Sequence record: MG673519.1 | Length of the DNA stretch: 64,000 nt | Reading direction: 5' to 3' (one strand) | Source: Escherichia phage LAMP | Part shown: piece after piece, positions 1 through 64,000 of the stretch | Position numbering within the stretch: position 1 is the first letter of the stretch | Layout of the letters: every line of letters begins with the position of its first letter | The notes under the pieces: generated by a model | The model's database searches: none | Seen by the model: only the letters and a program-made list of their open reading frames with translations | What the model was told of the DNA's origin: nothing | Made by a program: the position numbers and the translations under genes

Positions 1-38
1 AGCCTTTCCCATACTCTTTTAAGGGGCACTAAATAAAC

Positions 39-98
39 GGGTAGTAAATGTATTGGGTAGTATACACGGGGCAATAATTGCACGGGATAGGACACGGG
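39..98. repeat. Short direct repeat array: GGGTAGTA(A/T)A x2 and CACGGG x3
   Basis: Read directly: GGGTAGTAAA at 39-48 and GGGTAGTATA at 55-64; CACGGG at 65-70, 81-86 and 93-98. Non-coding leader upstream of the packaging genes. Confidence 0.35.
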
Positions 99-240
99 AA
101 AAGTGGAACGTTGAAAAGGAAGGTAAAGGAATTGCCAATACCCATTTTTTAAATGAGGACTCCCCCTTTTTAACAATTCGTCGCAGAGTGCCTAGCCCCA
201 CTCGGTCAAATCAGAATTTTAAACTCTTATATATAAGCAT

Positions 241-450
241 ATGCCCCAACTTTATGCTGTGGATTTAAGCTTGAGGAACTATTTAATGAATCTAATTAAA
301 GTGTTTAGACGAATGAAATGTAAACACGATTACTATCCTCTTCGTAAAGCTTACGGGGATGAAAGAATACACGGGCTATACTTATCAACATGGAGGTGTA
401 GGGAATGTGGTAAGTTAAAGTTTAGTGAATGGATGGACAGACCGGGATGA
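241..450 (+). CDS. Hypothetical small protein with Cys/His pairs (possible zinc finger)
   Basis: ORF track, 69 aa, contains CKHD...CRECGK. No recognisable family. Confidence 0.35.
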   Translation: MPQLYAVDLSLRNYLMNLIKVFRRMKCKHDYYPLRKAYGDERIHGLYLSTWRCRECGKLKFSEWMDRPG

Positions 451-462
451 TAGTGCCTTAAC

Positions 463-508
463 GTGACATAGCCTTTATGAAGTCCCCTTTATGACATGCC
501 CTTTATAC
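463..508. repeat. Iteron-like direct repeats: CCTTTAT(G/A) x3 at 14-bp spacing, interleaved with GACAT(A/G) x2
   Basis: Read directly: CCTTTAT at 472-478, 486-492 and 500-506; GACATA at 465-470 and GACATG at 493-498. Intergenic between small plus-strand ORFs. Confidence 0.4.
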
Positions 509-554
509 TTCAGAGACAGCTACTACGTAGCGTCGTATTCAGAGGAGAAGAATT

Positions 555-776
555 ATGAATTTAGTATTAGACTTTTTATCAGAGGTTGTGCCTCGCTTTC
601 GTACGGAGACTTGTGCCTTCGTTAAAATATCCCCTGAAGAATTAGAATGCATTGGTCGTCTGGTTGACTTGGATGACGATGAAGAATTTGATGCAACGAT
701 GGAAGTTAGTAGCCTAGGATGGTTATTCTTCCGAGCGTTCACCACTATCAAACCACACACTTATAAGGAATACTAA
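555..776 (+). CDS. Hypothetical acidic protein
   Basis: ORF track, 73 aa; GAGGAG Shine-Dalgarno upstream of the ATG. Confidence 0.5.
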   Translation: MNLVLDFLSEVVPRFRTETCAFVKISPEELECIGRLVDLDDDEEFDATMEVSSLGWLFFRAFTTIKPHTYKEY

Positions 777-779
777 TTT

Positions 780-1211
780 ATGTTAGATTGTAAATATCAA
801 GGAGATGATATGTTAGATTTAATCCACACTACTCGCCCTAATTCTAAAACTAAAACACAACCATCTACTCTGGAAGTAATTGAATACGAATCTACTAAAC
901 ATGATCACCTCCCTGACTATGCTCGTGCAATGATTGAGATGATTGAAGAAGCTGAATATGAAATGCTTCATGATTACATCACCTCCAAAGATGAATGGCA
1001 TCGTGATGTTCGAATCGAAGAAGATGGTACAGAAATAATTACGTGGGTTCACAAGAGTGAGTTAGTAGACGACGCACTGCGAGACTACGAAAAATTTTTG
1101 GTCGACGGCTCTATTCTTTTAGAGGAAGAGAAGGGTGTAGAACTTCCGTGGGAGGGTGAGACAGTTGCTTTAGGTAAGATGTTTAACCTGTCCGTTGGTG
1201 ATTGTAAGTAA
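780..1211 (+). CDS. Hypothetical protein
   Basis: ORF track, 143 aa; AAGGAA upstream; tightly packed with neighbours. Confidence 0.5.
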   Translation: MLDCKYQGDDMLDLIHTTRPNSKTKTQPSTLEVIEYESTKHDHLPDYARAMIEMIEEAEYEMLHDYITSKDEWHRDVRIEEDGTEIITWVHKSELVDDALRDYEKFLVDGSILLEEEKGVELPWEGETVALGKMFNLSVGDCK

Positions 1212-1267
1212 TGTTTGCCTCCTTTGGGAGGCTTTTTGTGTTGTTGATAATGTAGAAGGAGTATAAA

Positions 1268-1741
1268 ATGTTTGGAGAAAACGGAGAACTCACACCTGCA
1301 CAGGTAGCTGAGATTACAGGAAGATTACCCGGAGTAACGGAAGAACTTGAAGGCCGTGGTATGAACCCAAGCAATGGGAAGTTTCAAAAGGGAAATAAAT
1401 TCGGACGACCCAAAGGTAGTAGAGGTAAACTGACACAATTAATGTTGGACCGTGTTGCTGCAAGTCATTTGTCTCCTGATGAAGTGTTAATTCAAATTTA
1501 CGAAGATCCTAATATTCCACCTGATCTTAGATTCAAGGCTGCATCAAAAGTTGCAGATCTGGTATATCCTAAGGCGGCCTCTGTTGAAGTTAAGATTGAG
1601 GAAGAGAATGTAGTCAACGAAGAATCACTGAATGCACAAATCAAGGACTTCTTGACTGGAGCACTTGGTATCGACGTTATGCCTCCAGAAGAAGACAACT
1701 CCGAGGACGCTGAAAAGGGGGAGGAAGCGGACGAGAGTTAA
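1268..1741 (+). CDS. Putative terminase small subunit
   Basis: 157 aa immediately upstream of the terminase large subunit; basic N-terminal segment (GRPKGSRGK) and acidic C-terminus; GAAGGAG SD. Assignment by position and composition only. Confidence 0.4.
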   Translation: MFGENGELTPAQVAEITGRLPGVTEELEGRGMNPSNGKFQKGNKFGRPKGSRGKLTQLMLDRVAASHLSPDEVLIQIYEDPNIPPDLRFKAASKVADLVYPKAASVEVKIEEENVVNEESLNAQIKDFLTGALGIDVMPPEEDNSEDAEKGEEADES

Positions 1742-1770
1742 TTAAAGGAAAGAAGGGGAGGTTCTTTGAC

Positions 1771-1796
1771 GAAGGGACTTTCCCTTTTCTATTTTT
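1771..1796 (+). terminator. Candidate intrinsic terminator or attenuator after the putative small terminase gene
   Basis: GAAGGGA / UCCCUUU stem with a short loop followed by a U-rich run TCTATTTTT. Confidence 0.35.
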
Positions 1797-1810
1797 AAAC
1801 TGGAGGAAGT

Positions 1811-3352
1811 ATGTCATTAGATAAACAAATTTATGAAGCTCTAACTGGTAACAACCTTAGTGTAGACGAAAAGAAAGCACTATTGAATATGTTGAAAGAG
1901 CGTGACCAATGGAGGAAGTATAATAGGATTTTGTCTTTCAAGGCGTATGACTTCCAAAAGAAATTTTATGCAGCAGGATTGAAGCATCGCTTCAGATTCT
2001 TGTGTGCAGCGAACCGTGTTGGTAAATCTTATAGCGAGGCATACGAGTTTGCTTGTCATGTCACAGGTCGCTACCCAACTTGGTGGACAGGGTATAAATT
2101 TAAAAGACCTATCTTAGCATGGGCAGTTGGTATTACAGGGGATTCAACAAGGAAGGTATTGCAAAAGGAGTTGTTTGGTACACCTATCGGAAAGGATACA
2201 AATTTATTAGGGACAGGTGTCATTCCTCGTGATGCTATCGTCATTGATACGATAGAACGAGATGGTAACAAACTTCAAATCGTACAAATCAAACATCAAA
2301 ATGAGAGAGGAGAATTTGACGGTTTAAGTACATTAGAATTCCGTTCAACCCAACAGGGTGAACACACATTGATGGGTGCAACAGTTGACTACATTTGGTT
2401 AGACGAGGAAGATCCATACGAGTCTATGGCTATATTCGCACAGTGCGTCACACGTACACTCACAACTAAAGGTCTAGTTACAATTACAGCTACACCAGAG
2501 AATGGTTTAACTGAACTGGTAGATAAATTTATGAAAGGTGAAGGAGATGAGAACACAGGTTCTCTATATTTCCAGAATGCTTCTTGGTGGGATGCTCATG
2601 TAGACCTAGGTGGACACATCACTGACCAAGATATAAAAGATATGACTGAAGGTATTCCAGCGTGGCAGTTAGAGATGCGTTCAAAAGGTATGCCATTGTT
2701 AGGAAGTGGTTTGATTTATGATATATCGGATGACATAATTAAATGTGAACCATTCGAAATTCCTGATACGTGGAAACGTGTCTGTGCAATTGATATTGGT
2801 ATTGATCACCCAACTGCTGCTGTTTGGACAGCTTACGACGCAAACACGGATACTATCTATGTCTACGACTCATATAAAGAAGGTGGCTTTACTCCAGTGT
2901 ATCATGCTCCAGCTATTAATGGTCGTGGTCAGTGGATTCCTGTCATCCTGCCGCATGATGCGGACAATATTGAGAAAGGTAGTGGTTCATCTGTTGCTCA
3001 ATTCTATAAGAATGCAGGGGTTAATGTACAGAGTGAGACCTTCTACAACAAAATTGGAATGGATGGTAAAAAGAACTTCTTTGTAGAACCGGGAATCACA
3101 GATATCCGAGAAAGAATGATGAGTGGACGCTTTAAAATCTTTAACACAGCCGCTAACGCTAAGCTATTCGAAGAGAAAGCTAGATATCACCGTAAGGTTG
3201 GTAAGATTATTAAAGAACACGATGACTTAATGGATGCAATGCGCTATTCAGCGTGTTCCGTTACACATCGTGGTCGCTCTAAGCATGATGCTAGCTACGG
3301 AAGCGCTTCTTTGTATGAGGCAAACGTAAGCAGATGGAATCAGAGCTACTAA
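1811..3352 (+). CDS. terL: Terminase large subunit
   Basis: 513 aa; P-loop-like motif (AANRVGKS) in the N-terminal ATPase region, acidic nuclease-type C-terminal half; GGAGGAAG SD. Confidence 0.9.
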   Translation: MSLDKQIYEALTGNNLSVDEKKALLNMLKERDQWRKYNRILSFKAYDFQKKFYAAGLKHRFRFLCAANRVGKSYSEAYEFACHVTGRYPTWWTGYKFKRPILAWAVGITGDSTRKVLQKELFGTPIGKDTNLLGTGVIPRDAIVIDTIERDGNKLQIVQIKHQNERGEFDGLSTLEFRSTQQGEHTLMGATVDYIWLDEEDPYESMAIFAQCVTRTLTTKGLVTITATPENGLTELVDKFMKGEGDENTGSLYFQNASWWDAHVDLGGHITDQDIKDMTEGIPAWQLEMRSKGMPLLGSGLIYDISDDIIKCEPFEIPDTWKRVCAIDIGIDHPTAAVWTAYDANTDTIYVYDSYKEGGFTPVYHAPAINGRGQWIPVILPHDADNIEKGSGSSVAQFYKNAGVNVQSETFYNKIGMDGKKNFFVEPGITDIRERMMSGRFKIFNTAANAKLFEEKARYHRKVGKIIKEHDDLMDAMRYSACSVTHRGRSKHDASYGSASLYEANVSRWNQSY

Positions 3353-3356
3353 AGTA

Positions 3357-3386
3357 AGGGGAGGTTTGTCCTCCCTTCTTTTATTT
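3357..3386 (+). terminator. Candidate intrinsic terminator after the terminase large subunit
   Basis: AGGGGAGG / CCUCCCUU stem (one G-U), loop TTTGT, then CTTTTATTT. Confidence 0.4.
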
Positions 3387-3412
3387 AAGCTATCAACCGA
3401 GGGAGAGAATAG

Positions 3413-5656
3413 ATGGCTAAGCAAAAATATAGTGAAGAGGTGTTGGACGAGTTACGTGTTGACCTTCAACGTCGTTTTAATTACGCTCAAGGTTACGTTG
3501 ACATGGCTGTTAAGGGCTATGCTCGTGAAGCTTGGGAATATTTCTATGGTAACTTACCTGCACCAGTAACTGCTGGCAGCTCTAGTTGGGTAGATCGTAC
3601 TGTTTGGGAGTCTGTTAACGGTACACTGCAAGATATTATTAACGTATTCTGTTCTGGTGATGAAGCAGTTATTTTCGTAGCTGATAACCAACAGGATTCT
3701 GATGCTGCTGACGTAGCAACTAAATTAGTTAATCAAATTCTTCTGCGTGATAATCCGGGATACAACATTATCTCTTCTGCTGCACAAGAATGTCTGGTTA
3801 CTCGTAACTCTTTTATCAAATATTATTGGGATGAGCACACTTCTACTCAAACTGAAGAAGCTGAAGGTGTACCACCGGAAGCATTGGCTGCATATGTTCA
3901 GGGATTAGAGGCTGGTGGACTCAAGAATCTGGAAGTCTTCACTGAAGAAAATGAAGATGGTACAGTTGATGTTAAAGTTACTTATGAACAAACTGTTAAA
4001 CGTGTGAAAGTTGAATATGTTCCTTCAGAGCAAATCTTTGTTGACGAACATGCTACCTCTTTTGCAGATGCACAATATTTCTGTCATCGTGTACGTCGTT
4101 CTAAAGAAGATCTGGTTGCTATGGGCTTCCCTAAAGATGAGATTGAAGCATTCAACGACTGGACAGATACGATGGATACTACTCAATCTACAGTTGCTTG
4201 GTCTCGTACTGACTGGCGTCAGGACATTGATGCTGACATTGGTACAGATACCGAAGATATCGCTTCTATGGTTTGGGTTTATGAGCACTACATCCGTACT
4301 GGTGTTCTAGATAAGAATAAAGAGTCTAAACTCTATCAGGTTATTCAAGCTGGTGAGCATATTCTTCACACTGAAGAAGTAACTCATATTCCGTTTGTAA
4401 CCTTCTGCCCATATCCGATTCCGGGTTCCTTCTATGGTCAGTCAGTCTATGACATTACGAAAGATATTCAGGATTTACGTACCGCGTTAGTTCGTGGTTA
4501 TATTGATAATGTCAACAATGCTAACTATGGTCGATACAAAGCACTCGTTGGTGCATACGATCGTCGCTCTCTGCTTGATAATCGTCCCGGTGGAGTGGTT
4601 GAAATGGAACGTCAGGACGCTATTGACCTGTTCCCATACCATAACCTACCTCAAGGTATTGATGGCCTATTAGGTATGTCTGAGGAGCTTAAAGAGACAC
4701 GTACTGGTGTAACTAAACTTGGCATGGGTATCAACCCTGACGTGTTTAAGAATGATAACGCTTATGCAACTGTAGGCTTGATGATGAATGCTGCACAGAA
4801 CCGCCTCCGTATGGTATGTCGTAATATTGCTCACAACGGCATGGTTGAATTGATGCGTGGTATTTACAACCTTGTCAGAGAAAACGGTGAAGTTCCTATT
4901 GAGGTACAAACCCCTCGCGGTATGGTTCAGGTAAATCCGAAACAATTACCAGCTCGTCACAATCTTCAAGTTGTGGTAGCTATCTCTCCTAATGAGAAAG
5001 CAGAACGTGCACAGAAATTAATTAGCTTGAAACAGCTGATTGCAGCAGATGCACAGTTAGCACCTCTCTTTGGTTTGGAGCAAGACCGTTACATGACTGC
5101 ACAGATCTTTGAGTTGATGGGTATTAAGGACACTCATAAGTACTTACTGCCTCTGGAACAGTATCAGCCTCCTGAGCCGTCTCCGATGGAAATCCTCCAG
5201 CTCGAGATGACTAAAGCACAGGTTGAGAATGTACAGGCTTCCTCTCAGAAAATGATTGCTGATGCATTCGACCAACGTGAACGTACTACATTTGAACAGC
5301 AGAGAGCTGCGGATGAGTTAAGTCTGCGTCAGGAAGAGTTGCAGTTCAAGCAAGAAAATGCAGCAGATGCTATGACTCTGGAAAACCGTAAAGAAGATAA
5401 CAATGCAACTCTGGAACAAGCTAAGCACAAGTTAGCTCTTATGCAACAGCAGGTCCGTCAGTATGAGTCTGTACTGAAAGAATTGCAGATGGTTATGGAG
5501 CATCAGGTAGACCAAGAGAAGATTGTTCAGCAATTTCGTGTTCAGGATAAAACTTTGGAACTCCAAAAGAAAGAAGCTAATGTAACTAAGAAAGAGCAAC
5601 AAGCCTCTCTCAAAGATTCACGGATTCCAGGCAAACGTCTTGGAAGTAAAAAGTAA
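3413..5656 (+). CDS. Portal protein
   Basis: 747 aa directly after terminase; size, position and C-terminal coiled-coil/charged tail typical of portal proteins. Confidence 0.8.
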   Translation: MAKQKYSEEVLDELRVDLQRRFNYAQGYVDMAVKGYAREAWEYFYGNLPAPVTAGSSSWVDRTVWESVNGTLQDIINVFCSGDEAVIFVADNQQDSDAADVATKLVNQILLRDNPGYNIISSAAQECLVTRNSFIKYYWDEHTSTQTEEAEGVPPEALAAYVQGLEAGGLKNLEVFTEENEDGTVDVKVTYEQTVKRVKVEYVPSEQIFVDEHATSFADAQYFCHRVRRSKEDLVAMGFPKDEIEAFNDWTDTMDTTQSTVAWSRTDWRQDIDADIGTDTEDIASMVWVYEHYIRTGVLDKNKESKLYQVIQAGEHILHTEEVTHIPFVTFCPYPIPGSFYGQSVYDITKDIQDLRTALVRGYIDNVNNANYGRYKALVGAYDRRSLLDNRPGGVVEMERQDAIDLFPYHNLPQGIDGLLGMSEELKETRTGVTKLGMGINPDVFKNDNAYATVGLMMNAAQNRLRMVCRNIAHNGMVELMRGIYNLVRENGEVPIEVQTPRGMVQVNPKQLPARHNLQVVVAISPNEKAERAQKLISLKQLIAADAQLAPLFGLEQDRYMTAQIFELMGIKDTHKYLLPLEQYQPPEPSPMEILQLEMTKAQVENVQASSQKMIADAFDQRERTTFEQQRAADELSLRQEELQFKQENAADAMTLENRKEDNNATLEQAKHKLALMQQQVRQYESVLKELQMVMEHQVDQEKIVQQFRVQDKTLELQKKEANVTKKEQQASLKDSRIPGKRLGSKK

Positions 5657-5665
5657 GGACGTCGA

Positions 5666-5902
5666 ATGAACATTAGGCATCAATTCAATAAAGAGCACGC
5701 CGCCGCTTTGGCGGCTCTCAACCTTAACGGCAGTCTTGACGCAGCATTAGAGGCATTGAAAGAGAGACTCATGACAGAAATAGTTCAAACTGAACCTCAT
5801 GAGAATAAGAAACGCGAAGATTGTTATCAAAAGTATAAAATGGTGGGTAGCTTAAAAGAGGTCATAAAAGCTGCTATCAATAGTGCAGGAGATGTTTCAT
5901 AA
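5666..5902 (+). CDS. Hypothetical protein
   Basis: ORF track, 78 aa; stop overlaps the start of the next gene (TAATG). Confidence 0.45.
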   Translation: MNIRHQFNKEHAAALAALNLNGSLDAALEALKERLMTEIVQTEPHENKKREDCYQKYKMVGSLKEVIKAAINSAGDVS

Positions 5903-6987
5903 TGCCACAAGATAATTATATTGACCCGAACGATTTTAAATCTTTCCTCCAACTGGATGACCTGAAGGGTTCTTTCAAAGAAGAACTTGGTCGATTAGAA
6001 TCTGAACAAGAACCAGAAGTGGACATTGACGATGAGTTCCCGGAAAAAGACGGTGACGATTTCGACTTTGATACCGACCTTCTCGGTGAAAGCAATGAGC
6101 TTAAGTTCGAAGATGAAGATGGTTGGGAAGATCGTGATGAGGAAGGCGAAGTCGAAGAAGATGGGGACAACTCTGACGAAGGTGATGAAAACGCTGAAGT
6201 AGAAGAGGAAGACTCAAGCGATGCAGGATATGAAGATGATTCTGCTGACGGTGAAGGTGAAGTCTTTGATGTAGACTATGAAACCGTTATCACCCTTCCT
6301 GATGGACGTGAGATGACTATTGAAGAACTCTCCAATGGCTATCTTACTGGTGCTGATATGGCTGAACGTGAGACTACTCTTCAGCGTCACATGGAAGCAT
6401 TTGAGGAACGTGTAGTAGGTTTGAAGGATGTATTAGAATTAGCGTCTTTAGAAGCAGACCGAGTAATTGAAGATTACAACGGTTTTGATTGGGACAAGCT
6501 TGCAGTAGAAGATCCTCAAGCATATGTTGAAAACAAACGTTTCCTAGAGAAGTATACAGCTCGTCGTAACCAGCTTGAACAGGCTCAGATCCGTATTAAG
6601 CAGGAAGCAGCAGCTAAAGAGCAGGAAGCTTTCCAAGCCAAGAGCATTGAATGTGTTAATATTCTGAAACGTGAGATTCCAAATTGGGATGAAAACTTAT
6701 ATCAAAACTTAATGCAATACGCAATTGACTTAGGTGCTACTGAAGAAGAAGTATTGAAGGAAAACCGTCCGTCTATTTTCCTAGCCCTTCACAAAGCATA
6801 CCAATTTGATAAAGGTAAGCAGCAGGTGATGGCTAAGATTAAACGTCCCGGTGCTCCACGCAAGGTTGTGAAGTCTGATGCTGCAAAGTCTCGCACTTCC
6901 AATAAGCCAGACAACGCTAAGGTTGCCAAGGCATTCGCAGAGGGTCGCGTTAGTCACGAAGACGCATTCAAATTCCTCGTAGATTAA
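5902..6987 (+). CDS. Putative scaffolding protein
   Basis: 361 aa; extremely acidic D/E-rich N-terminal third followed by helical segments; located between portal and capsid. Confidence 0.55.
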   Translation: MPQDNYIDPNDFKSFLQLDDLKGSFKEELGRLESEQEPEVDIDDEFPEKDGDDFDFDTDLLGESNELKFEDEDGWEDRDEEGEVEEDGDNSDEGDENAEVEEEDSSDAGYEDDSADGEGEVFDVDYETVITLPDGREMTIEELSNGYLTGADMAERETTLQRHMEAFEERVVGLKDVLELASLEADRVIEDYNGFDWDKLAVEDPQAYVENKRFLEKYTARRNQLEQAQIRIKQEAAAKEQEAFQAKSIECVNILKREIPNWDENLYQNLMQYAIDLGATEEEVLKENRPSIFLALHKAYQFDKGKQQVMAKIKRPGAPRKVVKSDAAKSRTSNKPDNAKVAKAFAEGRVSHEDAFKFLVD

Positions 6988-7028
6988 TCGACAAATTAAT
7001 TATTTAATAGTATAGGAGCTAACATAAC

Positions 7029-8090
7029 ATGGCTAATCCAACTTTATTTGTATCGTATGACCAGAATGGTAAAAAACTTTCTTTTGCTAACTGGATTTCT
7101 GTTCTGTCCCCTCAGGATACCCCGTTCGTATCTATGACCGGTAAAGAGTCTATCAACCAGACTATCTTTAGCTGGCAGACCGATGCATTGGCAAGCGTTG
7201 ACGCTAATAACGCACACGTTGAAGGTTCTCGTGCGGTTGATGGTGAAATGCAACCTACCGTAATTAAATCCAACGTTACTCAGATTCTGCGTAAGGTTGT
7301 TAAAGTTTCTGATACCGCTAACACCACCGCTAACTACGGTCGTGGTCGTGAACTGATGTATCAGCTGGAGAAGAAAGGTAAAGAGATCAAGCGTGACCTC
7401 GAGAAAATCCTTCTGTCCGGTCAAGCTCGTACCGATGTTCTGGCTGACCAATACCTGACTAACTCCGCAACTGATCCTGCAGCTGTTGGTCTGAACGACA
7501 CCCACGCAGCTCGTAAGACTGGTGCTTTCCAGTTCCTGTGTGCACACAACGGTGTTTCTGCTGGTGTTGTTAAGAAAGAAAATGGCCCTGCTGATCCGGA
7601 TACTGGTGCAGTAACTGTTAAAGTTGCACAGAATGCTTCTAACCCGACCACTAACGTTGGTTTTGATGAAGCTGATATCTTTGATATGACTCTGCAACTG
7701 TACACTGCTGGTTCTGAAGCAGATATCATCATGATCAACCCTGCTCATGCTAAGATCTTCGCTGGTCTGCAAGAAAACACTCAGGGTTCACGTAAGCGTA
7801 TCTTTGAGAACACCAAGCAGTTCATCTACGAAGTTAACAGCATCACTGACCCGCTGGGCCAGAACTACAAAATCATCGTTAACCGTTGGATGCCTACCGA
7901 TGCAGTTTACTTCTTCCGTAGCGCTGACTGGACTCAGATGGTCCTGCGTGCTCCGAAACGTACTGAACTGGCAAAAGATGGTTCTTATGAGAAGTGGATG
8001 ATTGAAATGGAAGTTGGTCTGCGTCACCGCAACCCTTATGCTTCCGGAGTTCTGTTCACTGCTGCGGGAAAGTTGGATCCGCAACAGTAG
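7029..8090 (+). CDS. Major capsid protein
   Basis: 353 aa; position after scaffold; GGAGC SD; C-terminus carries a slippery heptamer leading into an Ig-like ORF. Confidence 0.75.
   Translation: MANPTLFVSYDQNGKKLSFANWISVLSPQDTPFVSMTGKESINQTIFSWQTDALASVDANNAHVEGSRAVDGEMQPTVIKSNVTQILRKVVKVSDTANTTANYGRGRELMYQLEKKGKEIKRDLEKILLSGQARTDVLADQYLTNSATDPAAVGLNDTHAARKTGAFQFLCAHNGVSAGVVKKENGPADPDTGAVTVKVAQNASNPTTNVGFDEADIFDMTLQLYTAGSEADIIMINPAHAKIFAGLQENTQGSRKRIFENTKQFIYEVNSITDPLGQNYKIIVNRWMPTDAVYFFRSADWTQMVLRAPKRTELAKDGSYEKWMIEMEVGLRHRNPYASGVLFTAAGKLDPQQ
8066..8072 (+). other. Candidate -1 programmed ribosomal frameshift site (G GGA AAG)
   Basis: Heptamer in X XXY YYZ register in the capsid frame (codons GCG GGA AAG encoding A-G-K), 6 codons before the capsid stop. 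The -1 frame is open from about 8006 into the downstream Ig-like ORF. Confidence 0.55.
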
Positions 8091-8095
8091 ACAGT

Positions 8096-8608
8096 GTGAC
8101 TGTTAGCCCTGCGTCTGTAGAAAGTCTAGAGACAGGGGCTACTCAGCAGTTTACTGCAAGCGCTGAGAAGAGTGACGGTTCTACCGAAACAACTGGCTTT
8201 ACTTGGTCAGTAACAGGAGGCGGTTCTATCACTCAGTCTGGTTTGTATACTGCTCCGAGTGCGGCTCAATCCACTGATGTATCCATTACTGCGACTTTAG
8301 AGGGTGTTTCTGGTACAGCAACCATTTCTGAAATTGTTGATCCTACCCCTACTATTGTAGCTAAGGGTCCAATTACAGGTAAAACTGGTGGTTCTTCCAC
8401 TAACTTCACTACCATGTTTACTGTAACTAATTCTACTGCTGCGGATTACACGTTTGTTGTAACCCCTGCAGAAGCTGGTACAGTAAGCGCTGCTGGTGCG
8501 TTAACCTTAGATGATGCTGCAAGTGGCGAAGTTACTGTTCAAGCAAGTTTGACAGCTGACCCGTCCATCAATGCAACATGCACTTTTACTGGTGTAACAC
8601 CTGCTTAA
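8096..8608 (+). CDS. Ig-like (Big_2-type) domain ORF, probably expressed as a -1 frameshift extension of the major capsid protein
   Basis: 170 aa, Ig-like composition (TQQFTA...TWSVTGGGSITQSGLYTAP). Sits in the -1 frame relative to the capsid, begins 6 nt after the capsid stop, has no SD or ATG of its own (track start is GTG). Confidence 0.6.
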   Translation: MTVSPASVESLETGATQQFTASAEKSDGSTETTGFTWSVTGGGSITQSGLYTAPSAAQSTDVSITATLEGVSGTATISEIVDPTPTIVAKGPITGKTGGSSTNFTTMFTVTNSTAADYTFVVTPAEAGTVSAAGALTLDDAASGEVTVQASLTADPSINATCTFTGVTPA

Positions 8609-8625
8609 AACTAGACCCTGCCTTC

Positions 8626-8649
8626 GGGCGGGGTTTTTTCGTTTTAAGA
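8626..8649 (+). terminator. Rho-independent terminator after the capsid/Ig-like unit
   Basis: CCCTGCC-TTCG-GGCGGGG hairpin followed by TTTTTT. Confidence 0.6.
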
Positions 8650-8709
8650 CCTATACAAGCCAGTGTGTAATGTATATTCTTTGTCTACATATAACAAGGA
8701 GGACAACCT

Positions 8710-9462
8710 ATGGCAATGCCAGATGTTCAATACCCCATCAATACCTATGGGTGGCTAAAGAAGGCCGTGGCCCTCTGGGCAGATAGGGACGATGACGAAT
8801 TTGTTAATCAAATTCCAAACTTTATTAACTTTGCAGAGAAAGAGATTTATCGTAACTTACGCATCCCTCCTCTGGAAAAAGAAGTGTATTTAGATATTAA
8901 AGATGGAGTAGCTTACATTCCTCCTGATTACTTAGAAGCTCAATGGATGATGAGAGCCAAAGATGGTACAATCTTCCAAGTAACATCTCCTGAAGAGATT
9001 AGCTATCGTAGACAGCATGGAACAATTAATCCATCTCATTGGAATAACCAACCTGTTAACTTTGCTCGTTTCGGCAGTCGTTTCATTTTCTACCCTAGCA
9101 TCGAAGCAGACACTCCGTACTATCCTGATGATGGAAGTCCTTTGATTCCAGCAGAAAACTCAGTGATTCTTAGTTATTATGCAGACCCACCGGAGTTTCA
9201 TGAAGATACAGACACTAGTGCTATTCTTACTATCGCACCAGAGCTTCTTCTGTATTTCACCCTACGTCATGCTTGTCTGTTTGTTCAAGATGATAACGGT
9301 GTTCAGAAATGGTCAGCATTAGGAAAAGCTATCCTTGATGAAATGGTAGAACAGAATAAGAAACAAGAGTACTCAGGTTCACCTATCGCAATTCCGAATA
9401 ACATGACTCGACTTCAGAGCAGCTTGCCTGATATTTATGGTATTCGTACTTCTCGTGTATAA
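8710..9462 (+). CDS. Hypothetical virion protein (possible head-tail adaptor or tail component)
   Basis: 250 aa; AAGGAGG SD; position between capsid and tail fibres. Confidence 0.5.
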   Translation: MAMPDVQYPINTYGWLKKAVALWADRDDDEFVNQIPNFINFAEKEIYRNLRIPPLEKEVYLDIKDGVAYIPPDYLEAQWMMRAKDGTIFQVTSPEEISYRRQHGTINPSHWNNQPVNFARFGSRFIFYPSIEADTPYYPDDGSPLIPAENSVILSYYADPPEFHEDTDTSAILTIAPELLLYFTLRHACLFVQDDNGVQKWSALGKAILDEMVEQNKKQEYSGSPIAIPNNMTRLQSSLPDIYGIRTSRV

Positions 9463-9471
9463 GGAGATAAT

Positions 9472-12400
9472 ATGATCGTTTATAATAACCAAGCACCTGA
9501 TGCAGTGAATAACGTTGGGCAGTTTGGTGCTACTGAAGGCTCTATTGGAGCTTATAAGCAAGCAGCAGAGTATGCAGCTGACTCTAAATATTGGGCACTG
9601 TTAGCAGAATCTAAGTTTGGTACAATTGATGACTTGATCGCTGAAGTAGAGCGTTTGTATCAGCAAGGTGTTCTGATGAAGCAGGATATCGAAGATCTTA
9701 AGCAGGACTTTAGAGATCAAGATGCTCGTCTGATGAGTTTGATTGCTCAAACTAACGCAGCAGTCTCTGATGCTAACAATGCTGTTGCTTTAATCAATCA
9801 GAAACTTATTGAGGTTCAGAATCAGCTTGACGTTCTGTTAGGAATGTCCGTTGATGTAACCACACTCCCTCCGGGAACTCCGGCTACTGGCTCTTTTAAT
9901 CCTAACACTGGTGCAATATCTCTGGGTATCCCAGAAGGTGATCCCGGAAAGGATGGTTCTGTTAAGGATTTGGATACAGCACCAACTGGTGTTCCTGTTC
10001 TTGGTGATGTAGGCTTCTATGTTGATAAAGATGATAACACCGTTCACAAAACATCTTTAGAGAATATTGCAAACCTTATCCCATCCGTTCGTTCTATCTC
10101 TGTAAACGGCGGTCCTTCTGAGAGTGGTGAAGTTGCTCTAACTCTTGACAAAAGCACTGTTGGGCTAAGTAATGTAGAGAACGTGGCTTCTTATAGTAAA
10201 GAAGTTGTTGATAACAAAGTTGATGGTTTTATTAAAACATACAGCTCTAAAGCTGAAGCGGATGCGGATGCCGTTAATCGTGAGGCTGGAGAAACTGTTC
10301 TTGTTTGGGAAGACACTCAGTATGTATTCTATAAAGTAGCTGCTGATAAGATTTTAGATTTGGATAAAACTGAACCTCGTGTCATCACTGTTAACTCCCG
10401 CATTCCAGATTCCAGCGGTAACATCGACATTACCATCCCTACAGGAAACCCCTCTCTGTATCTTGGTGAATTGCTCATGTTCCCATATGACCCATCTCGT
10501 CCTATCTCTTATCCGGGGATTTTACCTGCTGACGGTCGTTTGGTCTCTAAAGACTTAGCTAGTGATTTGGGTGCTTCTTTGGTAAGCGGTCAACTTCCTG
10601 TTGTATCAGAGACAGAGTGGCAGGCAGGTGCTAAGCAATATTATTCTTGGGGTAAATTAGCTGATGGCTTGACCGATGCAGATTCTACCAACTATATTAA
10701 CATACGTCTTCCTGATTGGACTGGTGGTGAAGCTATTAGATCTCCTAGCTTAACTGGAGATACTTCTTATGACGGTAAACCAATAGATCAGAAACCTTAT
10801 ATTGTTACTATTAACGGAATCTCCCCTAATGATATCACAGGAAACGTCAACATAACAGCTGCAAACATAGGAGCTTTGGCTAAGTCTGGTGGTATCATGG
10901 ATGGAAACTTGGTCCTTAACAAAGCCGTAGCTTTACGCAGAATAAAGGACAATGACACTCAAGTTAACATGGTATCAAGGAGTGATTCTGATGATTCTGT
11001 GCTTGGTGACCATTTAGCTAAAACTGTTATTGCCTCCTCAGAGACTCCTATCTTCTCTAAACCGGATGGGGATTATAAATTTTATACAGAGGATAATAAA
11101 CCTACGAACGTTGATGTTGGTGCTGCTGGTATTGATGTTAATGGGGTTAACTCCGACATTAAAACTTTTACACAGAAAGTAACATTCCAGCAACCGGTTA
11201 CAGTAGCAGATGCAGTTGGGGATTATGATGCAGTTACCTTACGTCAGCTGAGAAACCAAGGCGGTGGCGGTGGTGGTCCTACGATGAACGGTATCTCCAA
11301 CTTTAACATTGGTGATTTCCGTCTTGTTGATAGCCGTGCCTTTATTCAAGCAAATGATGTAGTGTCTGACGGTCAGTTACTGAATCGGGCAGATTGGCCT
11401 GAACTTTGGGCTTATGCTCAGATGTTGTCTCCGATAACTGATTCCGAGTGGCTGGCGACACCTTCCAAACGTGGTCGGTATTCACTAGGTGATGGGGCTA
11501 CGACTTTCCGTGTGCCAGACAGGAACGGCGTTCAGGCAGGCTCTATTAACGAATTATTTGGACGCGGTGATGGTGGGGTATCCTCTGCTGCGGGTGATGT
11601 ATTCGAAAACGGCGCGCCGAATATCACAGGGTCGTTCAGAGGATATACATACGTCAACAACAATCCAAATGGCGCATTTACGTTTGCAGCCACCAGCACA
11701 AACGTTGTTAACACGACAAGTGGAACAGACACAAACACACAATATGGAGTATTCAATTTCGGCGCTGACAAATCAAATGCCGCTTACGGACGCTCGTCAA
11801 AGGTGCGGCCAGATTGCTTTGTCGGTGTTTGGGTGATTCGTGCATCTGGCGGCTTCGTGGCGGCGAATACGCAATGGTCTGTTATTAATAGCGATGACAT
11901 AAGACCGTCGGACGGTACAACCGTTACAGGTGGCAACTTGATATCCGATTATAGGGTTGGCACAGAGTCAGAAGGCTCAGCTGAATTCAAAATGCAAGGC
12001 ACTGTTGGTGGTTCATACTCTGCAAGAATTGGAGTTTATAACAAAACTTCTTCAAACGGTACAACTTTTGATTTCACTGAAGCTGGGAATATAGAGACTC
12101 CTAGGGGTCGTGTTTTGGTGAAGGGTGATTATGGTGTTGGTGTTCAGGGTGGTACAGTGCTACCTGCTTCTAACTATAACCAGTTCATAACAGACTCAGA
12201 TGGTAATTCGCCGTGGGCAGCTGCAAATGGGGGAGGTTTCCAAACTTCTTATGCCGTAAACAGAATCTGCCAGTTTTGGATAAGCTTGAATGGTTCGGCT
12301 TATGTTAGAACTAACACCATAAACAACAATCCAAAAGAACTCAAAACCAACCTTCCGTGGACAACTCTTCAGAATGCTGGAACCTCTGACGCGAATGTTA

Positions 12401-12678
12401 AAGATATTGGTGATGATTTGGATTTAAATGTCGCTCTAAGTAATATTAAAGCTCTTGAGTTTAAGAATTTTACATACAAGAGTGATAAGAATAAATCTCC
12501 ACGTCGAGGAGTTATTGCACAACAGGCAGAACAGGTTGACCCTCAGTATGTTCACAGTGCAGAAAAAAGTGGAGTTATGACTCTCGACACTAACCCACTT
12601 TTATTAGATGCTCTTGCTGCTATCAAGCTTTTGTCTGCAAAAGTGGAGGAGTTAGAAAAACAACTGGCTGCTAAGTAA
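9472..12678 (+). CDS. Tail fibre protein 1 (tail-collar-type domain, C-terminal intramolecular-chaperone-like domain)
   Basis: 1068 aa; Gly runs; block resembling the phage tail collar domain (TTFRVPDRNG...GRGDGG); C-terminal coiled coil resembling autocleaving fibre chaperone domains; about 160 aa roughly 75% identical to a block in the next gene. Confidence 0.75.
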   Translation: MIVYNNQAPDAVNNVGQFGATEGSIGAYKQAAEYAADSKYWALLAESKFGTIDDLIAEVERLYQQGVLMKQDIEDLKQDFRDQDARLMSLIAQTNAAVSDANNAVALINQKLIEVQNQLDVLLGMSVDVTTLPPGTPATGSFNPNTGAISLGIPEGDPGKDGSVKDLDTAPTGVPVLGDVGFYVDKDDNTVHKTSLENIANLIPSVRSISVNGGPSESGEVALTLDKSTVGLSNVENVASYSKEVVDNKVDGFIKTYSSKAEADADAVNREAGETVLVWEDTQYVFYKVAADKILDLDKTEPRVITVNSRIPDSSGNIDITIPTGNPSLYLGELLMFPYDPSRPISYPGILPADGRLVSKDLASDLGASLVSGQLPVVSETEWQAGAKQYYSWGKLADGLTDADSTNYINIRLPDWTGGEAIRSPSLTGDTSYDGKPIDQKPYIVTINGISPNDITGNVNITAANIGALAKSGGIMDGNLVLNKAVALRRIKDNDTQVNMVSRSDSDDSVLGDHLAKTVIASSETPIFSKPDGDYKFYTEDNKPTNVDVGAAGIDVNGVNSDIKTFTQKVTFQQPVTVADAVGDYDAVTLRQLRNQGGGGGGPTMNGISNFNIGDFRLVDSRAFIQANDVVSDGQLLNRADWPELWAYAQMLSPITDSEWLATPSKRGRYSLGDGATTFRVPDRNGVQAGSINELFGRGDGGVSSAAGDVFENGAPNITGSFRGYTYVNNNPNGAFTFAATSTNVVNTTSGTDTNTQYGVFNFGADKSNAAYGRSSKVRPDCFVGVWVIRASGGFVAANTQWSVINSDDIRPSDGTTVTGGNLISDYRVGTESEGSAEFKMQGTVGGSYSARIGVYNKTSSNGTTFDFTEAGNIETPRGRVLVKGDYGVGVQGGTVLPASNYNQFITDSDGNSPWAAANGGGFQTSYAVNRICQFWISLNGSAYVRTNTINNNPKELKTNLPWTTLQNAGTSDANVKDIGDDLDLNVALSNIKALEFKNFTYKSDKNKSPRRGVIAQQAEQVDPQYVHSAEKSGVMTLDTNPLLLDALAAIKLLSAKVEELEKQLAAK

Positions 12679-12686
12679 TTAACAAC

Positions 12687-12705
12687 GCTCCCTTCGGGGA
12701 GCTTT
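12687..12705 (+). terminator. UUCG-tetraloop hairpin after tail fibre 1 (weak terminator or RNA-stability element)
   Basis: GCTCCC-TTCG-GGGAGC followed by TTT. Confidence 0.35.
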
Positions 12706-12717
12706 AAGGAGAATTTA

Positions 12718-14853
12718 ATGTCTAGAGAATTAATGCCTAAATCCGGTATAATGATGCCACATGTAGTGGTTAACCGAGATGCTGCGGTAGTAGGTGTCTC
12801 CACTGTAGACGGAGTGGCTGGTGCAATTGATCTTACTGGTAAGTATCTACAGAAAACAGATGCGTCAGCTACCTATCAAACAAAAACTGAAGGTGCTTCT
12901 AAGACTTATGTTTTAGATTCTATTCAACCTATCATGGAAGGTGCTTTATTTAAAGCTGACCCTTTCGTAGATAACAACGTCCCTTTCCGTTCCGCTGGGG
13001 CTAATGGTGTAGAGTCTGTGGATATGATGAAAGTCACCACTGATAACTCAATCAAGATTGGTAGTTATGCTTCCTCAGTTCAAGGAGTAGAGATTCATTC
13101 TGCTGGTCGTGTTCAGGTTGTTGACCAGAATGACGGTGGTGTAGAAACTAAATATCCTATCTATTCTAAGCGTTTCCGTCCTGAGATTGAAGATTTACCT
13201 TTTGCTGCAATCGGTTCTTATGTTAAGGATTCTCAAGGTCGTACCATTGGAGTAAATCGAACTGGTATCAACTCTGATATCAAACAGTTTACTCAGAAAG
13301 TAACTTTCTCTGAACCAGTTACTGTTCCTGATGCTGTTGGTGATTATGATGCTGTTACACTAAGACAGCTTCGTAACAGTGGTGGAGGTTCTGGTGGTCC
13401 TACCATGAGCGGTATCTCCAACTTTGGTATTGGTGATTTCCATCTTCGTGATAGTCGTGCTTTTATCCCAGCTTTTGAAGTAACCTCTGATGGACAGCTT
13501 CTCAGTCGTTCAGAGTATCCAGACCTTTGGGCTTATGCTCAACTGTTGACACCTATCTCGGATGCTGATTGGTTGGCTGATCCTCAGAAACGTGGTAAAT
13601 ACTCAACAGGTGATGGTTCTACTACTTTCCGTGTCCCTGACCGAAATGGTGTCCAATCAGGTTCAATTAAAGAGTTGTTTGGGAGAGGGGACGGAGGATC
13701 TTCCTCTACCGCAGGTACCATATATGAAGCAGCAGCGCCAGACATTGGAGGGGCAGCAGCTGGCGTATCTCAAGGTACTTATGCGCAAATTTTTGGTACA
13801 GCAGTAAGAGGTGCGTTTTTCACAGATAACGGACTGTATCCTCAAGGAGCTGGTGAAACAATACCGGGTGGTACTGGTGCAACTGAAGGTCGTCAGAATA
13901 CTCTGAATTTCCTAGCAAGTAGATCTAATGCTACTTATGGGAGATACGGTGTTTCAGATAACATCCTCCCTCGTAACTTCATCGGTGTTTGGACCATCCG
14001 TGCTCATGGTGGGTTCGTAGCTGCTAATACTTCTTGGTCTGTTATTAACGGCGACACGTCAATGCCACCTTCCGGAGTTTCAGTAGACGGTGGTTACATA
14101 CGTAGTGTGTACAATGTGGCCGGTTCTCCGGTAGCAGAGTTCGCTGTCCGAGCGGTTGCAAACTCTAACGGTTATTATGCCAGAGCGTACACGAGAAACC
14201 ATACTGACAACACGTCGGGGTACTTTGATTTCCATGAGAATGGAGAGTTCGCTGCGGCTGAGTTCCGTGGTCAAAGAATTACCTTGAATGATAATAACTG
14301 GCCGGGAGTGGTGATGAAGCCTTTTTCGGCTAACCCATCTGCTCTCGGTGGTGTCACTCTTATCGAATCCAACATTGGAGCCGCTGCTAGTGATGTCTCC
14401 CGTGTGAGTCTGATTAGACGGAGGGTTGACGGTGTTACAGGTTCGATTACCGTTGGTTTTCCGCAGACAGCAGGTACTCTGGCTCTCCAAGGTACTTCTG
14501 GCATCAATTTTAAGAAGGATATTGTTGATGCTGATGCTAATGAAGCACTCGATAGAATCACCAACCAGCGTTTGGTCAACTTTGTCTATAAAGATGATGA
14601 GCAAGAACGTGTTCGATTCGGTGTTATTGCTGAAGAAGCAGAGTTAATTGCACCGCAATACATCAAACACAATCAGGAATCTTACGAGGACATTCTTGAC
14701 GAAGAAGGGAATAAGATTGGCGAGAAGACAAGGGACAGACCTTCCGTCGACGTCAACCCAATCGTCATGGATTTGATGGGGTGTGTTCAGGCGCTGACTA
14801 AAAGGATTGAGGCGATGGAAGCCGAGATTGCTGAACTCAAATCTAACAAGTGA
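12718..14853 (+). CDS. Tail fibre protein 2 (paralogous central module, C-terminal chaperone-like domain)
   Basis: 711 aa; shares the collar-like module with fibre 1 but has different N- and distal regions; C-terminal coiled coil (EAMEAEIAELKSNK). Confidence 0.75.
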   Translation: MSRELMPKSGIMMPHVVVNRDAAVVGVSTVDGVAGAIDLTGKYLQKTDASATYQTKTEGASKTYVLDSIQPIMEGALFKADPFVDNNVPFRSAGANGVESVDMMKVTTDNSIKIGSYASSVQGVEIHSAGRVQVVDQNDGGVETKYPIYSKRFRPEIEDLPFAAIGSYVKDSQGRTIGVNRTGINSDIKQFTQKVTFSEPVTVPDAVGDYDAVTLRQLRNSGGGSGGPTMSGISNFGIGDFHLRDSRAFIPAFEVTSDGQLLSRSEYPDLWAYAQLLTPISDADWLADPQKRGKYSTGDGSTTFRVPDRNGVQSGSIKELFGRGDGGSSSTAGTIYEAAAPDIGGAAAGVSQGTYAQIFGTAVRGAFFTDNGLYPQGAGETIPGGTGATEGRQNTLNFLASRSNATYGRYGVSDNILPRNFIGVWTIRAHGGFVAANTSWSVINGDTSMPPSGVSVDGGYIRSVYNVAGSPVAEFAVRAVANSNGYYARAYTRNHTDNTSGYFDFHENGEFAAAEFRGQRITLNDNNWPGVVMKPFSANPSALGGVTLIESNIGAAASDVSRVSLIRRRVDGVTGSITVGFPQTAGTLALQGTSGINFKKDIVDADANEALDRITNQRLVNFVYKDDEQERVRFGVIAEEAELIAPQYIKHNQESYEDILDEEGNKIGEKTRDRPSVDVNPIVMDLMGCVQALTKRIEAMEAEIAELKSNK

Positions 14854-14857
14854 GATA

Positions 14858-14876
14858 AGCCCCTTCGGGGGCTTTA
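14858..14876 (+). terminator. UUCG-tetraloop hairpin after tail fibre 2
   Basis: AGCCCC-TTCG-GGGGCT followed by TTAG. Confidence 0.35.
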
Positions 14877-14945
14877 GTAGTAAGTACCCTTAGTAAGTAA
14901 TGAAACTAATATATCCCAAGAGGTTAATATATAGGAGACACTCAA

Positions 14946-15164
14946 ATGAAAATGATGAAACAAGCTGCATATGGTTTAATCTGTTTAGGTGCAGGTGTTG
15001 TGGTGTCAACCGCAGTTCCTGTAGGCGCAGTTCTTCCATTAGTAACTGTCCCTGCTCCAGTAGAGAAACTTAGTTCTCAATGTAAGCAGCGAACCATTCA
15101 AAATAATCTAGTTGTTATTTGTCCTGATGCTGAATCTAACGCTCTGAGAAAGATACTACCTTAA
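14946..15164 (+). CDS. Small membrane or secreted protein (possible holin-type lysis protein)
   Basis: 72 aa, hydrophobic N-terminal segment, directly upstream of the lysozyme gene. Function is inferred from position only. Confidence 0.35.
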   Translation: MKMMKQAAYGLICLGAGVVVSTAVPVGAVLPLVTVPAPVEKLSSQCKQRTIQNNLVVICPDAESNALRKILP

Positions 15165-15193
15165 TTTAAAGGGACCACAAAAGGAGGTTAGAA

Positions 15194-15685
15194 ATGGATA
15201 ACGCCGCATTGCCACCTGTACAACTAAACTTAAGCCCAGCTGGAATGGAATTCATCATGAAGCATGAGGGTATGAGAACCAAGGCTTATAAAGATTCCGC
15301 AGGTATCTGGACGATATGTGTAGGGGCTACGCGCGATATGAATGGTTATCCGGTTAGGCAAGGATTAACATATTCTATAGAGGATTGTCTAGCTCTGCTA
15401 GATAGAGACACACAAGACTCTGTTCGTGCTACTCAGAAGAACATAAAGGTTCCTTTACTAGTTCATGAGTTTGATGCACTCGCTTCTTTCAGCTTCAATG
15501 TTGGCAGTGGTGCTTTGAGCACATCTAAGTTAAGGAAGGTTATCAATGGAGAGGTCAAAGGTGATGTATACTCAGAGTTTCTTCGTTGGGATAAAATTAC
15601 GGTGAATGGAGAGAAGCATAGGAGTCAGGGTCTTCATAACAGAAGGGTTGCAGAAGCTGATCTTTATACCGAAGGTAAATATTAA
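15194..15685 (+). CDS. Lysozyme, glycoside hydrolase family 24 (T4-lysozyme-like)
   Basis: 163 aa; MKHEG...KAYKDSAGIWTICVG pattern typical of GH24 lysozymes; strong AAAGGAGG SD. Confidence 0.85.
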   Translation: MDNAALPPVQLNLSPAGMEFIMKHEGMRTKAYKDSAGIWTICVGATRDMNGYPVRQGLTYSIEDCLALLDRDTQDSVRATQKNIKVPLLVHEFDALASFSFNVGSGALSTSKLRKVINGEVKGDVYSEFLRWDKITVNGEKHRSQGLHNRRVAEADLYTEGKY

Positions 15686-15697
15686 TGGAGGTGCCTT

Positions 15698-16501
15698 TTG
15701 GCTATCGAAACTAATGCGGTAGTAGTTACCGACTTGAATCCACTCTATCCTAGAGACAGGGATTATATCTACGAAGGGGCGGCTCAAATCCGCCTCATTA
15801 AACAAACACTACAAAACACATTCCCCAATGTTACAGAACCAGTTCAGTTGGACTCAGATTCTCTCAATATTCTGGCTAGCAAAGTTACCTTTACTGGTGA
15901 CTCTATGGATGTTGGTGGGTTGATGATCAAGAATGCCACTCCGGGTACAGGTGATAGCGATGTTGTCACTAAAGGCCAGATGGAAGCTTTCATGCAGAAC
16001 TGGATGGCTAATAAACTTTACAGGATTGGCTCTTACTATATCACTGAAGAAGATATTAACCCCGGTGATAGTTCTTCTCTTGGTTTTGGCTCTTGGGCTA
16101 AAGTGACTGGTGTTATTATGGGTACTGGTGTAGTAAACCCTGATGGCTCTGTTCCTAATGCTCAGAGGGTTGAATTCCAAGCAGGTGGTACTGGTGGTCG
16201 TGTATTCAATACCATTCGAACAGAGAACGTACCTTTGATGACAGTTAATGGCTCCAGCTTCTCCTTATCCAGTAACACCCACAGCCACAATATGGTATTT
16301 GGTCGTGGAGATGCTAGTGGTCATAACAGCTCACCAAACTGGTATAGTCCAGGTGGTGGTTACAGTCAGAGAACGGAGAATGACACTCACACTCATACAA
16401 TCTCTGGTAGTGTAAGTCTTGGTCGTGATGATATCTCTCGTCAACCTATTAACACTTTGCCACCATTCAGAGCAGCTCACATTTGGAGACGTATTAGCTA
16501 A
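15698..16501 (+). CDS. Hypothetical tail protein
   Basis: 267 aa; TTG start with GGAGGTG SD; located in the tail region. Confidence 0.45.
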   Translation: MAIETNAVVVTDLNPLYPRDRDYIYEGAAQIRLIKQTLQNTFPNVTEPVQLDSDSLNILASKVTFTGDSMDVGGLMIKNATPGTGDSDVVTKGQMEAFMQNWMANKLYRIGSYYITEEDINPGDSSSLGFGSWAKVTGVIMGTGVVNPDGSVPNAQRVEFQAGGTGGRVFNTIRTENVPLMTVNGSSFSLSSNTHSHNMVFGRGDASGHNSSPNWYSPGGGYSQRTENDTHTHTISGSVSLGRDDISRQPINTLPPFRAAHIWRRIS

Positions 16502-16510
16502 GGAGGAATT

Positions 16511-19500
16511 ATGGCGCTGTATCCAATAAAGTCACTAGGTGCTGTAGGCGTTATCGCTGATCAGGCTCCGACAGACTTAGCTCCTAATGCTTTCACTAAT
16601 GCTATAAATGCTCGATTTGTTGAGCAGAGAGTGTTTAAGACGGGGGGCAATGCCCCTCTTTCTTATGTAGATGAAGATAAGGATTTAACCCCTCTGTCTT
16701 TCGTGTCTATGCCTTTCGATTATTATAGCGCAGGTAATAGCTTTCTTGTTGTAGGTACGAATAAGAAGTTATATAAACTGACAGATGAAAGCTTGACTGA
16801 CATTAGCCGTAAGGTTGCTACAGTCACTAAGAAGGCTTCTGCCTCAATTAAGATCTATCCAGTTGTTTCTCAAATCGTTCCTAAAGAATCAACTATTTCA
16901 ATGAACTTCAATCAGACTAAGAATCTAGAAGTTTCTCTTCTTCCTGCTGATGCTAACAATACCGACCTTGTTTGGGAGGTTAGTAATTCAACCTATGGAA
17001 GTATTGCAGTAGACCCTAATGATTCTAAACTTGCTACCCTAACATCTTTTGAGAGAGAGGGGAATCTTGTAGTAACCATCTCTACTGCTGATGATTCTGT
17101 AGTGGCTCAGATTGCTGTGAACATTATAGATGGTGATTCGGGAATCTTCTTGAGTCAGGACACTGTTACTATCCGTAAAGGAGGAACTACCACTCTTACG
17201 GCTGTTACTGGTAAAACCCCTGTTACTTGGTCTAGCAGTAATGCTTCTATTGTATCCGTAACCCCTAACGCTAATTCTCTAACTGCTGTTATTACTGCTA
17301 ATGGTGAGGGCAACGTAACAATCACTGCCGATAATGGAACGAAGACTGCTTCTTGTGAGGTTGTTTCTATACCTCAGATTGATAGCATCTCTTTAAGCCA
17401 GTCGGATGTTATTGTAAGCAGAGGTTCTCAGTACATCTTAACTGCTACCCTTTCTCCTGCTGATGCCCCTAATCAAAACATTACTTGGACCTCTTCTAAT
17501 CCAAATATTGCAACAGTATCAGGGACTAGTACACAAGGGACGATCAATGCCTTACTTGCTGGATTTACTGAGATTACGGCTACCACTGAAGAAGGTAACA
17601 GAGTTGCTGTCTGTACTGTACGAGTAGATTTAGCTGGAAGGGCGATGAGAACAAGTGCTATGGCATTTGCTGCACCTGCATCAGAACCAATTGAATCACA
17701 AGAGGAAGAAGTAGTAACTTCTCCTGAAAGTGAAGAGACGGTTTATTTTGCTGATCCTGTGTCTGGTATCGATACGTCAGGGATGTATGAAGGTAATAAC
17801 TTCTACGACTACTCTAACGTGAACGACATTGAAGGTTTTGCAAGAGCTTCTTTACTAGAAACCCCTTTGTCATCCGTAACCTTGGATGTTGTCAGTGCTT
17901 CTCTTGATGTTGGTGAGGAAATAGTTATTACAGCTACAGCTTCTCCAGAAGGTGAGTATTCCTATCAGTGGTCTGTCGATAAGACTGGTTATGTTTCTAC
18001 AACTTCAGTTACTGGTAAATCTATCAAACTGGTTGCTCTTCGTAAAGGGGAGGTTAACGTAACATGTACTGTTAGTCAGATGACTCAGAAAGATTACGAT
18101 GCTTTTGATGACTACCCTTGGTATCACGCTGTTATCTCTAACTGTGCAGTTGCTACAACTCACTATGAAACTCCTCAGGTAAAAGAGTTCGAATCAGAAT
18201 ACTTTGTAGACCTTCCGGGGTGGGGTGAGCAAACAGTTGTTGACAGTGATGGAAACCCTTCAGTCAAAAAGTTTAACTGGAAATGTGAGAGAGTAAGATC
18301 TTTTAACAACCGTCTTTTTGCTCTGAATATGAGAGAGGCTAATGCTTCTGGTGTTACCACTAACTACCCTCTTCGTCTTCGTTGGTCTAATTTTGCCAAC
18401 GAGAACAAAGCTCCTACTTTATGGGATGACTTTGCCTATGATCGAGTTGTGTCTTCGGACTTGGCTTCTAACATCGTAGGACAGACTCAGGCTTTAGAAA
18501 ATGGATATGCTGGTTACATCGACTTAGCTGACTCTAACGGCAGCTTGATTGATATCCTACCTCTTAAAGATTACTTGTTCGTTTATACAGAGTTTGAAAC
18601 GTATATTGGTTCTCCAACTAATAACACGTACCAACCTCTGATGTTCAAGAAACTCTTTAACGATTCCGGTATCCTTGCTCCTGAGTGTGCGGTTGAAGTA
18701 GAAGGTAGTCACTTCGTAGTTACTCAGAACGATGTAATCTTACACAATGGTGCAACCAAGAAGTCAATCGCTTCTAACCGTGTTAAGAATATGCTAATTA
18801 ATGAGATATGTCTGGTTAACCCTTTAGCTACTCGAGTACATTTGCATCAGGATAAGAAAGAAGTTTGGATTCTGTACGTAGGTCCGGGAGAACCAAAAGA
18901 AAGCTTCGCTTGTACTAAAGCTGCTGTATGGAACTACGAGTTTGATACTTGGTCTTTCCGTACTATCCCATATGCTCAATGTATTGGTCTGGTTGATCCT
19001 CCTGTTCTTGAAAGAGGTCCGATCTGGGCTGACTTCCAAGAGATCACTTGGGATGACCCTTCAATCAAAGAGCTTGTTTGGAGAAAAGATGCAACTAACT
19101 TCCGTCAGAGGGTTACGATAGTAGGTTCATTCTTACGAGGTTTCTATCAAGTGGATGTTGGTGCTTTGGATTACTTCTATGATAGGCTTAATGATAAGGT
19201 TATAGAAAAACCACTGGAGATGAGGTTAGAAAGAACTGGTATTGATTTTGATAACGTCACTAACGAATGGAATCAGAAACATATCAACAGGTTCAGACCT
19301 CAGACGACAGGTTCTGGTACGTATACTTTTGAAGCAGGTGGTAGTCAATTCTCTAATGAGTATGGTCATCCACACACATCTAAGACGTATACGATTGGTG
19401 TTGATAGGCATGTCTCGGTGAGACTGAACCATCCATACCTTTTCTATAATGTTATAGATAATGATGTTAACAGTAATGCTGCTATCAATGGATTAACGAT

Positions 19501-19528
19501 AGAGTTTGCTGTTGGCGGGCGGAGATAA
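16511..19528 (+). CDS. Large tail protein with tandem Ig-like (Big_2-type) repeats
   Basis: 1005 aa; several roughly 90-aa repeats with Ig-like composition in the N-terminal half; AAGGAGG SD. Confidence 0.65.
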   Translation: MALYPIKSLGAVGVIADQAPTDLAPNAFTNAINARFVEQRVFKTGGNAPLSYVDEDKDLTPLSFVSMPFDYYSAGNSFLVVGTNKKLYKLTDESLTDISRKVATVTKKASASIKIYPVVSQIVPKESTISMNFNQTKNLEVSLLPADANNTDLVWEVSNSTYGSIAVDPNDSKLATLTSFEREGNLVVTISTADDSVVAQIAVNIIDGDSGIFLSQDTVTIRKGGTTTLTAVTGKTPVTWSSSNASIVSVTPNANSLTAVITANGEGNVTITADNGTKTASCEVVSIPQIDSISLSQSDVIVSRGSQYILTATLSPADAPNQNITWTSSNPNIATVSGTSTQGTINALLAGFTEITATTEEGNRVAVCTVRVDLAGRAMRTSAMAFAAPASEPIESQEEEVVTSPESEETVYFADPVSGIDTSGMYEGNNFYDYSNVNDIEGFARASLLETPLSSVTLDVVSASLDVGEEIVITATASPEGEYSYQWSVDKTGYVSTTSVTGKSIKLVALRKGEVNVTCTVSQMTQKDYDAFDDYPWYHAVISNCAVATTHYETPQVKEFESEYFVDLPGWGEQTVVDSDGNPSVKKFNWKCERVRSFNNRLFALNMREANASGVTTNYPLRLRWSNFANENKAPTLWDDFAYDRVVSSDLASNIVGQTQALENGYAGYIDLADSNGSLIDILPLKDYLFVYTEFETYIGSPTNNTYQPLMFKKLFNDSGILAPECAVEVEGSHFVVTQNDVILHNGATKKSIASNRVKNMLINEICLVNPLATRVHLHQDKKEVWILYVGPGEPKESFACTKAAVWNYEFDTWSFRTIPYAQCIGLVDPPVLERGPIWADFQEITWDDPSIKELVWRKDATNFRQRVTIVGSFLRGFYQVDVGALDYFYDRLNDKVIEKPLEMRLERTGIDFDNVTNEWNQKHINRFRPQTTGSGTYTFEAGGSQFSNEYGHPHTSKTYTIGVDRHVSVRLNHPYLFYNVIDNDVNSNAAINGLTIEFAVGGRR

Positions 19529-19533
19529 CAACA

Positions 19534-19560
19534 AGGGGCTTCGTGCCCCTTTTATTGTTT
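19534..19560 (+). terminator. Candidate intrinsic terminator
   Basis: GGGGC-TTCGT-GCCCC hairpin followed by TTTTATTGTTT. Confidence 0.4.
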
Positions 19561-19571
19561 TGGAGGAACTT

Positions 19572-20585
19572 ATGGGTGCAGGTGGTTTTCGTAAGAACAC
19601 TGGTCGCAATAACACCACACTCCCGTACAACGTTGGGTTTCTCAATAATGTACAGGACACAGAAACTTATAACGTAGCCGTGTATGATGAGTTACAGAAA
19701 GTCAGTACAGCTACTAACCAAATGTTCCAAGCTATTGATGAGATTCACGATGAGATTGATGTTCGTATCAAAGCTCTTAATGCGATGAACTTACAATTTG
19801 ATGAGCTTGAGAACAGAATTACTACAGAGATAGAAACAGCTATTGCAGATATTCAAACACAGATGGGGAACCTCTCCACTGACGATATTTGGGATAACTC
19901 AGTACAACCTCCGGTTAAACTAGAAAGCTCTATCTCTGGTATTAAAACAAGTATTGAAGGTAATGATCTTAAGATACAAACTGTTCAAGGTATTGTTAAC
20001 CAGCAGGGAGAAGAGATTGCATTAGTCCAGACAGAACTCACTTCTCAAGGACAGCAAATTACTGATGTTGATGGGAAGGTCACTACCGTGCAGAACTCCC
20101 TTTCTCAGTATATGAAATTAACTTCGTATGAAGCAACTTGGGGTGTTAACTCTTCTGTTAATGGTCAGTATGCTGGGGTTAAATTAACCAACAACGGAAC
20201 GAACAGTCAATTCCAAGTAACAGCTAACAAGTTCATCGTTGGTAATGGCACGACAGGTAATACTCCTTTTGTGTTTGAGAACGGAAGAGCTAGAATGGAA
20301 TTCGCTGATATAAAGAACGTCAACATTACAACTGCTATGATTGCTAATGCTAGGATTCAGTGGGCACAGATTGATAATGTTAGCATAACAAATGCACAAA
20401 TAACGAGTTTATCCGCTGATAAAATTACAGCTGGGGCTATGAGTGGTTCAAACTGGAGACTTACTGTTGGTGGTGATTTCCAATTAGGTTCTGGTTCTGG
20501 TGGTAACCGGTTGTGGATGAATGGTAGTCGTATCGACTTCTATGACGGAAGTGGCACGCTTCGTATTAGAATAGGGACTTGGTAA
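19572..20585 (+). CDS. Virion protein with central coiled coil (tail needle or fibre-like)
   Basis: Track ORF 19506..20585 trimmed to the in-frame ATG at 19572, which follows a GGAGGA SD and the terminator hairpin; coiled-coil middle, beta-rich C-terminus. Confidence 0.5.
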   Translation: MGAGGFRKNTGRNNTTLPYNVGFLNNVQDTETYNVAVYDELQKVSTATNQMFQAIDEIHDEIDVRIKALNAMNLQFDELENRITTEIETAIADIQTQMGNLSTDDIWDNSVQPPVKLESSISGIKTSIEGNDLKIQTVQGIVNQQGEEIALVQTELTSQGQQITDVDGKVTTVQNSLSQYMKLTSYEATWGVNSSVNGQYAGVKLTNNGTNSQFQVTANKFIVGNGTTGNTPFVFENGRARMEFADIKNVNITTAMIANARIQWAQIDNVSITNAQITSLSADKITAGAMSGSNWRLTVGGDFQLGSGSGGNRLWMNGSRIDFYDGSGTLRIRIGTW

Positions 20586-20586
20586 T

Positions 20587-21621
20587 ATGGCATATGGAAT
20601 ATGGACAACACCAGTCGGACCGGGACCAGCTTCTCCGGCTGAACTTTTTATCGACAGCAACACAACTTTCCCACAACTTAAGAATAGAGTCAGTGGCAAT
20701 TTTGCATTTAACGGCAAAACTTGTGATCTCCCAATAAATGGGTGGGACGGAAGTGGTCAAATAGTTATTGTACCAACAGGGTCTGTTGTGTGGGAGAGAT
20801 ATATACCACCTAACGTAACTTCGGATGTATATTGGATAGATAATATCTCAGTTATCAATAACTCCACTTTCAGAGTTACTATGGACTATAATGTTAATGG
20901 GTGGATATTTGACATGGCTTTTAATGTGTATCAAATATGGCCTAGAGCTAATAGAAACTACGGGATTACTTTTTCTAACACAGCTGATTACTTCTCTATC
21001 TCTGACTCAGGTACTGTCGGTCAGTGCATTTGGGCTTGGGAGGGTACTATAAATAGCTCTATGCAGATACCTGCTATTAGTGGATTTGATATGAGTAGGG
21101 CCACTGTATTTGCGAACTGGAGTAATGGGAGTGCTGGATTGCTTTATAACCCCTCCAACAGAACTGTGTATGTGTATCAGAATAGGTCTCACAATAATGG
21201 AAACACAAACCAGACAGGCTCTATTAGTGGTGTTAGGATTGCGGTATTTTGTGATGGGTCTAGTGTCCCTACTCATAATGGGGGTTTAAATATTTACTCT
21301 CCTAATGGGTCTCAGTGTGTATTCTCTACTTACAGAACCCCGTTTATGGTAGATCGTTTTATGCCTATGAGTGGTGGGAATACATCTCTGACGTATCCAA
21401 TGATACCTCTTTCTTATGGAGCTGGTGCTATACGGGGGAGCGCTAGTGGTTGGTATTTTCAGCACACAAGATCTCACACAATGAACGGGTCTTCTTTTGG
21501 AACAGGATATGGAAGAATGATATATTCGTGGTCTAATCAGTACGATCTCGGTGGTGGGGGTTCTCTAGGGTTAAGTATTCCGGTATTAGACGCCAAGAAG
21601 ATTTTTAGAAGCATACAATAA
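20587..21621 (+). CDS. Hypothetical virion protein
   Basis: 344 aa, N/G/S/T-rich beta-type composition. Confidence 0.5.
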   Translation: MAYGIWTTPVGPGPASPAELFIDSNTTFPQLKNRVSGNFAFNGKTCDLPINGWDGSGQIVIVPTGSVVWERYIPPNVTSDVYWIDNISVINNSTFRVTMDYNVNGWIFDMAFNVYQIWPRANRNYGITFSNTADYFSISDSGTVGQCIWAWEGTINSSMQIPAISGFDMSRATVFANWSNGSAGLLYNPSNRTVYVYQNRSHNNGNTNQTGSISGVRIAVFCDGSSVPTHNGGLNIYSPNGSQCVFSTYRTPFMVDRFMPMSGGNTSLTYPMIPLSYGAGAIRGSASGWYFQHTRSHTMNGSSFGTGYGRMIYSWSNQYDLGGGGSLGLSIPVLDAKKIFRSIQ

Positions 21622-21630
21622 GGAGAGCTT

Positions 21631-22413
21631 ATGGCAATTAGAATGGGTATAGAAGAGCTAGACCCGATGGTTCAACAGGCTTCAAAGAAGTATGGAATAC
21701 CAGCTGCTTTGATTCATGCTGTAATCCAAAGGGAGTCTAGTGGTCGTCCTAAGGTGGCTTCCGGAACTGGTCCTGTTGGTTTAATGCAGATCAGTAAAGG
21801 GTTAGCCAAAGATTATGGTTACAAACTAGAAGACAGACTTGACCCAGCAAAGAATATTGATATGGGTGCTCGTTACATCAGAGACAATCTGAAAGCTTTC
21901 AACGGTGATGTTAAGAAAGCAATGGTTGGTTACTCAGAAGGAACTGGTGGTGCTAAACAAATGTTCGCTGGTAAGAAAGGGTTTACTCCTCAGGCTCTTG
22001 ATTCAATGAACAACAAACACTTTCTCCCTTTTTATGGTGATGCAGCTTCTCAGATAGCTAACCCAATTGGAGCTTTGCAAGCTGTTCAACCAGTCAACCA
22101 GTTTAATCCAGACTTGTTAGACAGAGAGAAGGCTGCACAAGCTCCCACTCAGGCAGATATTGCTGCTTCTAAGACAGGTGCTTTAGGTGGTAATCCGGTA
22201 GAGTTTTACTCTGACGAAGTGCAGGAAGGTGAAGACCAGAAGCCCCAACAGAACTTTGGTAATGCAGTATTAGGGGTGGCTGCTATGCTTGCTGGTAAAC
22301 CTCCTACCTCTCAAACAGTTCAGAGGGCAAGTGCACCTCATGCAGCAGGTTCTCAGTACAGCCCACAAACACAAGCAGTGCTTAGACGTCTGGCTAGCAT
22401 TGGTGTTAAGTAA
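21631..22413 (+). CDS. Lytic transglycosylase (SLT domain) virion protein
   Basis: 260 aa; motif ...VIQRESSGRP...GLMQI... typical of soluble lytic transglycosylases; AAGGAG SD. Confidence 0.8.
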   Translation: MAIRMGIEELDPMVQQASKKYGIPAALIHAVIQRESSGRPKVASGTGPVGLMQISKGLAKDYGYKLEDRLDPAKNIDMGARYIRDNLKAFNGDVKKAMVGYSEGTGGAKQMFAGKKGFTPQALDSMNNKHFLPFYGDAASQIANPIGALQAVQPVNQFNPDLLDREKAAQAPTQADIAASKTGALGGNPVEFYSDEVQEGEDQKPQQNFGNAVLGVAAMLAGKPPTSQTVQRASAPHAAGSQYSPQTQAVLRRLASIGVK

Positions 22414-22432
22414 TAATCGTTAAGGAGGACTT

Positions 22433-23485
22433 ATGTCTTTATTTGGAAAATCAGCTTCTAGCAAAACCACAGTGGCTCCTTCCTCTCAGGTTGATGCCCT
22501 GCTGAAGCAGATTGTTGCTAATGCTCAGAATATGCAGAACAACGATCAGGGATTCATTTCCCAACAGCTGGCTGGGTTTAATGGCAACCAACAAGGTGCT
22601 CTGAACAACTTAGCAGCTTCTACTACTCAAAAGCAATTGGCTGATATGTACACACCTCGTACACAGCAAGGGCTAGACCAACTGAATTCTCTTGCCCAGC
22701 AGTATCAGAATATTGTTAATGGTGGTGGCCTGACTGCTGACGGTGTTAATAACTTTAGTAGAGGTTTAAACAACTCAGCTCTTGCTCAAGCTACCAGTAA
22801 AGCAGCTTCCAATGTATCTCTTGGAAATGGTTCTGACTCAGGCTCTCTTCGTAGAGCTGCTGCTCAGGGTGCTGCTCTTAATGGTGCTAATACAAACCTC
22901 TCTCGTACCATCAATGGTAAGAACATGGGAATTAGTGCTCTTCAACAAGATCAAAACTTCCAGAGGGGTTTGCTTGGTGCTCAGTCTGGTTTAGCTGGAC
23001 AGAACCTTAACCTTGGTGCGCAAGGTGTTCAGGCAACTCAACAGGCTATCCAGAATCAGCTCATGGCTGGTAATCTACAACAGCAACAAGCTCAAGCTCA
23101 AGCGGATATCAATTGGCAGAATGCTATTGGTTCTCAGCAGTATGGATGGAATCAGCTTAACAACCAACTTAATGTATTAAACAGTGTAAGCCCTATGGCT
23201 GGATATACAATTAAGAATGCCGCTCCGGGTGTTAATACAGGACAACAGATTCTTGGTGCTGGTATTACTGGTTTAGGTATTGCGGGTCGTATGGGTGCTT
23301 TCTCTCCTAACCAACAGACTCAGAATGCTTGGAGTTCCTACAACAACTCAGGTGGGCAATCTGGAATGGCTGGTCCTATGATTGGAGGTTCTAATCTTTC
23401 TCAACAGAAAGGTCAGTCTAACTGGTTATCCACAATGGGTAATAATATCTTAGGTGGTGTCTTAGGGGCATTCGGAGCAAACTAA
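22433..23485 (+). CDS. Q/N/G-rich low-complexity virion protein
   Basis: 350 aa, extreme Gln/Asn/Gly/Ala bias; TAAGGAGG SD. Confidence 0.55.
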   Translation: MSLFGKSASSKTTVAPSSQVDALLKQIVANAQNMQNNDQGFISQQLAGFNGNQQGALNNLAASTTQKQLADMYTPRTQQGLDQLNSLAQQYQNIVNGGGLTADGVNNFSRGLNNSALAQATSKAASNVSLGNGSDSGSLRRAAAQGAALNGANTNLSRTINGKNMGISALQQDQNFQRGLLGAQSGLAGQNLNLGAQGVQATQQAIQNQLMAGNLQQQQAQAQADINWQNAIGSQQYGWNQLNNQLNVLNSVSPMAGYTIKNAAPGVNTGQQILGAGITGLGIAGRMGAFSPNQQTQNAWSSYNNSGGQSGMAGPMIGGSNLSQQKGQSNWLSTMGNNILGGVLGAFGAN

Positions 23486-23497
23486 AGGAGATTTAAT

Positions 23498-24466
23498 ATG
23501 GCACTTTTCGGAGGCGGGGGTAGTAAAACTACTTCCCAAATGATTCGCCCTGAATATATTCAACAGTATATTGACCAGCTTAACCAGCAGATTGGTAATA
23601 CTAGTTCAGGGGATTATGTCTATCGTGACAACGTAGGATTTAATAACAACCAGACAGAGGCACTTAATAACTTAGCTCAATCTGGTGCTCTAGGGACTCT
23701 CTCACAACAATATATGGATGCAGCAGGTCAGGGATTGGGTTATCTCGATAACGCCTATAAAGGTTATCAGAGCCTCTCTGGACAAGGCGGGATTACTGGA
23801 GAGCAGATTGGTGCTCTTGCTGGTCAACTGTATGACGACGATGCTGTTCAGGCAGCTATTACAGCTAATAATGAGCAGGTTCAACAGAACTTGGCACGTA
23901 ACGCTCTTCCTCAGTTAGCTCAACAGTTTGCTGGTCAACAAGGTTCAGGTGCTCGTATGGCTAAATCTTTTGCTCAAGGCGATGCTCTGAATCAGATGCA
24001 AGGACAAGCAACAGATATTACCAACAGTGCCTATAATTCGGCTATCAGTCAAGCTGAAAGCATTCTCTCTGGTAATAGACAGAATCAGGCAGCTGCTCTC
24101 TCAGGTCTTTCCAATATTGGTTCTAACCTTTCTAACTTAGGTCAGCAAGGTGCTAATTTGTCTCAACAGCAAATGTTGAATCAATGGAATGCAGGGTTGC
24201 AGCAACAACAGCAACAACAGAATGAATATGATAATGCCTACCAGAATGCCCAGAATGCAGCTAACTGGGGATGGCAGGATATCAATAACCAACTCGGTGC
24301 AGCAGGTGTACTTAACGGCGCTCTTGGACAAACTACAACTACCAAAACATCTGGTGGTGGCGGTGGCTTCTTAGGTGGAGCTATGAGTGGTGCAGCGGCA
24401 GGTTCTTCCTTTGGACCTTGGGGTGCATTGGCAGGGGGCGTAATCGGTGGGTTGGCTAGTAATTAA
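23498..24466 (+). CDS. Q/N/G-rich low-complexity virion protein (compositional paralogue of the preceding gene)
   Basis: 322 aa, same compositional bias, poly-Q stretch and Gly-rich C-terminus; AAAGGAG SD. Confidence 0.55.
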   Translation: MALFGGGGSKTTSQMIRPEYIQQYIDQLNQQIGNTSSGDYVYRDNVGFNNNQTEALNNLAQSGALGTLSQQYMDAAGQGLGYLDNAYKGYQSLSGQGGITGEQIGALAGQLYDDDAVQAAITANNEQVQQNLARNALPQLAQQFAGQQGSGARMAKSFAQGDALNQMQGQATDITNSAYNSAISQAESILSGNRQNQAAALSGLSNIGSNLSNLGQQGANLSQQQMLNQWNAGLQQQQQQQNEYDNAYQNAQNAANWGWQDINNQLGAAGVLNGALGQTTTTKTSGGGGGFLGGAMSGAAAGSSFGPWGALAGGVIGGLASN

Positions 24467-24479
24467 TTAGGAGACAAAT

Positions 24480-26135
24480 ATGCAACAGACAACTTACGCT
24501 CAGGTCAGAAGTCGTGACCCGAGAAATACTTTCTATGGTGTTAATCCGGGAGCGGCTTCGGCCTCTCCTTATATGGCTAGACCTATTCAGACAGCAGATG
24601 TTTCTATGTACCGACGTCCTTCTGTACCTCCATCTCTCGCAGGTCTTATCTCTCAGGCAGAAGAAGATCAGAATGCTATGGTGAATCCGGGATTCCAGCA
24701 ACGTCTTATGGAACAACAGAATCGAGGAACCCCAACAAGTCTTCAGGGTATTGATATTGGAGCACCAGCCCCTGTAGCAGCTAATCCTGATTTATCCACT
24801 GATCAGGGTTTACAAGACGCTGGACTTATGCCTAGCGACCCTCTTCCGGTAACGCCTCCTACTAAACCGCTAGAAGATGGCCCTATGGAGTTTACTCCTT
24901 CTCAAGTGGAACAGGCACAAGGTGTTGTTACTACTCTTGCTCAAGGTCAGGACACTGGAGACGGAATGGCTGGGGCTACTCGTATTAAAGATCAGGAACG
25001 TGTTAATAATGATATCATGCAAATTGCTAAAGCTAAAGACCCTTCCGAAGCTTGGAATAAACTACAGAAAGAACCTTTCTATCAGAACTCCAGTTTCTAT
25101 ACAGGTTTGATGGGTGTAGGTCTTTCTATCATGTCAGGTAAATCTCCTATCGAAGCATTCCAAATTGGTCAGGGAATGGCTAATCAAGATGAGACTAAGA
25201 AGCAACTAGAAGCTAACCGTGATGCTCTGATTGAACAAGGTTTCTCTCAAGATTCAATTGCAGCTGCTATTGCTAACGGAGATCCATCTCTTCTGAAGAT
25301 GAAAACTATAGACCCTGCTCAAAAAGAAGCATGGTATGAGGAGCGTGAAAGACGTCAGAATGCGGAGTGGGATAGACGTCAACAGATTCAAGAGAAATCT
25401 ATGCGTGAGCGTGCTGAGGAAACTCGTCGTGCTGCTGAAGAGAGGACTAACATGAACCTTGAACGTCAGAAAAAGTTGATTGACTATCGTGATAAGGTTA
25501 AGGCTGAACGTGCCGAACAAGCTGCTCAGAGTTTTAACTTCTCCCCTAAAGAGACTCGTAACGCTCAGAATACAGCTGAAGGTAAAGTTGCCACTCAGTG
25601 GGCAGAGAAAGGTGGCCTGTTTAACCAATCCAATAAAGACTTGGACTTGGCTGATAAAGCTATTAAGGACAAGGATTACCAGACGGCCCGTTCTGCTTAC
25701 ATGCAGGCTATCATGAACTCCGCAAGGGCTGAAATCGGTTCTACTCGTTCTCTTACTGAAGAAGACTTGGGACATTTTGCAGAAGATCCATCAATCTTCA
25801 TCCGTGTAGGTAACAAGTTCGCTCTGAAGTCGGGATGGCGTCCTACTGATTCTGCTCTTGCTTATGCTCGTAAACAAGCGAACGTCGGTTACACCTCTGC
25901 TATGAAGGGTGTTGCTGATGCTAAGAAAGCTGTTATCGAAGCGTACATCGGCTCTAAGATGGATAAGAAGAGAGCTACTGCATTGGTTAACCGTGCAATC
26001 CCTTCTGGCGGTTTCTATGATCCTCTCGGTGTTTTCTCTGAGGAAGCAGAAGAGGCAGTTGGTGGTGCAGCAACCAATCCTAAACTGAATGGTGCTTTAT
26101 CTGGTTCTTCAGATACTAGCTGGTTCACTGAGTAA
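24480..26135 (+). CDS. Putative internal virion protein
   Basis: 551 aa, charged/helical; in the run of genes between the transglycosylase and the giant protein. Confidence 0.5.
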   Translation: MQQTTYAQVRSRDPRNTFYGVNPGAASASPYMARPIQTADVSMYRRPSVPPSLAGLISQAEEDQNAMVNPGFQQRLMEQQNRGTPTSLQGIDIGAPAPVAANPDLSTDQGLQDAGLMPSDPLPVTPPTKPLEDGPMEFTPSQVEQAQGVVTTLAQGQDTGDGMAGATRIKDQERVNNDIMQIAKAKDPSEAWNKLQKEPFYQNSSFYTGLMGVGLSIMSGKSPIEAFQIGQGMANQDETKKQLEANRDALIEQGFSQDSIAAAIANGDPSLLKMKTIDPAQKEAWYEERERRQNAEWDRRQQIQEKSMRERAEETRRAAEERTNMNLERQKKLIDYRDKVKAERAEQAAQSFNFSPKETRNAQNTAEGKVATQWAEKGGLFNQSNKDLDLADKAIKDKDYQTARSAYMQAIMNSARAEIGSTRSLTEEDLGHFAEDPSIFIRVGNKFALKSGWRPTDSALAYARKQANVGYTSAMKGVADAKKAVIEAYIGSKMDKKRATALVNRAIPSGGFYDPLGVFSEEAEEAVGGAATNPKLNGALSGSSDTSWFTE

Positions 26136-26202
26136 GACCTAAGTCCTGCCTTCCATAATGTATATAGGAGGTAGGACATTTTTATTTATAAAAGGAGACG
26201 TT

Positions 26203-29200
26203 ATGGCTAACATTAAACCGTGGGAAGAAGCTTCCAAAGCTCCTGCGTATCTGAATGCCTCTCCGGAGCAACAGGCTCAAATGAGAGAACAATATAAGGC
26301 AGCAGGTGGCTTTATTCCTGAGGAACAACCAGTAGCACAACCACAACAAGAAGAACGTGGTGTTATAGGTGAGTTTGCTCAAGGTGTGTCAAATGCTCTT
26401 CAATCTGGTGGTGCAAACATTGCAGCTAGTGCTGCTAAAGGTATTGGTGGTTTAGTTGAGATTGGTGAAGATCTAATTGGAGCACAAACTAGTTATGGTA
26501 AGCGTATCCAAGAGAACTCTCAGAACCTTCTGAAAGAACGTATGGATAAGATTGAGGATGGGATTGGTAAAACTGCTGGTCAGTATGCTGGCGTTGTTGG
26601 TGATATTGGTTTGACAGTTACTAACCCGTTAGCTGCCGCTGCTATCATCGCAGGTCGTGAGACAGGTCGTGCATATGCAGACCAAACCCCTAAAGAGGGA
26701 GAAGACAAGTCTGTTCTGGATGCAGCCTTAGTTGGTGGTGCTAACTATGCAGCTCAGAGAATCCTTCCGGGTGCTGTTGGTACAGCTGAATCTACACTTG
26801 GTCGTATCGGTCAGAACATTGCTAGTAACGCAGTGGCTGGTGCTAAAGGTGGTGCTCTTGTAGGTGCTGCTGAAGCTCAGAACAAACATGGTGATGACAC
26901 AACCTTTGCTAATGTCTTAGAAGGCGCTATTGAAGAAGGTGCTATTGGTGCTGCATTCGGTGGTGCAGTTGGTGGCGTTCATGGCTTAATTAGCCGTCCA
27001 GATTCTGCTGTCTTCAAGAATACTCCAGAATATGCAAAGACTGACATTGCTGCTGACGATGAGCTGATTCGTAGTGCTAAGACTGTTGATGAACTGAAAG
27101 AAGCCTACTCTAAAGCTGAAACTGCTAACGCCGCTTCCGCTCTTAATCTTCTGGATGAGAATGGATTCCGTATTACTGATGCTGTTGCTTTAGATTCTCC
27201 TGCTGCTCAGCGTATTCTTAATACAGACCAAGCCAGTGCTGAGAAAGCTGCTTCTGCTCAGAAAGAGCATTCTAACATTCCGGGCCTCAATCCTTTGGCT
27301 CCTCCTGCTAAGACTCGTGGTAAAGCATTCGCTGATAACGAGCACAACCAGAAGAAAGCTGTCGCTATGAAAGATGCAATGGCTGACTACACCAAGGATA
27401 ACACGAAAGCTCTTACAGATGTTCTAGATAACCTAGACCGTGAATTAACTGCTTACCGAGCTGCTGATGATTTTACTGGCAATCCACTTGATGTCAAGAA
27501 TCGCACACAAGCTGACCGTGACTTCGTTGATGCTTATAAGACTTTCTATAATGAAGCAAATCGATTCAAAGCTCGTGATGGTGAAGACTTTAACAACTTT
27601 GTAGAGAAAGCTACTGAGCTACGGAAGATGGCTGATAACGTTTCTCCAGAGATGAAGAAAGCTATTAGTGGGTTGAAGAAACTGAAAGGTATGCCTGAAG
27701 GTTTTAACCCTATTCAAGATGCTTATACTCTGAACAATGCAGCTAAGTTCATGAGCAACCAAGACCGTGGTTGGACTTCCCTGACCGATGATGGATTCCG
27801 TGAGGCTTCTTCTCCTAGTCTGGTTATGAACACACTCGGTGCTGCTAAGTATGCTCTGAATCGCTTCTCTTCTCAGCGTGCTCGCTCTCAACGTGTTAAG
27901 CAACAAGAAGCTAACAGCGAAGCTATCCGCTCTCTGGCTCGTGGTGATTTGGAAGTTGCTCGTGCTAAATCTACTGCTGATGAAGCTCGTGCTAAAATGG
28001 AAGAAGAACCAGTTGTTGATGACATTAAATTTAAGACGCAAAATGACGTGGAAACCGAACCGGTTCGGGAGCCTTCTTCTAGTACTGTGACGGAAGAAAA
28101 TCTTCCTTCTTCCACTCCTCAAGAAGCCCCTCTTACAGCTCGCGATTTAGTTGCTCAAAGACGTGCAGTTAAGCAGGCAGAACAGCGTCGTGCTCAAGAA
28201 GAGGCCGCACAGGCTCCAGAACCCACTGTAGAGGAACCAACAGTCAAAGCCGAGCCATTACCTGCCCGTGCTCCTAAAGCTCCTAAGGAGTCTATACAGG
28301 ACGTTAAACCGGCAAGTGGTGTAGAACGTTTAGCTGCCATGTCTAGTGCTGCTCGTCAGGCTACTATAGATCGTGCAGAACGTTTTGCTCGTTCTCTGTA
28401 CTCTCAGACTGCTAAGGCTAAGGCCACTGCTGAAAACTTCTTGGCTTACAAGGGAAGTTATAGGGAGTTGATGCGTCGGATTCGTCAGGAAGATAATGCT
28501 ATCAACACTGAGCGTCATGAAGAGATGGCTCGTAATCAGCTAGCTTCTCAGCAAGGTATTGCTACTGCTAAGAACAACACTGTACGAACTAACTTTGCTG
28601 AATGGGTTAAGGAACGTGGTCTGCCAGAAGACATTGCTACTAAGGCATTACGTGCTGAAGAGAAGGGTTTAGGTGGGAACGTGACTAACTTAGATAGTCT
28701 GAAACGTCGTGCTGAAAGGTTGTATCAGAAGCAGCGTGAGGACGAGTTTGACAGACTGTATCAACAGGCTCTGGAAGAGAATAAAGCTTTTGATAAGAAG
28801 AATGCTCCTAAACTGGCTGACCAGAAGAAAGAGCTTCAATCTGAGATTGACACTTTGATTGATTCAGAACCTTTACGTCCTGCTCAGAAAGATGCTATGC
28901 GTAAACTGATGAATGACTTTGTAGATGAGAAGTTTAAATCTTCAGAGAAGGCTGGTAGGGAAGAAGCTTTGGAAGTAGGTCAGATGAAGGATATTTGGGA
29001 TGGGTTTATTAACACCTATAACAGAGAAGTGAATGCCTTCAACAAAGCTAACAAGAACTCTCAGTATGAGGCTGCTGCTAAACACTTGCAGGCTCGTGAG
29101 GAGCGTCTTATCTCTTTACGTAACAGAGCAGAAGCTCGTGCTCAAGCGAAAGCTACAGCAGAAGCTGAACGTAAGTTACTCGAAGCTATTGCTGGTCAGA

Positions 29201-30510
29201 AGACTGAGATAGAGAAGATGTTTGATGAGTTACCTAAACCTGTCCGCGAGGCTCAGGAAAGCCGTACTCTGAAACAGCTTGCAGCTCACCATGATAAGAA
29301 CTCCCCTGTTCCTCCAGAACGTTTCCGTAGTATTATCGAACGTATCCACAACGCCGAGTCAGATTACCTTGATCGTCAGCGTCGTTTAACTGATGCAGAA
29401 GAAGATGCTCGTCAGGCTAAGTGGAACAAAATGTATGAGCAAGCGGAAGAGATGGACCGTAAGTTTGAGATAGACAAAAGGGTTAAGCGCAGTGAAGAGC
29501 TTAAAGCGGCTCAGAAGCGTGAGAATGACCTTATGGCGGTACAACGTCAACGTGACGACATCCATCGTCGCCTGATGCATACTTTGGAGGATAGGGGCAT
29601 ATCTAAAGAGGATGCTGAAGCATTTGCTGGTTCCTACATGGATAACCGTTATGCACTTCTTGATAAGCCTATGACTCCTACTGAACATCAGAATGCTCGT
29701 TCTCGTATTGAGGCTGATGTTGAGAAGTTTGCTAAGAAGTACGAATCAATGACTCCTATTGAGAAAGAGATTGTTAAGGTTACTGGAGATACTGAAGGTA
29801 AGCTTGATAACTTGGATTCGGATACTAGGAAGGCTATTGAGGAGGCTCGGAAGGTAGACTCTGATATTAAGAAACTGCAAGAGGAAGAGATGGAGATGGA
29901 GAAGATTCGTTCTGCTCTGCCTGATGATGAAAGATCTCAAGCAAATTCTGATATCTTGGAAAGCATTAAACAGCAGGAAGAAGCCTTTGCTGATAAAGCA
30001 GAGAAAGCTTTCTTGAATGGGAAGAGCTTGGATGAGTTGGCTAGTGTGGCTGAAGTTTTAGACAGGGTTCATGGTGCAGACAAGGCTGGTAACAACCGTC
30101 GCTTTGTACGTGCATTGCAGACTGCTGCTGAAAACAAGAAGAAGTATGGTGATAATCCGGTAGCTTGGTTTAGTGCTGATGATTATTCTGCTATTGCTAA
30201 ACTTGGTGCTTCTTCCGCAGGTGGTAACAAATCTAGAGCACTGGAGAAAATCTTTGGTTCTACAGCTGAACAAGCTAAGAGTAAGTTGCTTGGCAGGGAT
30301 GATGTAGCGAAGATGAGACGTGTAATTGAAGAGAACCCTGATATTAAGATTCCTTCTTACAAGACAACGAATCGTACTGAGTACTTGCAGTTCTTGGAGA
30401 AGTTTAATGACGAAGGGAAGCCGAAGATTAAACGTGGCTCATTGTCAGAGAAGCTTGAACGCAGTAAGCGTCAATCGAGACTCCGTGTAAGAGTTCGATC
30501 TAAGGAGTGA
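26203..30510 (+). CDS. Giant internal virion / ejection or tape-measure-like protein
   Basis: Track ORF 26158..30510 trimmed to the ATG at 26203 preceded by AAAGGAG; about 1435 aa, Ala/Gly-rich N-terminal part then long charged coiled-coil regions. Confidence 0.6.
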   Translation: MANIKPWEEASKAPAYLNASPEQQAQMREQYKAAGGFIPEEQPVAQPQQEERGVIGEFAQGVSNALQSGGANIAASAAKGIGGLVEIGEDLIGAQTSYGKRIQENSQNLLKERMDKIEDGIGKTAGQYAGVVGDIGLTVTNPLAAAAIIAGRETGRAYADQTPKEGEDKSVLDAALVGGANYAAQRILPGAVGTAESTLGRIGQNIASNAVAGAKGGALVGAAEAQNKHGDDTTFANVLEGAIEEGAIGAAFGGAVGGVHGLISRPDSAVFKNTPEYAKTDIAADDELIRSAKTVDELKEAYSKAETANAASALNLLDENGFRITDAVALDSPAAQRILNTDQASAEKAASAQKEHSNIPGLNPLAPPAKTRGKAFADNEHNQKKAVAMKDAMADYTKDNTKALTDVLDNLDRELTAYRAADDFTGNPLDVKNRTQADRDFVDAYKTFYNEANRFKARDGEDFNNFVEKATELRKMADNVSPEMKKAISGLKKLKGMPEGFNPIQDAYTLNNAAKFMSNQDRGWTSLTDDGFREASSPSLVMNTLGAAKYALNRFSSQRARSQRVKQQEANSEAIRSLARGDLEVARAKSTADEARAKMEEEPVVDDIKFKTQNDVETEPVREPSSSTVTEENLPSSTPQEAPLTARDLVAQRRAVKQAEQRRAQEEAAQAPEPTVEEPTVKAEPLPARAPKAPKESIQDVKPASGVERLAAMSSAARQATIDRAERFARSLYSQTAKAKATAENFLAYKGSYRELMRRIRQEDNAINTERHEEMARNQLASQQGIATAKNNTVRTNFAEWVKERGLPEDIATKALRAEEKGLGGNVTNLDSLKRRAERLYQKQREDEFDRLYQQALEENKAFDKKNAPKLADQKKELQSEIDTLIDSEPLRPAQKDAMRKLMNDFVDEKFKSSEKAGREEALEVGQMKDIWDGFINTYNREVNAFNKANKNSQYEAAAKHLQAREERLISLRNRAEARAQAKATAEAERKLLEAIAGQKTEIEKMFDELPKPVREAQESRTLKQLAAHHDKNSPVPPERFRSIIERIHNAESDYLDRQRRLTDAEEDARQAKWNKMYEQAEEMDRKFEIDKRVKRSEELKAAQKRENDLMAVQRQRDDIHRRLMHTLEDRGISKEDAEAFAGSYMDNRYALLDKPMTPTEHQNARSRIEADVEKFAKKYESMTPIEKEIVKVTGDTEGKLDNLDSDTRKAIEEARKVDSDIKKLQEEEMEMEKIRSALPDDERSQANSDILESIKQQEEAFADKAEKAFLNGKSLDELASVAEVLDRVHGADKAGNNRRFVRALQTAAENKKKYGDNPVAWFSADDYSAIAKLGASSAGGNKSRALEKIFGSTAEQAKSKLLGRDDVAKMRRVIEENPDIKIPSYKTTNRTEYLQFLEKFNDEGKPKIKRGSLSEKLERSKRQSRLRVRVRSKE

Positions 30511-30511
30511 T

Positions 30512-30560
30512 AAAAGAAAAGCCCTCAAGGAGAAAATCTCTTTGAGGGCTTTATTTGTTT
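30512..30560. terminator. Bidirectional intrinsic terminator at the convergence of the plus and minus modules
   Basis: Perfect 8-bp stem GCCCTCAA/TTGAGGGC flanked by an A-run upstream and a T-run downstream. Confidence 0.6.
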
Positions 30561-30722
30561 CTAGAGGTTATTGATGAAATTAATCAGACGTTCTTCACTA
30601 TCATCAAAAGCTTTTCCAGCTGCTTCCATGTCCCAAGTATTGGCATTGTCAATAAAGCTCTGAGCTTCTAATAGATCGTGGATTAAGTCGAAGAGTTTAT
30701 TTTTATCTGATTGTGTGATCAT
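30561..30722 (-). CDS. Small hypothetical protein (about 53 aa)
   Basis: Own translation (MITQSDKNKLFDLIHDLLEAQSF...); last gene of the minus-strand module; below the track size cutoff. Confidence 0.3.
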   Translation of the reverse strand: MITQSDKNKLFDLIHDLLEAQSFIDNANTWDMEAAGKAFDDSEERLINFINNL

Positions 30723-30730
30723 GTAAGTTC

Positions 30731-31099
30731 CTAGATTAAATCGTAATATTGAATAATGTCAGAGAGTTTGAACTCTCGAATCTCGTCTTTCTCTACATCT
30801 ATCGCTGTCATAATCCAACAAGGTTTGCCACCGTTATGAAAACGGGAGCTAGCAACGGAGGTTCGGAGTGGAATAACGGACCGGTCAGCAACCTCGCCTC
30901 TCCAATTGCGATAGCGAAAGCGAAGCACTTGTTGCGTAGATTTTTGATCATCGCTCATTTCCTTTTTTGAATTGTTTTCTTGCATCATTCTCTTCTTTTG
31001 TTTTAATCTTATGACAAGGATCTTTACACAGAACCTGAAAACCTTCTTTCTCACACAGAGCACGAGAGATGATTTCATCCCAAGTAGCTTCATGGTCAA
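30731..31099 (-). CDS. Hypothetical protein (true start probably internal, near 30958-30988)
   Basis: Track ORF, 122 aa; the upstream third overlaps the HNH gene in another frame, so the real product is probably about 75-85 aa. Confidence 0.35.
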   Translation of the reverse strand: MTMKLLGMKSSLVLCVRKKVFRFCVKILVIRLKQKKRMMQENNSKKEMSDDQKSTQQVLRFRYRNWRGEVADRSVIPLRTSVASSRFHNGGKPCWIMTAIDVEKDEIREFKLSDIIQYYDLI

Positions 31100-31352
31100 G
31101 AGGTACTATAGGCTCTATGTGGTCAATAGCCATATCCTTTACAGGGTGGTCAGAACCACACATGGCACACTTAAAGTGCATTGCCAGTCTACCTGTCTTT
31201 GGATTAATCTTCTGTTCTGTCTTGGCTTCTGCTAGTGCATCGAACATGGGCTTCCACTTTCTAGTCAGAGAACGAATCCCTGACTTGATGAAAGAGTTGT
31301 AACGAGCTTCAGTCCAAGTTCCACTACATCGTGTCTTCTCAGACTTCGCCAT
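30948..31352 (-). CDS. HNH endonuclease
   Basis: 134 aa; Cys/His arrangement HFKCAMCGSDHP...DHIEPI...CKDPCH typical of HNH nucleases. Confidence 0.8.
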   Translation of the reverse strand: MAKSEKTRCSGTWTEARYNSFIKSGIRSLTRKWKPMFDALAEAKTEQKINPKTGRLAMHFKCAMCGSDHPVKDMAIDHIEPIVPLDHEATWDEIISRALCEKEGFQVLCKDPCHKIKTKEENDARKQFKKGNER

Positions 31353-31518
31353 AATCAGCTTCTTCCCAAACTCGTTTGTTTACACGATGACTCACTTTGC
31401 CCTCACGAGGAATACGACCTGTCCGCTGATCAAACAGTTGATGTTTAATCTTTTGATCTTTACGAGATTCACGATTGGAGGAGTTTTCATCATATGAACG
31501 ATAATCAAATTTACCCAT
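31339..31518 (-). CDS. Small basic protein (about 59 aa)
   Basis: Own translation (MGKFDYRSYDENSSNRESRKDQK...); frame and stop verified against track coordinates; overlaps the HNH start. Confidence 0.35.
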   Translation of the reverse strand: MGKFDYRSYDENSSNRESRKDQKIKHQLFDQRTGRIPREGKVSHRVNKRVWEEADYGEV

Positions 31519-31531
31519 TATAATATCCTTA

Positions 31532-32350
31532 TTACCAAGATTTATCTAACCATGTCCAGTCGAACAGGTCTTCCGGAGCCTGACCAACAAAGAGAAGCCG
31601 AGCATTCTCAAGCATTTTCTCTTCATCTTCAGTATCGAACTTCTTATAATATTCCATTCGTACTATATGATACATGGTCCACTTATCTGTAACCCCAGCC
31701 AACAACTTAGCTGCTGCTTTCTTCCCTATTCCTTGACGTCGAAGCTGAAGCTTACCGCCCCACATAACTTCTTTACGTTCTCCACATCCGGGGATATTAT
31801 CTGTACCATCTCCAATCAACATCTGATAGAAGAAGTTTTGCCATGAAACTAAATCAGATACATAGTGAGGAGGAACTTCTTTCTGTCTTTCTCCACAAGC
31901 CCAACGGTAGTGCCATCCGGGAGTTATCAACAAATCCTTGTCTCTAGTACAGATGATAGTGTTTTTATCCCTACGTTGCCTTTCAGCTAGTGCATCATCA
32001 GCCTCTCTCCCAAATACATCTATGTATTCATATTTACCTTTAATGTAATCACCGACATTTTGCCAGTGAAAAGGTCTTTCTCCGGGAGGTCTATTTGCTT
32101 TGTAGTCTTGCTGCTTAGCAACATCGAAACGGAAGTTACCGCCTTCGCTGAAGTAGAACACAACCTTACTGCAACCTGAGCGAGCAATGATAGTATCTAT
32201 CTTGTACTGAAGTCGTTCAATCATGAAATTATAATCAACTGGAACACGTCCTGTGTCAAGAAAGGGATGCTCCTGAGTAAGAGCACCCACTTCATATCGA
32301 AGAACGTCAGCATCCACTATAGCTACTTCAGGGAGCTTAACGTCTTCCAT
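31532..32350 (-). CDS. 5'-3' exonuclease / flap endonuclease (FEN-like)
   Basis: 272 aa; H3TH-type motif LIGDGTDNIPG and acidic clusters typical of T5 D15 / T7 gp6-like 5' nucleases. Confidence 0.7.
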   Translation of the reverse strand: MEDVKLPEVAIVDADVLRYEVGALTQEHPFLDTGRVPVDYNFMIERLQYKIDTIIARSGCSKVVFYFSEGGNFRFDVAKQQDYKANRPPGERPFHWQNVGDYIKGKYEYIDVFGREADDALAERQRRDKNTIICTRDKDLLITPGWHYRWACGERQKEVPPHYVSDLVSWQNFFYQMLIGDGTDNIPGCGERKEVMWGGKLQLRRQGIGKKAAAKLLAGVTDKWTMYHIVRMEYYKKFDTEDEEKMLENARLLFVGQAPEDLFDWTWLDKSW

Positions 32351-32351
32351 A

Positions 32352-33522
<1,171 letters not shown>

Positions 33523-33769
33523 AATGCATCTCTTTATAAATAGTTTCCGTGTTCTTCTTCCAGTTAGATAAACCGGTAAGAACCCTCTGAGCAACTTCAT
33601 CAGCTGCCTTGCTTCTTTCAATCTCTAACTCTTGTTGATGCTTTTCTTTATCCAGATTGTTACTATCTGTTCTGTACTCATTAAACTTCATTCCGCCAAA
33701 GAACACCAGAGCAGAGAAGATAACAAATCCTAGATTATCACTTAAAGTGCTTTGCATATTGACCCCAAC

Positions 33770-33793
33770 GAAAAAAGCCACCCGAAGGTGGCT
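33770..33793 (-). terminator. Intrinsic terminator after the SSB gene
   Basis: On the minus strand, GCCACC-loop-GGTGGC hairpin followed by UUUUUU. Confidence 0.5.
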
Positions 33794-33814
33794 AAGCTAT
33801 AACAAGGAGAGTTA

Positions 33815-34561
33815 TCAGAAAGGCGAATCGTTATCGTCTTCATAAGTAGAAGCAGGTTCTTTATCAATCGTAGGGATCGAAGGGGTAGCTTCTTTCTGTT
33901 CTGTTTCAGAAGCACGAGTAATTTCACGACCAGCCAGAGGTATGTTCTTAGCGTCATTAGCTTGAGTAAGCAGGTTGCGCTGGAACGGGAACATCAGTTG
34001 ATAAGATGCTACGTTCTCATCGGTTTCGGCATACGGTTCGAAGAATACCAGAGGACTACGAGCTTCACCAACTGCTGCACGATATTTGGTTGGGATTGGA
34101 GAAATGGTTTTGATGGAGTTTTTAACTTCACCAGCTTTGTTAGTGTAGGAGTTAACCAGAATGTTAACAGGCTGACCTAACAGCACATCCTTAAACCAAG
34201 ACAGATCACCTTTCAGTGCTTGAATGCTTGGGTCAATCATCTTGCAAAGATCAAGGATACCAGAGTTCTTAGCTCGTGGGTTTACATCATAACTCTTGAA
34301 CTGGCAAGCAGGACGTGGTTCTAATGCCTTACCATCGGAATCTTTACCCGTAGCATCAACACCAATCAGCTCGAAAGCCAAATCCATACGGAAAGCTGGA
34401 TTCTTAGGAGTTACTGCTTTGGTCTTCGGGTCAATCCAAGGGTCACGATTGTGAACACCCAAACCTACTACACGAACAATACGTGCTTCGTATTCACCAT
34501 CAGGGATTACATCGTAGTTGGATTTACGAGAAGAAGTTGCGATAGTTGGAATCATAGACAT
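33815..34561 (-). CDS. Single-stranded DNA-binding protein (T7 gp2.5-like)
   Basis: 248 aa; acidic C-terminal tail ending ...YEDDNDSPF, the hallmark acidic tail with terminal Phe of phage and bacterial SSBs. Confidence 0.6.
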   Translation of the reverse strand: MSMIPTIATSSRKSNYDVIPDGEYEARIVRVVGLGVHNRDPWIDPKTKAVTPKNPAFRMDLAFELIGVDATGKDSDGKALEPRPACQFKSYDVNPRAKNSGILDLCKMIDPSIQALKGDLSWFKDVLLGQPVNILVNSYTNKAGEVKNSIKTISPIPTKYRAAVGEARSPLVFFEPYAETDENVASYQLMFPFQRNLLTQANDAKNIPLAGREITRASETEQKEATPSIPTIDKEPASTYEDDNDSPF

Positions 34562-34982
34562 ATTTTAATTTCCTTATTTAATTTGAAAGATTGTTGCTCT
34601 CTTTGAGCGGTTATGTATAGTATACATTACGCTTATACCGATAAGAGTACTATATAATATAAGTATCTTTGGTAGTAGATATAACACACTAGTAATGTAT
34701 ATATTGTATAGCTAATAAAGTTATTGCAGGCTTGTACATTGGGCAATTCATAGAATCCCTTGCAAGTACCGAAGGGCAGGAGCCACCTGCGAGATAAAAA
34801 TAGAGAATTAAGGAATCCTTGATTTAGGTTGTAGGGACTCCTAGGGACTTTGATTCTCTATTTAAAAGAATAAATAATTACTATATCTAATACTAAACAG
34901 ACTGAAACAAAGATAAGAAACTTCTTATAAATACTCATTACTTATCATCTAAATAGTTAACTAATCTCTGATATAAAGAAGT

Positions 34983-35171
34983 TTAAATCAAGCATCCATC
35001 ACAAACATAGTCTCCACTAAGAGACTCTTGTAACAAACGATTTTGTTCCTCTGAATATAGAGAATTTACTAATTCTTTTAACTCTGAAAGAGTGATGAAA
35101 TCAATAGTATTTCCATTATCTAAAATAGAAGAGTTAAGTAAATATTCATTGTCTTTAATTTTATTAATCAT
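34983..35171 (-). CDS. Hypothetical protein
   Basis: ORF track, 62 aa. Confidence 0.45.
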   Translation of the reverse strand: MINKIKDNEYLLNSSILDNGNTIDFITLSELKELVNSLYSEEQNRLLQESLSGDYVCDGCLI

Positions 35172-35308
35172 TCTTCATTTCCTTTTACTTCAGCGTAGAC
35201 TTTGATAACGCCCTTAAGAACTTCCTTAGAAGCAATAGCACTTTCTTCAGAGGTGTGAATAGTAGAAAACTCTTTCTTTCCAATCTTGTAAGTGTGAACC
35301 CAAATCAT
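35168..35308 (-). CDS. Small hypothetical protein (about 46 aa)
   Basis: Own translation (MIWVHTYKIGKKEFSTIHTSEES...); GAGGAA SD; ATGA overlap with the downstream gene. Confidence 0.35.
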   Translation of the reverse strand: MIWVHTYKIGKKEFSTIHTSEESAIASKEVLKGVIKVYAEVKGNEE

Positions 35309-35310
35309 AC

Positions 35311-35472
35311 TTATTCCTCGTATTCCCAATTTCTTTCATAATATCCAGAGTTATAATTTAGAGCGCATCTCTCAGCCTCTTCTATGTCATCAGTGTTTAG
35401 GATATTTACCCACCCACCAACTTCATCAAAACCTTCTTCTACTTCATTAAACCATACACTATACTTTTTCAT
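35311..35472 (-). CDS. Small hypothetical protein (about 53 aa)
   Basis: Own translation (MKKYSVWFNEVEEGFDEVGGW...); ATGA overlap with the stop of the upstream gene. Confidence 0.35.
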   Translation of the reverse strand: MKKYSVWFNEVEEGFDEVGGWVNILNTDDIEEAERCALNYNSGYYERNWEYEE

Positions 35473-35861
35473 CGAATCACCAAAGGCTCTTCAGAGTACA
35501 CAGGAGCGGCTATTTCTACAGGAGGTGCTGCCCTAAGGTCATTAAGTCTTACTCCCTTCAGCATCCCATCTAGGTGGTCCTTTTTGGGTATTCCAACAGG
35601 GAAGTCGTCAATCCAGATATCTACAAAGAAACCTAACTGGCGACATACGTCATCTTTCTGAACACCATTGCAAAAGATGATAGGAATCTGCAAACGCTCT
35701 GCATCAATCTTAATGTCATGATTATCATACCCATTAGGCTCTGCAAAGCGGTAAGTTACAAAACGTACATCATAACCTTTGGCTTGCATTAATGCCACCA
35801 CAGATCGCCACAGCTCTTTATCTGAGGTGTAAGTATCATCGTAATCTAAACCAATATTCAT
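35469..35861 (-). CDS. Hypothetical protein with an HAD-like DxDxT motif (possible phosphatase or nucleotidase)
   Basis: 130 aa; N-terminal LDYDDTYT matches the HAD motif I pattern; otherwise unassigned. Confidence 0.4.
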   Translation of the reverse strand: MNIGLDYDDTYTSDKELWRSVVALMQAKGYDVRFVTYRFAEPNGYDNHDIKIDAERLQIPIIFCNGVQKDDVCRQLGFFVDIWIDDFPVGIPKKDHLDGMLKGVRLNDLRAAPPVEIAAPVYSEEPLVIR

Positions 35862-35874
35862 GTTGAATCCTTTT

Positions 35875-35903
35875 AGACAAGAAAAGCCGCCCTAAGGCAG
35901 CTT
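35875..35903 (-). terminator. Candidate intrinsic terminator
   Basis: On the minus strand, AAGCUGCC-UUAG-GGCGGCUU hairpin followed by a U-rich run. Confidence 0.4.
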
Positions 35904-35908
35904 CTTAT

Positions 35909-36085
35909 TTAACTATTCACTTTAGCTTCAAGTGTTTCATTTTCAATACTCAAGTCAATCACTACGCCAGTAAGCTCAACGACTGCTTGGCGAAGGGCGT
36001 CTTTACCCATAGAATGTACTTGAGATAAGAAGAAAGCTTTACCTTCTTCTGTGGATAGGGTTTCTTTTAATTCAGAAGCAGTCAT
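35909..36085 (-). CDS. Small hypothetical protein (about 58 aa)
   Basis: Own translation (MTASELKETLSTEEGKAFFLSQVHSMGKDALRQ...); AAGGAA SD. Confidence 0.35.
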   Translation of the reverse strand: MTASELKETLSTEEGKAFFLSQVHSMGKDALRQAVVELTGVVIDLSIENETLEAKVNS

Positions 36086-36099
36086 TGATGTTCCTTATT

Positions 36100-36291
36100 T
36101 TACATTGTATAAATTCGCATGATTGTACCACCATCAGCTTCAATAGCAGAAACAACTTCATCTCGTTCTTCATCCGTGTACACTAGTACGCTTTTAAACG
36201 AGCCAGTCACATCTGTGTACAAAATGTTGTACTTGGGAGGTGGTTTACGGTAAATACCTTCCATCATTCTTTCTCCTCTCGTTCTTTCCAC
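36100..36291 (-). CDS. Small hypothetical protein (true start probably the internal ATG-ATG near 36267)
   Basis: Track ORF, 63 aa; a GAGGAG SD precedes the internal MMEGIY start. Confidence 0.4.
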   Translation of the reverse strand: MERTRGERMMEGIYRKPPPKYNILYTDVTGSFKSVLVYTDEERDEVVSAIEADGGTIMRIYTM

Positions 36292-36461
36292 AGTTCAGCA
36301 AGCTCTAGGTAGAACTCAGCTTCATCAGGACGTCCTTGTTCATTACAGATGGCGCTTTGACGATAACACCAATCTGATGGCATCTCTTCCACTTCAATCT
36401 CCTTATTATGAACTAATCAATAAGACTAGTTCATTTGTATTTCAATCTTTCAGTTCTGAAT

Positions 36462-36943
36462 TTAGTGTGTATGCATCCAGTTTAACCCAATCTGACAATC
36501 AGAAGCCAGAGGACATTCCATGTTCAAGTACTCACCAGCCTTCTTAACACAAAGCTCGGTGTACTCTTTGAGTTTCTGTACATCATTACGGTTCACTGAG
36601 AACTGGCCCTCATCGTGCATATCAATTACCTTAGCACAACGAACTCCATCTTTCTCAATCCACTTGTTAAGGAACATCATAGCATATTTCATAACAACAG
36701 CACCAGCACATTGTAGGAGTGTGTTAAGGGCTTTATGAACCATAACCTTACCAGTGGCATCCCGTCTCATTGTAATCTTACGACCATCAACGCCAATCAA
36801 ATACCCTTGAGCAGCTTTCTCTGTCATACGATCAATGAGGATTGCAATACAAGGATTCTCTGCCAAGAAGCGTGCTCGCATCACTGAACCTTCGTCAGCT
36901 CCACCACCTACGATTGAACCAAGCTTAGCATCACCTGCCCCAT
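36462..36943 (-). CDS. DNA polymerase (family A, T7 gp5-like), exon 2 (palm C-terminal part, motif C)
   Basis: Frame open upstream of the track start (36884) to about 36943; contains VIDMHDEGQF (motif C-like). Joining to exon 1 reconstitutes ...RDNAKTFIYAFN|YGAGDAKLGSIVGG..., matching the motif B region of T7-type polymerases. Confidence 0.7.
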
Positions 36944-37247
36944 CAATAGTTCAAGCAAAGGCGCTACTCTTTGCTCCGTTCTCTTATGAACTGCTTACAG
37001 TTTCCTGTAAGATCGGACTATATCTTCATCTCCACCTTTACGTGCTGAGAGACAGGCGCTTCCGTAACACTTGTTACGTACTCCCTTCCGGGATAGTCTC
37101 TGAACTTTCCGTGACACAAACTTTTCTACATAGATCATTGATGTTTATGTCACGGCTTAGCTGCTGATTGGCATATCTTTCGACTTAGCTTTCCAGCAAT
37201 TCACCTGTTTTGCTTCTGCACATTTCTATGCAGTGAACCAATTATTT
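36944..37247 (-). ncRNA. Group I self-splicing intron (ORF-less, about 300 nt) within the DNA polymerase gene
   Basis: On the minus strand the core elements appear in order: P-like AATTGCTGGAAAG, Q-like AATCAGCAGC, R GTTCAGAGACTA, S AAGATATAGTCC. The upstream exon ends in U and the intron ends in G. Boundaries are +/-2 nt. Confidence 0.7.
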
Positions 37248-38610
37248 AGTTAAAGGCATATATAAACGTCTTCGCATTATCACGAGTAGGAAGACCAGCA
37301 AGTTTCTGGTTGTGGGAGTGGATATCACCTTCAAGAAGGATATCACGATACATAATAGCAGAAGCTAAACCACGTTCTGCCAGAGCTTTCTTAGCTGGAT
37401 TATTCTCTTCGATTGCTTCAGCAAGCATATCCCTACACTCTTTAATGAGGTAGTGAGCGAGCATACGAAGTTCAAGTCCAGAACCATCATACCCTAAGAA
37501 TACTTCTTTACCAGCGGGTATGTAATATTTGTAAGCACCTACAGGCTTATCTTTCTTCCCCGGCTTACCTTTCTCGTAAATTACGTTAGTACCTTTTCGT
37601 ATATAACAACCATCAGGAACAACGTTAGTAATAACGAAAGGACGAGAGTGATCACTGTCTGAATTATAGTCAGACTCAAACAAACTGCGACACTCATGAC
37701 CAAACAAACCACGGGAGGGAATATTAACCACGATACGATGTTTGAATCGAAAAGTTGGCGTAGCGCAGCTGTTAGCTTCTGCCGAAAGTTTACCATCTTC
37801 GCGTTCCTTTGCTATGAGTCCACTGATAAGACCTAGCCTGTGAGCCGCTACAACGCGCCTCTTAAGCAAACTTCCAACACTCCCTAGCTCGCCCCCTAAC
37901 CCTTCTTCAAGAGTCTCCTCGAGGTTTGTAGGAGCTGTAGGCCACTTGTTTGAGGTAGCTAGTGCTATCTTAATCTCATCAAACGTGATAGGTCTACGTC
38001 GGTTAGGGTTTAAACCTAAACCAAACACATAAGCCTTCATATAGTTCTTAGTCTTAAACCTAAAATGCTTCTCTAAGAACCTCCTAATATCTGCGTCAAC
38101 CATCTCGGCTGTCTGCTTCTGTTTAGCATTACCTCGCATCCAAGCTGAATACCACGCTTGGTATGTTCCATACTTTCGTATATCTTTCTTGATTTCAAAA
38201 GTATTCCAAGGTTTCTTTGATACGTTAAACTCTGGAGGAAGAAAACCCTCATCCATAAGGGCTTCTTTAACTCGTGCATCTTTCGATGGGTCAAAGTCCA
38301 CGTATTCAACACAGGTGAATGCTCCACCAATGTCTTCTCTCTTAAGGCCAACTCTATCACAATAGGCTTGAGGCCACTTCTGTAAAGCTCCAGACTTCTT
38401 AAATGGCTTCATATAAGTAGAGCCATCTAGTCTCATCTTAGGTAAGAGAGGGATCAGTTCTTTGTCGATATTAACAATAATCTCTTTAAGGAGGTGAACA
38501 TACCACCGAGCATTTCTTCGGTTGAAACTCACTCCGTGCTTCGCTTGCTTAGAGATTATATCAGCGACAGTCATCTCTGTCAAAAATGGGAGAGCGTCCG
38601 GGTTGCTCAC
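37246..38610 (-). CDS. DNA polymerase (family A, T7 gp5-like), exon 1 (through motif B); no 3'-5' exonuclease domain
   Basis: 454 aa; motif A-like LGYDGSGLELRMLAHY and motif B-like RDNAKTFIYAF; the stop codon lies at the intron junction. GTG start in the track. My base-level indexing of the 3' end disagreed with the track by 1 nt, so I kept the track coordinates. Confidence 0.8.
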   Translation of the reverse strand: MSNPDALPFLTEMTVADIISKQAKHGVSFNRRNARWYVHLLKEIIVNIDKELIPLLPKMRLDGSTYMKPFKKSGALQKWPQAYCDRVGLKREDIGGAFTCVEYVDFDPSKDARVKEALMDEGFLPPEFNVSKKPWNTFEIKKDIRKYGTYQAWYSAWMRGNAKQKQTAEMVDADIRRFLEKHFRFKTKNYMKAYVFGLGLNPNRRRPITFDEIKIALATSNKWPTAPTNLEETLEEGLGGELGSVGSLLKRRVVAAHRLGLISGLIAKEREDGKLSAEANSCATPTFRFKHRIVVNIPSRGLFGHECRSLFESDYNSDSDHSRPFVITNVVPDGCYIRKGTNVIYEKGKPGKKDKPVGAYKYYIPAGKEVFLGYDGSGLELRMLAHYLIKECRDMLAEAIEENNPAKKALAERGLASAIMYRDILLEGDIHSHNQKLAGLPTRDNAKTFIYAFN

Positions 38611-38626
38611 TTTATACTCCTTTAAA

Positions 38627-39049
38627 TTATTGGTAAAGTAAATCTGTAAATGCTTGGTTGTCTTCTACTACATCTAGCAAGGTTGCTTCGTTACTATAAG
38701 ACCTAACTGTCCCGTTGACAACTGTCCGAGTAGGAGAGGGAGGTGGTGTATGGTTAGCTCTAGCTTCACGAGGTTGCTCTCGTACTAAATGAGCCATAGC
38801 CATTTGGTTAGCGACTTCTTCTCTTTCTCGAATAGCTCTCTGAATATAAGCTAGCTTCATGCCCCAAGCTTCTTCAAATTCTTGAGGATGTTTGTCACTG
38901 ATAACCACATATTGACGTTCAGGGATACCAGAGCGAATCTCTGATAAGAGTTCACAGAACAAATCCAGTTCGTGTTCAGTGAGATTCATTTCGATATCAT
39001 CCCACTTGAGAACTAGGAAACGGTTTTGATATCTAGTCGGTAATGGCAT
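38627..39049 (-). CDS. Hypothetical protein
   Basis: ORF track, 140 aa. Confidence 0.5.
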   Translation of the reverse strand: MPLPTRYQNRFLVLKWDDIEMNLTEHELDLFCELLSEIRSGIPERQYVVISDKHPQEFEEAWGMKLAYIQRAIREREEVANQMAMAHLVREQPREARANHTPPPSPTRTVVNGTVRSYSNEATLLDVVEDNQAFTDLLYQ

Positions 39050-39052
39050 AGC

Positions 39053-39307
39053 TTAACCTTTAGGGAATGGGATGAGGTTTTCTACTGCAACACGGAATTC
39101 TTTCTCTACATCTTTATTCTTATAAGAAATAAATTTCCCATCAGCACCACGGAGGATTACGTTAGTACGAGCTGTTTTTGGGTTATGACTGATTTGGTTT
39201 GCAATGAGACTAATGTTGAGTTTAGTGTTGTGGTTATTGGTGAATTTCCACTTAGCCAGACGGTTAGTCATTACATCAATGATAGTTACAGTTTTTACAA
39301 TAGACAT
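39053..39307 (-). CDS. Hypothetical protein
   Basis: ORF track, 84 aa. Confidence 0.5.
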   Translation of the reverse strand: MSIVKTVTIIDVMTNRLAKWKFTNNHNTKLNISLIANQISHNPKTARTNVILRGADGKFISYKNKDVEKEFRVAVENLIPFPKG

Positions 39308-39340
39308 AGTTATTCCCTAAGAAGTTTAGTTTGGTTTATA

Positions 39341-39370
39341 TAAAAGAAAAGGCCACCCATTTGGGTAGCC
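39341..39370 (-). terminator. Candidate intrinsic terminator
   Basis: On the minus strand, GGCUACCC-AAAU-GGGUGGCC hairpin followed by UUUUCUUUU. Confidence 0.45.
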
Positions 39371-39375
39371 TTATA

Positions 39376-39693
39376 TTACGATGAGCTTAAAGCTCCTTTG
39401 CGTGCTCCAGCTGCTTTTCCAGCTCGATCACCACTTTTGCCGCCGTTTGAACGGTTTGAGCTGACTGATTCAACACGTAAGTTGCTTGACGCATTAGAGC
39501 CTCCAGACTTGACAGCTCGTTTGTGTCCAACGTCTTTACCTCTGACAGCAGCTTTTCCATCGCGCTTTTCAACGATGCGACGTGCACGGTGGCGCTGAGC
39601 ATCTCCGCTCTTGCTCCCAATGCCTGTCTCACCACGGGCAATTGCGGTACGTCTTTCTTGTGCATAATCTCTCTTTCCTACATGGTCTGCCAT
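39376..39693 (-). CDS. Gly/Arg/Lys-rich basic protein (possible KGG-type stress-protein-like)
   Basis: 105 aa; AAGGAG SD 6 nt before the ATG. An overlapping alternative-frame ORF (39387..39665) also looks protein-like. Confidence 0.4.
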   Translation of the reverse strand: MADHVGKRDYAQERRTAIARGETGIGSKSGDAQRHRARRIVEKRDGKAAVRGKDVGHKRAVKSGGSNASSNLRVESVSSNRSNGGKSGDRAGKAAGARKGALSSS

Positions 39694-39747
39694 TTAGAAC
39701 TCCTTAATATATCAGTGTACACTAAGGAGTATACATTATGAATGATG

Positions 39748-39993
39748 TTAAAACTCTGCTAAGTATTTAATATCAGAGGCATATACCTCATCAAAGGAAA
39801 TAACTTCTCCATTGTAAAGAAGTTCTATCTTCAATATACCAGAGCATTTGGTGTCTTTAGAATCAACCCTGATAGAGAGTTTATCAATTATCTGAGCTTT
39901 AATCTCTTCTATCATTAACTCTTGAGTGTTATTCACTCCACCCTCCCGGTGGTACAAAATCATCAGGAACGTCAATGATAGTAGGTTCTCCAT
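39748..39993 (-). CDS. Hypothetical protein (start uncertain)
   Basis: ORF track, 81 aa; overlaps the upstream ORF by about 65 nt, so the true start may be the internal Met near 39915. Confidence 0.4.
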   Translation of the reverse strand: MENLLSLTFLMILYHREGGVNNTQELMIEEIKAQIIDKLSIRVDSKDTKCSGILKIELLYNGEVISFDEVYASDIKYLAEF

Positions 39994-40114
39994 TATTCAT
40001 GCAGGTGTCTTCATTGAACTCTTCACACTCAAAGCATGCTCGTTCGATATTTTTGTAGAAGTCGATGATTGCTGAACCATCACCACAATCTCGGATAACT
40101 AGAGCTACTTGCAC
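39929..40114 (-). CDS. Hypothetical Cys-containing small protein
   Basis: ORF track, 61 aa. Confidence 0.35.
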   Translation of the reverse strand: MQVALVIRDCGDGSAIIDFYKNIERACFECEEFNEDTCMNNGEPTIIDVPDDFVPPGGWSE

Positions 40115-40854
40115 TTCTCTTGTCCTTTTTCCATTGCTTTAACAATAGCTTTACAGAAACCAGAACGAACAATGTCATCTGATTCACCATCTACAATCTC
40201 AGCGAACTCATACAGATCATGTTCATCAATAAAGTTAGTAGCCCAAGTAAGACCACTCTCACGACCACGCATGTCATGCTGGTTAGTATCACCCATGCAG
40301 AACAGTTGAGAGGTTTCTCCCAATCGAGTCATGATTGAGAAGGCTTCATCTTTAGTGGTGTTCTGGAATTCATCAACAATAACAACAGCATCATTGAAAG
40401 AACGACCACGGAGATATTCCAGAGGTACGAACTCAATATTACTGTTACCAAGCTGGCATTCATAGAACCCCTTACCATATCGCTGAGTAATAACATCGAT
40501 GATAGGCATCAGGTATGGTTCAAACTTCTCACGCATCCCTCCCGGAAGTAACCCAAGAGAGTTGCCCATACCAACTGAAGGACGGCTAAGAATGATCTTC
40601 TGAATCTTACCACTCTTCAGAGCATCGATAACTGTAGAAGTGATTACATAGGTCTTACCACAGCCCGCAGGAGCGTCTGTGAACACAACTTGCTTAGTCT
40701 TAATGGCATTTAGCAGCTCAGACTGAAACTGGTTCTGAGGGACTACAGGCTTTGCTAAAACCACCTCTTCATACTCTCGTTTACCCTTACGAGTGACAAG
40801 TGCTTCCCGACGAAGGTCTTTCCGTGATTCTTTCCGTGATTGACGACGACTCAT
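40105..40854 (-). CDS. phoH: PhoH-like ATPase
   Basis: 249 aa; Walker A ...DAPAGCGKTYV... in the context typical of PhoH-family proteins. Confidence 0.8.
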   Translation of the reverse strand: MSRRQSRKESRKDLRREALVTRKGKREYEEVVLAKPVVPQNQFQSELLNAIKTKQVVFTDAPAGCGKTYVITSTVIDALKSGKIQKIILSRPSVGMGNSLGLLPGGMREKFEPYLMPIIDVITQRYGKGFYECQLGNSNIEFVPLEYLRGRSFNDAVVIVDEFQNTTKDEAFSIMTRLGETSQLFCMGDTNQHDMRGRESGLTWATNFIDEHDLYEFAEIVDGESDDIVRSGFCKAIVKAMEKGQEKCK

Positions 40855-49849: not shown

Positions 49850-51043
49850 TTAGTAGTTTACAACAGTACCATCATTCAGGGTAATGCTATTAATCTGCAA
49901 CACACGACCAAGCTGACGATTACTGATTGGTGCGTTCCATCCAGAACGATAGAAGTTACGACCGCAGAAGAACAAGATCACATTACTTGCTACAATTGAA
50001 CCATTCTCAGGGTGCTTAATGTTAGCGATATAATAACCACGACGAAGATTGCGACGGGTGATTGGAGTGATCTCTAACCCTTGCTCTTCAACTTGCATTG
50101 TTTCAGGAACAGGTTCCGAAGACTCTTCAGCAACTGACTCAGCTGTCAATGTAGAGTTCTCATCACCTGATGATTCAGCAGATTCTTCCACTTCTTCAAC
50201 AGGCAGTTCGTAAGCAACACGGTAGTTAGGCTCAACTCCAGAGAAGCTCTTAACAAATTCAACGATGTTATGAGTGTAAGTTTCCAGAGTTGTACCAGTC
50301 AGGCCCGGAGCTGTATTGACTTCCAGAACCCAAGCGTTAGTTCCTTTACTGATCAGGTCAACAGCCCCGAAGTTCAAACCCAGAGCAGATACAGCTTTGT
50401 GAGCTTGAATCAGAACTTGATCAGGAGGAGCTTCAGTGAATGCGTTAGAGTAAACCCAACCAGTGTGATGGTTACGAATATCTTCACGATAGCTTTCCAG
50501 TTCACGATACCCGTTACGACGGATCTTCTTCTGAACGTAAGTGATAACACCTTCGAACACATGGACACGCCATTCACGACGTGGGCCTTGAATGCCACGG
50601 GTATAGAGAGGGGCGGGAGATATACCTTCACCTGGAAGACGAACAGTGATACCTTCTCCAGAATGACCATTCAAAATAGCACGTTCATAAACAATACTAT
50701 CCAGATTCCATTCTGACGCTTGAGCAGCACGGATTGAGTACTCTACAGTGGATACCCCAGCAGCTTCCAGAGTTTGAAATGCTGTGATTTTGTTAGCCGC
50801 TCGGTTCAAGGCAACCACAGAGTTCAATACAGTTGCCCCACCAAAGAAAGAATCATTGTATCGACGGTTTCCGTAGTTGACAACAATATCACCAACACGA
50901 GAACGGTAACGAGAACCCTCTGATACCAGAGACATTACGTTAGCATTTAAGCGAAGTTCCTGAACCTTAGTATTGATTGCAGAAGTAAGTTCACGAACTG
51001 AATCAGAAGGGCCATAAGGAAGAACACGGATACGAGTAGTCAT
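49850..51043 (-). CDS. ATP-grasp family ligase (RimK / glutathione-synthetase-like) with acidic linker and extra C-terminal domain
   Basis: 397 aa; ATP-grasp-like core including ...AWVLEVNTAPGL..., then a D/E/S-rich linker and an about 90-aa C-terminal domain. Confidence 0.65.
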   Translation of the reverse strand: MTTRIRVLPYGPSDSVRELTSAINTKVQELRLNANVMSLVSEGSRYRSRVGDIVVNYGNRRYNDSFFGGATVLNSVVALNRAANKITAFQTLEAAGVSTVEYSIRAAQASEWNLDSIVYERAILNGHSGEGITVRLPGEGISPAPLYTRGIQGPRREWRVHVFEGVITYVQKKIRRNGYRELESYREDIRNHHTGWVYSNAFTEAPPDQVLIQAHKAVSALGLNFGAVDLISKGTNAWVLEVNTAPGLTGTTLETYTHNIVEFVKSFSGVEPNYRVAYELPVEEVEESAESSGDENSTLTAESVAEESSEPVPETMQVEEQGLEITPITRRNLRRGYYIANIKHPENGSIVASNVILFFCGRNFYRSGWNAPISNRQLGRVLQINSITLNDGTVVNY

Positions 51044-51045
51044 TG

Positions 51046-51270
51046 TTAGATACCTTTAAGTTTAAGAATTTCGTTACGAGTTTTTTGAATCTGAGCTTCA
51101 ATTTCGAAGTAGTCATTGAACGCATCGTTCTCTACTTCATCGGATGGTGCATCAATCAGACCGAAAGCAAACGGATACAGCTTTCGCTGCTCCGTTACTA
51201 ATTCGATATGAACTCCTATGTAATACTGTAGGAGAGTAATCTTCGGTTTCTTAGGAACCAGACTTAACAT
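51046..51270 (-). CDS. Hypothetical protein
   Basis: ORF track, 74 aa; lies between the ATP-grasp and amidotransferase genes. Confidence 0.45.
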   Translation of the reverse strand: MLSLVPKKPKITLLQYYIGVHIELVTEQRKLYPFAFGLIDAPSDEVENDAFNDYFEIEAQIQKTRNEILKLKGI

Positions 51271-51484
51271 GAGGTTCTACCTTAATGCCTTTAATTTTTA
51301 CATAATCAGCAAGTACGTTATTGATCACCGTTGGGAATGGAACCTCAACTTGTGTCTCAAGTACTTGACCAATACCAGCTTGCATCCACTTCTGGATTGC
51401 ACGAAGGTTATCACATCCTGTGCTCGTCATCGGGATACGTCGAGTAGTTACAACATTATCCAACATCATTTTTCTGATTTCCAT
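51251..51484 (-). CDS. Hypothetical protein
   Basis: ORF track, 77 aa. Confidence 0.45.
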   Translation of the reverse strand: MEIRKMMLDNVVTTRRIPMTSTGCDNLRAIQKWMQAGIGQVLETQVEVPFPTVINNVLADYVKIKGIKVEPHVKSGS

Positions 51485-51488
51485 AAAC

Positions 51489-53519
51489 TTAACCTCTATT
51501 CAATGAACATTTAGGAGAATTACAATAAACTTGATTCATAGAACCAAGCGTACAACTTTCAGCATCGCGCCACGGAATCTGCTTAAAACACCCTGAGCAG
51601 TAGCCGAGGGTTGACCACATTGCTTTGGTGAAATCAGTGCTTCGGTTTCCGTCGAAGCTGACAACAGTTTTGCGGAGAGCTGTTCGTGATTCAGGAAACA
51701 CACCTGCTTTCTCAGCAGGTTCCTCCTTTTTTGGCTTAGTTGAGATTGCAAAAATACTGTTGCTACGTTTCTCAACATAAGCATCAACAACATCCTCCAG
51801 AGTAATGCCTGTCTGTTTCGCTGAGGAAGGTAATACAGTCATACGACCAATCATATCTTCAGTTACACGTAAAGCAAATTCAGGACGACGGGCGTTTGTT
51901 GTATCTGTTGCTTTAATCCAGACATAACCATCTTTGATCGTAGCATTAGATACTTTCTTCTTTATATCTACAGCGCAGACTTTACAGATATCTTCACCAC
52001 GAAGACGACTGAGTTCATCATCAAACTCGTTCTCTGTTTTAACTTCACCACAGATTTCACAAACACCAATAGGAGTTTCCTCCTCTTCTTCATCTTTAGG
52101 CTTAGTCAAACCTTCCAGACATTCAGGGTGCCAGTAGCATTGATATGCGAAGACTGCTTTAGGTGCATCCTTCCAATCAATGTGTTTATCACAACCGCCA
52201 CAATCACCATGAGAATGTGCTTCCCAGAATTTACGAGTGATAGTAACGCCATTCTTGTTGACGAAACTATCATTCATATCAAAAGGGATATCATCATCAA
52301 AGTCAGCAGTAGTTGACTCAGGCTCCTTTTTCTCCAGAGATGGGTCAACAAAACGACCTGCTGTGATCACTAAACGAACCATAGCATTAACTTCGGAGAT
52401 ACAGGATACTGTCCCACGGTAAACAATTTTAGGGTCTTTCAGGGCATCCTGATAAGCCTTAATGTCTACGTTATGAACATCACCTTCGATATACTCTTGA
52501 GATTTCTCATCGTAGATATAACCAATCATCTTACCCCGAGAAGGAACAGCACCAGCAGTTGCATAAGGGACAAACTCATGTGGTGTGATCTCCACAGTCA
52601 TGTCGCGGCGAATGTCAATGTTTCGATCGCTTGCGATTTTGTTTTGACTTACCACTGCGTTTCTTCGACGAACGTCTGCCGCTGTCACTCCCGGCTTCGT
52701 GTCGTAAGGATTGCTTGTACTGCTTTTTGAGGAACTTTGATAGTTGCTTTGGCTGTAGTTGTTCGAGTAGTAATTGCCCCAACGATTGATTACCGTAAAA
52801 ACCGGAAGCTCGTGGGCGACCTCTTCAACTAGAGTCATGCTGTTGTTTGACACATCAAAGATGTATTCTGTACCAACTTTACATTCAAAGTGCTCATCAA
52901 TGCGATTCTTGTGAGACCTAGAACGCTTCAGAATCCACATCAACATATCTTCTTCAGAAGCACCAAACCAATCTCTGTTACAACGTGCAAGATGGAAAGG
53001 ACGCTCTTCATTACGGATGATATGAAGACGATTATCAGAAGCATCATGCCAGATTAAGGTGAAAGCACCATCCAGCTTTTGAATAGTCTCTGCTGCACCA
53101 ATAGTGTTAATAGAGTGGCAGATGTTTTCACTGTCTACCTCGAAGTTTTTACTGTCAGGTAACAGGTCTTGGTTCATCAAGGTTCCGTTATGAACCAGAG
53201 TGATGTTACCGTGTTGGAAAGGATGGGCGTTCTTGGCGTTAACTGCACCTTTCGTTGCATGACGGCTGTGACCAACAATCCATGAAGGTGCTACAGTGTA
53301 AGCTGTTTCACCAGTGGTGTGCTTCTTGTACTCATCTTGAAGGATGAATGCGAAAGAAGGAAGTGCCTCTTTATAAGTGAAGACTTCTTTAGTGCTTTTA
53401 CGCTGACCAAAGATACCAGAGGAGTGCTGTCCTCGGAATACTCCAGCATAAAAGAGTTGGTTAAATATATCTAAATCAGTGCTTGACAGATTACCGCCAG
53501 CTAATACGATGCCACAAAT
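51489..53519 (-). CDS. Class II (Ntn-type) glutamine-amidotransferase-like protein fused to Cys-rich zinc-ribbon domains; apparent AUU start
   Basis: The track gives 51489..53180, but the frame is open a further 113 codons upstream. The first codons read (AUU)-CGIVLAGGN..., the (M)CGI N-terminus of class II amidotransferases / Ntn hydrolases. No ATG/GTG/TTG between the upstream in-frame stop and the catalytic Cys. AGGTGGA SD 7 nt upstream of ATT; length divisible by 3 with the track stop. C-terminal part holds several CxxC pairs. Confidence 0.65.
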   Translation of the reverse strand: MCGIVLAGGNLSSTDLDIFNQLFYAGVFRGQHSSGIFGQRKSTKEVFTYKEALPSFAFILQDEYKKHTTGETAYTVAPSWIVGHSRHATKGAVNAKNAHPFQHGNITLVHNGTLMNQDLLPDSKNFEVDSENICHSINTIGAAETIQKLDGAFTLIWHDASDNRLHIIRNEERPFHLARCNRDWFGASEEDMLMWILKRSRSHKNRIDEHFECKVGTEYIFDVSNNSMTLVEEVAHELPVFTVINRWGNYYSNNYSQSNYQSSSKSSTSNPYDTKPGVTAADVRRRNAVVSQNKIASDRNIDIRRDMTVEITPHEFVPYATAGAVPSRGKMIGYIYDEKSQEYIEGDVHNVDIKAYQDALKDPKIVYRGTVSCISEVNAMVRLVITAGRFVDPSLEKKEPESTTADFDDDIPFDMNDSFVNKNGVTITRKFWEAHSHGDCGGCDKHIDWKDAPKAVFAYQCYWHPECLEGLTKPKDEEEEETPIGVCEICGEVKTENEFDDELSRLRGEDICKVCAVDIKKKVSNATIKDGYVWIKATDTTNARRPEFALRVTEDMIGRMTVLPSSAKQTGITLEDVVDAYVEKRSNSIFAISTKPKKEEPAEKAGVFPESRTALRKTVVSFDGNRSTDFTKAMWSTLGYCSGCFKQIPWRDAESCTLGSMNQVYCNSPKCSLNRG

Positions 53520-53522
53520 TTT

Positions 53523-53552
53523 CTAATCCACCTGAAGGGTAAACCCTTTCAT
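53523..53552 (-). promoter_or_regulatory. 9-codon leader mini-ORF (MKGFTLQVD) ending 3 nt before the AUU start of the amidotransferase
   Basis: Read directly: ATG AAA GGG TTT ACC CTT CAG GTG GAT TAG, then AAA ATT TGT GGC; own AAAGG SD; the arrangement suggests termination-reinitiation coupling. Confidence 0.35.
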
Positions 53553-53598
53553 CTAATTAACCTTTAAATTGTGCCCCTTCGTCAGAGGCACCCATTGA

Positions 53599-54702
53599 TT
53601 ACAGCGCTTGCTCTAACTGATTTTCCAGATGATCTGGAATATATCCTGTGATGTTGTTATCACTGTGTCCTGACTCACGTAGCAAGTCAAAAATAGCACG
53701 GATACGCTGTTCTGATGCAGATCGTACAGTAGATAGGTCAGTTGTACGAAGCATAACCAGAATTTCTTGGTACAAGTTGTTAGCGTTCCCTCGAATATAC
53801 CCAAGGAACCCATAGAAGTCTGGAATAAGACGTAAGTCAACAAGAACTTCTCCGTTGGAGTTGGTTCGACGTAAACGAATACGACCAGACTGCTCTACTT
53901 CATGAGAACGACAATACAAAACATCACGGGCCATACAATACCCTGAATGCAAATCCGATTCGTCCAGATTGTAATCCAGAGGAAGATAAGGAAGCATTGG
54001 GGCAAATCGTACAGTATTTAAATGCTCAATAAACTGGTCATTGCTCATCTCTGCGTTATCTAAAGCCAGCTTCTTCAACATTAAGAAGCGGTTAACCAGA
54101 TTGAGAAGTTGACCACGTTTCCACTTAGGCTCACTGATACGAAACTCAATTGAGCCGTATTGGGCAAGTGGCAGAAGGTTCAGAGATGTATACTTATCCC
54201 ATGAACGAACCAGACGGTTGAAGAACTCTTCACCATCGTAGTTAAATGCGTCAGAGGCGTTCATTACCTGTGCTTGTACCACTGCGAAAGCAGGGCAGAA
54301 GTTGCTACGGTAACGATGATAGCCTGAACACTTGAACAACATTTTTTCATAGAAGGTCCAAGCGAGGATGGTTTTCTTGAGGATATTACTATCAGCATCC
54401 CTCATATCCATATGAACGTGAGTAGAGCAACGCCAAGTCCCCTCGGCGTGCGATTCAGCTACTGCTTCACTCAGGTTGTTGATAGCGTCTAACAACTCCT
54501 GTCCATTGTAAGGTCGTGAACATACCATTTCACAACCATTACGCAGGGAACCATCCTCTGTACAATCCCACATATCTGCTTCAATATGGTCGGAACCTTC
54601 GAGTTCTAGTTCGATACCGATACCGCACTGAAGTGCAATTGAACTATGCGCCTCAGTTAAACGACCTTCTCGGTATCCAAAAGTTTGCGCTACAGTTGTC
54701 AT
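53599..54702 (-). CDS. Putative amidoligase (glutamine-synthetase / GCS2-like carboxylate-amine ligase)
   Basis: 367 aa; N-terminal ...IALQCGIGIELELEG... resembles the GxExE strand of GS-like amidoligases; stop overlaps the downstream gene. Assigned from motif and context only. Confidence 0.4.
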   Translation of the reverse strand: MTTVAQTFGYREGRLTEAHSSIALQCGIGIELELEGSDHIEADMWDCTEDGSLRNGCEMVCSRPYNGQELLDAINNLSEAVAESHAEGTWRCSTHVHMDMRDADSNILKKTILAWTFYEKMLFKCSGYHRYRSNFCPAFAVVQAQVMNASDAFNYDGEEFFNRLVRSWDKYTSLNLLPLAQYGSIEFRISEPKWKRGQLLNLVNRFLMLKKLALDNAEMSNDQFIEHLNTVRFAPMLPYLPLDYNLDESDLHSGYCMARDVLYCRSHEVEQSGRIRLRRTNSNGEVLVDLRLIPDFYGFLGYIRGNANNLYQEILVMLRTTDLSTVRSASEQRIRAIFDLLRESGHSDNNITGYIPDHLENQLEQAL

Positions 54703-55316
54703 AACGAATCCACCAACGTAATATTATAATTGCTAAGATTTTCAGAGATGTGATGAAAATATTCCAGAAGTCGCATCGGTTGCTGACCATAAGAGTCACG
54801 AGATGCTTCCAGATCTACTTGTCCTACCAGTGCACCTTTATAATGCACTTTACCATCTGTAGGGTTGATGTAAATGTAACGAGTGACCAATCCATCAAAC
54901 TCTGGATTGAACAAACTGTAAACCATCTCCCCAGAGATAGAACGACCAATCCCAGGAGCATTTCGAATCTTATTACCCATTAAACCCTTTGCTCTCTGAC
55001 GAACAGGGTTAATATGAGTCCAGCTCACAGTGTTACCGTTATGGAACAGATAACCAACATCAGGTGATTCAAGAATCAAGGTTGGGTCGAACACTGGAAT
55101 ATTCATCACAATGTTTCGAAGATTCCCATGCTCGTTCTTGTACCACTGCTCTACAACAAAATACAGAGCCTGCTCTGCTTCGTGAGAGAAGTCATCGCTG
55201 CGGAAGTTACCGCTCTGCTCAACACCAATCACAAAACATGGAAGGTTGATATTACCTGCTCGTTTAGCAATCCATGTACCGTTATAGTAATGAGAAAAAT
55301 CAGATACTAAGCTCAC
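54699..55316 (-). CDS. Hypothetical protein (cluster member)
   Basis: ORF track, 205 aa; 4-nt overlap with the next gene. Confidence 0.5.
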   Translation of the reverse strand: MSLVSDFSHYYNGTWIAKRAGNINLPCFVIGVEQSGNFRSDDFSHEAEQALYFVVEQWYKNEHGNLRNIVMNIPVFDPTLILESPDVGYLFHNGNTVSWTHINPVRQRAKGLMGNKIRNAPGIGRSISGEMVYSLFNPEFDGLVTRYIYINPTDGKVHYKGALVGQVDLEASRDSYGQQPMRLLEYFHHISENLSNYNITLVDSL

Positions 55317-55325
55317 GATAACCTC

Positions 55326-56132
55326 TTATGCTACCTGAAGGCGTTTAATCTGCTGGTCCGCTTCTTTAACGTTATTACCGTTAATGATTTCATGAAGCTT
55401 CTCAATCGGAAGGCGAGAGTGCAATGCCATCAGAGTGGACATGTCACACTGCTGAACAACCTTGTCAACCTGATCATAAACAAACTTACGGTTTTCACGA
55501 TCACTAATCCAGAAGTTAGACAGGGAACGATATTCAATACCATAGTCCTTGTAGCGGATTGCAGATGCTTTACCGTAGAGTTCTTTACGGCGAGTGTCTT
55601 TATCCATAATAACTGCTGGGAGGGATAGGAAGTAGTCACACAGCACACCCAGCATCATCTGAGTTTGCAGGGTGATATCCAAAGCACCAACTACGCCAAG
55701 ATGTACGTGACCACCGGCAGTACGAAGCCCCTTATTTTGAGAAGTCGGGGATGGGTTCTTCTGACCAGTGAAAGCGTTGAAATCAGGAGTACATCCAAAG
55801 ATGAACGCTGATTCATTGAAAGTCTTCATCTCTTCTTCAGTGAAGATGTGAGAGCTAACACCCGGAGCTGTTTCCATGTCCAGTTTGTTCAGGACATTAT
55901 TGGTGAGATCGATACCACGTTGCATGTTGTCATTAAACGCTTCAAAACCGCTCTGTGGGTCAATATCAAACTCAGCCAGTACGTTGTCCTCTTGAAGACG
56001 AACATCCTTAGCCAGAGCGATCTTATCGTCCTTAGAACAACCTAACAGACCAGCTACAGAGGTGATGATTCCTTTGCTGGTACGAACGAACATTTCCGGA
56101 TCCGATCCTATTAAGAATTTGCGCTTAGTCAT
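55326..56132 (-). CDS. Hypothetical protein (cluster member; possible second ligase-like enzyme)
   Basis: ORF track, 268 aa; N-terminal FLIGSDPEMFV; unassigned. Confidence 0.5.
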   Translation of the reverse strand: MTKRKFLIGSDPEMFVRTSKGIITSVAGLLGCSKDDKIALAKDVRLQEDNVLAEFDIDPQSGFEAFNDNMQRGIDLTNNVLNKLDMETAPGVSSHIFTEEEMKTFNESAFIFGCTPDFNAFTGQKNPSPTSQNKGLRTAGGHVHLGVVGALDITLQTQMMLGVLCDYFLSLPAVIMDKDTRRKELYGKASAIRYKDYGIEYRSLSNFWISDRENRKFVYDQVDKVVQQCDMSTLMALHSRLPIEKLHEIINGNNVKEADQQIKRLQVA

Positions 56133-57096
56133 TGTAATACTCCACTAGTTCAGAAAAGAGAGATGAGATTGTGTTACCGATTTCTTCAGGATTAAGACCA
56201 GAATCGATTCCAGTACGCTGAATTATTCGTGCTGTAAAGTTTTGTACTGTAATGTTTTCCAACTTATTGTCTATTGCTTCACGTTTGTGACCATAACAGT
56301 TGGACCAGAGTTTTAACCACTCTGACATTGTTTCATACTCATCCGGATCTTGATCTTTAGCACGAGCAAATCTTCGTAAGACATCTGTGTTGTGGTTACG
56401 AACATAACCATTCTCGTTGTCACCAACACCGAAGGGGTTTTGAACCCATACTTGCTTCGTGTATTCATCAGAGTCAACAACCAAAGGAAGGAATGCTGCT
56501 GCTGACATATTGTTGTCAATAACAACAGACGTGCTTTCACTACTCCCATTGGAAGCTCCTCGTTGAGACCACCTACCAAAGAAGTCACGACCCAACCCAG
56601 CTAACAATAGAGCGATGCCAATGCGTTTACGCTTCAGCCACTCTTCCCTGTCTTCAATTCCTTCTGCTAGGAAATCCATTCCACGATACTGCCCTTCCAA
56701 AATGCTACGGAAGAGCATAAGTCCTGTGAAGATTTGATCTGCTGGATGCTCACGGAGGTTGACAGCTACGCTATTCGCTGAAGTGATTGTGAATACATCG
56801 CGATAGCAAGACATGGAGTTCATAATATCTGCTGTTTCAACCAAGTTCTTTTCAATATAAGATGCATCATGACCGTGAAAAGAGTGAGTCCAGTAATTCA
56901 GCATCTCCAGTTGCAAGTTGATATCACGGTTGAAGCGTCTATAACGCCCCTCTTCCATGATAACTTCGCCATTAATATCGCTTACACATTGGCCTTGCAT
57001 GTAGTTGTGAATACCGAAGCACCCACGACCTAAGAACTTCTGTTCCCCTAAATCTTGTTGAAGATTCAGAGGTACGATCGTTGTGGAGATTGACAT
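56125..57096 (-). CDS. Hypothetical protein (cluster member)
   Basis: ORF track, 323 aa; 8-nt overlap with the downstream gene. Confidence 0.5.
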   Translation of the reverse strand: MSISTTIVPLNLQQDLGEQKFLGRGCFGIHNYMQGQCVSDINGEVIMEEGRYRRFNRDINLQLEMLNYWTHSFHGHDASYIEKNLVETADIMNSMSCYRDVFTITSANSVAVNLREHPADQIFTGLMLFRSILEGQYRGMDFLAEGIEDREEWLKRKRIGIALLLAGLGRDFFGRWSQRGASNGSSESTSVVIDNNMSAAAFLPLVVDSDEYTKQVWVQNPFGVGDNENGYVRNHNTDVLRRFARAKDQDPDEYETMSEWLKLWSNCYGHKREAIDNKLENITVQNFTARIIQRTGIDSGLNPEEIGNTISSLFSELVEYYND

Positions 57097-57106
57097 AACT
57101 AACCTT

Positions 57107-58306
57107 TTATTTTCCTAAAAATAATCCGCTCATAATACCATCCCACTCAGAGGATGGAATCACTGAATACTCCGAACTTTGGTCCAGAGTTCCACTACTA
57201 AATCGCTGAACAATGTTATAGATGTTGAACAGGTCTTTAGCCTCAGTACGGATACCGTAGACTAATTTATCAAATGTTCTTTCATCTTTAGATACCCGAC
57301 GAGCAAAATTAACCAGAAGGTTGTCACATTTAAGCGTTTCTGACCCACTCTCTACCAAATCAGGGTGCATCACAGGCAAGAACATCGAGTTGTTAACTCG
57401 CAATTCTGCTGTTTCATCATTCTCATAATGAATCCACTTAAAATCTTCATCACGAAAGTGACCGCATCCATCTCTGTATGACTGTTGACGCCAAGGCACT
57501 TGAAATGCTTCAGCGTATTTATCAGCCATGCCGACTGTAAACAGCGACGCTGGGAAGATACAAGCATCCCAATCATTACCGACCAGAGTTGCTTTCGTTT
57601 CACCCAAGAGGTTAGTATAAGTGCTAACCATTCGGGAATAAATATAAGCCTGAAGGATTGTCCAACCTTCAATCAACCATTTATGAAGGAAGGTTTCAAC
57701 TTGACTCTCTTCGTCTTCGCAATAGAAGGTTCGGTCTAGCATTAAATAGAACAGACAACGATCAGCAGGGATGTTCTCAGTTGCTACACCCATAAAACCT
57801 TTCTCGTGCCAGCGTAAACAGGAGGGACGATCTTTGTCCACAAATGCTTCCATAGCTTCCAGTACAGCACGAGGTGAGGTTTGGTATTCAGGGTTTTTAC
57901 TATTCCAACGATCAATGTTGTTCTTAGGAGGTGTGTCTTCATCTTCATACGAACACCAACTTAAAGCTTCAGATACGTGCTTTTCATCACACCAATGCCT
58001 AAAACCTAACATCTTCATGTGAGTTCCGGAGTTCCAGATATGCTTGATTTTACACATATCCATCTCTCGGCTTAACAGGAACTCTTCCCCATCAGCACTA
58101 CGAACGTTAGCTTCTTCATTCCACACTCGAACGTGCATATTCCACCCATAAGTTGCCTCATACGTGTTAGGGTCGAAGTAGTCGTCGTATTCGTCATCAT
58201 CTTCATCAACGCCACCGTTATAGTTTCGGAGCTGAAGGAATCCATAGCAAGGAGGATAGACCGTTAAAACTCTACCTTCAATATCTTCTAATGTTACTGG
58301 AAACAT
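57107..58306 (-). CDS. Hypothetical protein (cluster member)
   Basis: ORF track, 399 aa; acidic N-terminal stretch; unassigned. Confidence 0.5.
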   Translation of the reverse strand: MFPVTLEDIEGRVLTVYPPCYGFLQLRNYNGGVDEDDDEYDDYFDPNTYEATYGWNMHVRVWNEEANVRSADGEEFLLSREMDMCKIKHIWNSGTHMKMLGFRHWCDEKHVSEALSWCSYEDEDTPPKNNIDRWNSKNPEYQTSPRAVLEAMEAFVDKDRPSCLRWHEKGFMGVATENIPADRCLFYLMLDRTFYCEDEESQVETFLHKWLIEGWTILQAYIYSRMVSTYTNLLGETKATLVGNDWDACIFPASLFTVGMADKYAEAFQVPWRQQSYRDGCGHFRDEDFKWIHYENDETAELRVNNSMFLPVMHPDLVESGSETLKCDNLLVNFARRVSKDERTFDKLVYGIRTEAKDLFNIYNIVQRFSSGTLDQSSEYSVIPSSEWDGIMSGLFLGK

Positions 58307-58317
58307 TATACCAACCT

Positions 58318-58680
58318 CTATTGGTTTTTAATCAACTCAATAGACTTACGGATATAAAGAATATCTCGGAAGTTTCTGTAGTTGTTCATAAATTGATGCT
58401 TCTGGAACTCAGCTTCTTCCAGAGCTTTCTTTGCGTCTGCGTAGTTTTTACGGGCAAGATATACAACCCGCTCTGGTAACATGTTTGCACGATGGATTAG
58501 ATACTTGTGAGCTTTCATATTGCTTTGCTCACGAGCAATCTTACCTTTAGCAACTTTGATACCATTTGCAATCCAAGCAAGTTCTTGCTCAAGCTCATCG
58601 TTGGACATTCCACCGAGGTTTGATGCAACCTTGTTCAGAGTTTCAATATTAACGTTGCCCTTGATGGGACGTGTATTCAT
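58318..58680 (-). CDS. Hypothetical protein
   Basis: ORF track, 120 aa. Confidence 0.5.
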   Translation of the reverse strand: MNTRPIKGNVNIETLNKVASNLGGMSNDELEQELAWIANGIKVAKGKIAREQSNMKAHKYLIHRANMLPERVVYLARKNYADAKKALEEAEFQKHQFMNNYRNFRDILYIRKSIELIKNQ

Positions 58681-58682
58681 AC

Positions 58683-58910
58683 TTACTCCTGTTGTTTACA
58701 CTCGTCAATAACCCACTGATAAGTGGATTGCCCAGAAAAGAAACACTGAATAAATCCAGACGTTCTCTGCGTTACCAGTGCTAGTGCACAAATCACTACC
58801 GCTGCTGCTAGCAGTTTTAAATCTAATTTAGACATATTTCCTCTCATTGAATTTAAAAAAGGACTCTCCGAAAAGAGCCAAGCTTTAAATCCAAAAAAGA
58901 TATTACCCAA
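58683..58910 (-). CDS. Small membrane protein (start possibly internal at MSKLDLK)
   Basis: ORF track, 75 aa; hydrophobic segment LLAAAVVICALALV. Confidence 0.4.
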   Translation of the reverse strand: MGNIFFGFKAWLFSESPFLNSMRGNMSKLDLKLLAAAVVICALALVTQRTSGFIQCFFSGQSTYQWVIDECKQQE

Positions 58911-59035
58911 TATCTGTGGATAACCTGCTCTTAAAATATCTATCCGACGGATGTTTGAGGAACACTCCTCGCCCTAGCATCGGCCCCATACGGGAAATAA
59001 ATTAAGATTAGGTTAGTTGAGTCAGAATAACTCAC

Positions 59036-59060
59036 ATAGCCTTCTCCGGAAGAAGGCTAT
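59036..59060 (-). terminator. Conserved hairpin element (copy 1) just 3' of a stop codon; terminator or processing site
   Basis: Perfect 10-bp stem ATAGCCTTCT/AGAAGGCTAT with 5-nt loop, preceded on the plus strand by CTCACATAGCC; the same 11-mer and an ATAGCC...GGCTAT hairpin recur at 62412-62444. Confidence 0.35.
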
Positions 59061-59065
59061 AGATG

Positions 59066-59299
59066 TTACTCGCCTTTCTTAGCACGATCTTTGGCAGTTT
59101 TGCCAGTGCGGATGCGGTGTGAAACGTTAACCAGAGTGCCACCATCAACTACGGTAACGCTCTTGTTTTTAGCCAGATCAAACACAGCCTTCTCTGTGCC
59201 ACCCAAGCGAATTTGCTTAGGTTCACTGAAGGTTTGGGTTGATTTAGATTGGAACTGGAACGGTTGACGGATTGCATCAATTGCACTTACTTTAGACAT
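59066..59299 (-). CDS. Hypothetical protein
   Basis: ORF track, 77 aa. Confidence 0.5.
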   Translation of the reverse strand: MSKVSAIDAIRQPFQFQSKSTQTFSEPKQIRLGGTEKAVFDLAKNKSVTVVDGGTLVNVSHRIRTGKTAKDRAKKGE

Positions 59300-59404
59300 A
59301 GGGGAAATTCCTTAAAAATCATGGCTGCGTAGAGGGAATTCCCTACGCAAATTAGGCCGCCTAAAAAGAGGCGTCATAGTACTAAAAGGAGGAGAGAAGA
59401 GGAC

Positions 59405-59521
59405 TTATTTAGCTACCTTTTTCTGTCCGTTTACGAACCAGATAATTGAACCATCAGACTGTCGTTGACCGAAGCCTTTCTGGTTGATCATATCGTCATA
59501 AGAATATGCTTTAGGTCTCAT
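59405..59521 (-). CDS. Small hypothetical protein (about 38 aa)
   Basis: Own translation (MRPKAYSYDDMINQKGFGQRQSDGSIIWFVNGQKKVAK); AGGA SD; below the track cutoff. Confidence 0.3.
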   Translation of the reverse strand: MRPKAYSYDDMINQKGFGQRQSDGSIIWFVNGQKKVAK

Positions 59522-59529
59522 TTGTTTTC

Positions 59530-59778
59530 CTACGGAGTTAAGATAATTTCAGCCTTACTAAACTTCTCACCAACAACCGTGTCACCAGATACGACACGAA
59601 CTTCGCCCGTACCTAGATTAACAGCTACAGCAGGTTGACAACCACTGCTCTTAGCTGTCAGCATATAAATCTTTTGATTCTGGCACTCTTGGAGTGTGAA
59701 CACGTCCGTCACATTTAGATCTCTTACTCGGAGGATTTTTTCCTCTTTGCCTTTAACTTTAATGTTAATAATGCTCAT
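59530..59778 (-). CDS. Hypothetical protein
   Basis: ORF track, 82 aa. Confidence 0.5.
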   Translation of the reverse strand: MSIINIKVKGKEEKILRVRDLNVTDVFTLQECQNQKIYMLTAKSSGCQPAVAVNLGTGEVRVVSGDTVVGEKFSKAEIILTP

Positions 59779-59780
59779 GA

Positions 59781-60023
59781 TTACTCCTGAACCACTGACA
59801 TACGAATCATTTCAACCTGAGTATCACTCTTCATAACACCCAAAACACCAGTCATAAGATTAACTGTAGTAATCCAGTCTTTTTCTACAGAGATTTTGCT
59901 GGATACATTGGCAACACGCATATAATACTGAGGTGCTGAACCTTGTTGGATTACGAAAGGATTTCCGGGAATAATTGTAGCCAGTGAAACAGTGTTATCC
60001 TTTTTCTTTGGGATGATCTTCAT
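59781..60023 (-). CDS. Hypothetical protein
   Basis: ORF track, 80 aa. Confidence 0.5.
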   Translation of the reverse strand: MKIIPKKKDNTVSLATIIPGNPFVIQQGSAPQYYMRVANVSSKISVEKDWITTVNLMTGVLGVMKSDTQVEMIRMSVVQE

Positions 60024-60031
60024 ATTGATTC

Positions 60032-60343
60032 CTATTTAAGTTTGAGGCTAATATTAAGGTGCATACATGCCCTGTTCTGTACAGCAGCATAACTTCTACC
60101 GAGCATTTCAGCCATTCTCTGAATAGGCATAAACCCAGCATTACGGATAAGGAACTGATCTTCTTCTTTAGACCACTTAACTCGGAGTACAGCTCTTGAT
60201 ATACCGAACTTAGTGCAGGCTGTATTAACTGCATTCTCCGTTACATTCATAATCTGAGCAACCTCTTGAACCGAGTACTCTTTGATTAGTCTCCGAAGAT
60301 TTTCAATCTGCATCGGAGTCCATATAGTTCTTCGTGCTTTCAT
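60032..60343 (-). CDS. DNA-binding protein with two tandem helix-turn-helix (Myb/SANT-like) repeats
   Basis: 103 aa; two similar halves (WTPMQIENLRRLIKEYSVQEVAQIM... and WSKEEDQFLIRNAGFMPIQRMAEML...). Confidence 0.45.
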   Translation of the reverse strand: MKARRTIWTPMQIENLRRLIKEYSVQEVAQIMNVTENAVNTACTKFGISRAVLRVKWSKEEDQFLIRNAGFMPIQRMAEMLGRSYAAVQNRACMHLNISLKLK

Positions 60344-60639
60344 ATACCCTCCAATTAAACATTTATATAAGACTTGCTTAGATAAAGATTCAATAAAATA
60401 GGGGGAGGGGACGAATCCTCCCTTATCCTATTAATTAGTATTGCATGTAAGATCTAACAATCGGTTTCCTTTGTAGGAATAAGCGTTATGCTCATCCAGC
60501 ACTAAACTCCCGCCCCCTTAGTGGGCTGGGTTATTAAAGGGTAACGCCCTTATGGGCTAGTTACGTGAATGTTAGTTTGATAGGAGATCTGAAGTCCTAT
60601 CTCAAAGGACTCTCGTAAGAATCCTTCACGATAAGCTCT

Positions 60640-60861
60640 TTAGTAAACTAAGCCTACAACCTTTGCATCAGGCTGAGGCACTACTTGTGCATTAGGGCGA
60701 TAACCGTCTACCGAACCATTCCAAAGATTGACGCAGGTGATATACCCGTCATTTAAGAAATCTGTTTTAATCCAGAAATGTTTATCATGCCCAAAAACAT
60801 CCCCGTTAGAGAGGGAGGAGAGCTCAACAGTTTTAAGTGACTGCTTAGAGTCTAGTTTCAT
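60640..60861 (-). CDS. Hypothetical protein
   Basis: ORF track, 73 aa. Confidence 0.45.
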   Translation of the reverse strand: MKLDSKQSLKTVELSSLSNGDVFGHDKHFWIKTDFLNDGYITCVNLWNGSVDGYRPNAQVVPQPDAKVVGLVY

Positions 60862-60870
60862 ATAAGTTCC

Positions 60871-61068
60871 TTAATATACCAAACCCTGTAAGAGAAACAC
60901 CCTCTTTGTAAGCTCTGCTTTAGCTCTGTAATAAGCCTTAGAACCTAACAAGCGGTCCTTAACAAAGAACTTAATGTCATTGCTAACATCTTGTATTAAA
61001 CGCTCCTGCACAGCTTCTGAGGAGTTATTAATCGAATCAATTAACACCTTTGTAGATGTGTAATTCAT
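60871..61068 (-). CDS. Hypothetical protein
   Basis: ORF track, 65 aa. Confidence 0.45.
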   Translation of the reverse strand: MNYTSTKVLIDSINNSSEAVQERLIQDVSNDIKFFVKDRLLGSKAYYRAKAELTKRVFLLQGLVY

Positions 61069-61069
61069 A

Positions 61070-61351
61070 CTACCACTCCTTACCAGACGTTGTTACAGAA
61101 CCGCTACACCACTGTGCATTCGACAGTGTTTTAGTTTCTTCATCAACAGCTGCACCATTAAGGCAAGAGATCCCATTATAGCGCATATCAATCTCACCAG
61201 AAGGAACCTTGTTCCCTGAATGCCAGCGAGATACGCACACACCTTCAACAGCTACTGCACACCATCCATCAGGACGGCTCTGTACGCAGCCTGTAAGGGC
61301 CACACAGACAATGAAGATACAGATTAAGGATATTACACCACCCCAACTCAT
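61070..61351 (-). CDS. Putative lipoprotein
   Basis: 93 aa; signal peptide with lipobox-like LTGC, Cys-rich mature part. Confidence 0.5.
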   Translation of the reverse strand: MSWGGVISLICIFIVCVALTGCVQSRPDGWCAVAVEGVCVSRWHSGNKVPSGEIDMRYNGISCLNGAAVDEETKTLSNAQWCSGSVTTSGKEW

Positions 61352-61370
61352 AACTATCTCCTAATTAATT

Positions 61371-61446
61371 TGGTGCGCCCTACAGGATTTGAACCTGTAA
61401 CCAATAGCTTAGAAGGCTACTGCTCTATCCATTGAGCTAAGAGCGC
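61371..61446 (-). tRNA. tRNA-Arg (anticodon UCU)
   Basis: Minus-strand sequence GCGCTCT..AGAGC..GTAGC-CTTCTAA-GCTAT..GGTTCAAATCC..AGGGCGC-ACCA: 7-bp acceptor stem, anticodon loop CU-UCU-AA, T-loop GGTTCAAATCC, encoded CCA end, 76 nt. Confidence 0.85.
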
Positions 61447-61509
61447 TTAATTTATTTAGATCATATCTCGCTTGGTGATAGGACCACACACTTTACATTC
61501 ATACCAACC

Positions 61510-61761
61510 TCAAGCACATGCAGGGAGTGTGATGATTTCAGGTTTACCTTCGAACTCTTCAAACAAACCCAAGAATGTAGGACTGTAAGTACCAGTACAA
61601 ACAAACTCATCAAACAGTTCGTTATAGCTAGGCTTAATCTTCCAAGCCCATACATAACCCATCTTGTCAATTGCAATGTAACGAGTGTTTAGAGGAACAG
61701 TCATCATCACACCATCAACTTCGACCACTTTAGTGATTGGTGCAGCTTGGAAGTTTTTCAT
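61510..61761 (-). CDS. Hypothetical protein
   Basis: ORF track, 83 aa. Confidence 0.5.
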   Translation of the reverse strand: MKNFQAAPITKVVEVDGVMMTVPLNTRYIAIDKMGYVWAWKIKPSYNELFDEFVCTGTYSPTFLGLFEEFEGKPEIITLPACA

Positions 61762-61770
61762 ACTTTACCT

Positions 61771-61807
61771 TTAATTAAAACAACAAAGGCCACCCAATCG
61801 GGCAGCC
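61771..61807 (-). terminator. Candidate intrinsic terminator
   Basis: On the minus strand, GGCUGCCC-GAUU-GGGUGGCC (two G-U pairs) followed by UUUGUUGUUUU. Confidence 0.4.
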
Positions 61808-61813
61808 TTTCTT

Positions 61814-62065
61814 TTATTGACTCACACCACGAATCAAATGATTCTGTAGCATTTCATCTTCTGCATTATAAAGGAATGCGAACATCAATTCCTTAGCCAC
61901 ATCTCTTGAGCAGTTAAGACACTTAGAGATTTGAGCTAGTTGCATATTACGTTCGGTGTGCTCCACTAAGGCAATGCGAATGATCTCTCGCATACCTATT
62001 ACATGGGCTGTTTTAACCGGCATAGGTCCAATTACCTTGCTTGTCACGGATAGTGGACATTGCAT
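61814..62065 (-). CDS. Hypothetical protein
   Basis: ORF track, 83 aa. Confidence 0.5.
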   Translation of the reverse strand: MQCPLSVTSKVIGPMPVKTAHVIGMREIIRIALVEHTERNMQLAQISKCLNCSRDVAKELMFAFLYNAEDEMLQNHLIRGVSQ

Positions 62066-62416
62066 GAAGCCAGAATCCTTCCAGTTTCAGAGCACCATTA
62101 GTTACTGCATCCATACGTTCAGGGCGGTTCATACGTTTGGTTGATACTTTCATACCTATCTCTCTTTGTTAGTGGAGGCATTATTGCCAGTTGATATAGC
62201 AGATAGCCCTATTAAAAAGGACTACCGACTATCTAAACTGGTGAAGACTCCCTACCCCTAGGAAGTCTCCTGAATCCCAAACCAATATGTACCCCTACAT
62301 ATCAGAAAGTCTACCGAAAATTAACAGGTTTTAGTCTAACACCGGATGTTCGAGCAAGCTCTCCCTAGCGGTGTGGCATATGCCTGATTTAATAAGTTAA
62401 TGAGGAACACCCTCAC

Positions 62417-62444
62417 ATAGCCCTCTGATAAGCACAAGGGCTAT
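62417..62444 (-). terminator. Conserved hairpin element (copy 2) just 3' of a stop codon
   Basis: 8-bp stem ATAGCCCT/AGGGCTAT preceded on the plus strand by CTCACATAGCC, the same 11-mer as at 59031. Confidence 0.35.
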
Positions 62445-62453
62445 AAGTCGGTG

Positions 62454-62750
62454 TTACTTGTCGGCTTCAATCTCTTGATGCTTAGCTATAGCTACTCGCA
62501 AGTCCTCATTAGCACGAGTAAGGCGTAATACTTCATGGTTGAGATTCTTAAGACGCTTGTTTCTATCTTCAACTTGCGTAATAAGATCATTAAGAGTTGC
62601 TTTAACTTTCTCATTATACATCTCATCCACTCGGACTAGAGATTTGTACATTCTCTCCCAGCTTGCTGCTTTGTTCCTAAGGATAATAAATCCTATAACG
62701 CTGATAGTTAAACAGCTTACAAAAAGGAATTTATATATCTCTAAAGTCAT
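62454..62750 (-). CDS. Membrane-anchored coiled-coil protein
   Basis: 98 aa; N-terminal hydrophobic helix (FLFVSCLTISVIGFIIL) then charged helical region. Confidence 0.5.
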   Translation of the reverse strand: MTLEIYKFLFVSCLTISVIGFIILRNKAASWERMYKSLVRVDEMYNEKVKATLNDLITQVEDRNKRLKNLNHEVLRLTRANEDLRVAIAKHQEIEADK

Positions 62751-62949
62751 ATTATTTACCCTTTATCAGAGATTAAAAGTAATATTATTTAAGTAAGTTA
62801 TATTTAGTAAACTTATTTTCTAAGAAATTTTCAAAGGGTCTATATACAGAGCATTACCCATAGTCCCAGAACACTACCATCTTTTTCAATAAATTTACTA
62901 AGTGGTTGGTTTATAAAGGAATTTAGTTTGTCAAATCTGGCACTAGTGA

Positions 62950-63339
62950 TTATTCCCTAGAGCTATTATCGAACACTAAATCACCACAATACATAGGATT
63001 GGCATACCATTTTGGCACCCCTTCGCTCTTACTTTGAAAGTAAGTCCCACTGTACAGCGGAACATAATTCTTCTTAAGGGCACGTTTAGCAAGTCGCTCG
63101 CTTTCTCCAATGGCTTGCTTAGTCATCGGATTTTTATCACGAATCAGCTTTACATAACGTTTATAAGGTTTCTCCTGTTTTAATAGTACCGGAATCCACT
63201 CAAACTGGTTATTTTGTCTTATCACCTGTTCAGCGGTCAGTTTTCGTTGAGCCATTCTGTTTATTACGGTATCCGCAACCATAGCTTTACATGCGGTTGG
63301 CTGATTCCCTGCCTCATAATAAATAGTCAATGTCAACAT
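62950..63339 (-). CDS. Cell-wall hydrolase, SleB/CwlJ-like
   Basis: 129 aa; N-terminal TIYYEAGNQPTACKAMVADTVINRM resembles the YxEARGE...AVA.VI.NR signature of SleB-type hydrolases. Confidence 0.5.
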   Translation of the reverse strand: MLTLTIYYEAGNQPTACKAMVADTVINRMAQRKLTAEQVIRQNNQFEWIPVLLKQEKPYKRYVKLIRDKNPMTKQAIGESERLAKRALKKNYVPLYSGTYFQSKSEGVPKWYANPMYCGDLVFDNSSRE

Positions 63340-63386
63340 TAGCTGGGCCGTTGTTATCAGAACTTGCTACCTCCTGTTTTACGGGC

Positions 63387-63414
63387 ATAAAAAAGCCCCA
63401 GCCGTAGCCGGGGC
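63387..63414 (-). terminator. Intrinsic terminator (distal of a tandem pair)
   Basis: On the minus strand, GCCCCGGC-UACG-GCUGGGGC followed by UUUUUUAU. Confidence 0.45.
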
Positions 63415-63473
63415 AAACCTGAAAGCAACGCATGACCGTTGCTATAAATACACTCGCAAATGCACTTACAGCA

Positions 63474-63499
63474 ACGCAAAAAGCCGCTCAAAGGCGGCT
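63474..63499 (-). terminator. Intrinsic terminator (proximal of a tandem pair)
   Basis: On the minus strand, AGCCGC-CUUUGA-GCGGCU followed by UUUUUG. Confidence 0.45.
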
Positions 63500-63553
63500 A
63501 TGCGGAAGCTTCAAATGGGGAGGGCACGACGCTACAGAAAGAGCGTCATAGTA

Positions 63554-63727
63554 CTAAAAAGAGAGGCTATTGGAGAGGTTACTTATTGCCTTCTTTAATG
63601 CCTTGTTTTCTTGTTTAACCAATTCGTTTTCTTCTTGCAAGGATGCTACCAGATGGACCAGAACATCAACTACTGAATCACCTTGCCGCATCTCTCTGAC
63701 TTTATTTAGAATCTCTGAATAAATCAT
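63554..63727 (-). CDS. Small coiled-coil protein (about 57 aa)
   Basis: Own translation (MIYSEILNKVREMRQGDSVVDVLVHLVASLQEENELVKQENKALKK...); ATGA overlap with the upstream gene. Confidence 0.3.
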   Translation of the reverse strand: MIYSEILNKVREMRQGDSVVDVLVHLVASLQEENELVKQENKALKKAISNLSNSLSF

Positions 63728-63969
63728 TTTACCCTCGCTTCTTTGATGGGGTCAATGTATTTTTCAACTCCCCACTTGCGTTTACTGTCTGCGTAGAAAA
63801 CATCAGGTGCGCACTGGCTAGTCTTAGGGAATGCTTGCGGGTCTTTCGTGCTACCTTTAAACTTCTGTTTACCACGGGTCCGACCATTACAGAAGATCTC
63901 TAGCTTCTTCTCCTCTTCTGTTTTAGCTCCACCGCTACGTAATAAAGAGCGTTTATGATCGGCTAACAA
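63724..63969 (-). CDS. Hypothetical basic protein (N-terminus may extend beyond the window)
   Basis: ORF track, 81 aa; upstream frame not checked to the window edge. Confidence 0.4.
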   Translation of the reverse strand: MLADHKRSLLRSGGAKTEEEKKLEIFCNGRTRGKQKFKGSTKDPQAFPKTSQCAPDVFYADSKRKWGVEKYIDPIKEARVK

Positions 63970-64000
63970 TAACGCATCAGCACGATGGACACGATGGCCT

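Follow-up and report, generated by a model that had tools for sequence, protein, structure and literature searches.

Two adjacent genes of Escherichia phage LAMP, here called F1 and F2, encode the two-protein long tail fibre of a Kuravirus of E. coli. Each protein combines a collar domain like that of T4 gp12 with variable tips for receptor binding and a folding chaperone predicted to cleave itself off, a layout already known from related phages. The best explanation of their organization is a branched fibre in which the two proteins provide two receptor-binding arms, a reading that we consider likely. The sequence and fold comparisons below establish the homologies and how old the paralogy is, together with domain content, fold matches, the catalytic residues and the mosaic boundaries. 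We infer that F2 docks on F1, that the fibre branches, that cleavage takes place in LAMP and that two distinct receptors are bound.

Two fibre genes of a Kuravirus

The window, a stretch of 64,000 nucleotides (MG673519.1), has a backbone 97% identical to those of the Kuraviruses Bas92-94, and on sequence grounds we assign it to a Kuravirus (Gordonclarkvirinae) genome with a backbone in the small-genome Bas92-94 clade. Neighbouring genes match the Pfam families for the SU10 capsid and the SU10 adaptor. The SU10_adaptor gene (8710-9462) lies directly before F1, and LAMP, SU10 and phiEco32 have in common the gene order adaptor, F1, hairpin, F2, hairpin, holin, endolysin, short fibre, nozzle. The interval 9472-14853, which a preliminary description had assigned to two adjacent tail-fibre genes, corresponds exactly to two adjacent open reading frames on the + strand, the strand of all features given below: F1 (9472..12678, 1068 aa) and F2 (12718..14853, 711 aa). 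Their identification as tail fibres is borne out by the resemblance of F1 to SU10 gp12 and phiEco32 gp14, and of F2 to SU10 gp13 and EP335 gp13. They are the known Kuravirus pair of proximal (F1) and distal (F2) long-tail-fibre proteins, F1 being a variant with its own predicted receptor-binding tip.

Residues 1-90 of F1 (9472..9741) are nearly identical to the 90 SU10 gp12 residues built into a cryo-EM map on the adaptor complex (PMC9509320), and probably form the N-terminus that binds the tail adaptor. Identity with SU10 gp12 (PDB 7z47_D) and phiEco32 gp14 is 82% over residues 1-473, and PHROG 10305 matches residues 1-993. F1 has both the adaptor-binding type of N-terminus and the position right after the adaptor gene that mark SU10 gp12-type proximal fibres. 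However, the Pfam profile search finds no PF25670 C-terminal domain in F1, whereas this domain occupies the C-terminus of the SU10, phiEco32 and Bas93 proximal fibres (E about 1e-60). F1 is therefore a variant of the SU10 gp12-type family, one common to PAS59, EK010, E20-1 and SDYTW1. Where PF25670 usually stands, F1 has an S74 chaperone preceded by a collar module and variable islands, in the manner of F2 and DT57C LtfA.

Residues 241-470 of F1 (10192..10881) include a first, degenerate collar-like motif, IRLPDW, and are 40-53% identical to residues 225-452 of DT57C LtfA. A contact for LtfB was proposed by Golomidova 2016 on the stretch equated with phiEco32 gp14 239-508 (PMC4728585); by this correspondence, F1 241-470 would be the docking region for F2. 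F1 next carries the first copy of a gp12-like collar module (residues 556-702, 11137..11577), recognized by its identity with F2 183-327. Variable island 1, an insertion in the gp12-like domain, follows (703-776, 11578..11799); it is only 31-34% identical to the F1 proteins of SDYTW1 and PAS59 between flanks that are 78-96% identical, and nucleotide similarity is lost at 11577-11800. A conserved core (FVGVWVIRASGGFVAANT) and a distal T5-like tip then extend to the predicted cleavage residue Ser972 (777-972, 11800..12387), with 84-96% identity to SDYTW1 and PAS59 over tip residues 831-971. The remainder (973-1068, 12388..12675) is an intramolecular chaperone (PF13884) that is predicted to be released.

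PHROG 6921 matches F2 end to end, and the protein has the conserved N-terminus of ~177 residues, the gp12-like centre and the S74 end of the distal-fibre type; sequence comparison thus identifies it as a homologue of the distal fibres SU10 gp13, phiEco32 gp15 and EP335 gp13. Homologue alignments delimit a conserved N-terminal attachment region (residues 1-177, 12718..13248), LtfB-like in its first 45 residues and 82-92% identical across 84 Gordonclarkvirinae records. The second copy of the gp12-like collar module (178-327, 13249..13698) is followed by variable island 1 (328-414, 13699..13959), distinguished by its pattern of identity among orthologues: 93% with Bas93 F2, yet 29-37% with SDYTW1, PAS59, SU10 and EP335. 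A conserved core (FIGVWTIRAHGGFVAANTSWSVIN; 415-465, 13960..14112) retains 63-73% identity in all orthologues compared and forms an isolated patch of nucleotide similarity at 13969-14056. Variable island 2, the distal T5-like tip, ends at the predicted cleavage residue Ser594 (466-594, 14113..14499); the nearest relative of this tip is just 55-58% identical. The intramolecular chaperone (595-711, 14500..14850), with a C-terminal helix at 679-710, is again predicted to be released. The structural model of F2 has a pLDDT <40 over its first ~250 residues, so that neither the shaft of the fibre nor its attachment region is modelled.

The chaperone-like C-termini attributed to both proteins are supported by Peptidase_S74 (PF13884) matches at F1 972-1027 (40.4 bits) and F2 596-647 (35.7 bits), above the Pfam cut-off of 22. 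Each contains a Ser-x4-Lys dyad (S972/K977 in F1, S594/K599 in F2) that aligns with Ser621 of EP335 gp13 and with the dyads of DT57C LtfA/LtfB and SU10 gp13, and the Ser and Lys columns are invariant in 84 homologues. The modelled chaperone fold agrees with the solved structures from K1F (3GW6), GA-1 (3GUD) and MyRF (7DC3). In EP335, release of the gp13 chaperone after Ser621 was measured by ESI-LC-MS (PMC8217332). By analogy, LAMP F1 and F2 would undergo autocleavage after Ser972 and Ser594, respectively.

A UUCG hairpin does follow each gene, as first described, and both hairpins are kept in relatives. The first, GCUCCC-UUCG-GGGAGC (12687-12702; -12.2 kcal/mol, z -2.7), has a 6-bp G+C stem, is followed by only UUU and lies 3 nt ahead of the ribosome-binding site of F2, AAGGAG (12706-12711); it is identical in SU10, phiEco32, SDYTW1, PAS59 and Bas93. 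The second, AAGCCCC-UUCG-GGGGCUU (14857-14874), has a 7-bp stem followed by UAGUAG, and its value of -14.6 kcal/mol refers to a folded 50-nt stretch that includes a second small stem. It is kept in SU10, phiEco32, SDYTW1 and PAS59 and is missing from Bas93, in which the end of F2 has been rearranged. In the 64 kb, CCCTTCGGGG is found at just the two hairpin sites, with 0 occurrences expected.

Extent and age of the F1-F2 homology

The preliminary description had reported a central module of about 160 aa at roughly 75% identity. The module itself is real, with 77.9% identity over 145 ungapped residues (F1 558-702 versus F2 183-327), but the similarity reaches further than that account allowed: F1 553-1066 and F2 178-705 align with 43% identity over about 520 aa (E 7e-120), through to the C-terminus. 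Because the Gly run contributes just 6-7 of the 145 module residues, the similarity is not a matter of low complexity. The motif TTFRVPDRNG is found in both proteins, and the N-terminal regions are unrelated as claimed, BLASTP of F1 1-552 against F2 1-177 returning no significant match. The distal tips, in contrast, had wrongly been called unrelated. A second conserved core (F1 777-830 versus F2 415-465) is about 60% identical, the chaperone starts are 40-45% identical, and the only two truly divergent islands are F1 703-776 versus F2 328-414 and F1 831-971 versus F2 466-593.

The proposed tail-collar nature of the module receives no support at the Pfam threshold, as the Collar profile (PF07484) scores 19.6 bits at F2 294-311, under the cut-off of 24, and gives no match in F1. 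A distant homologue, Erwinia phage KEY gp021, passes the same profile with 30.9 bits. In the predicted F2 structure, the best fold matches of the module are the collar regions of T4 gp12 and gp37. Since the Pfam match is sub-threshold, the collar assignment rests on this fold comparison.

The adjacency of F1 and F2 and a 300-nt direct repeat with 74% identity (11142-11441 and 13263-13562) could suggest that the module was duplicated in tandem not long ago, or that gene conversion still links the two genes in this genome. We tested this explanation and reject it as exceedingly improbable. The two module copies have only 72.6% nucleotide identity (49.7% at third codon positions) and a longest identical run of 17 nt, and dS is about 1.45, near saturation. 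Moreover, modules group by gene: F1 modules of different phages are 90% identical, as is the LAMP module to that of SDYTW1, and F2 modules are 82-98% identical, whereas F1 and F2 modules in any phage are 74-79% identical. The paralogy is therefore old and there has been no recent gene conversion. Both copies are under purifying selection, with a dN/dS of about 0.12.

Exchange between phages is nonetheless evident. Nucleotide similarity of F2 to SU10, phiEco32 and NJ01 breaks off where the module ends (about 13656-13703) and returns at 14848, with the stop codon and hairpin; F1 follows the same pattern, with similarity lost at about 10740 and regained at 12662. Thus, of the earlier picture of duplicated, recombining cassettes, exchange at module boundaries in related phages stands, but neither a recent duplication nor ongoing recombination between F1 and F2 does. 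The distribution of identity indicates that in each gene two variable islands, flanked by conserved sequence, have been exchanged independently of one another, and not as one cassette.

Models of the assembled fibre

In the branched arrangement that we favour, the first ~90 residues of F1 would bind the tail adaptor, and the N-terminus of F2 would dock at F1 residues ~241-470. F1 and F2 would each be trimeric and would together form the long tail fibre. F1 would terminate in a receptor-binding end of the F2 type, consisting of a collar with a variable insertion, the core, a T5-like tip and an S74 chaperone. The chaperone is predicted to drive trimer folding and then to cut itself off after Ser972 in F1 or Ser594 in F2. 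Once assembled, the fibre would fork into two arms, and each arm could recognize a surface glycan of its own, as in DT57C LtfA/LtfB. Host range would shift by exchange of the variable islands, with the collar module, the core and the hairpin-bearing gene ends serving as homologous flanks.

A linear fibre is an alternative that we judge unlikely. F2 would then sit end-on at the far end of F1 in a fibre that has one elbow and just one functional tip, that of F2, and the F2-like end of F1 would act only as shaft and joint. In SU10, gp12 is proximal and gp13 distal, with one elbow between segments of 300 Å and 400 Å (PMC9509320), and F1 has residues 1-473 in common with SU10 gp12. Nevertheless, the S74 domain of F1 retains Ser972 and Lys977 intact, and the end exposed by its removal would be a receptor-binding-type tip, which is no known docking platform. 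The stretch that F1 has in common with LtfA and with all proximal fibres is found further upstream, at 241-470. The hypervariable island at 703-776, set amid conserved flanks, carries the hallmark of a surface that contacts receptors, and depositors annotated the F1 ortholog in PAS59 as RBP1. The linear shape described for the SU10 fibre, with its one elbow, does count against the branched reading (PMC9509320).

It is also conceivable, though highly improbable, that F1 carries in its distal half the decaying remnant of an earlier fusion, unable to fold or to bind. Most Kuraviruses do without it and have a canonical proximal fibre ending in PF25670, and the F2 of Bas93, which lacks the chaperone, is an example of truncation at a fibre end within the group. 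However, the F1 reading frame is intact over its 1068 aa and all family-invariant residues are retained, the catalytic pair included. The low dN/dS of the module, as well as conservation of the architecture (79-87% identity) in four further phages from two annotated genera, likewise argue against decay and for the two-armed fibre.

Comparison with known fibres

F2 closely resembles SU10 gp13 at residues 1-327 (82-89% identical by segment) and, like SU10 gp13 and phiEco32 gp15, combines a gp12-like domain with an S74 chaperone; its variable islands differ, with just 21-29% identity to their SU10 gp13 counterparts. EP335 gp13 is similarly close in the N-terminus (82%) and module (88%), and its Ser621 aligns with F2 Ser594. 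That protein has a gp12-like centre by HHpred and binds O157 and O26 (PMC8217332). The EP335 tips are 21-32% identical to that of F2, and the O157/O26 specificity is therefore not transferable. The proximal fibres of SU10, phiEco32, Bas93 and EP335 end in PF25670 ("Phage_tail_C_2"), unlike the S74-ended F1; the S74 domain was not found in those of SU10, phiEco32 and Bas93, EP335 gp12 being compared by BLASTP only.

The two-protein architecture with an S74-ended F1 of 1066-1073 aa recurs in PAS59 (RBP1/RBP2), EK010, E20-1 and SDYTW1-F1-2-2_3. Overall F1 identity is 79-87% in this group (86.7% for SDYTW1, 78.9% for PAS59 RBP1). LAMP differs from these phages, whose pairs are known from sequence, in the first F1 island, in the F2 tips (20-37% identical) and in its small-genome Bas92-94 backbone. 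We give an even chance to the idea that in this small lineage, LAMP included, the proximal PF25670 end was replaced long ago by a duplicate of the receptor-binding half of the distal protein. All six fibres would then fork into two arms and offer as many as four receptor-binding surfaces each (two gp12-like and two T5-like), which would evolve as four islands open to separate exchange. If true, the lineage would represent a natural multi-specific podovirus fibre, contradicting the linear picture from SU10.

T-shaped fibres with two receptor-binding domains have been described in the BASEL collection (Bas87 gp10, Bas32 gp24 and Bas99 gp114) and horizontal transfer has spread them across Gordonclarkvirinae, Tequintavirus and Wifcevirus (10.1101/2024.09.12.612763). 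They have the same domain series of gp12-like RBD1, T5-like RBD2 and chaperone, but in the distal protein only, whereas in LAMP both F1 and F2 carry it. For the tips of F1 and F2, the nearest relatives include T5-like phages (DT57C and SP3), a Dhillonvirus, and phages or contigs of 68-69 kb.

A parallel to the whole pair is provided by LtfA/LtfB of the T5-like siphovirus DT57C, whose branched tail fibres are L-shaped; here too, two adjacent fibre genes have S74 ends. F1 207-1066 aligns with LtfA 194-1070 (8hqz_d; E 4e-157), F2 203-710 matches LtfA as well (E 5.5e-182), the F2 chaperone being 93-97% identical to that of LtfA, and F2 1-45 resembles LtfB 1-45. Two features of a DT57C-type branched fibre, an LtfA-like docking stretch in F1 and an LtfB-like start of F2, are thus present. 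On the other hand, DT57C has a siphovirus virion, the variable islands are 10-45% identical, and the N-terminus of LtfA attaches to LtfC, the collar protein of T5, whereas that of F1 is of the Kuravirus adaptor type; the F1/LtfA alignment begins only at F1 207-213, and the T5-type LtfC-binding N-terminus is absent from F1. By these alignments, F1 and F2 fall outside the T5 fibre family. Genetic evidence that LtfB is attached through LtfA and that the pair confers two O-antigen specificities, O22-like and O81, comes from DT57C and DT571/2 only; the branched fibre was inferred for DT57C, and branching of phiEco32 gp14/gp15 was cited as a personal communication (PMC4728585). The two host specificities originally suggested for LAMP fit this homologous pair, and by analogy F1 and F2 may function like LtfA and LtfB.

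Locus and identity of the two genes

The limits noted for the feature coincide exactly with two adjacent plus-strand ORFs, F1 (9472..12678, 1068 aa) and F2 (12718..14853, 711 aa). This pair is the known proximal and distal long-tail-fibre pair, which corrects the account in the preliminary description. The neighbouring genes and their order identify the element as one of the SU10/phiEco32 kind. An SU10-type major capsid protein gene (7029-8090) is followed directly on its 3' side, in the -1 frame, by an Ig-like ORF (8096-8608; GTG start as listed) and then by an SU10-type adaptor gene (8710-9462). Between the long-tail-fibre genes and a short-tail-fibre gene (15698-16501; 267 aa, Gp10_C domain) lie, at 14946-15685, genes for a 72-aa holin and a 163-aa endolysin; a Big_2 protein of 1005 aa is encoded nearby in the window. 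Gene order is the same in SU10 and phiEco32, including the position of holin and endolysin between long- and short-tail-fibre genes. The Kuravirus capsid protein occurs in normal and extended forms via ribosomal slippage (Batinovic et al. 2023, PMC9965538).

Bas92-94, assigned in the BASEL preprint to the 67-69 kb clade of Kuravirus, are 97% identical to the window across a 25-kb stretch. The fibre locus is far less conserved than this backbone, and no phage record reaches 80% coverage of it. Elsewhere in the window, a single tRNA-Arg gene (anticodon TCT) lies at 61371-61446 on the minus strand, and the sign of the GC skew flips near 30 kb, which suggests that the structural genes and the remainder of the genome are transcribed in different directions, with the switch at about that point.

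Residues 1-473 of F1 are 82% identical to SU10 gp12 (PDB 7z47) and phiEco32 gp14. SU10 gp12 is the proximal long-tail-fibre protein, whose residues 1-90 sit on the adaptor complex (cryo-EM, PMC9509320). F1 207-1066 also matches LtfA of the T5-like phage DT57C (PDB 8hqz; E 4e-157), with 40-53% identity between F1 241-470 and LtfA 225-452. F2, for its part, carries at residues 1-177 a distal-protein N-terminus that is 82-92% identical in 84 phage records, the distal proteins compared including SU10 gp13, phiEco32 gp15 and EP335 gp13. Its first 45 residues align with the first 45 of LtfB, the partner of LtfA, and residues 203-710 match LtfA (E 5.5e-182). NCBIfam holds no family that matches F1 or F2.

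For the tail-collar character proposed in the preliminary description, a match to the Collar family occurs in F2 alone and falls below threshold, and the claim rests on fold comparison, which does reveal a gp12-like domain. An AlphaFold2 model of F2, for which 84 homologs were used, has high confidence from residue 254 on. Because Foldseek with the whole model recovered the chaperone alone and missed the gp12-like domain, the comparison of the latter was made with a separate domain model. The resulting fold evidence is in line with what HHpred gave for EP335 gp13 (PMC8217332) and with the T-shaped fibres described in BASEL, in which a gp12-like RBD1, a T5-like RBD2 and a chaperone are combined. 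We claim no second collar domain for F1. The IRLPDW stretch of this protein (residues 320-430) gave nothing significant against the shared module in BLASTP (E 1.3), and support is indirect, through its equivalent in LtfA (residues 341-400), which matches F2 250-310 (E 8e-6).

Old paralogy and mosaic tips

F1 553-1066 and F2 178-705 are 43% identical (BLASTP, E 7e-120). Within this region the shared central module proposed earlier is evident as an ungapped alignment of F1 558-702 with F2 183-327, in which 77.9% of 145 residues are identical; glycines form a minor portion of the module, and the similarity is not confined to a Gly run. BLASTP likewise finds the N-terminal parts of the two proteins unrelated, as had been stated. 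The claim that the tips are unrelated fails, as homology continues past the module. Identity drops to 15-30% beyond GRGDGG. A second core (FVGVWVIRASGGFVAANT.WSVIN) is again ∼60% identical, the distal tip is once more poorly conserved, and identity is 40-45% where the C-terminal domain begins.

The two copies had been described as duplicated and recombining. We find no trace of recent duplication or gene conversion, both of which are ruled out by synonymous divergence, and the paralogy is old. Module nucleotide identity is 72.6% overall and 49.7% at third codon positions, dS is ∼1.45 and dN 0.175 (Nei-Gojobori), and no identical run exceeds 17 nt. Across phages, F1 modules most resemble one another (90%), as do F2 modules (82-98%), with F1-versus-F2 identity at 74-79% in every combination compared. 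Over its first 40 residues (NSDIKTFTQKVTF...) the F1 module belongs to the Kuravirus F2 type and not to that of the PGT2 fibre (P0006) or of the comparison sequences P0001 and P0107. Their type suggests that an F2-like half was fused onto the proximal protein long ago, inside this phage group.

Exchange relative to related phages, also anticipated earlier, is indeed seen, although it involves two separate islands per gene and not one cassette. F1 703-776 is 31-34% identical to SDYTW1-F1-2-2_3 and PAS59, whereas every other F1 segment is 67-96% identical. In F2, island 1 (residues 328-414) is 93% identical to Bas93 and 29-37% to the other four orthologs, and island 2 (466-593) is 20-26% identical to all orthologs compared; the core between them stays at 63-73%. 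For the whole F2 tip, the nearest phage relatives are 55-58% identical, with none above. Nucleotide similarity to SU10 and phiEco32 returns at 12662 and 14848, where the genes end and their hairpins lie.

Chaperone domains and UUCG hairpins

Both proteins score above the Pfam threshold for Peptidase_S74, bearing out the chaperone-like C-termini proposed for them. Catalytic residues were placed by alignment, since a phmmer search of the PDB with the F1 chaperone returned LtfA as the sole significant match. An 84-sequence alignment shows no variation at F2 Ser594 and Lys599, and the equivalent pair in F1 is Ser972 and Lys977. EP335 gp13 loses its chaperone after Ser621 (ESI-LC-MS, PMC8217332), a residue that aligns with F2 Ser594 and F1 Ser972. 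By homology, mature lengths of 972 (F1) and 594 (F2) residues are predicted.

The F2 chaperone (residues 618-697; 14572-14811) is 93-97% identical at the protein level to that of DT57C LtfA, whereas the adjoining tip is 23-45% identical, which places an exchange breakpoint near the cleavage site. In Bas93 (PQ850593.1, 6602-9037) the F2 protein of 625 aa has residues 1-444 in common with F2 of the window. Unlike the latter, it then continues into unrelated sequence that lacks an S74 domain and hairpin 2, and three small ORFs come next. Its chaperone is described as truncated by the BASEL authors.

UUCG hairpins are present at both gene ends, as first reported. CCCTTCGGGG occurs at just two sites in the window, corresponding to hairpin 1 (12687-12702, 3' of F1) and hairpin 2 (14857-14874, 3' of F2), and both hairpins are kept in SU10, phiEco32, SDYTW1-F1-2-2_3 and PAS59. 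Their G+C-rich stems of six and seven pairs, respectively, carry UUCG loops, and hairpin 1 ends 3 nt 5' of the F2 ribosome-binding site. We reject canonical intrinsic terminators as their identity: each is followed by 3 U only, neither was called in a consensus terminator scan of the plus strand, and the SU10 record annotates a terminator 3' of the Ig-like gene and none 3' of gp12 or gp13. The hairpins may instead serve as a weak terminator, in 3' end protection or as a processing site.

Just 3' of the Ig-like gene (8613-8636), at the position of the terminator annotated in SU10, lies a third UUCG hairpin, whose 10-pair stem precedes a U-run. It is much stronger than hairpins 1 and 2 (-19.2 kcal/mol for a folded 45-nt stretch; z -3.7). 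A fourth CCTTCGGG motif, at 33781-33788 on the minus strand in a leftward-transcribed region, may be another UUCG hairpin.

Fibre architecture and relation to known systems

Golomidova et al. connected LtfA/LtfB with the gp14/gp15 pair of phiEco32 and put forward attachment of LtfB to the virion by way of LtfA (PMC4728585); the equivalents of F1 241-470 and F2 1-45 are the exact stretches to which they pointed. In the proposed mechanism F1 trimers bind the adaptor and, by analogy with homologs, F2 trimers would dock by their N-termini at about residues 241-470 of F1. The chaperones would help both proteins fold and then be cleaved off, giving a fibre with two arms of different glycan specificity. 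The main rival to such a branched fibre, the linear arrangement depicted for SU10, fits poorly with a proximal protein whose end is a processed tip of its own. The long F1 bears on the linear-versus-branched question for Kuravirus fibres.

The locus also offers a clean natural case of receptor-binding parts moving among unrelated phage groups, given an F2 chaperone 93-97% identical to that of a T5-like siphovirus beside a tip at 23-45%. Kuraviruses are used in therapy and biocontrol against pathogenic E. coli, and the exact segment boundaries found here could guide engineering of their host range.

The feature is real, correctly located and of an already described kind. Its preliminary description needs three corrections, namely that the tips are homologous, that the paralogy is old and that the genes form a known proximal/distal pair. 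Earlier publications cover the gene pair, its chaperone and gp12-like domain, and the horizontal exchange of all these.

The end of F1 sets it apart from its counterparts. SU10 gp12 (786 aa), phiEco32 gp14 (880 aa) and Bas93 gp8 (852 aa) have the PF25670 end usual for proximal fibres and lack S74, and EP335 gp12 has the same kind of end by BLASTP. F1 departs from these proteins past about residue 473, with nucleotide similarity to SU10, phiEco32 and NJ01 ending at 10740, and continues through the collar module, a variable island, a conserved core, a distal tip and the S74 domain. An IMG/VR scan with the F1 N-terminus gave three loci only, and GenBank phage records were therefore used for comparisons. 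A tblastn search covered 50,697 phage records, and among the Gordonclarkvirinae matches that it listed, a second copy occurs in only five: SDYTW1-F1-2-2_3, PAS59, EK010 (two records) and E20-1. In SDYTW1-F1-2-2_3 (OR296290.1, 4001-9394) neither long-tail-fibre gene is annotated, although both are present as intact ORFs (1066 and 717 aa). With these five records, the names RBP1 and RBP2 given to the pair by the PAS59 depositors, and PHROG 10305, which matches F1 residues 1-993, the S74-ended form is already in databases. We found no paper analysing it, and it is an uncommon variant of the known proximal protein that is worth a note.

Follow-up and report, generated by a model that had tools for sequence, protein, structure and literature searches.

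Group I introns of T-even phages belong to subgroup IA2, carry an ORF in a peripheral loop, are near-identical in host genes that are more divergent, and show co-conversion of flanking markers. Variants of the T-even td, nrdB, and nrdD introns with deleted or truncated ORFs are reportedly described by Sandegren and Sjöberg (2004), and the homing cycle is said to be due to Goddard and Burt. For phage DNA polymerase genes, PMC3428280 places the ΦI/W31 introns at E. coli Pol I site 881, that is, at motif C, and gives sites 674 and 676 for other phage polymerase introns. In the BASEL paper the only mention is of "homing endonuclease insertions," and our literature search returned nothing on introns of KBNP1711 or Gordonclarkvirinae, nor on Kuravirus group I introns; the phiEco32 papers it returned were unrelated.

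Here we analyze a 64,000-nucleotide stretch of DNA (hereafter "the window") from Escherichia phage LAMP (sequence record MG673519.1), a phiEco32-like (Gordonclarkvirinae) coliphage that is a close relative of Bas92-94. The ORF list contains two minus-strand ORFs, at 37246..38610 (454 aa) and at 36462..36884 (140 aa, from an internal GTG). The initial annotation assigned motifs A and B of a T7 gp5-like polymerase to the first ORF and motif C to the second; the two ORFs are indeed present on the minus strand, but motif B is not whole in the first, because an intron splits the codon of Tyr455 inside that motif. Exon 1, which starts with a GTG that is also the start codon of the collinear Bas92 CDS, encodes motif A (FLGYDGSGLELRMLAHY) together with the first half of motif B, namely RDNAKTFIYAFN and base 1 of Tyr455; exon 2 completes motif B (YGAGDAK) and also encodes motif C (VIDMHDEGQF). 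Pfam detects DNA_pol_A on exon 2 (E 3.9e-15) and no family on exon 1 alone, and the alignment of exon 2 with T7 gp5 extends to the C-terminus. T7 gp5 chains match the host protein with E 3e-33, with motifs A (DGSGLELR), B (RDNAKTFIYAFNYGAGD), and C (HDE) aligning in order; a 3'-5' exonuclease domain is absent from this polymerase protein. The order of the motifs and the similarity to T7 gp5 identify the predicted product as a T7 gp5-like family A DNA polymerase.

What interrupts the gene is a group I intron. On the minus strand, 37257..36994 matches Rfam RF00028 with 100.8 bits (gathering score, 50 bits; E 6e-25) over model positions 1-253 of 253, in agreement with the initial annotation of a group I intron in this gene, and relaxing the cutoff to E <= 0.01 brings up no further group I match anywhere in the window. 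T37248 is the last base of the 5' exon (...GCCTTTAACT), the intron ends in ...CTATTG, with ωG (G36944) as its last base, and the 3' exon starts at A36943, so that the predicted ligated junction reads ...GCCTTTAACT/ATGGGGCAGG...; every variant of the intron ends in ...UUG. Removal of the intron in silico gives a CDS of 1845 nt (614 aa) that reads ...TRDNAKTFIYAFN-Y-GAGDAKLG and that is equal in length to, and 98.9% identical with, the intron-less gene of Bas92, its closest relative; the splice sites proposed in the initial annotation are thus exact. The joined protein aligns with T7 gp5 residues 496-704 gaplessly across the junction and throughout motif B, which bears out the proposed in-frame junction FIYAFN/YGAGDAK, and the split codon corresponds to T7 Tyr530, the O-helix Tyr. 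Alternative 3' splice sites (e.g., after ...ATTGATG) were rejected because they lose one residue relative to T7 gp5 and Bas92. Coordinates are collected in Table 1.

Table 1. Features of the interrupted polymerase gene and its intron; coordinates are positions in the window.
Feature	Coordinates	Strand	Evidence
Exon 1, DNA polymerase (CDS nt 1-1363)	37248..38610	-	ORF list; Bas92 collinearity; T7 gp5 alignment
Group I intron, subgroup IA2, 304 nt	36944..37247	-	Rfam RF00028; CDS restoration; covariation; MFE fold
Exon 2, DNA polymerase (CDS nt 1364-1845, stop included)	36462..36943	-	Pfam DNA_pol_A; T7 gp5 alignment; Bas92 collinearity
P1: exon AACU + intron AA with guide UUGGUU (intron nt 7-12)	37236..37251	-	Rfam alignment
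P2: 7-bp hairpin, GAAA tetraloop (intron nt 15-32)	37216..37233	-	MFE fold; covariation
P6/P6a: long 13-bp hairpin (intron nt 87-144)	37104..37161	-	MFE fold
Catalytic core (P7, P7.1, GUA linker, P7.2, P3 3' strand, P8)	37016..37098	-	Rfam alignment; covariation
Peripheral 3' domain: P9 37011..36994 (GAAA tetraloop), hairpin P9.1a 36991..36978, P9.1 36976..36953	36953..37011	-	MFE fold
Homing-endonuclease remnant: last base of codon 154, D155-T174 (DLCRKVCVTESSETIPEGST), TAA	37074..37137	-	tblastn
Exon co-conversion tract, CDS nt 1335-1371 (37276..37248 + 36943..36936), ~37 nt	36936..37276	-	Informative sites

The predicted fold of the intron comprises P1-P9.1, with the splice sites given above. 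Across four diverged copies, which are the only distinct sequences in the covariation sample, the 83 pairs of the structure are 99.1% paired and 16 carry compensatory changes; slid alignments give 0-2 compensatory pairs, and none of 500 shuffles reaches the observed values. Each helix is 92-100% paired, with compensatory changes in P1, P2, P3, P7.2, P8, P9, and P9.1; P4, P6, P7, and P7.1 are uninformative because they are invariant. The compensatory changes indicate that selection acts on the fold of the intron. An unconstrained MFE fold (z-score -5.0) recovers P2-P6a, P7.1, P7.2, P8, P9, and P9.1. In P1, the U·G wobble at the 5' splice site, between exon U37248 and intron G9, is invariant in the four variants, and the adjacent pair covaries from A-U to C-G in the copies L011 and L014. 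P2 shows one compensatory and one single-sided pair, P9 three compensatory pairs, and P9.1 four. The P6a helix of L014, which MAFFT misaligns, is by eye a perfect 12-bp stem. P10, by inspection, comprises at best ~2 bp, which would link the L1 loop with AU of the 3' exon.

Subgroup assignment rests on the catalytic core. According to PMC3428280, the IA2 signature consists of two additional helices, P7.1 and P7.2, which lie between P7 and the P3 3' strand and are joined by G-U-A. In the window, P7 is formed by GACUA (37098..37094) with UAGUC (37020..37016), and the segment 37093..37063 reads UCCC-GGAA-GGGA, GUA, CGUAAC-AAGU-GUUACG, corresponding to P7.1 (37093..37082), the linker, and P7.2 (37078..37063); the P3 3' strand (37058..37052) and P8 (37050..37029) follow. 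Four of the six pairs of P7.2 are compensatory, and P3 and P8 covary too. Since P7.1-GUA-P7.2 is present, we assign the intron to subgroup IA2. The 304-nt form is a natural minimal IA2 ribozyme.

Comparison with KBNP1711 and Bas89 shows what the compact form has in common with an endonuclease-carrying one. The window's intron is identical to the introns of KBNP1711 and Bas89 at 304 of 304 positions once a 477/476-nt block is set aside; in those phages this block occupies the P6a loop and supplies the 174-aa endonuclease ORF together with its ATG and ribosome-binding site. The deletion junction in the window lies in the P6a loop between A37138 and T37137, exactly where the KBNP1711/Bas89 block sits; intron nt 1-110 and the final 194 nt both match the copies L001 and L002 without a difference, with zero overlap at the junction. 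A tblastn search of the window with the Bas89 endonuclease found a single fragment (37136..37077; E 1.5e-8) and no intact homing endonuclease, in the intron or elsewhere. The remnant overlaps the P6a 3' strand and then P7, P7.1, and P7.2, and includes Cys157 and Val160, which are invariant even in the free-standing homologues P0007 and P0009. More diverged copies of the intron (L006, 94%; L011; L014) all carry an ORF at the same place. Because the last 20 endonuclease codons persist in the window, the ORF-less state is best read as a recent deletion, and the endonuclease gene of this intron appears to have been lost very recently. The full-length KBNP1711/Bas89 endonuclease belongs to PHROGs phrog_1035 and has no Pfam family match.

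The spacer that the initial annotation described as about 300 nt long and free of ORFs has, as stated, a 304-nt intron with no intact endonuclease, but it also contains the 20-codon remnant and a 47-aa ORF (37138..36995, minus strand), and 361 nt separate the stop of the exon 1 ORF from the earliest start codon in the second ORF. We rejected the 47-aa ORF as a gene: it lacks a ribosome-binding site, matches no family, and owes its ATG to the deletion junction. A 31-nt exact pattern over the ORF-less junction gave 0 matches in IMG/VR and 0 in JGI metagenomes. The ORF-less form is known from this single sequence and could in principle be an artefact of assembly or propagation. At its gathering threshold, RF00028 finds no match in the endonuclease-carrying relatives, and in a permissive E-value mode it recovers their split cores at 26-44 bits; because endonuclease-carrying copies score below the gathering level, a missing match at that level is no evidence that an intron is absent.

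The exons carry a footprint consistent with homing. Eight of nine consecutive informative sites around the junction are of the KBNP1711/Bas89 type, and the rest of the gene is of the Bas92 type; polarization of the tract used six alleles lacking this intron, all of which share the other state. All changes in the tract are synonymous, and their clustering has P ~6e-10. A further donor-type patch, of two sites, lies at 36855 and 36852 (CDS 1452/1455). The intron is 100% identical between the window and KBNP1711/Bas89, while the exons are only 81% identical. The near-identity of the intron in divergent genes, together with the co-converted flanks, points to horizontal acquisition. The donor was not exactly KBNP1711 or Bas89: CDS 1344 differs between them and the window, and the T at CDS 1332 is unique to the window. 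We conclude that 37247..36944 (minus strand) is an endonuclease-less group IA2 intron inside the polymerase gene, very probably acquired by homing and predicted to be self-splicing.

According to the mechanism that we propose, transcription of the polymerase gene would run through the intron, the intron RNA would fold into P1-P9.1, an external guanosine would attack after exon U37248, at the U·G wobble in P1, and the released 5' exon would attack after the terminal G36944. Exon ligation would restore the Tyr455 codon and motif B (...TFIYAFNYGAGDAK...) and would yield a single 614-aa polymerase; translation of unspliced RNA would end at a UAA straddling the 5' splice site. As to history, endonuclease-driven homing during co-infection would have moved the intron from a KBNP1711/Bas89-like donor into a Bas92-like genome, with ~37 nt of donor exon sequence coming along, and the 476-nt P6a-loop block (ribosome-binding site plus endonuclease codons 1-154) would have been deleted cleanly, either before or after the transfer. 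The outcome would be a compact ribozyme, predicted to be splicing-competent and unable to mobilize itself. Neither the origin of the ORF-less state by recent deletion nor the co-conversion tract in the exon flanks figured in the initial annotation.

The direction of change could in principle be the reverse, with an ancestral ORF-less intron whose P6a loop was later invaded by an endonuclease gene in the KBNP1711/Bas89 lineage. That endonuclease genes can invade introns already in place is accepted, and is reportedly treated by Bonocora and Shub in 2009; the ORF block has clean edges without microhomology (110 + 194 = 304), and it has its own ribosome-binding site and ATG, like an invading cassette. 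We nevertheless consider this account improbable: an ORF is present at the same position in all four diverged lineages, the window's copy is identical to one tip of the intron tree, 20 in-frame codons of the ORF are kept in the window, and it is unlikely that an older loop would by chance have encoded Cys157 and Val160, residues invariant in homologues outside introns. Still less credible, in our judgment, is an explanation of the donor-type flank bases by selection for P1/P10 pairing or by ordinary mosaic recombination, in place of homing co-conversion. Splice-site exon bases do participate in P1 and P10, yet P1 uses only 4-6 nt and the tract extends 28 nt upstream; these phages are generally mosaic, and the patch at CDS 1452/1455 is donor-type as well, yet the tract is centered on the insertion site (clustering P ~6e-10) and accompanies a 100%-identical intron across an 81%-identical gene background. 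Moreover, the independent intron-bearing lineage L006 shares the inner tract only (1353-1371), and such partial sharing is what variable-length co-conversion predicts.

That the intron is a dead, non-splicing relic, with the polymerase either working as two associating polypeptides (454 aa and ~140 aa) or being a pseudogene in a defective or misassembled genome, seems to us extremely improbable. Our reading of the intron as splicing-competent is drawn from sequence, split polymerases are known in nature, and a downstream ORF from an internal GTG (36884..36462) exists. Against these points, all core elements are intact and identical to those of the copy in the plaque-forming isolates KBNP1711 and Bas89, the compensatory changes show selection on the fold, and intron-less relatives encode one continuous protein; a split into two polypeptides would cut the O-helix in motif B and drop YGAGDAKLGSIVGGGADEGSV, which is conserved in T7 gp5. 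We retain the reading of a splicing-competent intron acquired by homing and stripped of its endonuclease gene.

The element is an ordinary case of a well-known selfish phage element, and current understanding of group I introns is unchanged by it. Its interest is both practical and biological. Gene callers break an essential polymerase into two ORFs, an annotation common in GenBank relatives (e.g., KBNP1711 and PE006), and recognizing the intron gives the correct 614-aa product. In addition, one step of the homing cycle can be seen unusually cleanly by setting the window (after) beside KBNP1711/Bas89 (before), with identical ribozymes, one clean 476-nt deletion, and a co-conversion tract that is still readable. 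Together with Bas92 (intron-less) and Bas93/94 (another intron, 12 nt away), the window's phage offers a ready system in culturable E. coli phages, a set of siblings in which homing, the loss of endonucleases, and competition between introns could be studied. It is conceivable, though doubtful, that introns compete for the motif B (O-helix) coding stretch in family A polymerase genes of phages as an insertion hotspot, where four or more different group I introns have insertion points within 17 nt, in one arrangement in tandem around a 17-nt micro-exon, and that the ORF-less intron is retained because it and its co-converted flanks destroy the targets of rival endonucleases; if so, the window's phage would be protected from cleavage and marker exclusion when co-infected by KBNP1711-like or Bas93/94-like phages.

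Among known systems, the T7-like coliphage introns of ΦI/W31 (Bonocora and Shub, 2004) likewise belong to subgroup IA2, interrupt the T7 gp5-type polymerase of an enterobacterial podovirus, and, according to PMC3428280, carry in P6a an endonuclease ORF that runs on into the core, as in the ORF-carrying relatives of the window's intron. The same source puts the ΦI/W31 insertion at motif C, whereas the window's lies in motif B (T7 Y530 codon) and lacks an intact endonuclease gene; the statement in the initial annotation that introns are known at this position in T7-like phages therefore does not fit ΦI/W31. In the window no intron occupies the motif C site, where relatives such as PE006 and the metagenomic contig L006 have a different intron.

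Closer to the window's site, which follows CDS nt 1363, are the 706-nt group I intron of Bas93/Bas94, with an Endonuclease_7 ORF (inserted after CDS nt 1351, 12 nt away), intron A of L011/L014 (after CDS nt 1346), and the intron of Acinetobacter phage vB_Ab_1137_KEN_01 (at the equivalent of CDS nt 1356). All lie in the same O-helix stretch, <=17 nt from the window's site, but differ from the window's intron in ribozyme sequence and endonuclease family.

The introns of KBNP1711/Bas89 share both insertion site and ribozyme with the window's, and in the Bas89 record the depositors already give the polymerase as two pieces joined around the endonuclease ORF. They differ in that the endonuclease ORF is intact there, whereas the window retains 20 codons of it, in host genes that are 81% identical, and in that their copies fall below the Rfam gathering score, which the compact copy exceeds. 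The T-even td, nrdB, and nrdD introns resemble the window's intron in subgroup (IA2), in the placement of the ORF in a peripheral loop, in co-conversion of the flanks, and in the natural occurrence of endonuclease-deleted variants; phage family, host gene, and endonuclease family differ. Compared with the T-even cases, the intact and deleted forms related to the window are separated by one clean event and zero other substitutions.

A covariance-model search bears out the initial annotation, which had proposed a group I intron between two minus-strand ORFs of a T7 gp5-like family A DNA polymerase gene: Rfam model RF00028 (group I intron) matches at 37257..36994 (-) over its full length, with 100.8 bits (gathering score, 50; E = 6e-25), and both ORFs are present (see table). 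Across the 64-kb window, Rfam gave no second group I signal, even at E <= 0.01, and the only other RNA family was a single tRNA gene. In the Rfam model alignment, the conserved splice-site U is T37248, the last base of …GCCTTTAACT, and is wobble-paired (U·G) with G9 of the intron. Joining exons 38610..37248 and 36943..36462 yields a CDS of 1845 nt (614 aa), with junction …TRDNAKTFIYAFN-Y-GAGDAKLGSIVGG…. The polymerase CDS of Bas92, the closest relative with an intron-less gene, is uninterrupted, exactly 1845 nt long, and collinear with the spliced CDS (21 mismatches; 98.9% identity); the splice sites first proposed are thus exactly right. The joined protein gives a gap-free alignment with T7 gp5 residues 496-704, spanning the junction (E 3e-33); the split codon, Tyr455 (phase 1), falls at T7 Tyr530, and motif A and motif C (HDE) are matched as well. 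T7 Y526 is known to be equivalent to Pol I F762, so that T7 Y530 is the counterpart of Tyr766 in the O-helix of E. coli Pol I. The Bas92 collinearity and the gp5 alignment independently prove the intron boundaries. We conclude that the intron is real, with the anatomy first described; splicing would follow the textbook mechanism.

Introns and neighboring features. Window positions are given for the window phage; CDS positions are numbered on its spliced polymerase CDS; L numbers are compared loci (L006, L007, and L011-L014, metagenomic).
Feature	Position	Strand	Carriers	Remarks
ORF, 249 aa	40105-40854	-	Window	Walker-A-like motif PAGCGKTY
ORF, 454 aa	38610..37246	-	Window	ORF listing
Intron under study	37247..36944	-	Window	304 nt; 3' end …CTATTG
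ORF, 140 aa	36884..36462	-	Window	From internal GTG; ORF listing
tRNA gene	61374-61446	-	Window	Rfam, 73.6 bits
Intron A	After CDS nt 1346		L011-L014	Tandem with site-1363 intron; 17-nt micro-exon TATCTACGCATTTAACT
Intron	After CDS nt 1351 (Tyr451 = T7 Y526); window equivalent 37260		Bas93 (L020), Bas94 (L004 2442-3147)	Unrelated; 706 nt; Pfam Endonuclease_7 ORF
Intron	Equivalent of CDS nt 1356, between T7 A527 and N528 codons (our own splice-site reading)		T7-like Acinetobacter phage vB_Ab_1137_KEN_01 (L021 1987-2643)	HNH ORF
Intron under study	After CDS nt 1363		Window, KBNP1711, Bas89, L006-L014	
Intron	About CDS nt 1691/1692, motif C VIDMH/DEGQF; window equivalent about 36615		PE006 (L005 2782-3389), L006 (about 3985-4591), L007	HNH_3 ORF; vacant in window

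The phage is a phiEco32-like (Gordonclarkvirinae) coliphage; over 25 kb, the window shares 97.8-97.9% identity with the BASEL phages Bas92, Bas93, and Bas94. Its polymerase has no N-terminal 3'-5' exonuclease domain. The 249-aa ORF probably encodes a PhoH-like protein, judging from a PhoH gene at the same relative place upstream of the polymerase in L006.

Helices P1-P9.1 were drawn on the basis of the Rfam alignment, supplemented by inspection. In P1, UUGGUU pairs with exon AACU plus intron AA; P2, L5, and P9 carry GAAA tetraloops; P3, P4, P5, P6, and a 13-bp P6a are present; P7 pairs GACUA with UAGUC; and P7.1 (UCCC-GGAA-GGGA) is joined by a GUA linker to P7.2 (CGUAAC-AAGU-GUUACG), followed by P8, P9, a small hairpin, and P9.1. 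P10 is weak, about 2 bp. P7.1 and P7.2 joined by G-U-A define subgroup IA2 (PMC3428280), and the window intron has this arrangement. Unconstrained minimum-free-energy folding returns P2, P3, P4, P5, P6a, P7.1, P7.2, P8, P9, and P9.1, with a z-score of -5.0 and with 0 of 100 shuffles folding as well. For covariation we used three diverged same-site copies recovered through homologues of the intron's endonuclease: those of L006-L010, 94% identical to the window's intron, and the more distant ones of L011-L013 and of L014. With the ORF block cut out and the four distinct ribozymes aligned, 83 pairs were counted, and pairing was standard in 99.1% of cells. Both sides had changed in 16 pairs, as compared to 0-2 in structures slid by ±1-3 columns, and 0 of 500 shuffles reached the observed values. 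Compensatory pairs are found in P7.2 (4 of 6), P9.1 (4 of 8), and P9 (3 of 7); P4, P6, P7, and P7.1 are invariant and hence uninformative. The covariation signal is unambiguous, though the sample is small (n = 4 sequences).

In the phage collection used for relatives, of which the window phage is not itself a member, the window's intron occurs only in KBNP1711 (781 nt) and Bas89 (780 nt). The window's intron matches those copies with 100% identity both over its 5' 110 nt and over its 3' 194 nt; as 110 + 194 = 304, the two forms are set apart by a single clean block of 477/476 nt, and the block junction shows no microhomology. Within the block, which sits in the P6a terminal loop, an AAGGAGG ribosome-binding site and an ATG are found along with most of an endonuclease ORF of 174 aa; this ORF continues for 63 nt through the P6a 3' strand, P7, and P7.1, and stops within P7.2. 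The KBNP1711/Bas89 endonuclease has no Pfam match and belongs to PHROG 1035 (E 1.2e-43). Sequence comparison shows that the window's intron is a recent deletion derivative, in which the ORF was lost rather than ancestrally absent: the ORF occupies the same place in every diverged lineage (L006, L011, L014), the ORF-less copy and one tip of the intron tree are identical, and the window keeps in-frame codons 155-174 (DLCRKVCVTESSETIPEGST; tblastn E 1.5e-8), including the family-invariant Cys157 and Val160. The description of the intron as ORF-less accordingly holds insofar as it is compact and has no intact endonuclease, but this remnant persists; tblastn found no trace of the protein elsewhere in the window. 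In alignment A1, the two invariant residues extend to homologues that are free-standing by their setting, P0007 within a cluster of tRNA genes and P0009 surrounded by unrelated genes, neither of them near a group I signal. Neither the phage collection nor IMG/VR nor JGI metagenomes yielded another copy of the ORF-less form.

The deletion junction, A37138/T37137, creates a new ATG opening a 47-aa ORF (37138..36995, -) across the ribozyme core; lacking both a ribosome-binding site and any PHROG or family match, it is probably meaningless. The endonuclease block is 1 nt longer in KBNP1711 (L001 2611-3087) than in Bas89 (L002 2611-3086), and the RefSeq ORF of KBNP1711 is shorter, with a start further downstream (L001 2699..3151 vs. 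L002 2626..3150). This suggests a frameshift in KBNP1711, and the endonuclease may thus be decaying in that lineage too.

The window's exons, 98.9% identical to Bas92, are only 81% identical to KBNP1711, in contrast to the intron, which is 100% identical. At almost all of the 362 informative sites, defined as Bas92/KBNP1711 differences along the CDS, the window has the Bas92-type base. The exception is CDS 1335-1371, bracketing the insertion after nt 1363, where the KBNP1711-type base occurs at 8 of 9 consecutive informative sites (position-corrected clustering P ~6e-10); a second small KBNP1711-type patch lies at CDS 1452 and 1455. The window's tract state is common to intron-bearing alleles, and six alleles without this intron (Bas92, Bas93, Bas94, SGF2, Paul, and PE006) carry the alternative state; the independent intron-bearing lineage L006 matches the inner tract only (CDS 1353-1371). 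All tract changes are synonymous. The pattern is the co-conversion signature that endonuclease-driven homing classically leaves, here with a KBNP1711-like donor and a Bas92-like recipient genome. Neither KBNP1711 nor Bas89 was the exact donor, since the window differs from both at CDS 1344 and has a unique T at CDS 1332.

All the introns tabulated are group I introns, and the O-helix codons are a dense multi-intron hotspot in the polymerase gene (see table). The Bas93/Bas94 group I intron, which splits the codon matching T7 Tyr526, is separated by 12 nt from the window's site downstream of it, and Bas92 has no intron. The tandem motif B group I introns of L011 (1673-3152), L012, L013, and L014 (985-2466) each carry their own endonuclease ORF; the micro-exon between them is TATCTACGCATTTAACT in L011 and TATATACGCTTTTAACT in L014, and intron A of L014 scores only 31 bits with Rfam (E 2.4e-4). 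An additional insertion comparable to the motif C intron is seen in 1-6bf, 1-6af, FH3, and pEC-N1203-2Af.1. In vB_Ab_1137_KEN_01, whose motif B is split, GenBank lists two separate 'DNA polymerase' CDSs, and the intron shares 75% identity with the window's in the P7-P8 core. In crAss-like phage cr128_1 (L022, NC_055885, 73757-76913), the annotation breaks the major head protein gene into three pieces with two endonuclease ORFs between, and around the second ORF lies a core with 75% identity to P7-P8 of the window's intron; this capsid gene probably holds two group I introns.

From SPO1 onward, phage DNA polymerase genes have been known to contain group I introns. Numbered on E. coli Pol I, these lie at site 674 in SPO1, SP82, Bastille, and Pf-WMP3, at 676 in phiL7, and at 881 in ΦI and W31 (PMC3428280), and a 2025 survey found them common in Bastillevirinae (PMC11878797). 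The initial annotation had placed the present intron at a position known from T7-like phages; the ΦI/W31 introns do not share it, but lie in motif C (PMC3428280). That site, vacant in the window, is the one occupied by the PE006-type intron. GenBank annotates the Bas89, Bas93, and Bas94 polymerases as joins, the BASEL paper mentions only "homing endonuclease insertions", and our literature search found no paper describing these Gordonclarkvirinae polymerase introns. The present case adds a clean pair of intact and deleted introns, a co-conversion tract that is still readable, and a dense O-helix intron hotspot in easily cultured phages. In T-even phage introns, exon co-conversion and variants whose ORF is missing or decayed are reportedly well documented (Sandegren and Sjöberg in 2004; the Goddard-Burt homing cycle).

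Follow-up and report, generated by a model that had tools for sequence, protein, structure and literature searches.

An Overlapping Pair of Open Reading Frames in a phiEco32-Like Escherichia Phage Is Best Read as One Gene for a Small HNH-Like Protein

INTRODUCTION

When two open reading frames (ORFs) overlap almost completely on the same strand and both translations look like plausible proteins, are both of them genes, or is one left open by the composition of the other? This question is raised by a locus of Escherichia phage LAMP (MG673519.1), a phiEco32-like (Gordonclarkvirinae) Escherichia coli podophage, of which we analyzed a stretch of 64,000 nucleotides (here, the window). A sequence-only reading of this DNA had noted two such ORFs in different frames of one strand and proposed that the locus might be dual coding or no more than an ambiguous call. 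The pair is present as described; both members lie on the minus strand, and the shorter occupies the +1 frame of the longer, with its ATG 28 nt downstream of the start of the latter.

39376..39693, minus strand: ORF1, 105 aa, ATG at 39693..39691; a basic, small HNH-like protein and the homologue of phiEco32 gene 58
39387..39665, minus strand: ORF2, 92 aa, the open +1 frame of ORF1, judged to be a noncoding shadow ORF

Among the 91 ORFs of at least 80 aa in the window, this is the most extreme same-strand overlap, covering 88% of the host ORF versus a median of 21%. Another overlapping same-strand pair, with products of 99 and 118 aa, is found at 41200..41499 and 41258..41614 (minus strand), where 81% of the shorter ORF is covered.

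Long open alternative frames of real genes, termed shadow ORFs, are a known artifact of gene calling and are usually discussed for high-GC genomes and for the opposite strand. Real genes embedded on the same strand are also found in phages, as exemplified by lambda Rz1, which lies inside Rz in the +1 frame, and by genes B, K, and E of phiX174. Such embedded genes keep features of their own (in Rz1, a lipoprotein signal and its Cys) and are conserved in sequence from host to host. On the basis of comparative, compositional, and structural analyses, we conclude, with a probability of roughly 0.9, that the locus in LAMP is one protein-coding gene, ORF1, and that ORF2 is not a gene.

RESULTS AND DISCUSSION

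ORF1 belongs to a widespread family of small phage proteins.

Profile searches with the ORF1 product retrieved PHROG 4590 over its full length (E = 1.2e-40; residues 4 to 101 versus profile positions 2 to 99 of 100). The family comprises 85 related protein clusters in a collection of 5.8 billion proteins, which extend down to 45% identity and are all about 100 aa in length, and a tblastn search recovered 253 matching phage records, distributed across phages of Escherichia, Pseudomonas (the LUZ24/PaP3 group), Aeromonas, Proteus, Salmonella, Cronobacter, Vibrio, and Synechococcus. Protein-level conservation of the ORF1 frame extends from E. coli phages to Pseudomonas phages (E about 1e-16). The composition of the product is consistent with the earlier description of it as Gly/Arg rich (G, 15%; A, 14%; R, 14%; S, 13%), with Lys also abundant and a pI of 11.5, and its codon statistics fit a coding-frame model better than a shifted-frame model.

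The genomic context is equally stable. ORF1 is placed between the PhoH and DNA polymerase genes, as it is in phiEco32, Bas92, SU10, and others, and the 1.6-kb stretch around it is about 98% identical to the BASEL phages Bas92 to Bas94 (97.9% to Bas92) and about 90% identical to phiEco32. Gene 58 of phiEco32 (phi32_58; YP_001671803.1) shares with ORF1 98.7% DNA identity, its position, and a TAATGTATA promoter (see below), and nothing material differs between the two. In the 26 related records whose annotation was examined, the ORF1 frame is annotated in 23, neither frame in 2 (NC-B and PE006), and the ORF2 frame in 1 (YW01).

The product has been detected in a close relative. The gp056 gene of SU10 is 99% identical to ORF1 at the DNA level, and its ORF1-frame product has a calculated mass of 10,827 Da; SU10 CDS 56 was identified by mass spectrometry as a 10.8-kDa protein with two peptides and 18.3% coverage (PMC4281155, Table 2), in a search against a database of predicted proteins only, ORF2 not being among them (PMC4281155). 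ORF1 is thus already annotated and partly characterized, with its promoter mapped and its protein detected, and the locus is an ordinary one.

A few labels in related records deserve mention. The ORF1 homologue is called "PhoH-like phosphate starvation-inducible" or "Cas8 protein" in OR757434 (XT18), PP989838 (VTCCBPA_211), and PQ863255/PQ863256 (Ptacy1532/1479), and neither label is backed by PHROG or Pfam searches with the ORF1 of the window. In PGN6866, a "hypothetical protein (x2)" lying under the match was considered as an annotation of ORF2 and rejected, as it is the adjacent upstream gene.

The neighboring DNA polymerase gene is itself interrupted. A group I intron at 36994..37257 (minus strand; Rfam RF00028, 100.8 bits, E = 9e-27) separates two polymerase exon ORFs, and the polymerase of Bas89 is likewise annotated as a join of two pieces. 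The intron follows the sequence ...NAKTFIYAFN, which we take to resemble the conserved motif B of family A polymerases.

37246..38610 and 36462..36884, minus strand: DNA polymerase exon ORFs, with the group I intron between them

ORF1 has its own promoter, ribosome-binding site, and terminator.

The flanks of ORF1 contain the following elements, given in the order of transcription.

39730..39738, minus strand: gp36-type promoter element TAATGTATA, an exact motif, 36 nt upstream of the ORF1 start codon
39700..39705, minus strand: Shine-Dalgarno sequence AAGGAG of ORF1, read from the sequence; phages Paul and SU7 have a ribosome-binding site annotated at this position
39339..39372, minus strand: intrinsic terminator found by a terminator scan, with a 10-bp stem (6 G-C pairs) and a 4-nt loop followed by TTCTTTTATA

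The sequence TAATGTATA is the single promoter element for the phiEco32 sigma factor gp36 and was reported upstream of phiEco32 gene 58 (PMC4331800); most relatives keep it at an equal distance upstream of the gene. The Shine-Dalgarno sequence, which reads AAGGAG from 39705 to 39700 and stands 6 nt upstream of the ATG, is as strong as the sequence-only reading had held. The terminator begins 4 nt past the ORF1 stop codon, has an annotated counterpart at this position in phage SU7, and lies in a region with 77% invariant columns across 34 relatives, and motif and terminator scans gave no promoter or terminator match inside ORF1. Together with the detection of the SU10 protein, the gp36-type promoter, the strong ribosome-binding site, and the terminator suggest that ORF1 is a short, self-contained, monocistronic transcription unit of the middle class.

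Elsewhere in the window, TAATGTATA recurs on the plus strand at 8669, 26157, and 34694 and on the minus strand at 34628, in addition to the copy at 39738, and a near-exact version, AAATGTATA, is found on the minus strand at 43743. The five exact copies and one near-exact copy equal in number the six promoters reported for phiEco32.

Between the promoter element and the start codon, we also noticed an inverted repeat, CTCCTTAGTGTA / TATATTAAGGAG, at 39700..39729 (minus strand), which is conserved along with the promoter in most relatives. It is foldable (-13 kcal/mol), and the resulting hairpin would sequester the Shine-Dalgarno sequence of ORF1. Transcription starts 6 to 8 bp downstream of the gp36 promoter element (PMC8948821), and a transcript that begins there would be without most of the 5' arm, so that only read-through transcripts could form the hairpin. 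The repeat may therefore be a way to limit the translation of ORF1 to the transcript from its own promoter.

The ORF1 product has a minimal HNH-like core.

An alignment of 40 diverse members of the family revealed that H57 and N80 are invariant and that G64, G65, N67, N71, and L72 are nearly so (N67, N71, and L72 in at least 90% of members). These positions define the motif (D/G)H-x(6-7)-GG-x-N-x(3)-NL-x(7)-N, which has the spacing of the HNH signature, where a catalytic His on the first strand is combined with Asn or His metal ligands on the helix. A conserved basic N-terminal helical region, RDYxQERxTAIxRGETG...GDAxRHRARR in the same alignment, lies ahead of it. In the structure model of ORF1, the motif residues are located on the strand 53-57 and the helix 77-82 of a predicted strand-strand-helix core, and the best structural neighbors of the model are HNH domains; some relatives were also named "HNH endonuclease" by their depositors.

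39448..39537, minus strand: HNH-like core of ORF1 (residues 53 to 82), with a strand bearing His57, a strand at residues 72 to 76, and a helix at residues 77 to 82 bearing Asn80

Sequence-profile statistics for this relationship are weak. The ORF1 of the window gave no match to HNH profiles at E of 1 or less; PF01844 was matched by 23 of 40 ORF1 relatives with a best E value of 5.8e-4, all of them under the gathering score; and a sequence-profile search of the PDB with the family alignment retrieved no nuclease, giving chance matches to ribosomal proteins only. Comparison with known HNH nucleases (PF01844, PF13392, the phage GVE2 HNH endonuclease [5h0o], and I-HmuI [1u3e]) indicates that the likeness lies in the motif spacing, the predicted core, and the structural neighbors. 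However, the HNH enzymes are mostly much larger than ORF1, and ORF1 is without the Cys/His zinc-binding pairs found in many HNH subfamilies, its product having no Cys at all. Further, the matched HNH structures have no counterpart of the basic N-terminal helical region, and the matches of ORF1 fall below every curated threshold. A further difference concerns codon 56 (39526..39528), at which Gly precedes His57 in the window and in the whole E. coli/Shigella clade, replacing the usual Asp that is found in the rest of the family. HNH nucleases have Asp (or Asn or His) directly ahead of the catalytic His, and this replacement in the D-H dyad possibly signals a changed or lost catalytic function.

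Taken together, the motif and the structural model suggest that the ORF1 product is a very basic protein of about 11 kDa with a minimal HNH-like (beta-beta-alpha-metal) core presenting His57, Asn71, and Asn80. Such a protein would most likely bind nucleic acid and may nick or cut it. We describe it as HNH-like, a putative member of the HNH superfamily. A gene of this family is found near the DNA polymerase gene in both the Gordonclarkvirinae and the LUZ24-like phages, as part of the replication gene cluster, a placement suggestive of a role in DNA metabolism. In LUZ24/tf-like phages, the DNA is nicked at specific sites by a nickase (PMC3517423). We considered the ORF1 family as a candidate for this nickase; no candidate gene is given in the tf paper, and a search of the literature revealed no link, so we treat the idea as a lead only.

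Purifying selection is seen in the ORF1 frame and not in the ORF2 frame.

Substitutions were analyzed in 24 distinct close relatives. The variable sites at codon positions 1, 2, and 3 of ORF1 number 26, 14, and 56, respectively. Because position 3 of ORF1 varies most, the second codon position of ORF2 is the most variable one, and every change there alters an amino acid. The ORF1 frame has a dN/dS ratio of 0.17 and the ORF2 frame one of 1.68, and the mean pairwise protein identity is 92% for ORF1 (minimum, 82%) and 75% for ORF2 (minimum, 52%). Changes that are silent in ORF1 are mostly radical for ORF2 (37 of 58; e.g., V to E, L to P, P to L, and G to E) and are no more conservative for it than random ones (BLOSUM score, -0.90 versus -0.99 ± 0.16; P = 0.29). 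The N-terminal 17 and the C-terminal 45 or so residues of ORF2 vary freely.

The codon statistics and the homology searches point in the same direction. The GC content at third codon positions of ORF2 is 0.63, versus 0.38 ± 0.07 for the genes of the phage (the long ORFs of the window), and its codons fit the model of a "+1 frame of a gene" better than a coding model. Searches with the ORF2 product found no PHROG family and, in Pfam, gave a single weak subthreshold match, to Spectrin_SYNE1 (E = 0.004; 17 bits versus a 35-bit cutoff). The tblastn matches of ORF2 in 50,697 phage genomes are confined to the same 98 E. coli/Shigella phages. As for its translation signal, the sequence AGGAAAG proposed as a Shine-Dalgarno sequence for ORF2 is present, but it ends about 10 nt before the ATG, a long spacing that makes the site weak, and it is lost in those relatives whose ORF1 begins with MTDKAK.

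The length of ORF2 is explained by the composition of ORF1.

If ORF2 is not a gene, its length and its protein-like appearance call for an explanation, and the composition of ORF1 offers one. Only 13 of the 106 codons of ORF1 have T at position 2 (0.12, versus a window median of 0.28), the lowest value among the high-overlap ORFs listed. Such codons are scarce because ORF1 has hardly any hydrophobic residues; stops in the +1 frame are rare in turn, because TAA, TAG, and TGA in that frame require T at codon position 2 of ORF1. The +1 frame thus stays open by the composition of ORF1 alone. The same reasoning covers the "helical" look of the ORF2 translation. Read one base off, the G/A/C-rich second and A/T-rich third positions of ORF1 yield codons for Leu, Ala, Val, Glu, Lys, and Gln, since a gene rich in G, A, R, K, and S gives GAG, GTG, GCG, AAG, CTG, and CAG when it is read out of frame.

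Simulations that keep the ORF1 protein bear this out in quantitative terms. A +1 ORF of at least 92 aa arose in 11% of synonymous resamplings with the codon usage of the phage, in 10% of codon-order shuffles, and in 27% of trials in which the synonymous codons of the gene itself were permuted; the longest +1 ORF averaged 64 to 82 aa. Across 150 distinct genes of the ORF1 family, taken from viral and metagenome contigs, 356 stops were observed in the +1 frame versus 359.6 expected under synonymous permutation (z = -0.4), and a gene contains on average 2.4 stops in the +1 frame versus 9.1 in the +2 frame. In 39% of these genes, a +1 ORF spans at least 80% of the gene, the sequences being unrelated. 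Several relatives at 65 to 72% identity have 4 to 7 stops in the +1 frame.

An invariant island lies within the overlap.

The sequence-only reading had pointed to synonymous-site conservation in related phages as a sign of dual coding. Such conservation does occur, but locally, in an island of 44 nt, while the rest of ORF2 changes freely and radically.

39569..39612, no strand assigned: invariant island, ORF1 codons 28 to 41, free of any change, even at synonymous sites, across about 35 distinct Gordonclarkvirinae sequences

The island is part of a wider zone of low variation at about 39470..39612 (ORF1 codons 28 to 75), and the codons of the overlap on either side, 10 to 27 and 76 to 102 of ORF1, vary freely at synonymous sites. 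Within the island, positions 39581 to 39610 are 100% invariant, and no other 30 nt are as conserved in the well-sampled portion (about 25 to 35 sequences) of a 3.3-kb alignment, in which well-conserved neighboring coding regions have about 63 to 67% invariant columns. The neighboring genes vary at 80 to 93% of their third positions; in the PhoH gene, the third position is variable in 80% of codons and the longest invariant run is three codons. The conservation is specific to the clade, as the same codons vary freely outside the E. coli phages, including in the LUZ24-like phages.

Locally suppressed synonymous variation is a classic signature of an overlapping functional element, and several candidates for such an element were considered and set aside. 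Searches of Rfam at E of 1 or less gave only subthreshold chance matches. A conserved RNA structure was not indicated by RNAalifold on 30 sequences (z = +0.28 versus column shuffles, with one doubtful compensatory pair); the fold of the single-sequence transcript has a z score of -2.5 and takes in the terminator hairpin. The island has no match in 5,426 E. coli genomes, which argues against an origin in the host, and of the island region a single, unrelated 11-mer is all that recurs in the window, which argues against a repeated sequence. Selection for translationally favored codons is also unlikely, because the low-variation region contains codons that are rare in E. coli, namely, GGA within the island and AGA and CGA shortly after it.

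ORF1 is a gene mosaic and a hot spot for homing endonuclease insertion.

The ORF1 allele and its flanks have different closest relatives: ORF1 itself is 98.7% identical to phiEco32 and 93.1% identical to Bas92, whereas the flanking DNA is closest to Bas92 to Bas94 (97.9% over 1.6 kb). This indicates that the gene is a mosaic. Among 30 sequences, 7 types of the 5' part and 10 types of the 3' part of ORF1 occur in 16 combinations, and this reassortment points to crossovers within or near the invariant island.

Free-standing HNH homing endonuclease genes abut the ORF1 homologue in several relatives, upstream in Bas86 and downstream in Bas89, EK010, EcoN5, YW01, and SGF2. The insertions change the last codons of the ORF1 homologue, and the window is without either insertion. 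ORF1 is thus a hot spot for the insertion of mobile endonucleases.

1116..1496 of L090; 1794..2288 of L092; 1797..2291 of L093; 2219..2713 of L003; 1818..2312 of L102 (YW01); 1808..2299 of L103, strand not given: HNH homing endonuclease genes inserted next to the ORF1 homologue

Alternative explanations of the locus.

The alternative that survives best concerns the island alone and is compatible with ORF1 being the only gene. It holds that 39569..39612 is a DNA or RNA element that does not act through a protein, such as the target of a homing endonuclease, a recombination junction, or a regulatory site, and that the persistence of ORF2 is a side effect of it. The degree and clade specificity of the conservation, the reassorting haplotypes, and the homing endonuclease genes that adjoin ORF1 in six relatives all speak for an element of this kind. 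However, the Rfam and alifold results, the absence of any promoter or terminator match in ORF1, and the absence of a repeat in the window or of a match in E. coli genomes do not favor it, and the same pattern, with no function at all, would result if a short tract, such as one with the clade-specific D56G, had recently swept by recombination. We regard such an element as unlikely. In light of the haplotype reassortment and the adjacent homing endonuclease genes, the island is at least as likely to stem from a recombination junction, a site related to homing, or a recent short-tract sweep as from coding.

True dual coding fares considerably worse. In this scenario, ORF2 would be a young overprinted gene limited to the Gordonclarkvirinae of E. 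coli and Shigella, started from an internal ATG and functional mainly through the central segment encoded by the island. Several observations can be cited in its favor. ORF2 is open (92 to 97 aa) and has its ATG in all of the approximately 30 to 35 distinct Gordonclarkvirinae sequences and in two relatives at 70 to 74% identity; no ORF1-silent change creates a stop in it, versus 2.65 expected (P = 0.038, a value that ignores both shared ancestry and the picking of the locus for its open ORF2); the island, without synonymous variation, lies inside the overlap; and the GenBank record of YW01 annotates the ORF2 frame. Against this stand the ORF2-frame dN/dS ratio above 1 and the radical nature of the changes silent in ORF1, the freely varying ends, and, directly beside the island, the replacement of leucines of ORF2 in one subgroup (L to H, L to P, L to S, and L to Q). 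Homologues of ORF2 are also missing beyond the clade, it falls into no PHROG family and no Pfam family above threshold, and stops in its frame are not depleted family-wide. Its ribosome-binding site, weak, badly spaced, and not kept in the MTDKAK-type relatives, lies 28 nt from a strongly initiating start, and its codons behave statistically like those of a shifted frame. Nor does the island save dual coding, as it spans only about 15 of the 92 codons of ORF2 and the remainder drifts. Hence, the dual-coding proposal finds no backing at this locus, where ORF2 is without a family, a promoter, or a conserved Shine-Dalgarno sequence, and it is highly improbable that ORF2 or the island encodes something that is translated. 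If it nevertheless did, ORF2, or at least its island-encoded part, would have been born inside a small HNH-like gene whose composition leaves the +1 frame open in many lineages, the family would be a natural nursery for de novo overlapping genes, and the locus would offer a clean case, amenable to experiment, of a gene born by overprinting in a phage group that is well studied.

The converse reading, with ORF2 as the real gene and ORF1 as its shadow, is suggested by the annotations in YW01 and by those of the corresponding frame in LUZ24 and PaP3 (see below), and it can be dismissed as next to impossible, since cross-group protein conservation is seen in the ORF1 frame only, the SU10 protein identified by mass spectrometry has the mass of the ORF1-frame product, dN/dS and codon statistics favor ORF1, and ORF1 is intact in YW01. 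What the sequence-only reading had offered as its second option, an ambiguous call, is thus the apt description, and the ambiguity is settled in favor of ORF1 by its family, synteny, promoter, Shine-Dalgarno sequence, terminator, purifying selection, and detection by mass spectrometry in SU10.

ORF2 and known cases of overlapping frames.

Comparison with the embedded genes of other phages supports reading ORF1 as the sole gene. ORF2 resembles lambda Rz1 and genes B, K, and E of phiX174 in geometry, being a short same-strand ORF fully enclosed in a longer one, in its +1 frame. Unlike them, it has no feature of its own, its dN/dS ratio exceeds 1, and the +1 ORFs of other clades are unrelated to it. 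With shadow ORFs, it shares a length explained by composition, the codon statistics of a shifted frame, and the capacity to mislead annotation, as in YW01, LUZ24, and PaP3. It differs from the cases usually discussed in lying on the same strand of a phage of 42% GC and in its cause, the near absence of hydrophobic residues from the protein of the host gene.

Misannotation in related phages and its implications.

The equivalent shadow frame has been deposited as a gene in three relatives.

3014..3283 of L185, strand not given: LUZ24 gp26, "contains transmembrane domain," a deposited CDS in the +1 frame of the ORF1-family gene
2514..2783 of L186, strand not given: PaP3 orf38, a deposited CDS in the +1 frame of the ORF1-family gene
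1529..1813 of L102, strand not given: YW01 XQW40834.1, a deposited CDS in the +1 frame

In LUZ24 and PaP3, a +1 ORF of 89 aa is the annotated gene and the conserved HNH-like frame is left unannotated. When the translations of these two phages are compared by eye, the +1 products differ at many positions and the ORF1-frame products at few, so that the former diverge far more; neither +1 product has detectable similarity to the ORF2 of the window. These observations argue further against ORF2 as the gene, and the CDSs of YW01, LUZ24 gp26, and PaP3 orf38 are probably annotation errors.

More generally, the locus carries a caution for phage annotation: a basic phage protein poor in hydrophobic residues leaves its +1 frame open, and the result is a convincing helical or even membrane-like translation. 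For the LUZ24-like phages, the correction gives them a small HNH-like gene beside the gene for the exonuclease subunit of the DNA polymerase.

Follow-up and report, generated by a model that had tools for sequence, protein, structure and literature searches.

Comparative analysis of a 64,000-nucleotide stretch of Escherichia phage LAMP (MG673519.1; referred to here as the window) indicates that synthesis of its class II glutamine amidotransferase most probably starts at an AUU codon (53519-53517), located 7 nt downstream of an AGGUGGA Shine-Dalgarno (SD) sequence, a reading to which we assign a probability of approximately 0.8. Initiation at AUU represents the best reading of this junction, because the adjacent cysteine aligns with Cys1 of GlmS and PurF, and because the 113 codons that follow are under strong purifying selection. 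The gene, its start site and its surroundings comprise the following features:

51489..53519, minus strand: amidotransferase CDS read from ATT, 676 aa by translation, of the same extent as phi32_83 in EU330206
53517..53519, minus strand: ATT, the proposed initiation codon (AUU), sole candidate between the in-frame TAG and the Cys codon
53514..53516, minus strand: TGT, catalytic Cys (Cys1 after Met removal), assigned by alignment
53520..53522, minus strand: AAA codon between the leader TAG and ATT, read from the sequence
53527..53533, minus strand: Shine-Dalgarno AGGTGGA, 7 nt (TTAGAAA) 5' of ATT
53178..53180, minus strand: internal TTG (residue 114), used as start in ORF finders and many GenBank records
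53599..54702, minus strand: Amidoligase_2 gene, the 5' neighbour, in a different frame, with stops in all frames before the leader
53571..53591, minus strand: terminator-like or stabilising hairpin GTGCCTCT-GACGA-AGGGGCAC (predicted fold), between the amidoligase gene and the leader

The sequence of the last-named hairpin varies among lineages, and its role as a terminator is putative.

An earlier note on this DNA had described a frame that is open for 113 codons upstream of the start in its ORF track, in which AUU is the only codon left between the upstream UAG and the cysteine once AUG, GUG and UUG are found missing, and an AGGTGGA SD 7 nt before that AUU. All of this was recovered here: across the start the main frame reads TAG AAA ATT TGT, AAA and ATT being the sole codons between TAG and Cys, the SD occupies 53533-53527, and the first canonical start codon in the frame is the TTG at 53180-53178, 113 codons 3' of ATT. 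When all frames of 120 or more codons between stops were compared across the window (62 in total), the amidotransferase frame had by far the longest run of codons ahead of a canonical start (114), the next real candidates having at most 55. Compared with relatives, the 113 codons before the internal TTG display dN/dS values of 0.05-0.12 with saturated synonymous sites (pS 0.61-0.74), and no frameshift or stop was observed in them in any of the 23 coliphage-type loci. The open stretch therefore exceeds chance, being the longest of the 62 frames and under such constraint, and the dN/dS values at saturated synonymous sites indicate that these codons are translated. The SD pairs with the 16S 3' end at -5.9 kcal/mol, a little weaker than is average for the family, and an out-of-frame UUG (53517-53515) overlaps the AUU, which could divert initiating ribosomes from it.

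The 676-aa protein begins with a class II (Ntn) glutamine amidotransferase domain, which is followed by a low-complexity linker and then by a C-terminal part rich in Cys. Pfam searches returned GATase_6 (E=3.2e-15, residues 76-176; 56.7 bits against a cutoff of 27) and GATase_7 (score 30 against a cutoff of 25), while phrog_4736 matched at E=4e-202 with its profile position 2 on the Cys. When a family profile built from the wider of two alignments (A2) was compared with PDB entries, it matched GlmS (1xff, E=1.5e-16), position 1 falling on residue 1, and PurF (1ecb and 1ao0, E=1.9e-14), in which the Cys corresponds to residue 1 of the mature enzyme, with the R-G, H-N-G and D-S-E motifs in register with both. 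Both alignments, A1 and A2, are invariant at C1, R28 G29, the oxyanion-hole motif H109 N110 G111 and D128 S129, whereas E130 is invariant in A1 only. The protein thus combines an N-terminal Cys with the core motifs and above-threshold family HMM scores of class II amidotransferases, and the PDB profile match settles, at the level of sequence comparison, both the fold and the role of the Cys as the nucleophile that the earlier note had proposed. As this Cys must be N-terminal, the start codon is pinned, and the M-C-G-I N-terminus expected from AUU initiation, also put forward in that note, gains strong comparative support. No Pfam family matched the C-terminal 440 residues, and neither Pfam nor profile searches detected a sugar-isomerase or PRTase domain in the C-terminal half; since this half is unrelated to such enzymes, the GenBank name 'L-glutamine-D-fructose-6-phosphate aminotransferase' is unjustified. 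The SU10 homologue, gp85, is made during infection, as evidenced by nine peptides, and is tabulated there under a truncated 63.8-kDa model (PMC4281155).

As an annotation, the ATT start is not new, a fact absent from the earlier note. The same gene in phiEco32, phi32_83, was given a CDS starting at ATT in EU330206 (2008) and NC_010324, and the records of SU10 (KM044272), Bas87 and Bas94 follow suit. Only 9 of the 56 annotated records listed have a CDS over this region, the others being truncated at various internal codons, which deletes the catalytic cysteine and half of the catalytic domain. In a literature search, no publication was found in which the ATT start of phi32_83 is discussed or tested. 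New here are the recurrence of ATT/ATC in the family, a hairpin abutting the SD, an infC-like spacing, and the recognition of the leader mini-ORF as a relic of an HTH gene.

The sequence surrounding the start codon was shown to be considerably better conserved than the flanking CDS. The block concerned is:

53512..53569, minus strand: ultra-conserved leader block, 58 nt identical to Bas87

Ranked by length, this match is sixth among the exact matches of the window to the Bas87 genome and, judged by its position against the Bas87 annotation, apparently the longest that lies mostly outside CDS. Of these positions, 55 nt (53512-53566) are invariant in 11 of 11 distinct coliphage-type sequences, and the ATT together with the 50 nt 5' of it is invariant in 23 loci (the same 11 distinct sequences) from at least three genera, whereas the flanking CDS is only 70-75% identical. 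The ATT is conserved in these 23 loci, in Aeromonas phage BUCT695 and in lineage L132, and more distant homologues carry ATG-TGT at exactly the same place. Two further repeats were observed: ATTAGA occurs on either side of the leader hairpin described below, and a TTTAAA(T/G)GT motif recurs approximately 22 nt before the ATG of related Grimontviridae-type genes. Against Rfam, the leader gave best matches of 16-17 bits where gathering scores are 44-70, i.e. no known RNA family, and a scan of the whole window returned a group I intron and a tRNA only, with no family at the start site.

Across the enzyme family, the codon before the Cys was tallied in 73 clusters at 70% identity, yielding ATG in 57, ATT in 10, ATC in 2, GTG in 3 and TTG in 1. 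ATT and ATC thus account for 12 of the 73 clusters and are commoner than GTG and TTG together, while ATA was never encountered. The patterns used for scanning contigs were built from alignment A1, the wider A2 being too diverse for pattern design. The nearest relative of every non-coliphage ATT/ATC lineage starts with ATG, and the cluster counts imply roughly ten independent switches to AUU/AUC, as far as sequence relationships can tell. In the other ATT/ATC lineages (approximately 12), in-frame stops lie one to six codons 5' of the start and leave no possible canonical start, except in L075, where a TTG is present but is located 5' of its own SD. The SD in ATT/ATC lineages is situated 6-8 nt from the start. 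A stronger SD as compensation for ATT/ATC was considered and discarded, as the difference in SD strength from ATG members is a marginal trend (p=0.02) and does not hold for the window itself.

A more distinctive property of the ATT/ATC leaders is a stem directly upstream of the SD, represented in the window by:

53535..53548, minus strand: hairpin AAGGG-TTTA-CCCTT, 5 bp, ending 1 nt before the SD, dG -4.6 kcal/mol

One substitution in BUCT695 falls in the loop of this hairpin, the L132 version (AAGGGA-TTTA-TCCCTT) contains an extra compensating A-U pair, and other ATT/ATC lineages have analogous stems of unrelated sequence in the corresponding position. Hairpins abutting the SD were counted in 10 of 14 ATT/ATC lineages compared with 6 of 67 ATG loci, an association that was seen in the data before being tested, among loci that are partly dependent phylogenetically and include metagenomic lineages. 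In an untuned pairing-probability profile, ATT/ATC and ATG loci differ only at positions -20 to -16 (0.75 versus 0.45, p=9e-5), and a test at the cluster level gave the same picture (0.74 versus 0.44, permutation p=7e-5). Tentatively, and as a possibility rather than an expectation, the SD-abutting hairpin, the 7-8 nt spacer, the AUU/AUC and the Cys codon may constitute a single module that was evolved or retained approximately ten times. An alternative hairpin that would sequester the SD (GGUUUACC/GGUGGAUU, seen in the MFE fold) was dropped, because both BUCT695 substitutions break it while the AAGGG/CCCUU stem survives.

The leader also contains a short open reading frame:

53523..53552, minus strand: leader ORF MKGFTLQVD plus TAG, 9 codons, with ATG at 53552-53550 and TAG at 53525-53523

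The earlier note had placed the UAG of this mini-ORF 3 nt before the AUU, which is correct: TAG is followed by AAA and then by ATT. A point not stressed there is that the mini-ORF and the main ORF share one reading frame. The mini-ORF corresponds by homology, and in frame, to the tail of a 73-aa HTH ORF of L132, and in BUCT695 it follows a 43-aa HTH ORF; these sequence relationships identify it as what is left of the 3' end of an HTH gene that has been lost upstream. The statement that the mini-ORF has its own SD is only weakly true, as the AAAGG in question yields -3.4 kcal/mol and the BUCT695 version +0.9, i.e. none. Reinitiation by ribosomes leaving the mini-ORF, also suggested in that note, is plausible: an ORF ends at most 3 nt before ATT in three homologous leaders (the window, BUCT695 and L132), an arrangement in line with translational coupling, where the stop lies within a few nt of the start. 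On the other hand, the SD of the mini-ORF is weak or absent and in several AUU/AUC lineages no ORF terminates close to the start, so reinitiation is not needed in those lineages.

A stricter version would make termination and reinitiation obligatory: a ribosome translating the mini-ORF melts the hairpin, terminates at UAG and restarts at AUU, and little or no enzyme is made otherwise. Besides the close spacing in the three leaders, this version can draw on the upstream ORF of L132 being a real 73-aa HTH gene that ends TAG TAA ATT, on the retention of the mini-ORF ATG in coliphages and BUCT695, on upstream genes in L097 and L101 that stop 1-4 nt before ATT, and on infC, where the same 3-nt gap is associated with about half of translation stemming from reinitiation (PMC3592434). 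The feeble or missing SD of the mini-ORF nevertheless argues against it, as does the hairpin, which covers +5 to +18 of the mini-ORF and would hinder initiation there. Moreover, both substitutions seen in the mini-ORF are non-synonymous, L042, L115, L123, L076 and L038 lack an ORF ending in frame beside the start, and the identical GGATTAGAAAATT junction is found in L081 and L151, where its TAG does not close any real ORF. With the AUU having its own well-placed SD, obligatory reinitiation appears unlikely, although it is the alternative that fares best.

The conservation of the 50-nt leader may instead reflect a promoter/operator or a site for an RNA-binding regulator, the AUU being incidental to it; such a role would be compatible with AUU initiation. 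Invariance extends to every leader position, the spacer and the 18 nt 5' of the hairpin among them, which exceeds what an SD and a start codon need, and the terminator-like hairpin just upstream, the flanking ATTAGA repeat and the recurring TTTAAA(T/G)GT motif point in the same direction. However, the leader has no match to the phiEco32 gp36 promoter consensus tAATGTAtA, no sigma-70-like promoter was found on the minus strand, and Rfam is without a match in the leader. Furthermore, TTTAAA itself varies at the 5' edge of the block (AATTAAAGG, AACTAAAGG), and the same sequence is coding in L132. We regard a role other than initiation as the main reason for the conservation as rather improbable. 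A specific promoter reading of TTTAAAGGT was rejected on similar grounds: it lacks the gp36 consensus, its TTT varies at the edge of the invariant block, no sigma-70-like site is found on its strand, and the motif occurs three times in the window against 1.25 expected, not above chance. The gp36 promoters are located elsewhere, being known before genes 6, 13, 26, 40, 58 and 68 of phiEco32 (PMC4331800, PMC8948821).

Readthrough of the UAG from the mini-ORF AUG, followed by autocatalytic removal of a 12-residue extension that exposes Cys1, was also considered. Some class II amidotransferases, e.g. PurF of Bacillus subtilis, have a propeptide that is cleaved. The mature B. subtilis PurF in 1ao0 starts at Cys, and no change of frame separates the mini-ORF from the main ORF; such agreement is nevertheless expected in one of three cases by chance, and the three leader variants are without indels. 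Since only a tRNA-Arg(TCT) was found, the window encodes no suppressor tRNA. More than 55 family clusters start M-C without a propeptide, the other ATT/ATC lineages have no in-frame ATG 5' of the start, and stops are placed as TAA directly before ATT in L038, as tandem TGA TAG in L042 and as TAG TAA in L132. As the mini-ORF also displays no conservation at the peptide level, readthrough is very improbable. Bypassing or frameshifting was rejected as well, there being no matching landing codon and no change of frame to be made, and the out-of-frame mini-ORF of L038 was rejected as a frameshift source for want of a slippery site.

Equally, it is not plausible that the product starts at the internal TTG (53180-53178) or at another internal codon, the 113 codons then being either untranslated or a remnant in decay. 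Such a start is the one chosen by gene finders and in many records, and the proteomics table of SU10 carries the corresponding 63.8-kDa model, but the records disagree on which internal codon is used. The low dN/dS over the 113 codons and their intact state in 23 of 23 coliphage-type loci speak against this reading. Most of the catalytic core is encoded here, Cys1 and the R-G motif included, and the TTG lies inside the GATase_6 match (76-176), just after H-N-G, where a start would split the domain. Finally, a sequencing or assembly error that hides a canonical start, for which nothing but the rarity of ATT starts speaks, can practically be disregarded, given that the identical ATT is present in about 98 phage records of independent origin and in several assembled metagenomes.

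Under the favoured reading, initiation at AUU, the initiator fMet-tRNA would pair with AUU, and deformylase and methionine aminopeptidase would then expose Cys1. The hairpin and SD may retain the 30S subunit long enough for the AUU to be accepted, and ribosomes completing the 9-codon leader ORF may add a share by reinitiation, as at infC, in addition to rather than as the core of the mechanism. The weak start codon would be expected to limit output, which may in turn vary with the stringency of start-codon proofreading in the cell (IF3 level, ppGpp, nutrient state). With infC as precedent, the idea of the earlier note that the AUU start acts as a translational throttle is a reasonable one.

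In practical terms, gene finders that ignore ATT/ATC will repeat the truncation in related phages and metagenomes. Approximately one-sixth of the clusters carry AUU/AUC, usually with a hairpin against the SD, and represent a natural, replicated data set; the family could reveal which contexts permit non-canonical starts and why selection favours them. A tractable host and a junction that corresponds to infC almost position for position make the proposal directly testable with existing IF3 and ppGpp genetics. If the module proposed above is real, it would represent a selected regulatory device and not a mere weak start, in which the hairpin docks the mRNA on the 30S platform and lets a non-canonical codon be accepted. 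Synthesis of a glutamine-consuming enzyme would then be tied to host proofreading, i.e. to the IF3 to ribosome ratio, ppGpp and nutrient supply. This would be the first enzyme family besides infC with recurrent, conserved AUU/AUC initiation, and would provide a new sequence-structure signature for spotting non-canonical starts in phage genomes.

Conserved AUU or AUC starts are rare. To our knowledge, infC and pcnB are the known E. coli genes that start in this way, and for pcnB we know of neither a recurrent independent origin across a family nor a reported hairpin abutting the SD. Phage clusters of amidoligase, COOH-NH2 ligase, ATP-grasp and amidotransferase genes were reportedly described in 2009 by Iyer, Aravind and colleagues, who are said to have treated their predicted chemistry and not the translation of the amidotransferase. 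The neighbourhood observed here matches such clusters, consisting of Amidoligase_2, a phiEco32-type COOH-NH2 ligase and a RimK-like ATP-grasp enzyme, with a gamma-glutamyl cyclotransferase in relatives. GlmS, PurF and AsnB have in common with the phage protein a catalytic domain with a Cys1 nucleophile, while the cellular homologues sampled (L135-L144) all start with ATG, unlike the phage gene.

The closest parallel for the start site is E. coli infC, which also starts with AUU and among whose relatives, as among those of the phage gene, AUU/AUC recurs. The thrS-infC junction and the window share the same layout (SD hexamer, 1 nt, stop, 3 nt, AUU), reading GGAGGA-A-TAA-GGT-ATT in E. coli K-12 and GGTGGA-T-TAG-AAA-ATT in the window. 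At infC, IF3 autoregulation acts on the AUU or AUC, and nutrient limitation and ppGpp affect non-AUG starts most strongly (PMC5499595). About half of the initiation at this junction is de novo and about half is reinitiation, and AUU there gives about 4-fold less than AUG, compared with a 6-8 fold reduction in reporters (PMC3592434). The two systems differ in that the upstream ORF is a full gene at infC and a 9-codon relic in the phage, and in that infC is without an SD-abutting hairpin (pairing probability 0.29 at -20 to -16), while the phage leader has one. As the phage product is a metabolic enzyme and not IF3, no autoregulatory loop applies to it. An AUU start is also described as limiting translation of E. 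coli pcnB, encoding poly(A) polymerase (Binns and Masters 2002, as cited in PMC3592434). Both pcnB and the phage gene thus encode non-regulator enzymes with an AUU start, pcnB being a single chromosomal gene and the phage enzyme belonging to a family in which AUU/AUC starts recur.

The region derives from a phiEco32-like coliphage. Its amidotransferase gene, present in about 98 phage records, resides in an early-gene cluster with genes for an Amidoligase_2 protein, a phiEco32-type COOH-NH2 ligase and a RimK-like ATP-grasp enzyme, and a 2.2-kb query exhibited 99.9% identity to Escherichia phage Bas94. Every element of its start region described in the earlier note was present, including the spacing:

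53552-53550 (ATG) to 53525-53523 (TAG), minus strand: 9-codon mini-ORF, MKGFTLQVD
53533-53527, minus strand: Shine-Dalgarno sequence (SD) AGGTGGA, 7 nt upstream of ATT
53519-53517, minus strand: ATT, separated from the TAG by AAA
53516-53514, minus strand: TGT (Cys)

The in-frame TAG and the Cys codon are separated by AAA and ATT only, and the earliest in-frame ATG, GTG or TTG is the TTG at 53180, located 113 codons downstream of ATT. This stretch ahead of a canonical start is by far the longest among the 62 long open frames of the window. An out-of-frame UUG (53515-53517, minus strand), which overlaps the AUU (A-UUG-U), begins an 8-codon ORF, LWHRISWR, running down to 53491; each ATT-TGY start generates such a UUG, while ATC lineages generate CUG instead. 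The overlapping codon could act as a decoy that draws off initiating ribosomes.

A group I catalytic intron (Rfam RF00028, 100.8 bits; 36994-37257, minus strand) has open frames on both sides, 37246-38664 and 36462-36950. The second of these runs for 22 codons ahead of any canonical start, and the arrangement looks like an intron-split gene. The frame at 8006-8608 (plus strand) is open for 30 codons ahead of its first canonical start and may be the counterpart of a capsid extension, reported for SU10 gp9+10, that is made by ribosomal slippage (PMC4281155).

Comparison of the first 113 amidotransferase codons with the ECBP2/Bas87, SU7 and KBNP1711 lineages revealed changes at about 50-60 of 80 synonymous sites and at only about 35-40 of 259 non-synonymous sites (dN/dS=0.05-0.12 across the three comparisons). 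A 19-member family profile matched the glutaminase domain of GlmS (1xff, E=1.5e-16) and PurF (1ecb, 1ao0), with the R-G, H-N-G and D-S-E motifs in register and the Cys at profile position 1 aligned with residue 1 of the mature enzymes; furthermore, the internal TTG used by many records falls within the Pfam GATase_6 match. Taken together, these data indicate that the N-terminal domain is made and that the Cys must become N-terminal. At the equivalent point, distant homologues (Proteus phage Privateer, Cronobacter phage 009, Salmonella phage SE131 and Pseudoalteromonas phage RIO-1) carry ATG-TGT, and ATT-TGT is found in all coliphage-type relatives and in Aeromonas phage BUCT695, which belongs to a different family. 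Judged from the sequence, this start has no simple reading other than AUU initiation.

The AUU start is not new as an annotation, and is widely mis-annotated. The CDS begins at ATT in the original phiEco32 record (EU330206, 2008), its RefSeq copy, SU10, Bas87 and Bas94, and nine of the 56 annotated records listed have a CDS covering the ATT region. The remaining listed records start 27-340 nt downstream at a TTG, GTG or ATG that varies from record to record, whereby Cys1 is lost from the annotated protein. The name 'L-glutamine-D-fructose-6-phosphate aminotransferase' is unsupported, as a sugar-isomerase domain is lacking. In SU10 proteomics the protein was detected with nine peptides, searched against a truncated 63.8-kDa model (PMC4281155). 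A literature search outside the phiEco32 papers themselves found no paper discussing or testing the ATT start.

Family loci (31 from viral contigs, 80 from metagenomes and 15 from genomes) were gathered by means of conserved internal motifs, a search blind to the start codon, after which the codon immediately before the Cys was read. The 115 scorable loci comprised ATG (85), ATT (22), GTG (3), ATC (2), TTG (1) and ATG-TGC-TGT (2), corresponding at 70% identity to 73 clusters (ATG 57, ATT 10, ATC 2, GTG 3, TTG 1 and ATA 0). The nearest relative of every non-coliphage ATT/ATC lineage has an ATG start (e.g. L075/L077, 70.5% identity; L097/L098, 67%; L132/L056, 82.6%), indicative of roughly ten independent start-codon switches. 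In-frame stops are located one to six codons upstream of the ATT/ATC starts (L038, TAA ATT TGT; L042, TGA TAG GAG GAC TTA GCT ATT TGC; L132, TAG TAA ATT) with no usable canonical start, the TTG of L075 lying upstream of its own SD. The SDs of these loci are well positioned (6-8 nt from the start) and on average only marginally stronger than those of ATG members (p=0.02), that of the window being weaker than the family mean. Across the 12 non-canonical lineages the third position is T in ten, C in two and A in none, though among the third-position changes of ATG only that to ATA is a transition; this pattern suggests selection for a pyrimidine, as at infC.

In ATT/ATC leaders a 4-7 bp stem ends 0-2 nt before the SD, its sequence being unrelated between lineages:

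Stems abutting the SD in the window and in collected family loci
Window: AAGGG/CCCUU
L132: AAGGGA/UCCCUU, with one extra compensating pair
L081: CCUGA/UCAGG
L151: CAAGC/GCUUG
L102: AAGCC/GGCUU
L038: GUGUUG/CAACAC
L123: ACAGG/CCUGU
L097: AUGC/GCAU

A hairpin of <= -3 kcal/mol ending at -24 to -13, a position range picked after inspection of the data, was observed in 10 of 14 ATT/ATC lineages versus 6 of 67 ATG loci (Fisher p=3e-6). In an untuned pairing-probability profile from -60 to +20, the sole differing bin was -20 to -16 (0.75 for ATT/ATC versus 0.45 for ATG, p=9e-5), and the difference persisted when each protein cluster contributed a single value and homologous leaders were merged (0.74 versus 0.44; Mann-Whitney p=1.8e-4, permutation p=7e-5). 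The family-wide recurrence of AUU/AUC and its link to this hairpin appear undescribed. A near-copy of the hairpin and SD edge, AAGGGTTTACTCCTCAGG, is located at 21977-21994 (plus strand; chance expectation 0.02), its two mismatches breaking the stem.

The 50 nt 5' of the Cys codon and the first five from that codon on do not vary among 23 loci representing 11 distinct sequences, the flanking CDS being only 70-75% identical among the same relatives. Ranked by length among exact matches of the window to the Bas87 genome, the 58-nt leader identity comes sixth and, by position on the Bas87 annotation, seems to be the longest of those situated mostly outside coding sequence. Second in conservation among the non-coding stretches of the window is 60577-60633, whose 57 nt are identical in Bas87 and there occupy an intergenic gap just downstream of a gene stop; inspection by eye shows a pair of short inverted repeats (AAGGA...TCCTT and ATAGGA...TCCTAT). 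Another identical block (37 nt, 26155-26191), just upstream of the Bas87 CDS starting at 24808, includes ATAATGTATATAGGAGG, in agreement with tAATGTAtA, the gp36 promoter consensus published for phiEco32 (PMC8948821). The motif TTTAAA(T/G)GT, found about 22 nt before ATG in several Grimontviridae-type relatives (L019, L021 and L022-L024), delimits the conserved leader on its 5' side (53561-53569) and fits neither of the published phage-sigma promoter consensus sequences (phiEco32 and 7-11).

The BUCT695 leader carries two substitutions, one altering the SD and the other the loop of the hairpin. In L132 (1-222), a 73-aa helix-turn-helix gene spans the hairpin and ends with TAG TAA adjoining ATT; BUCT695 (L009:1374-1505, NC_070977) has an unannotated 43-aa helix-turn-helix ORF followed by a 9-codon ORF, and coliphages retain just the nine codons, a series that identifies the mini-ORF as a relic of the 3' end of an upstream gene. 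The helix-turn-helix ORFs are possibly a regulator linked to the gene in L132 and BUCT695 and lost in coliphages.

Termination-reinitiation from the leader ORF was considered as the core mechanism. An ORF ends within 3 nt of ATT in all three homologous leaders (window, BUCT695 and L132), which makes some coupling plausible. However, while the mini-ORF and its TAG were as the earlier note described, the SD ascribed to this ORF is weak or absent; both of its two substitutions are non-synonymous, several ATT/ATC lineages have no ORF ending near the start, and the junction AGGAGGATTAGAAAATT-TGTGG is common to L081 and L151, where no real ORF stops at its TAG. Coupling is therefore not regarded as the core mechanism. 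Readthrough of the UAG to yield a propeptide, a rival that arises because the mini-ORF and the amidotransferase ORF share one reading frame, is ruled out as a general explanation by loci with close in-frame stops and no canonical start (L038, L042 and L132), and no suppressor is available in the window, its sole tRNA being tRNA-Arg.

The favoured reading, at a probability of roughly 0.8, is that the SD directs initiation at AUU, after which the Met would be removed to expose Cys1. Such a start would give low output that responds to start-codon proofreading, the hairpin may help to keep the 30S subunit on the mRNA, and ribosomes completing the leader ORF would contribute a reinitiation share. 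The observation made in the earlier note is confirmed, and its interpretation stands in part only.

The recurrence of AUU/AUC and its association with the hairpin are directly testable in E. coli. At infC, IF3 autoregulation acts on an AUU or AUC start codon, and nutrient limitation and ppGpp have their strongest suppressive effect on non-AUG starts (PMC5499595). At the thrS-infC junction, translation comes in about equal parts from reinitiation and from de novo initiation, and AUU output is about 4-fold below that of AUG (PMC3592434). This junction in E. coli K-12 (GGAGGA-A-TAA-GGT-ATT) and that of the window (GGTGGA-T-TAG-AAA-ATT) have identical spacing throughout, whereas the stem abutting the SD is present in the window and absent at infC.
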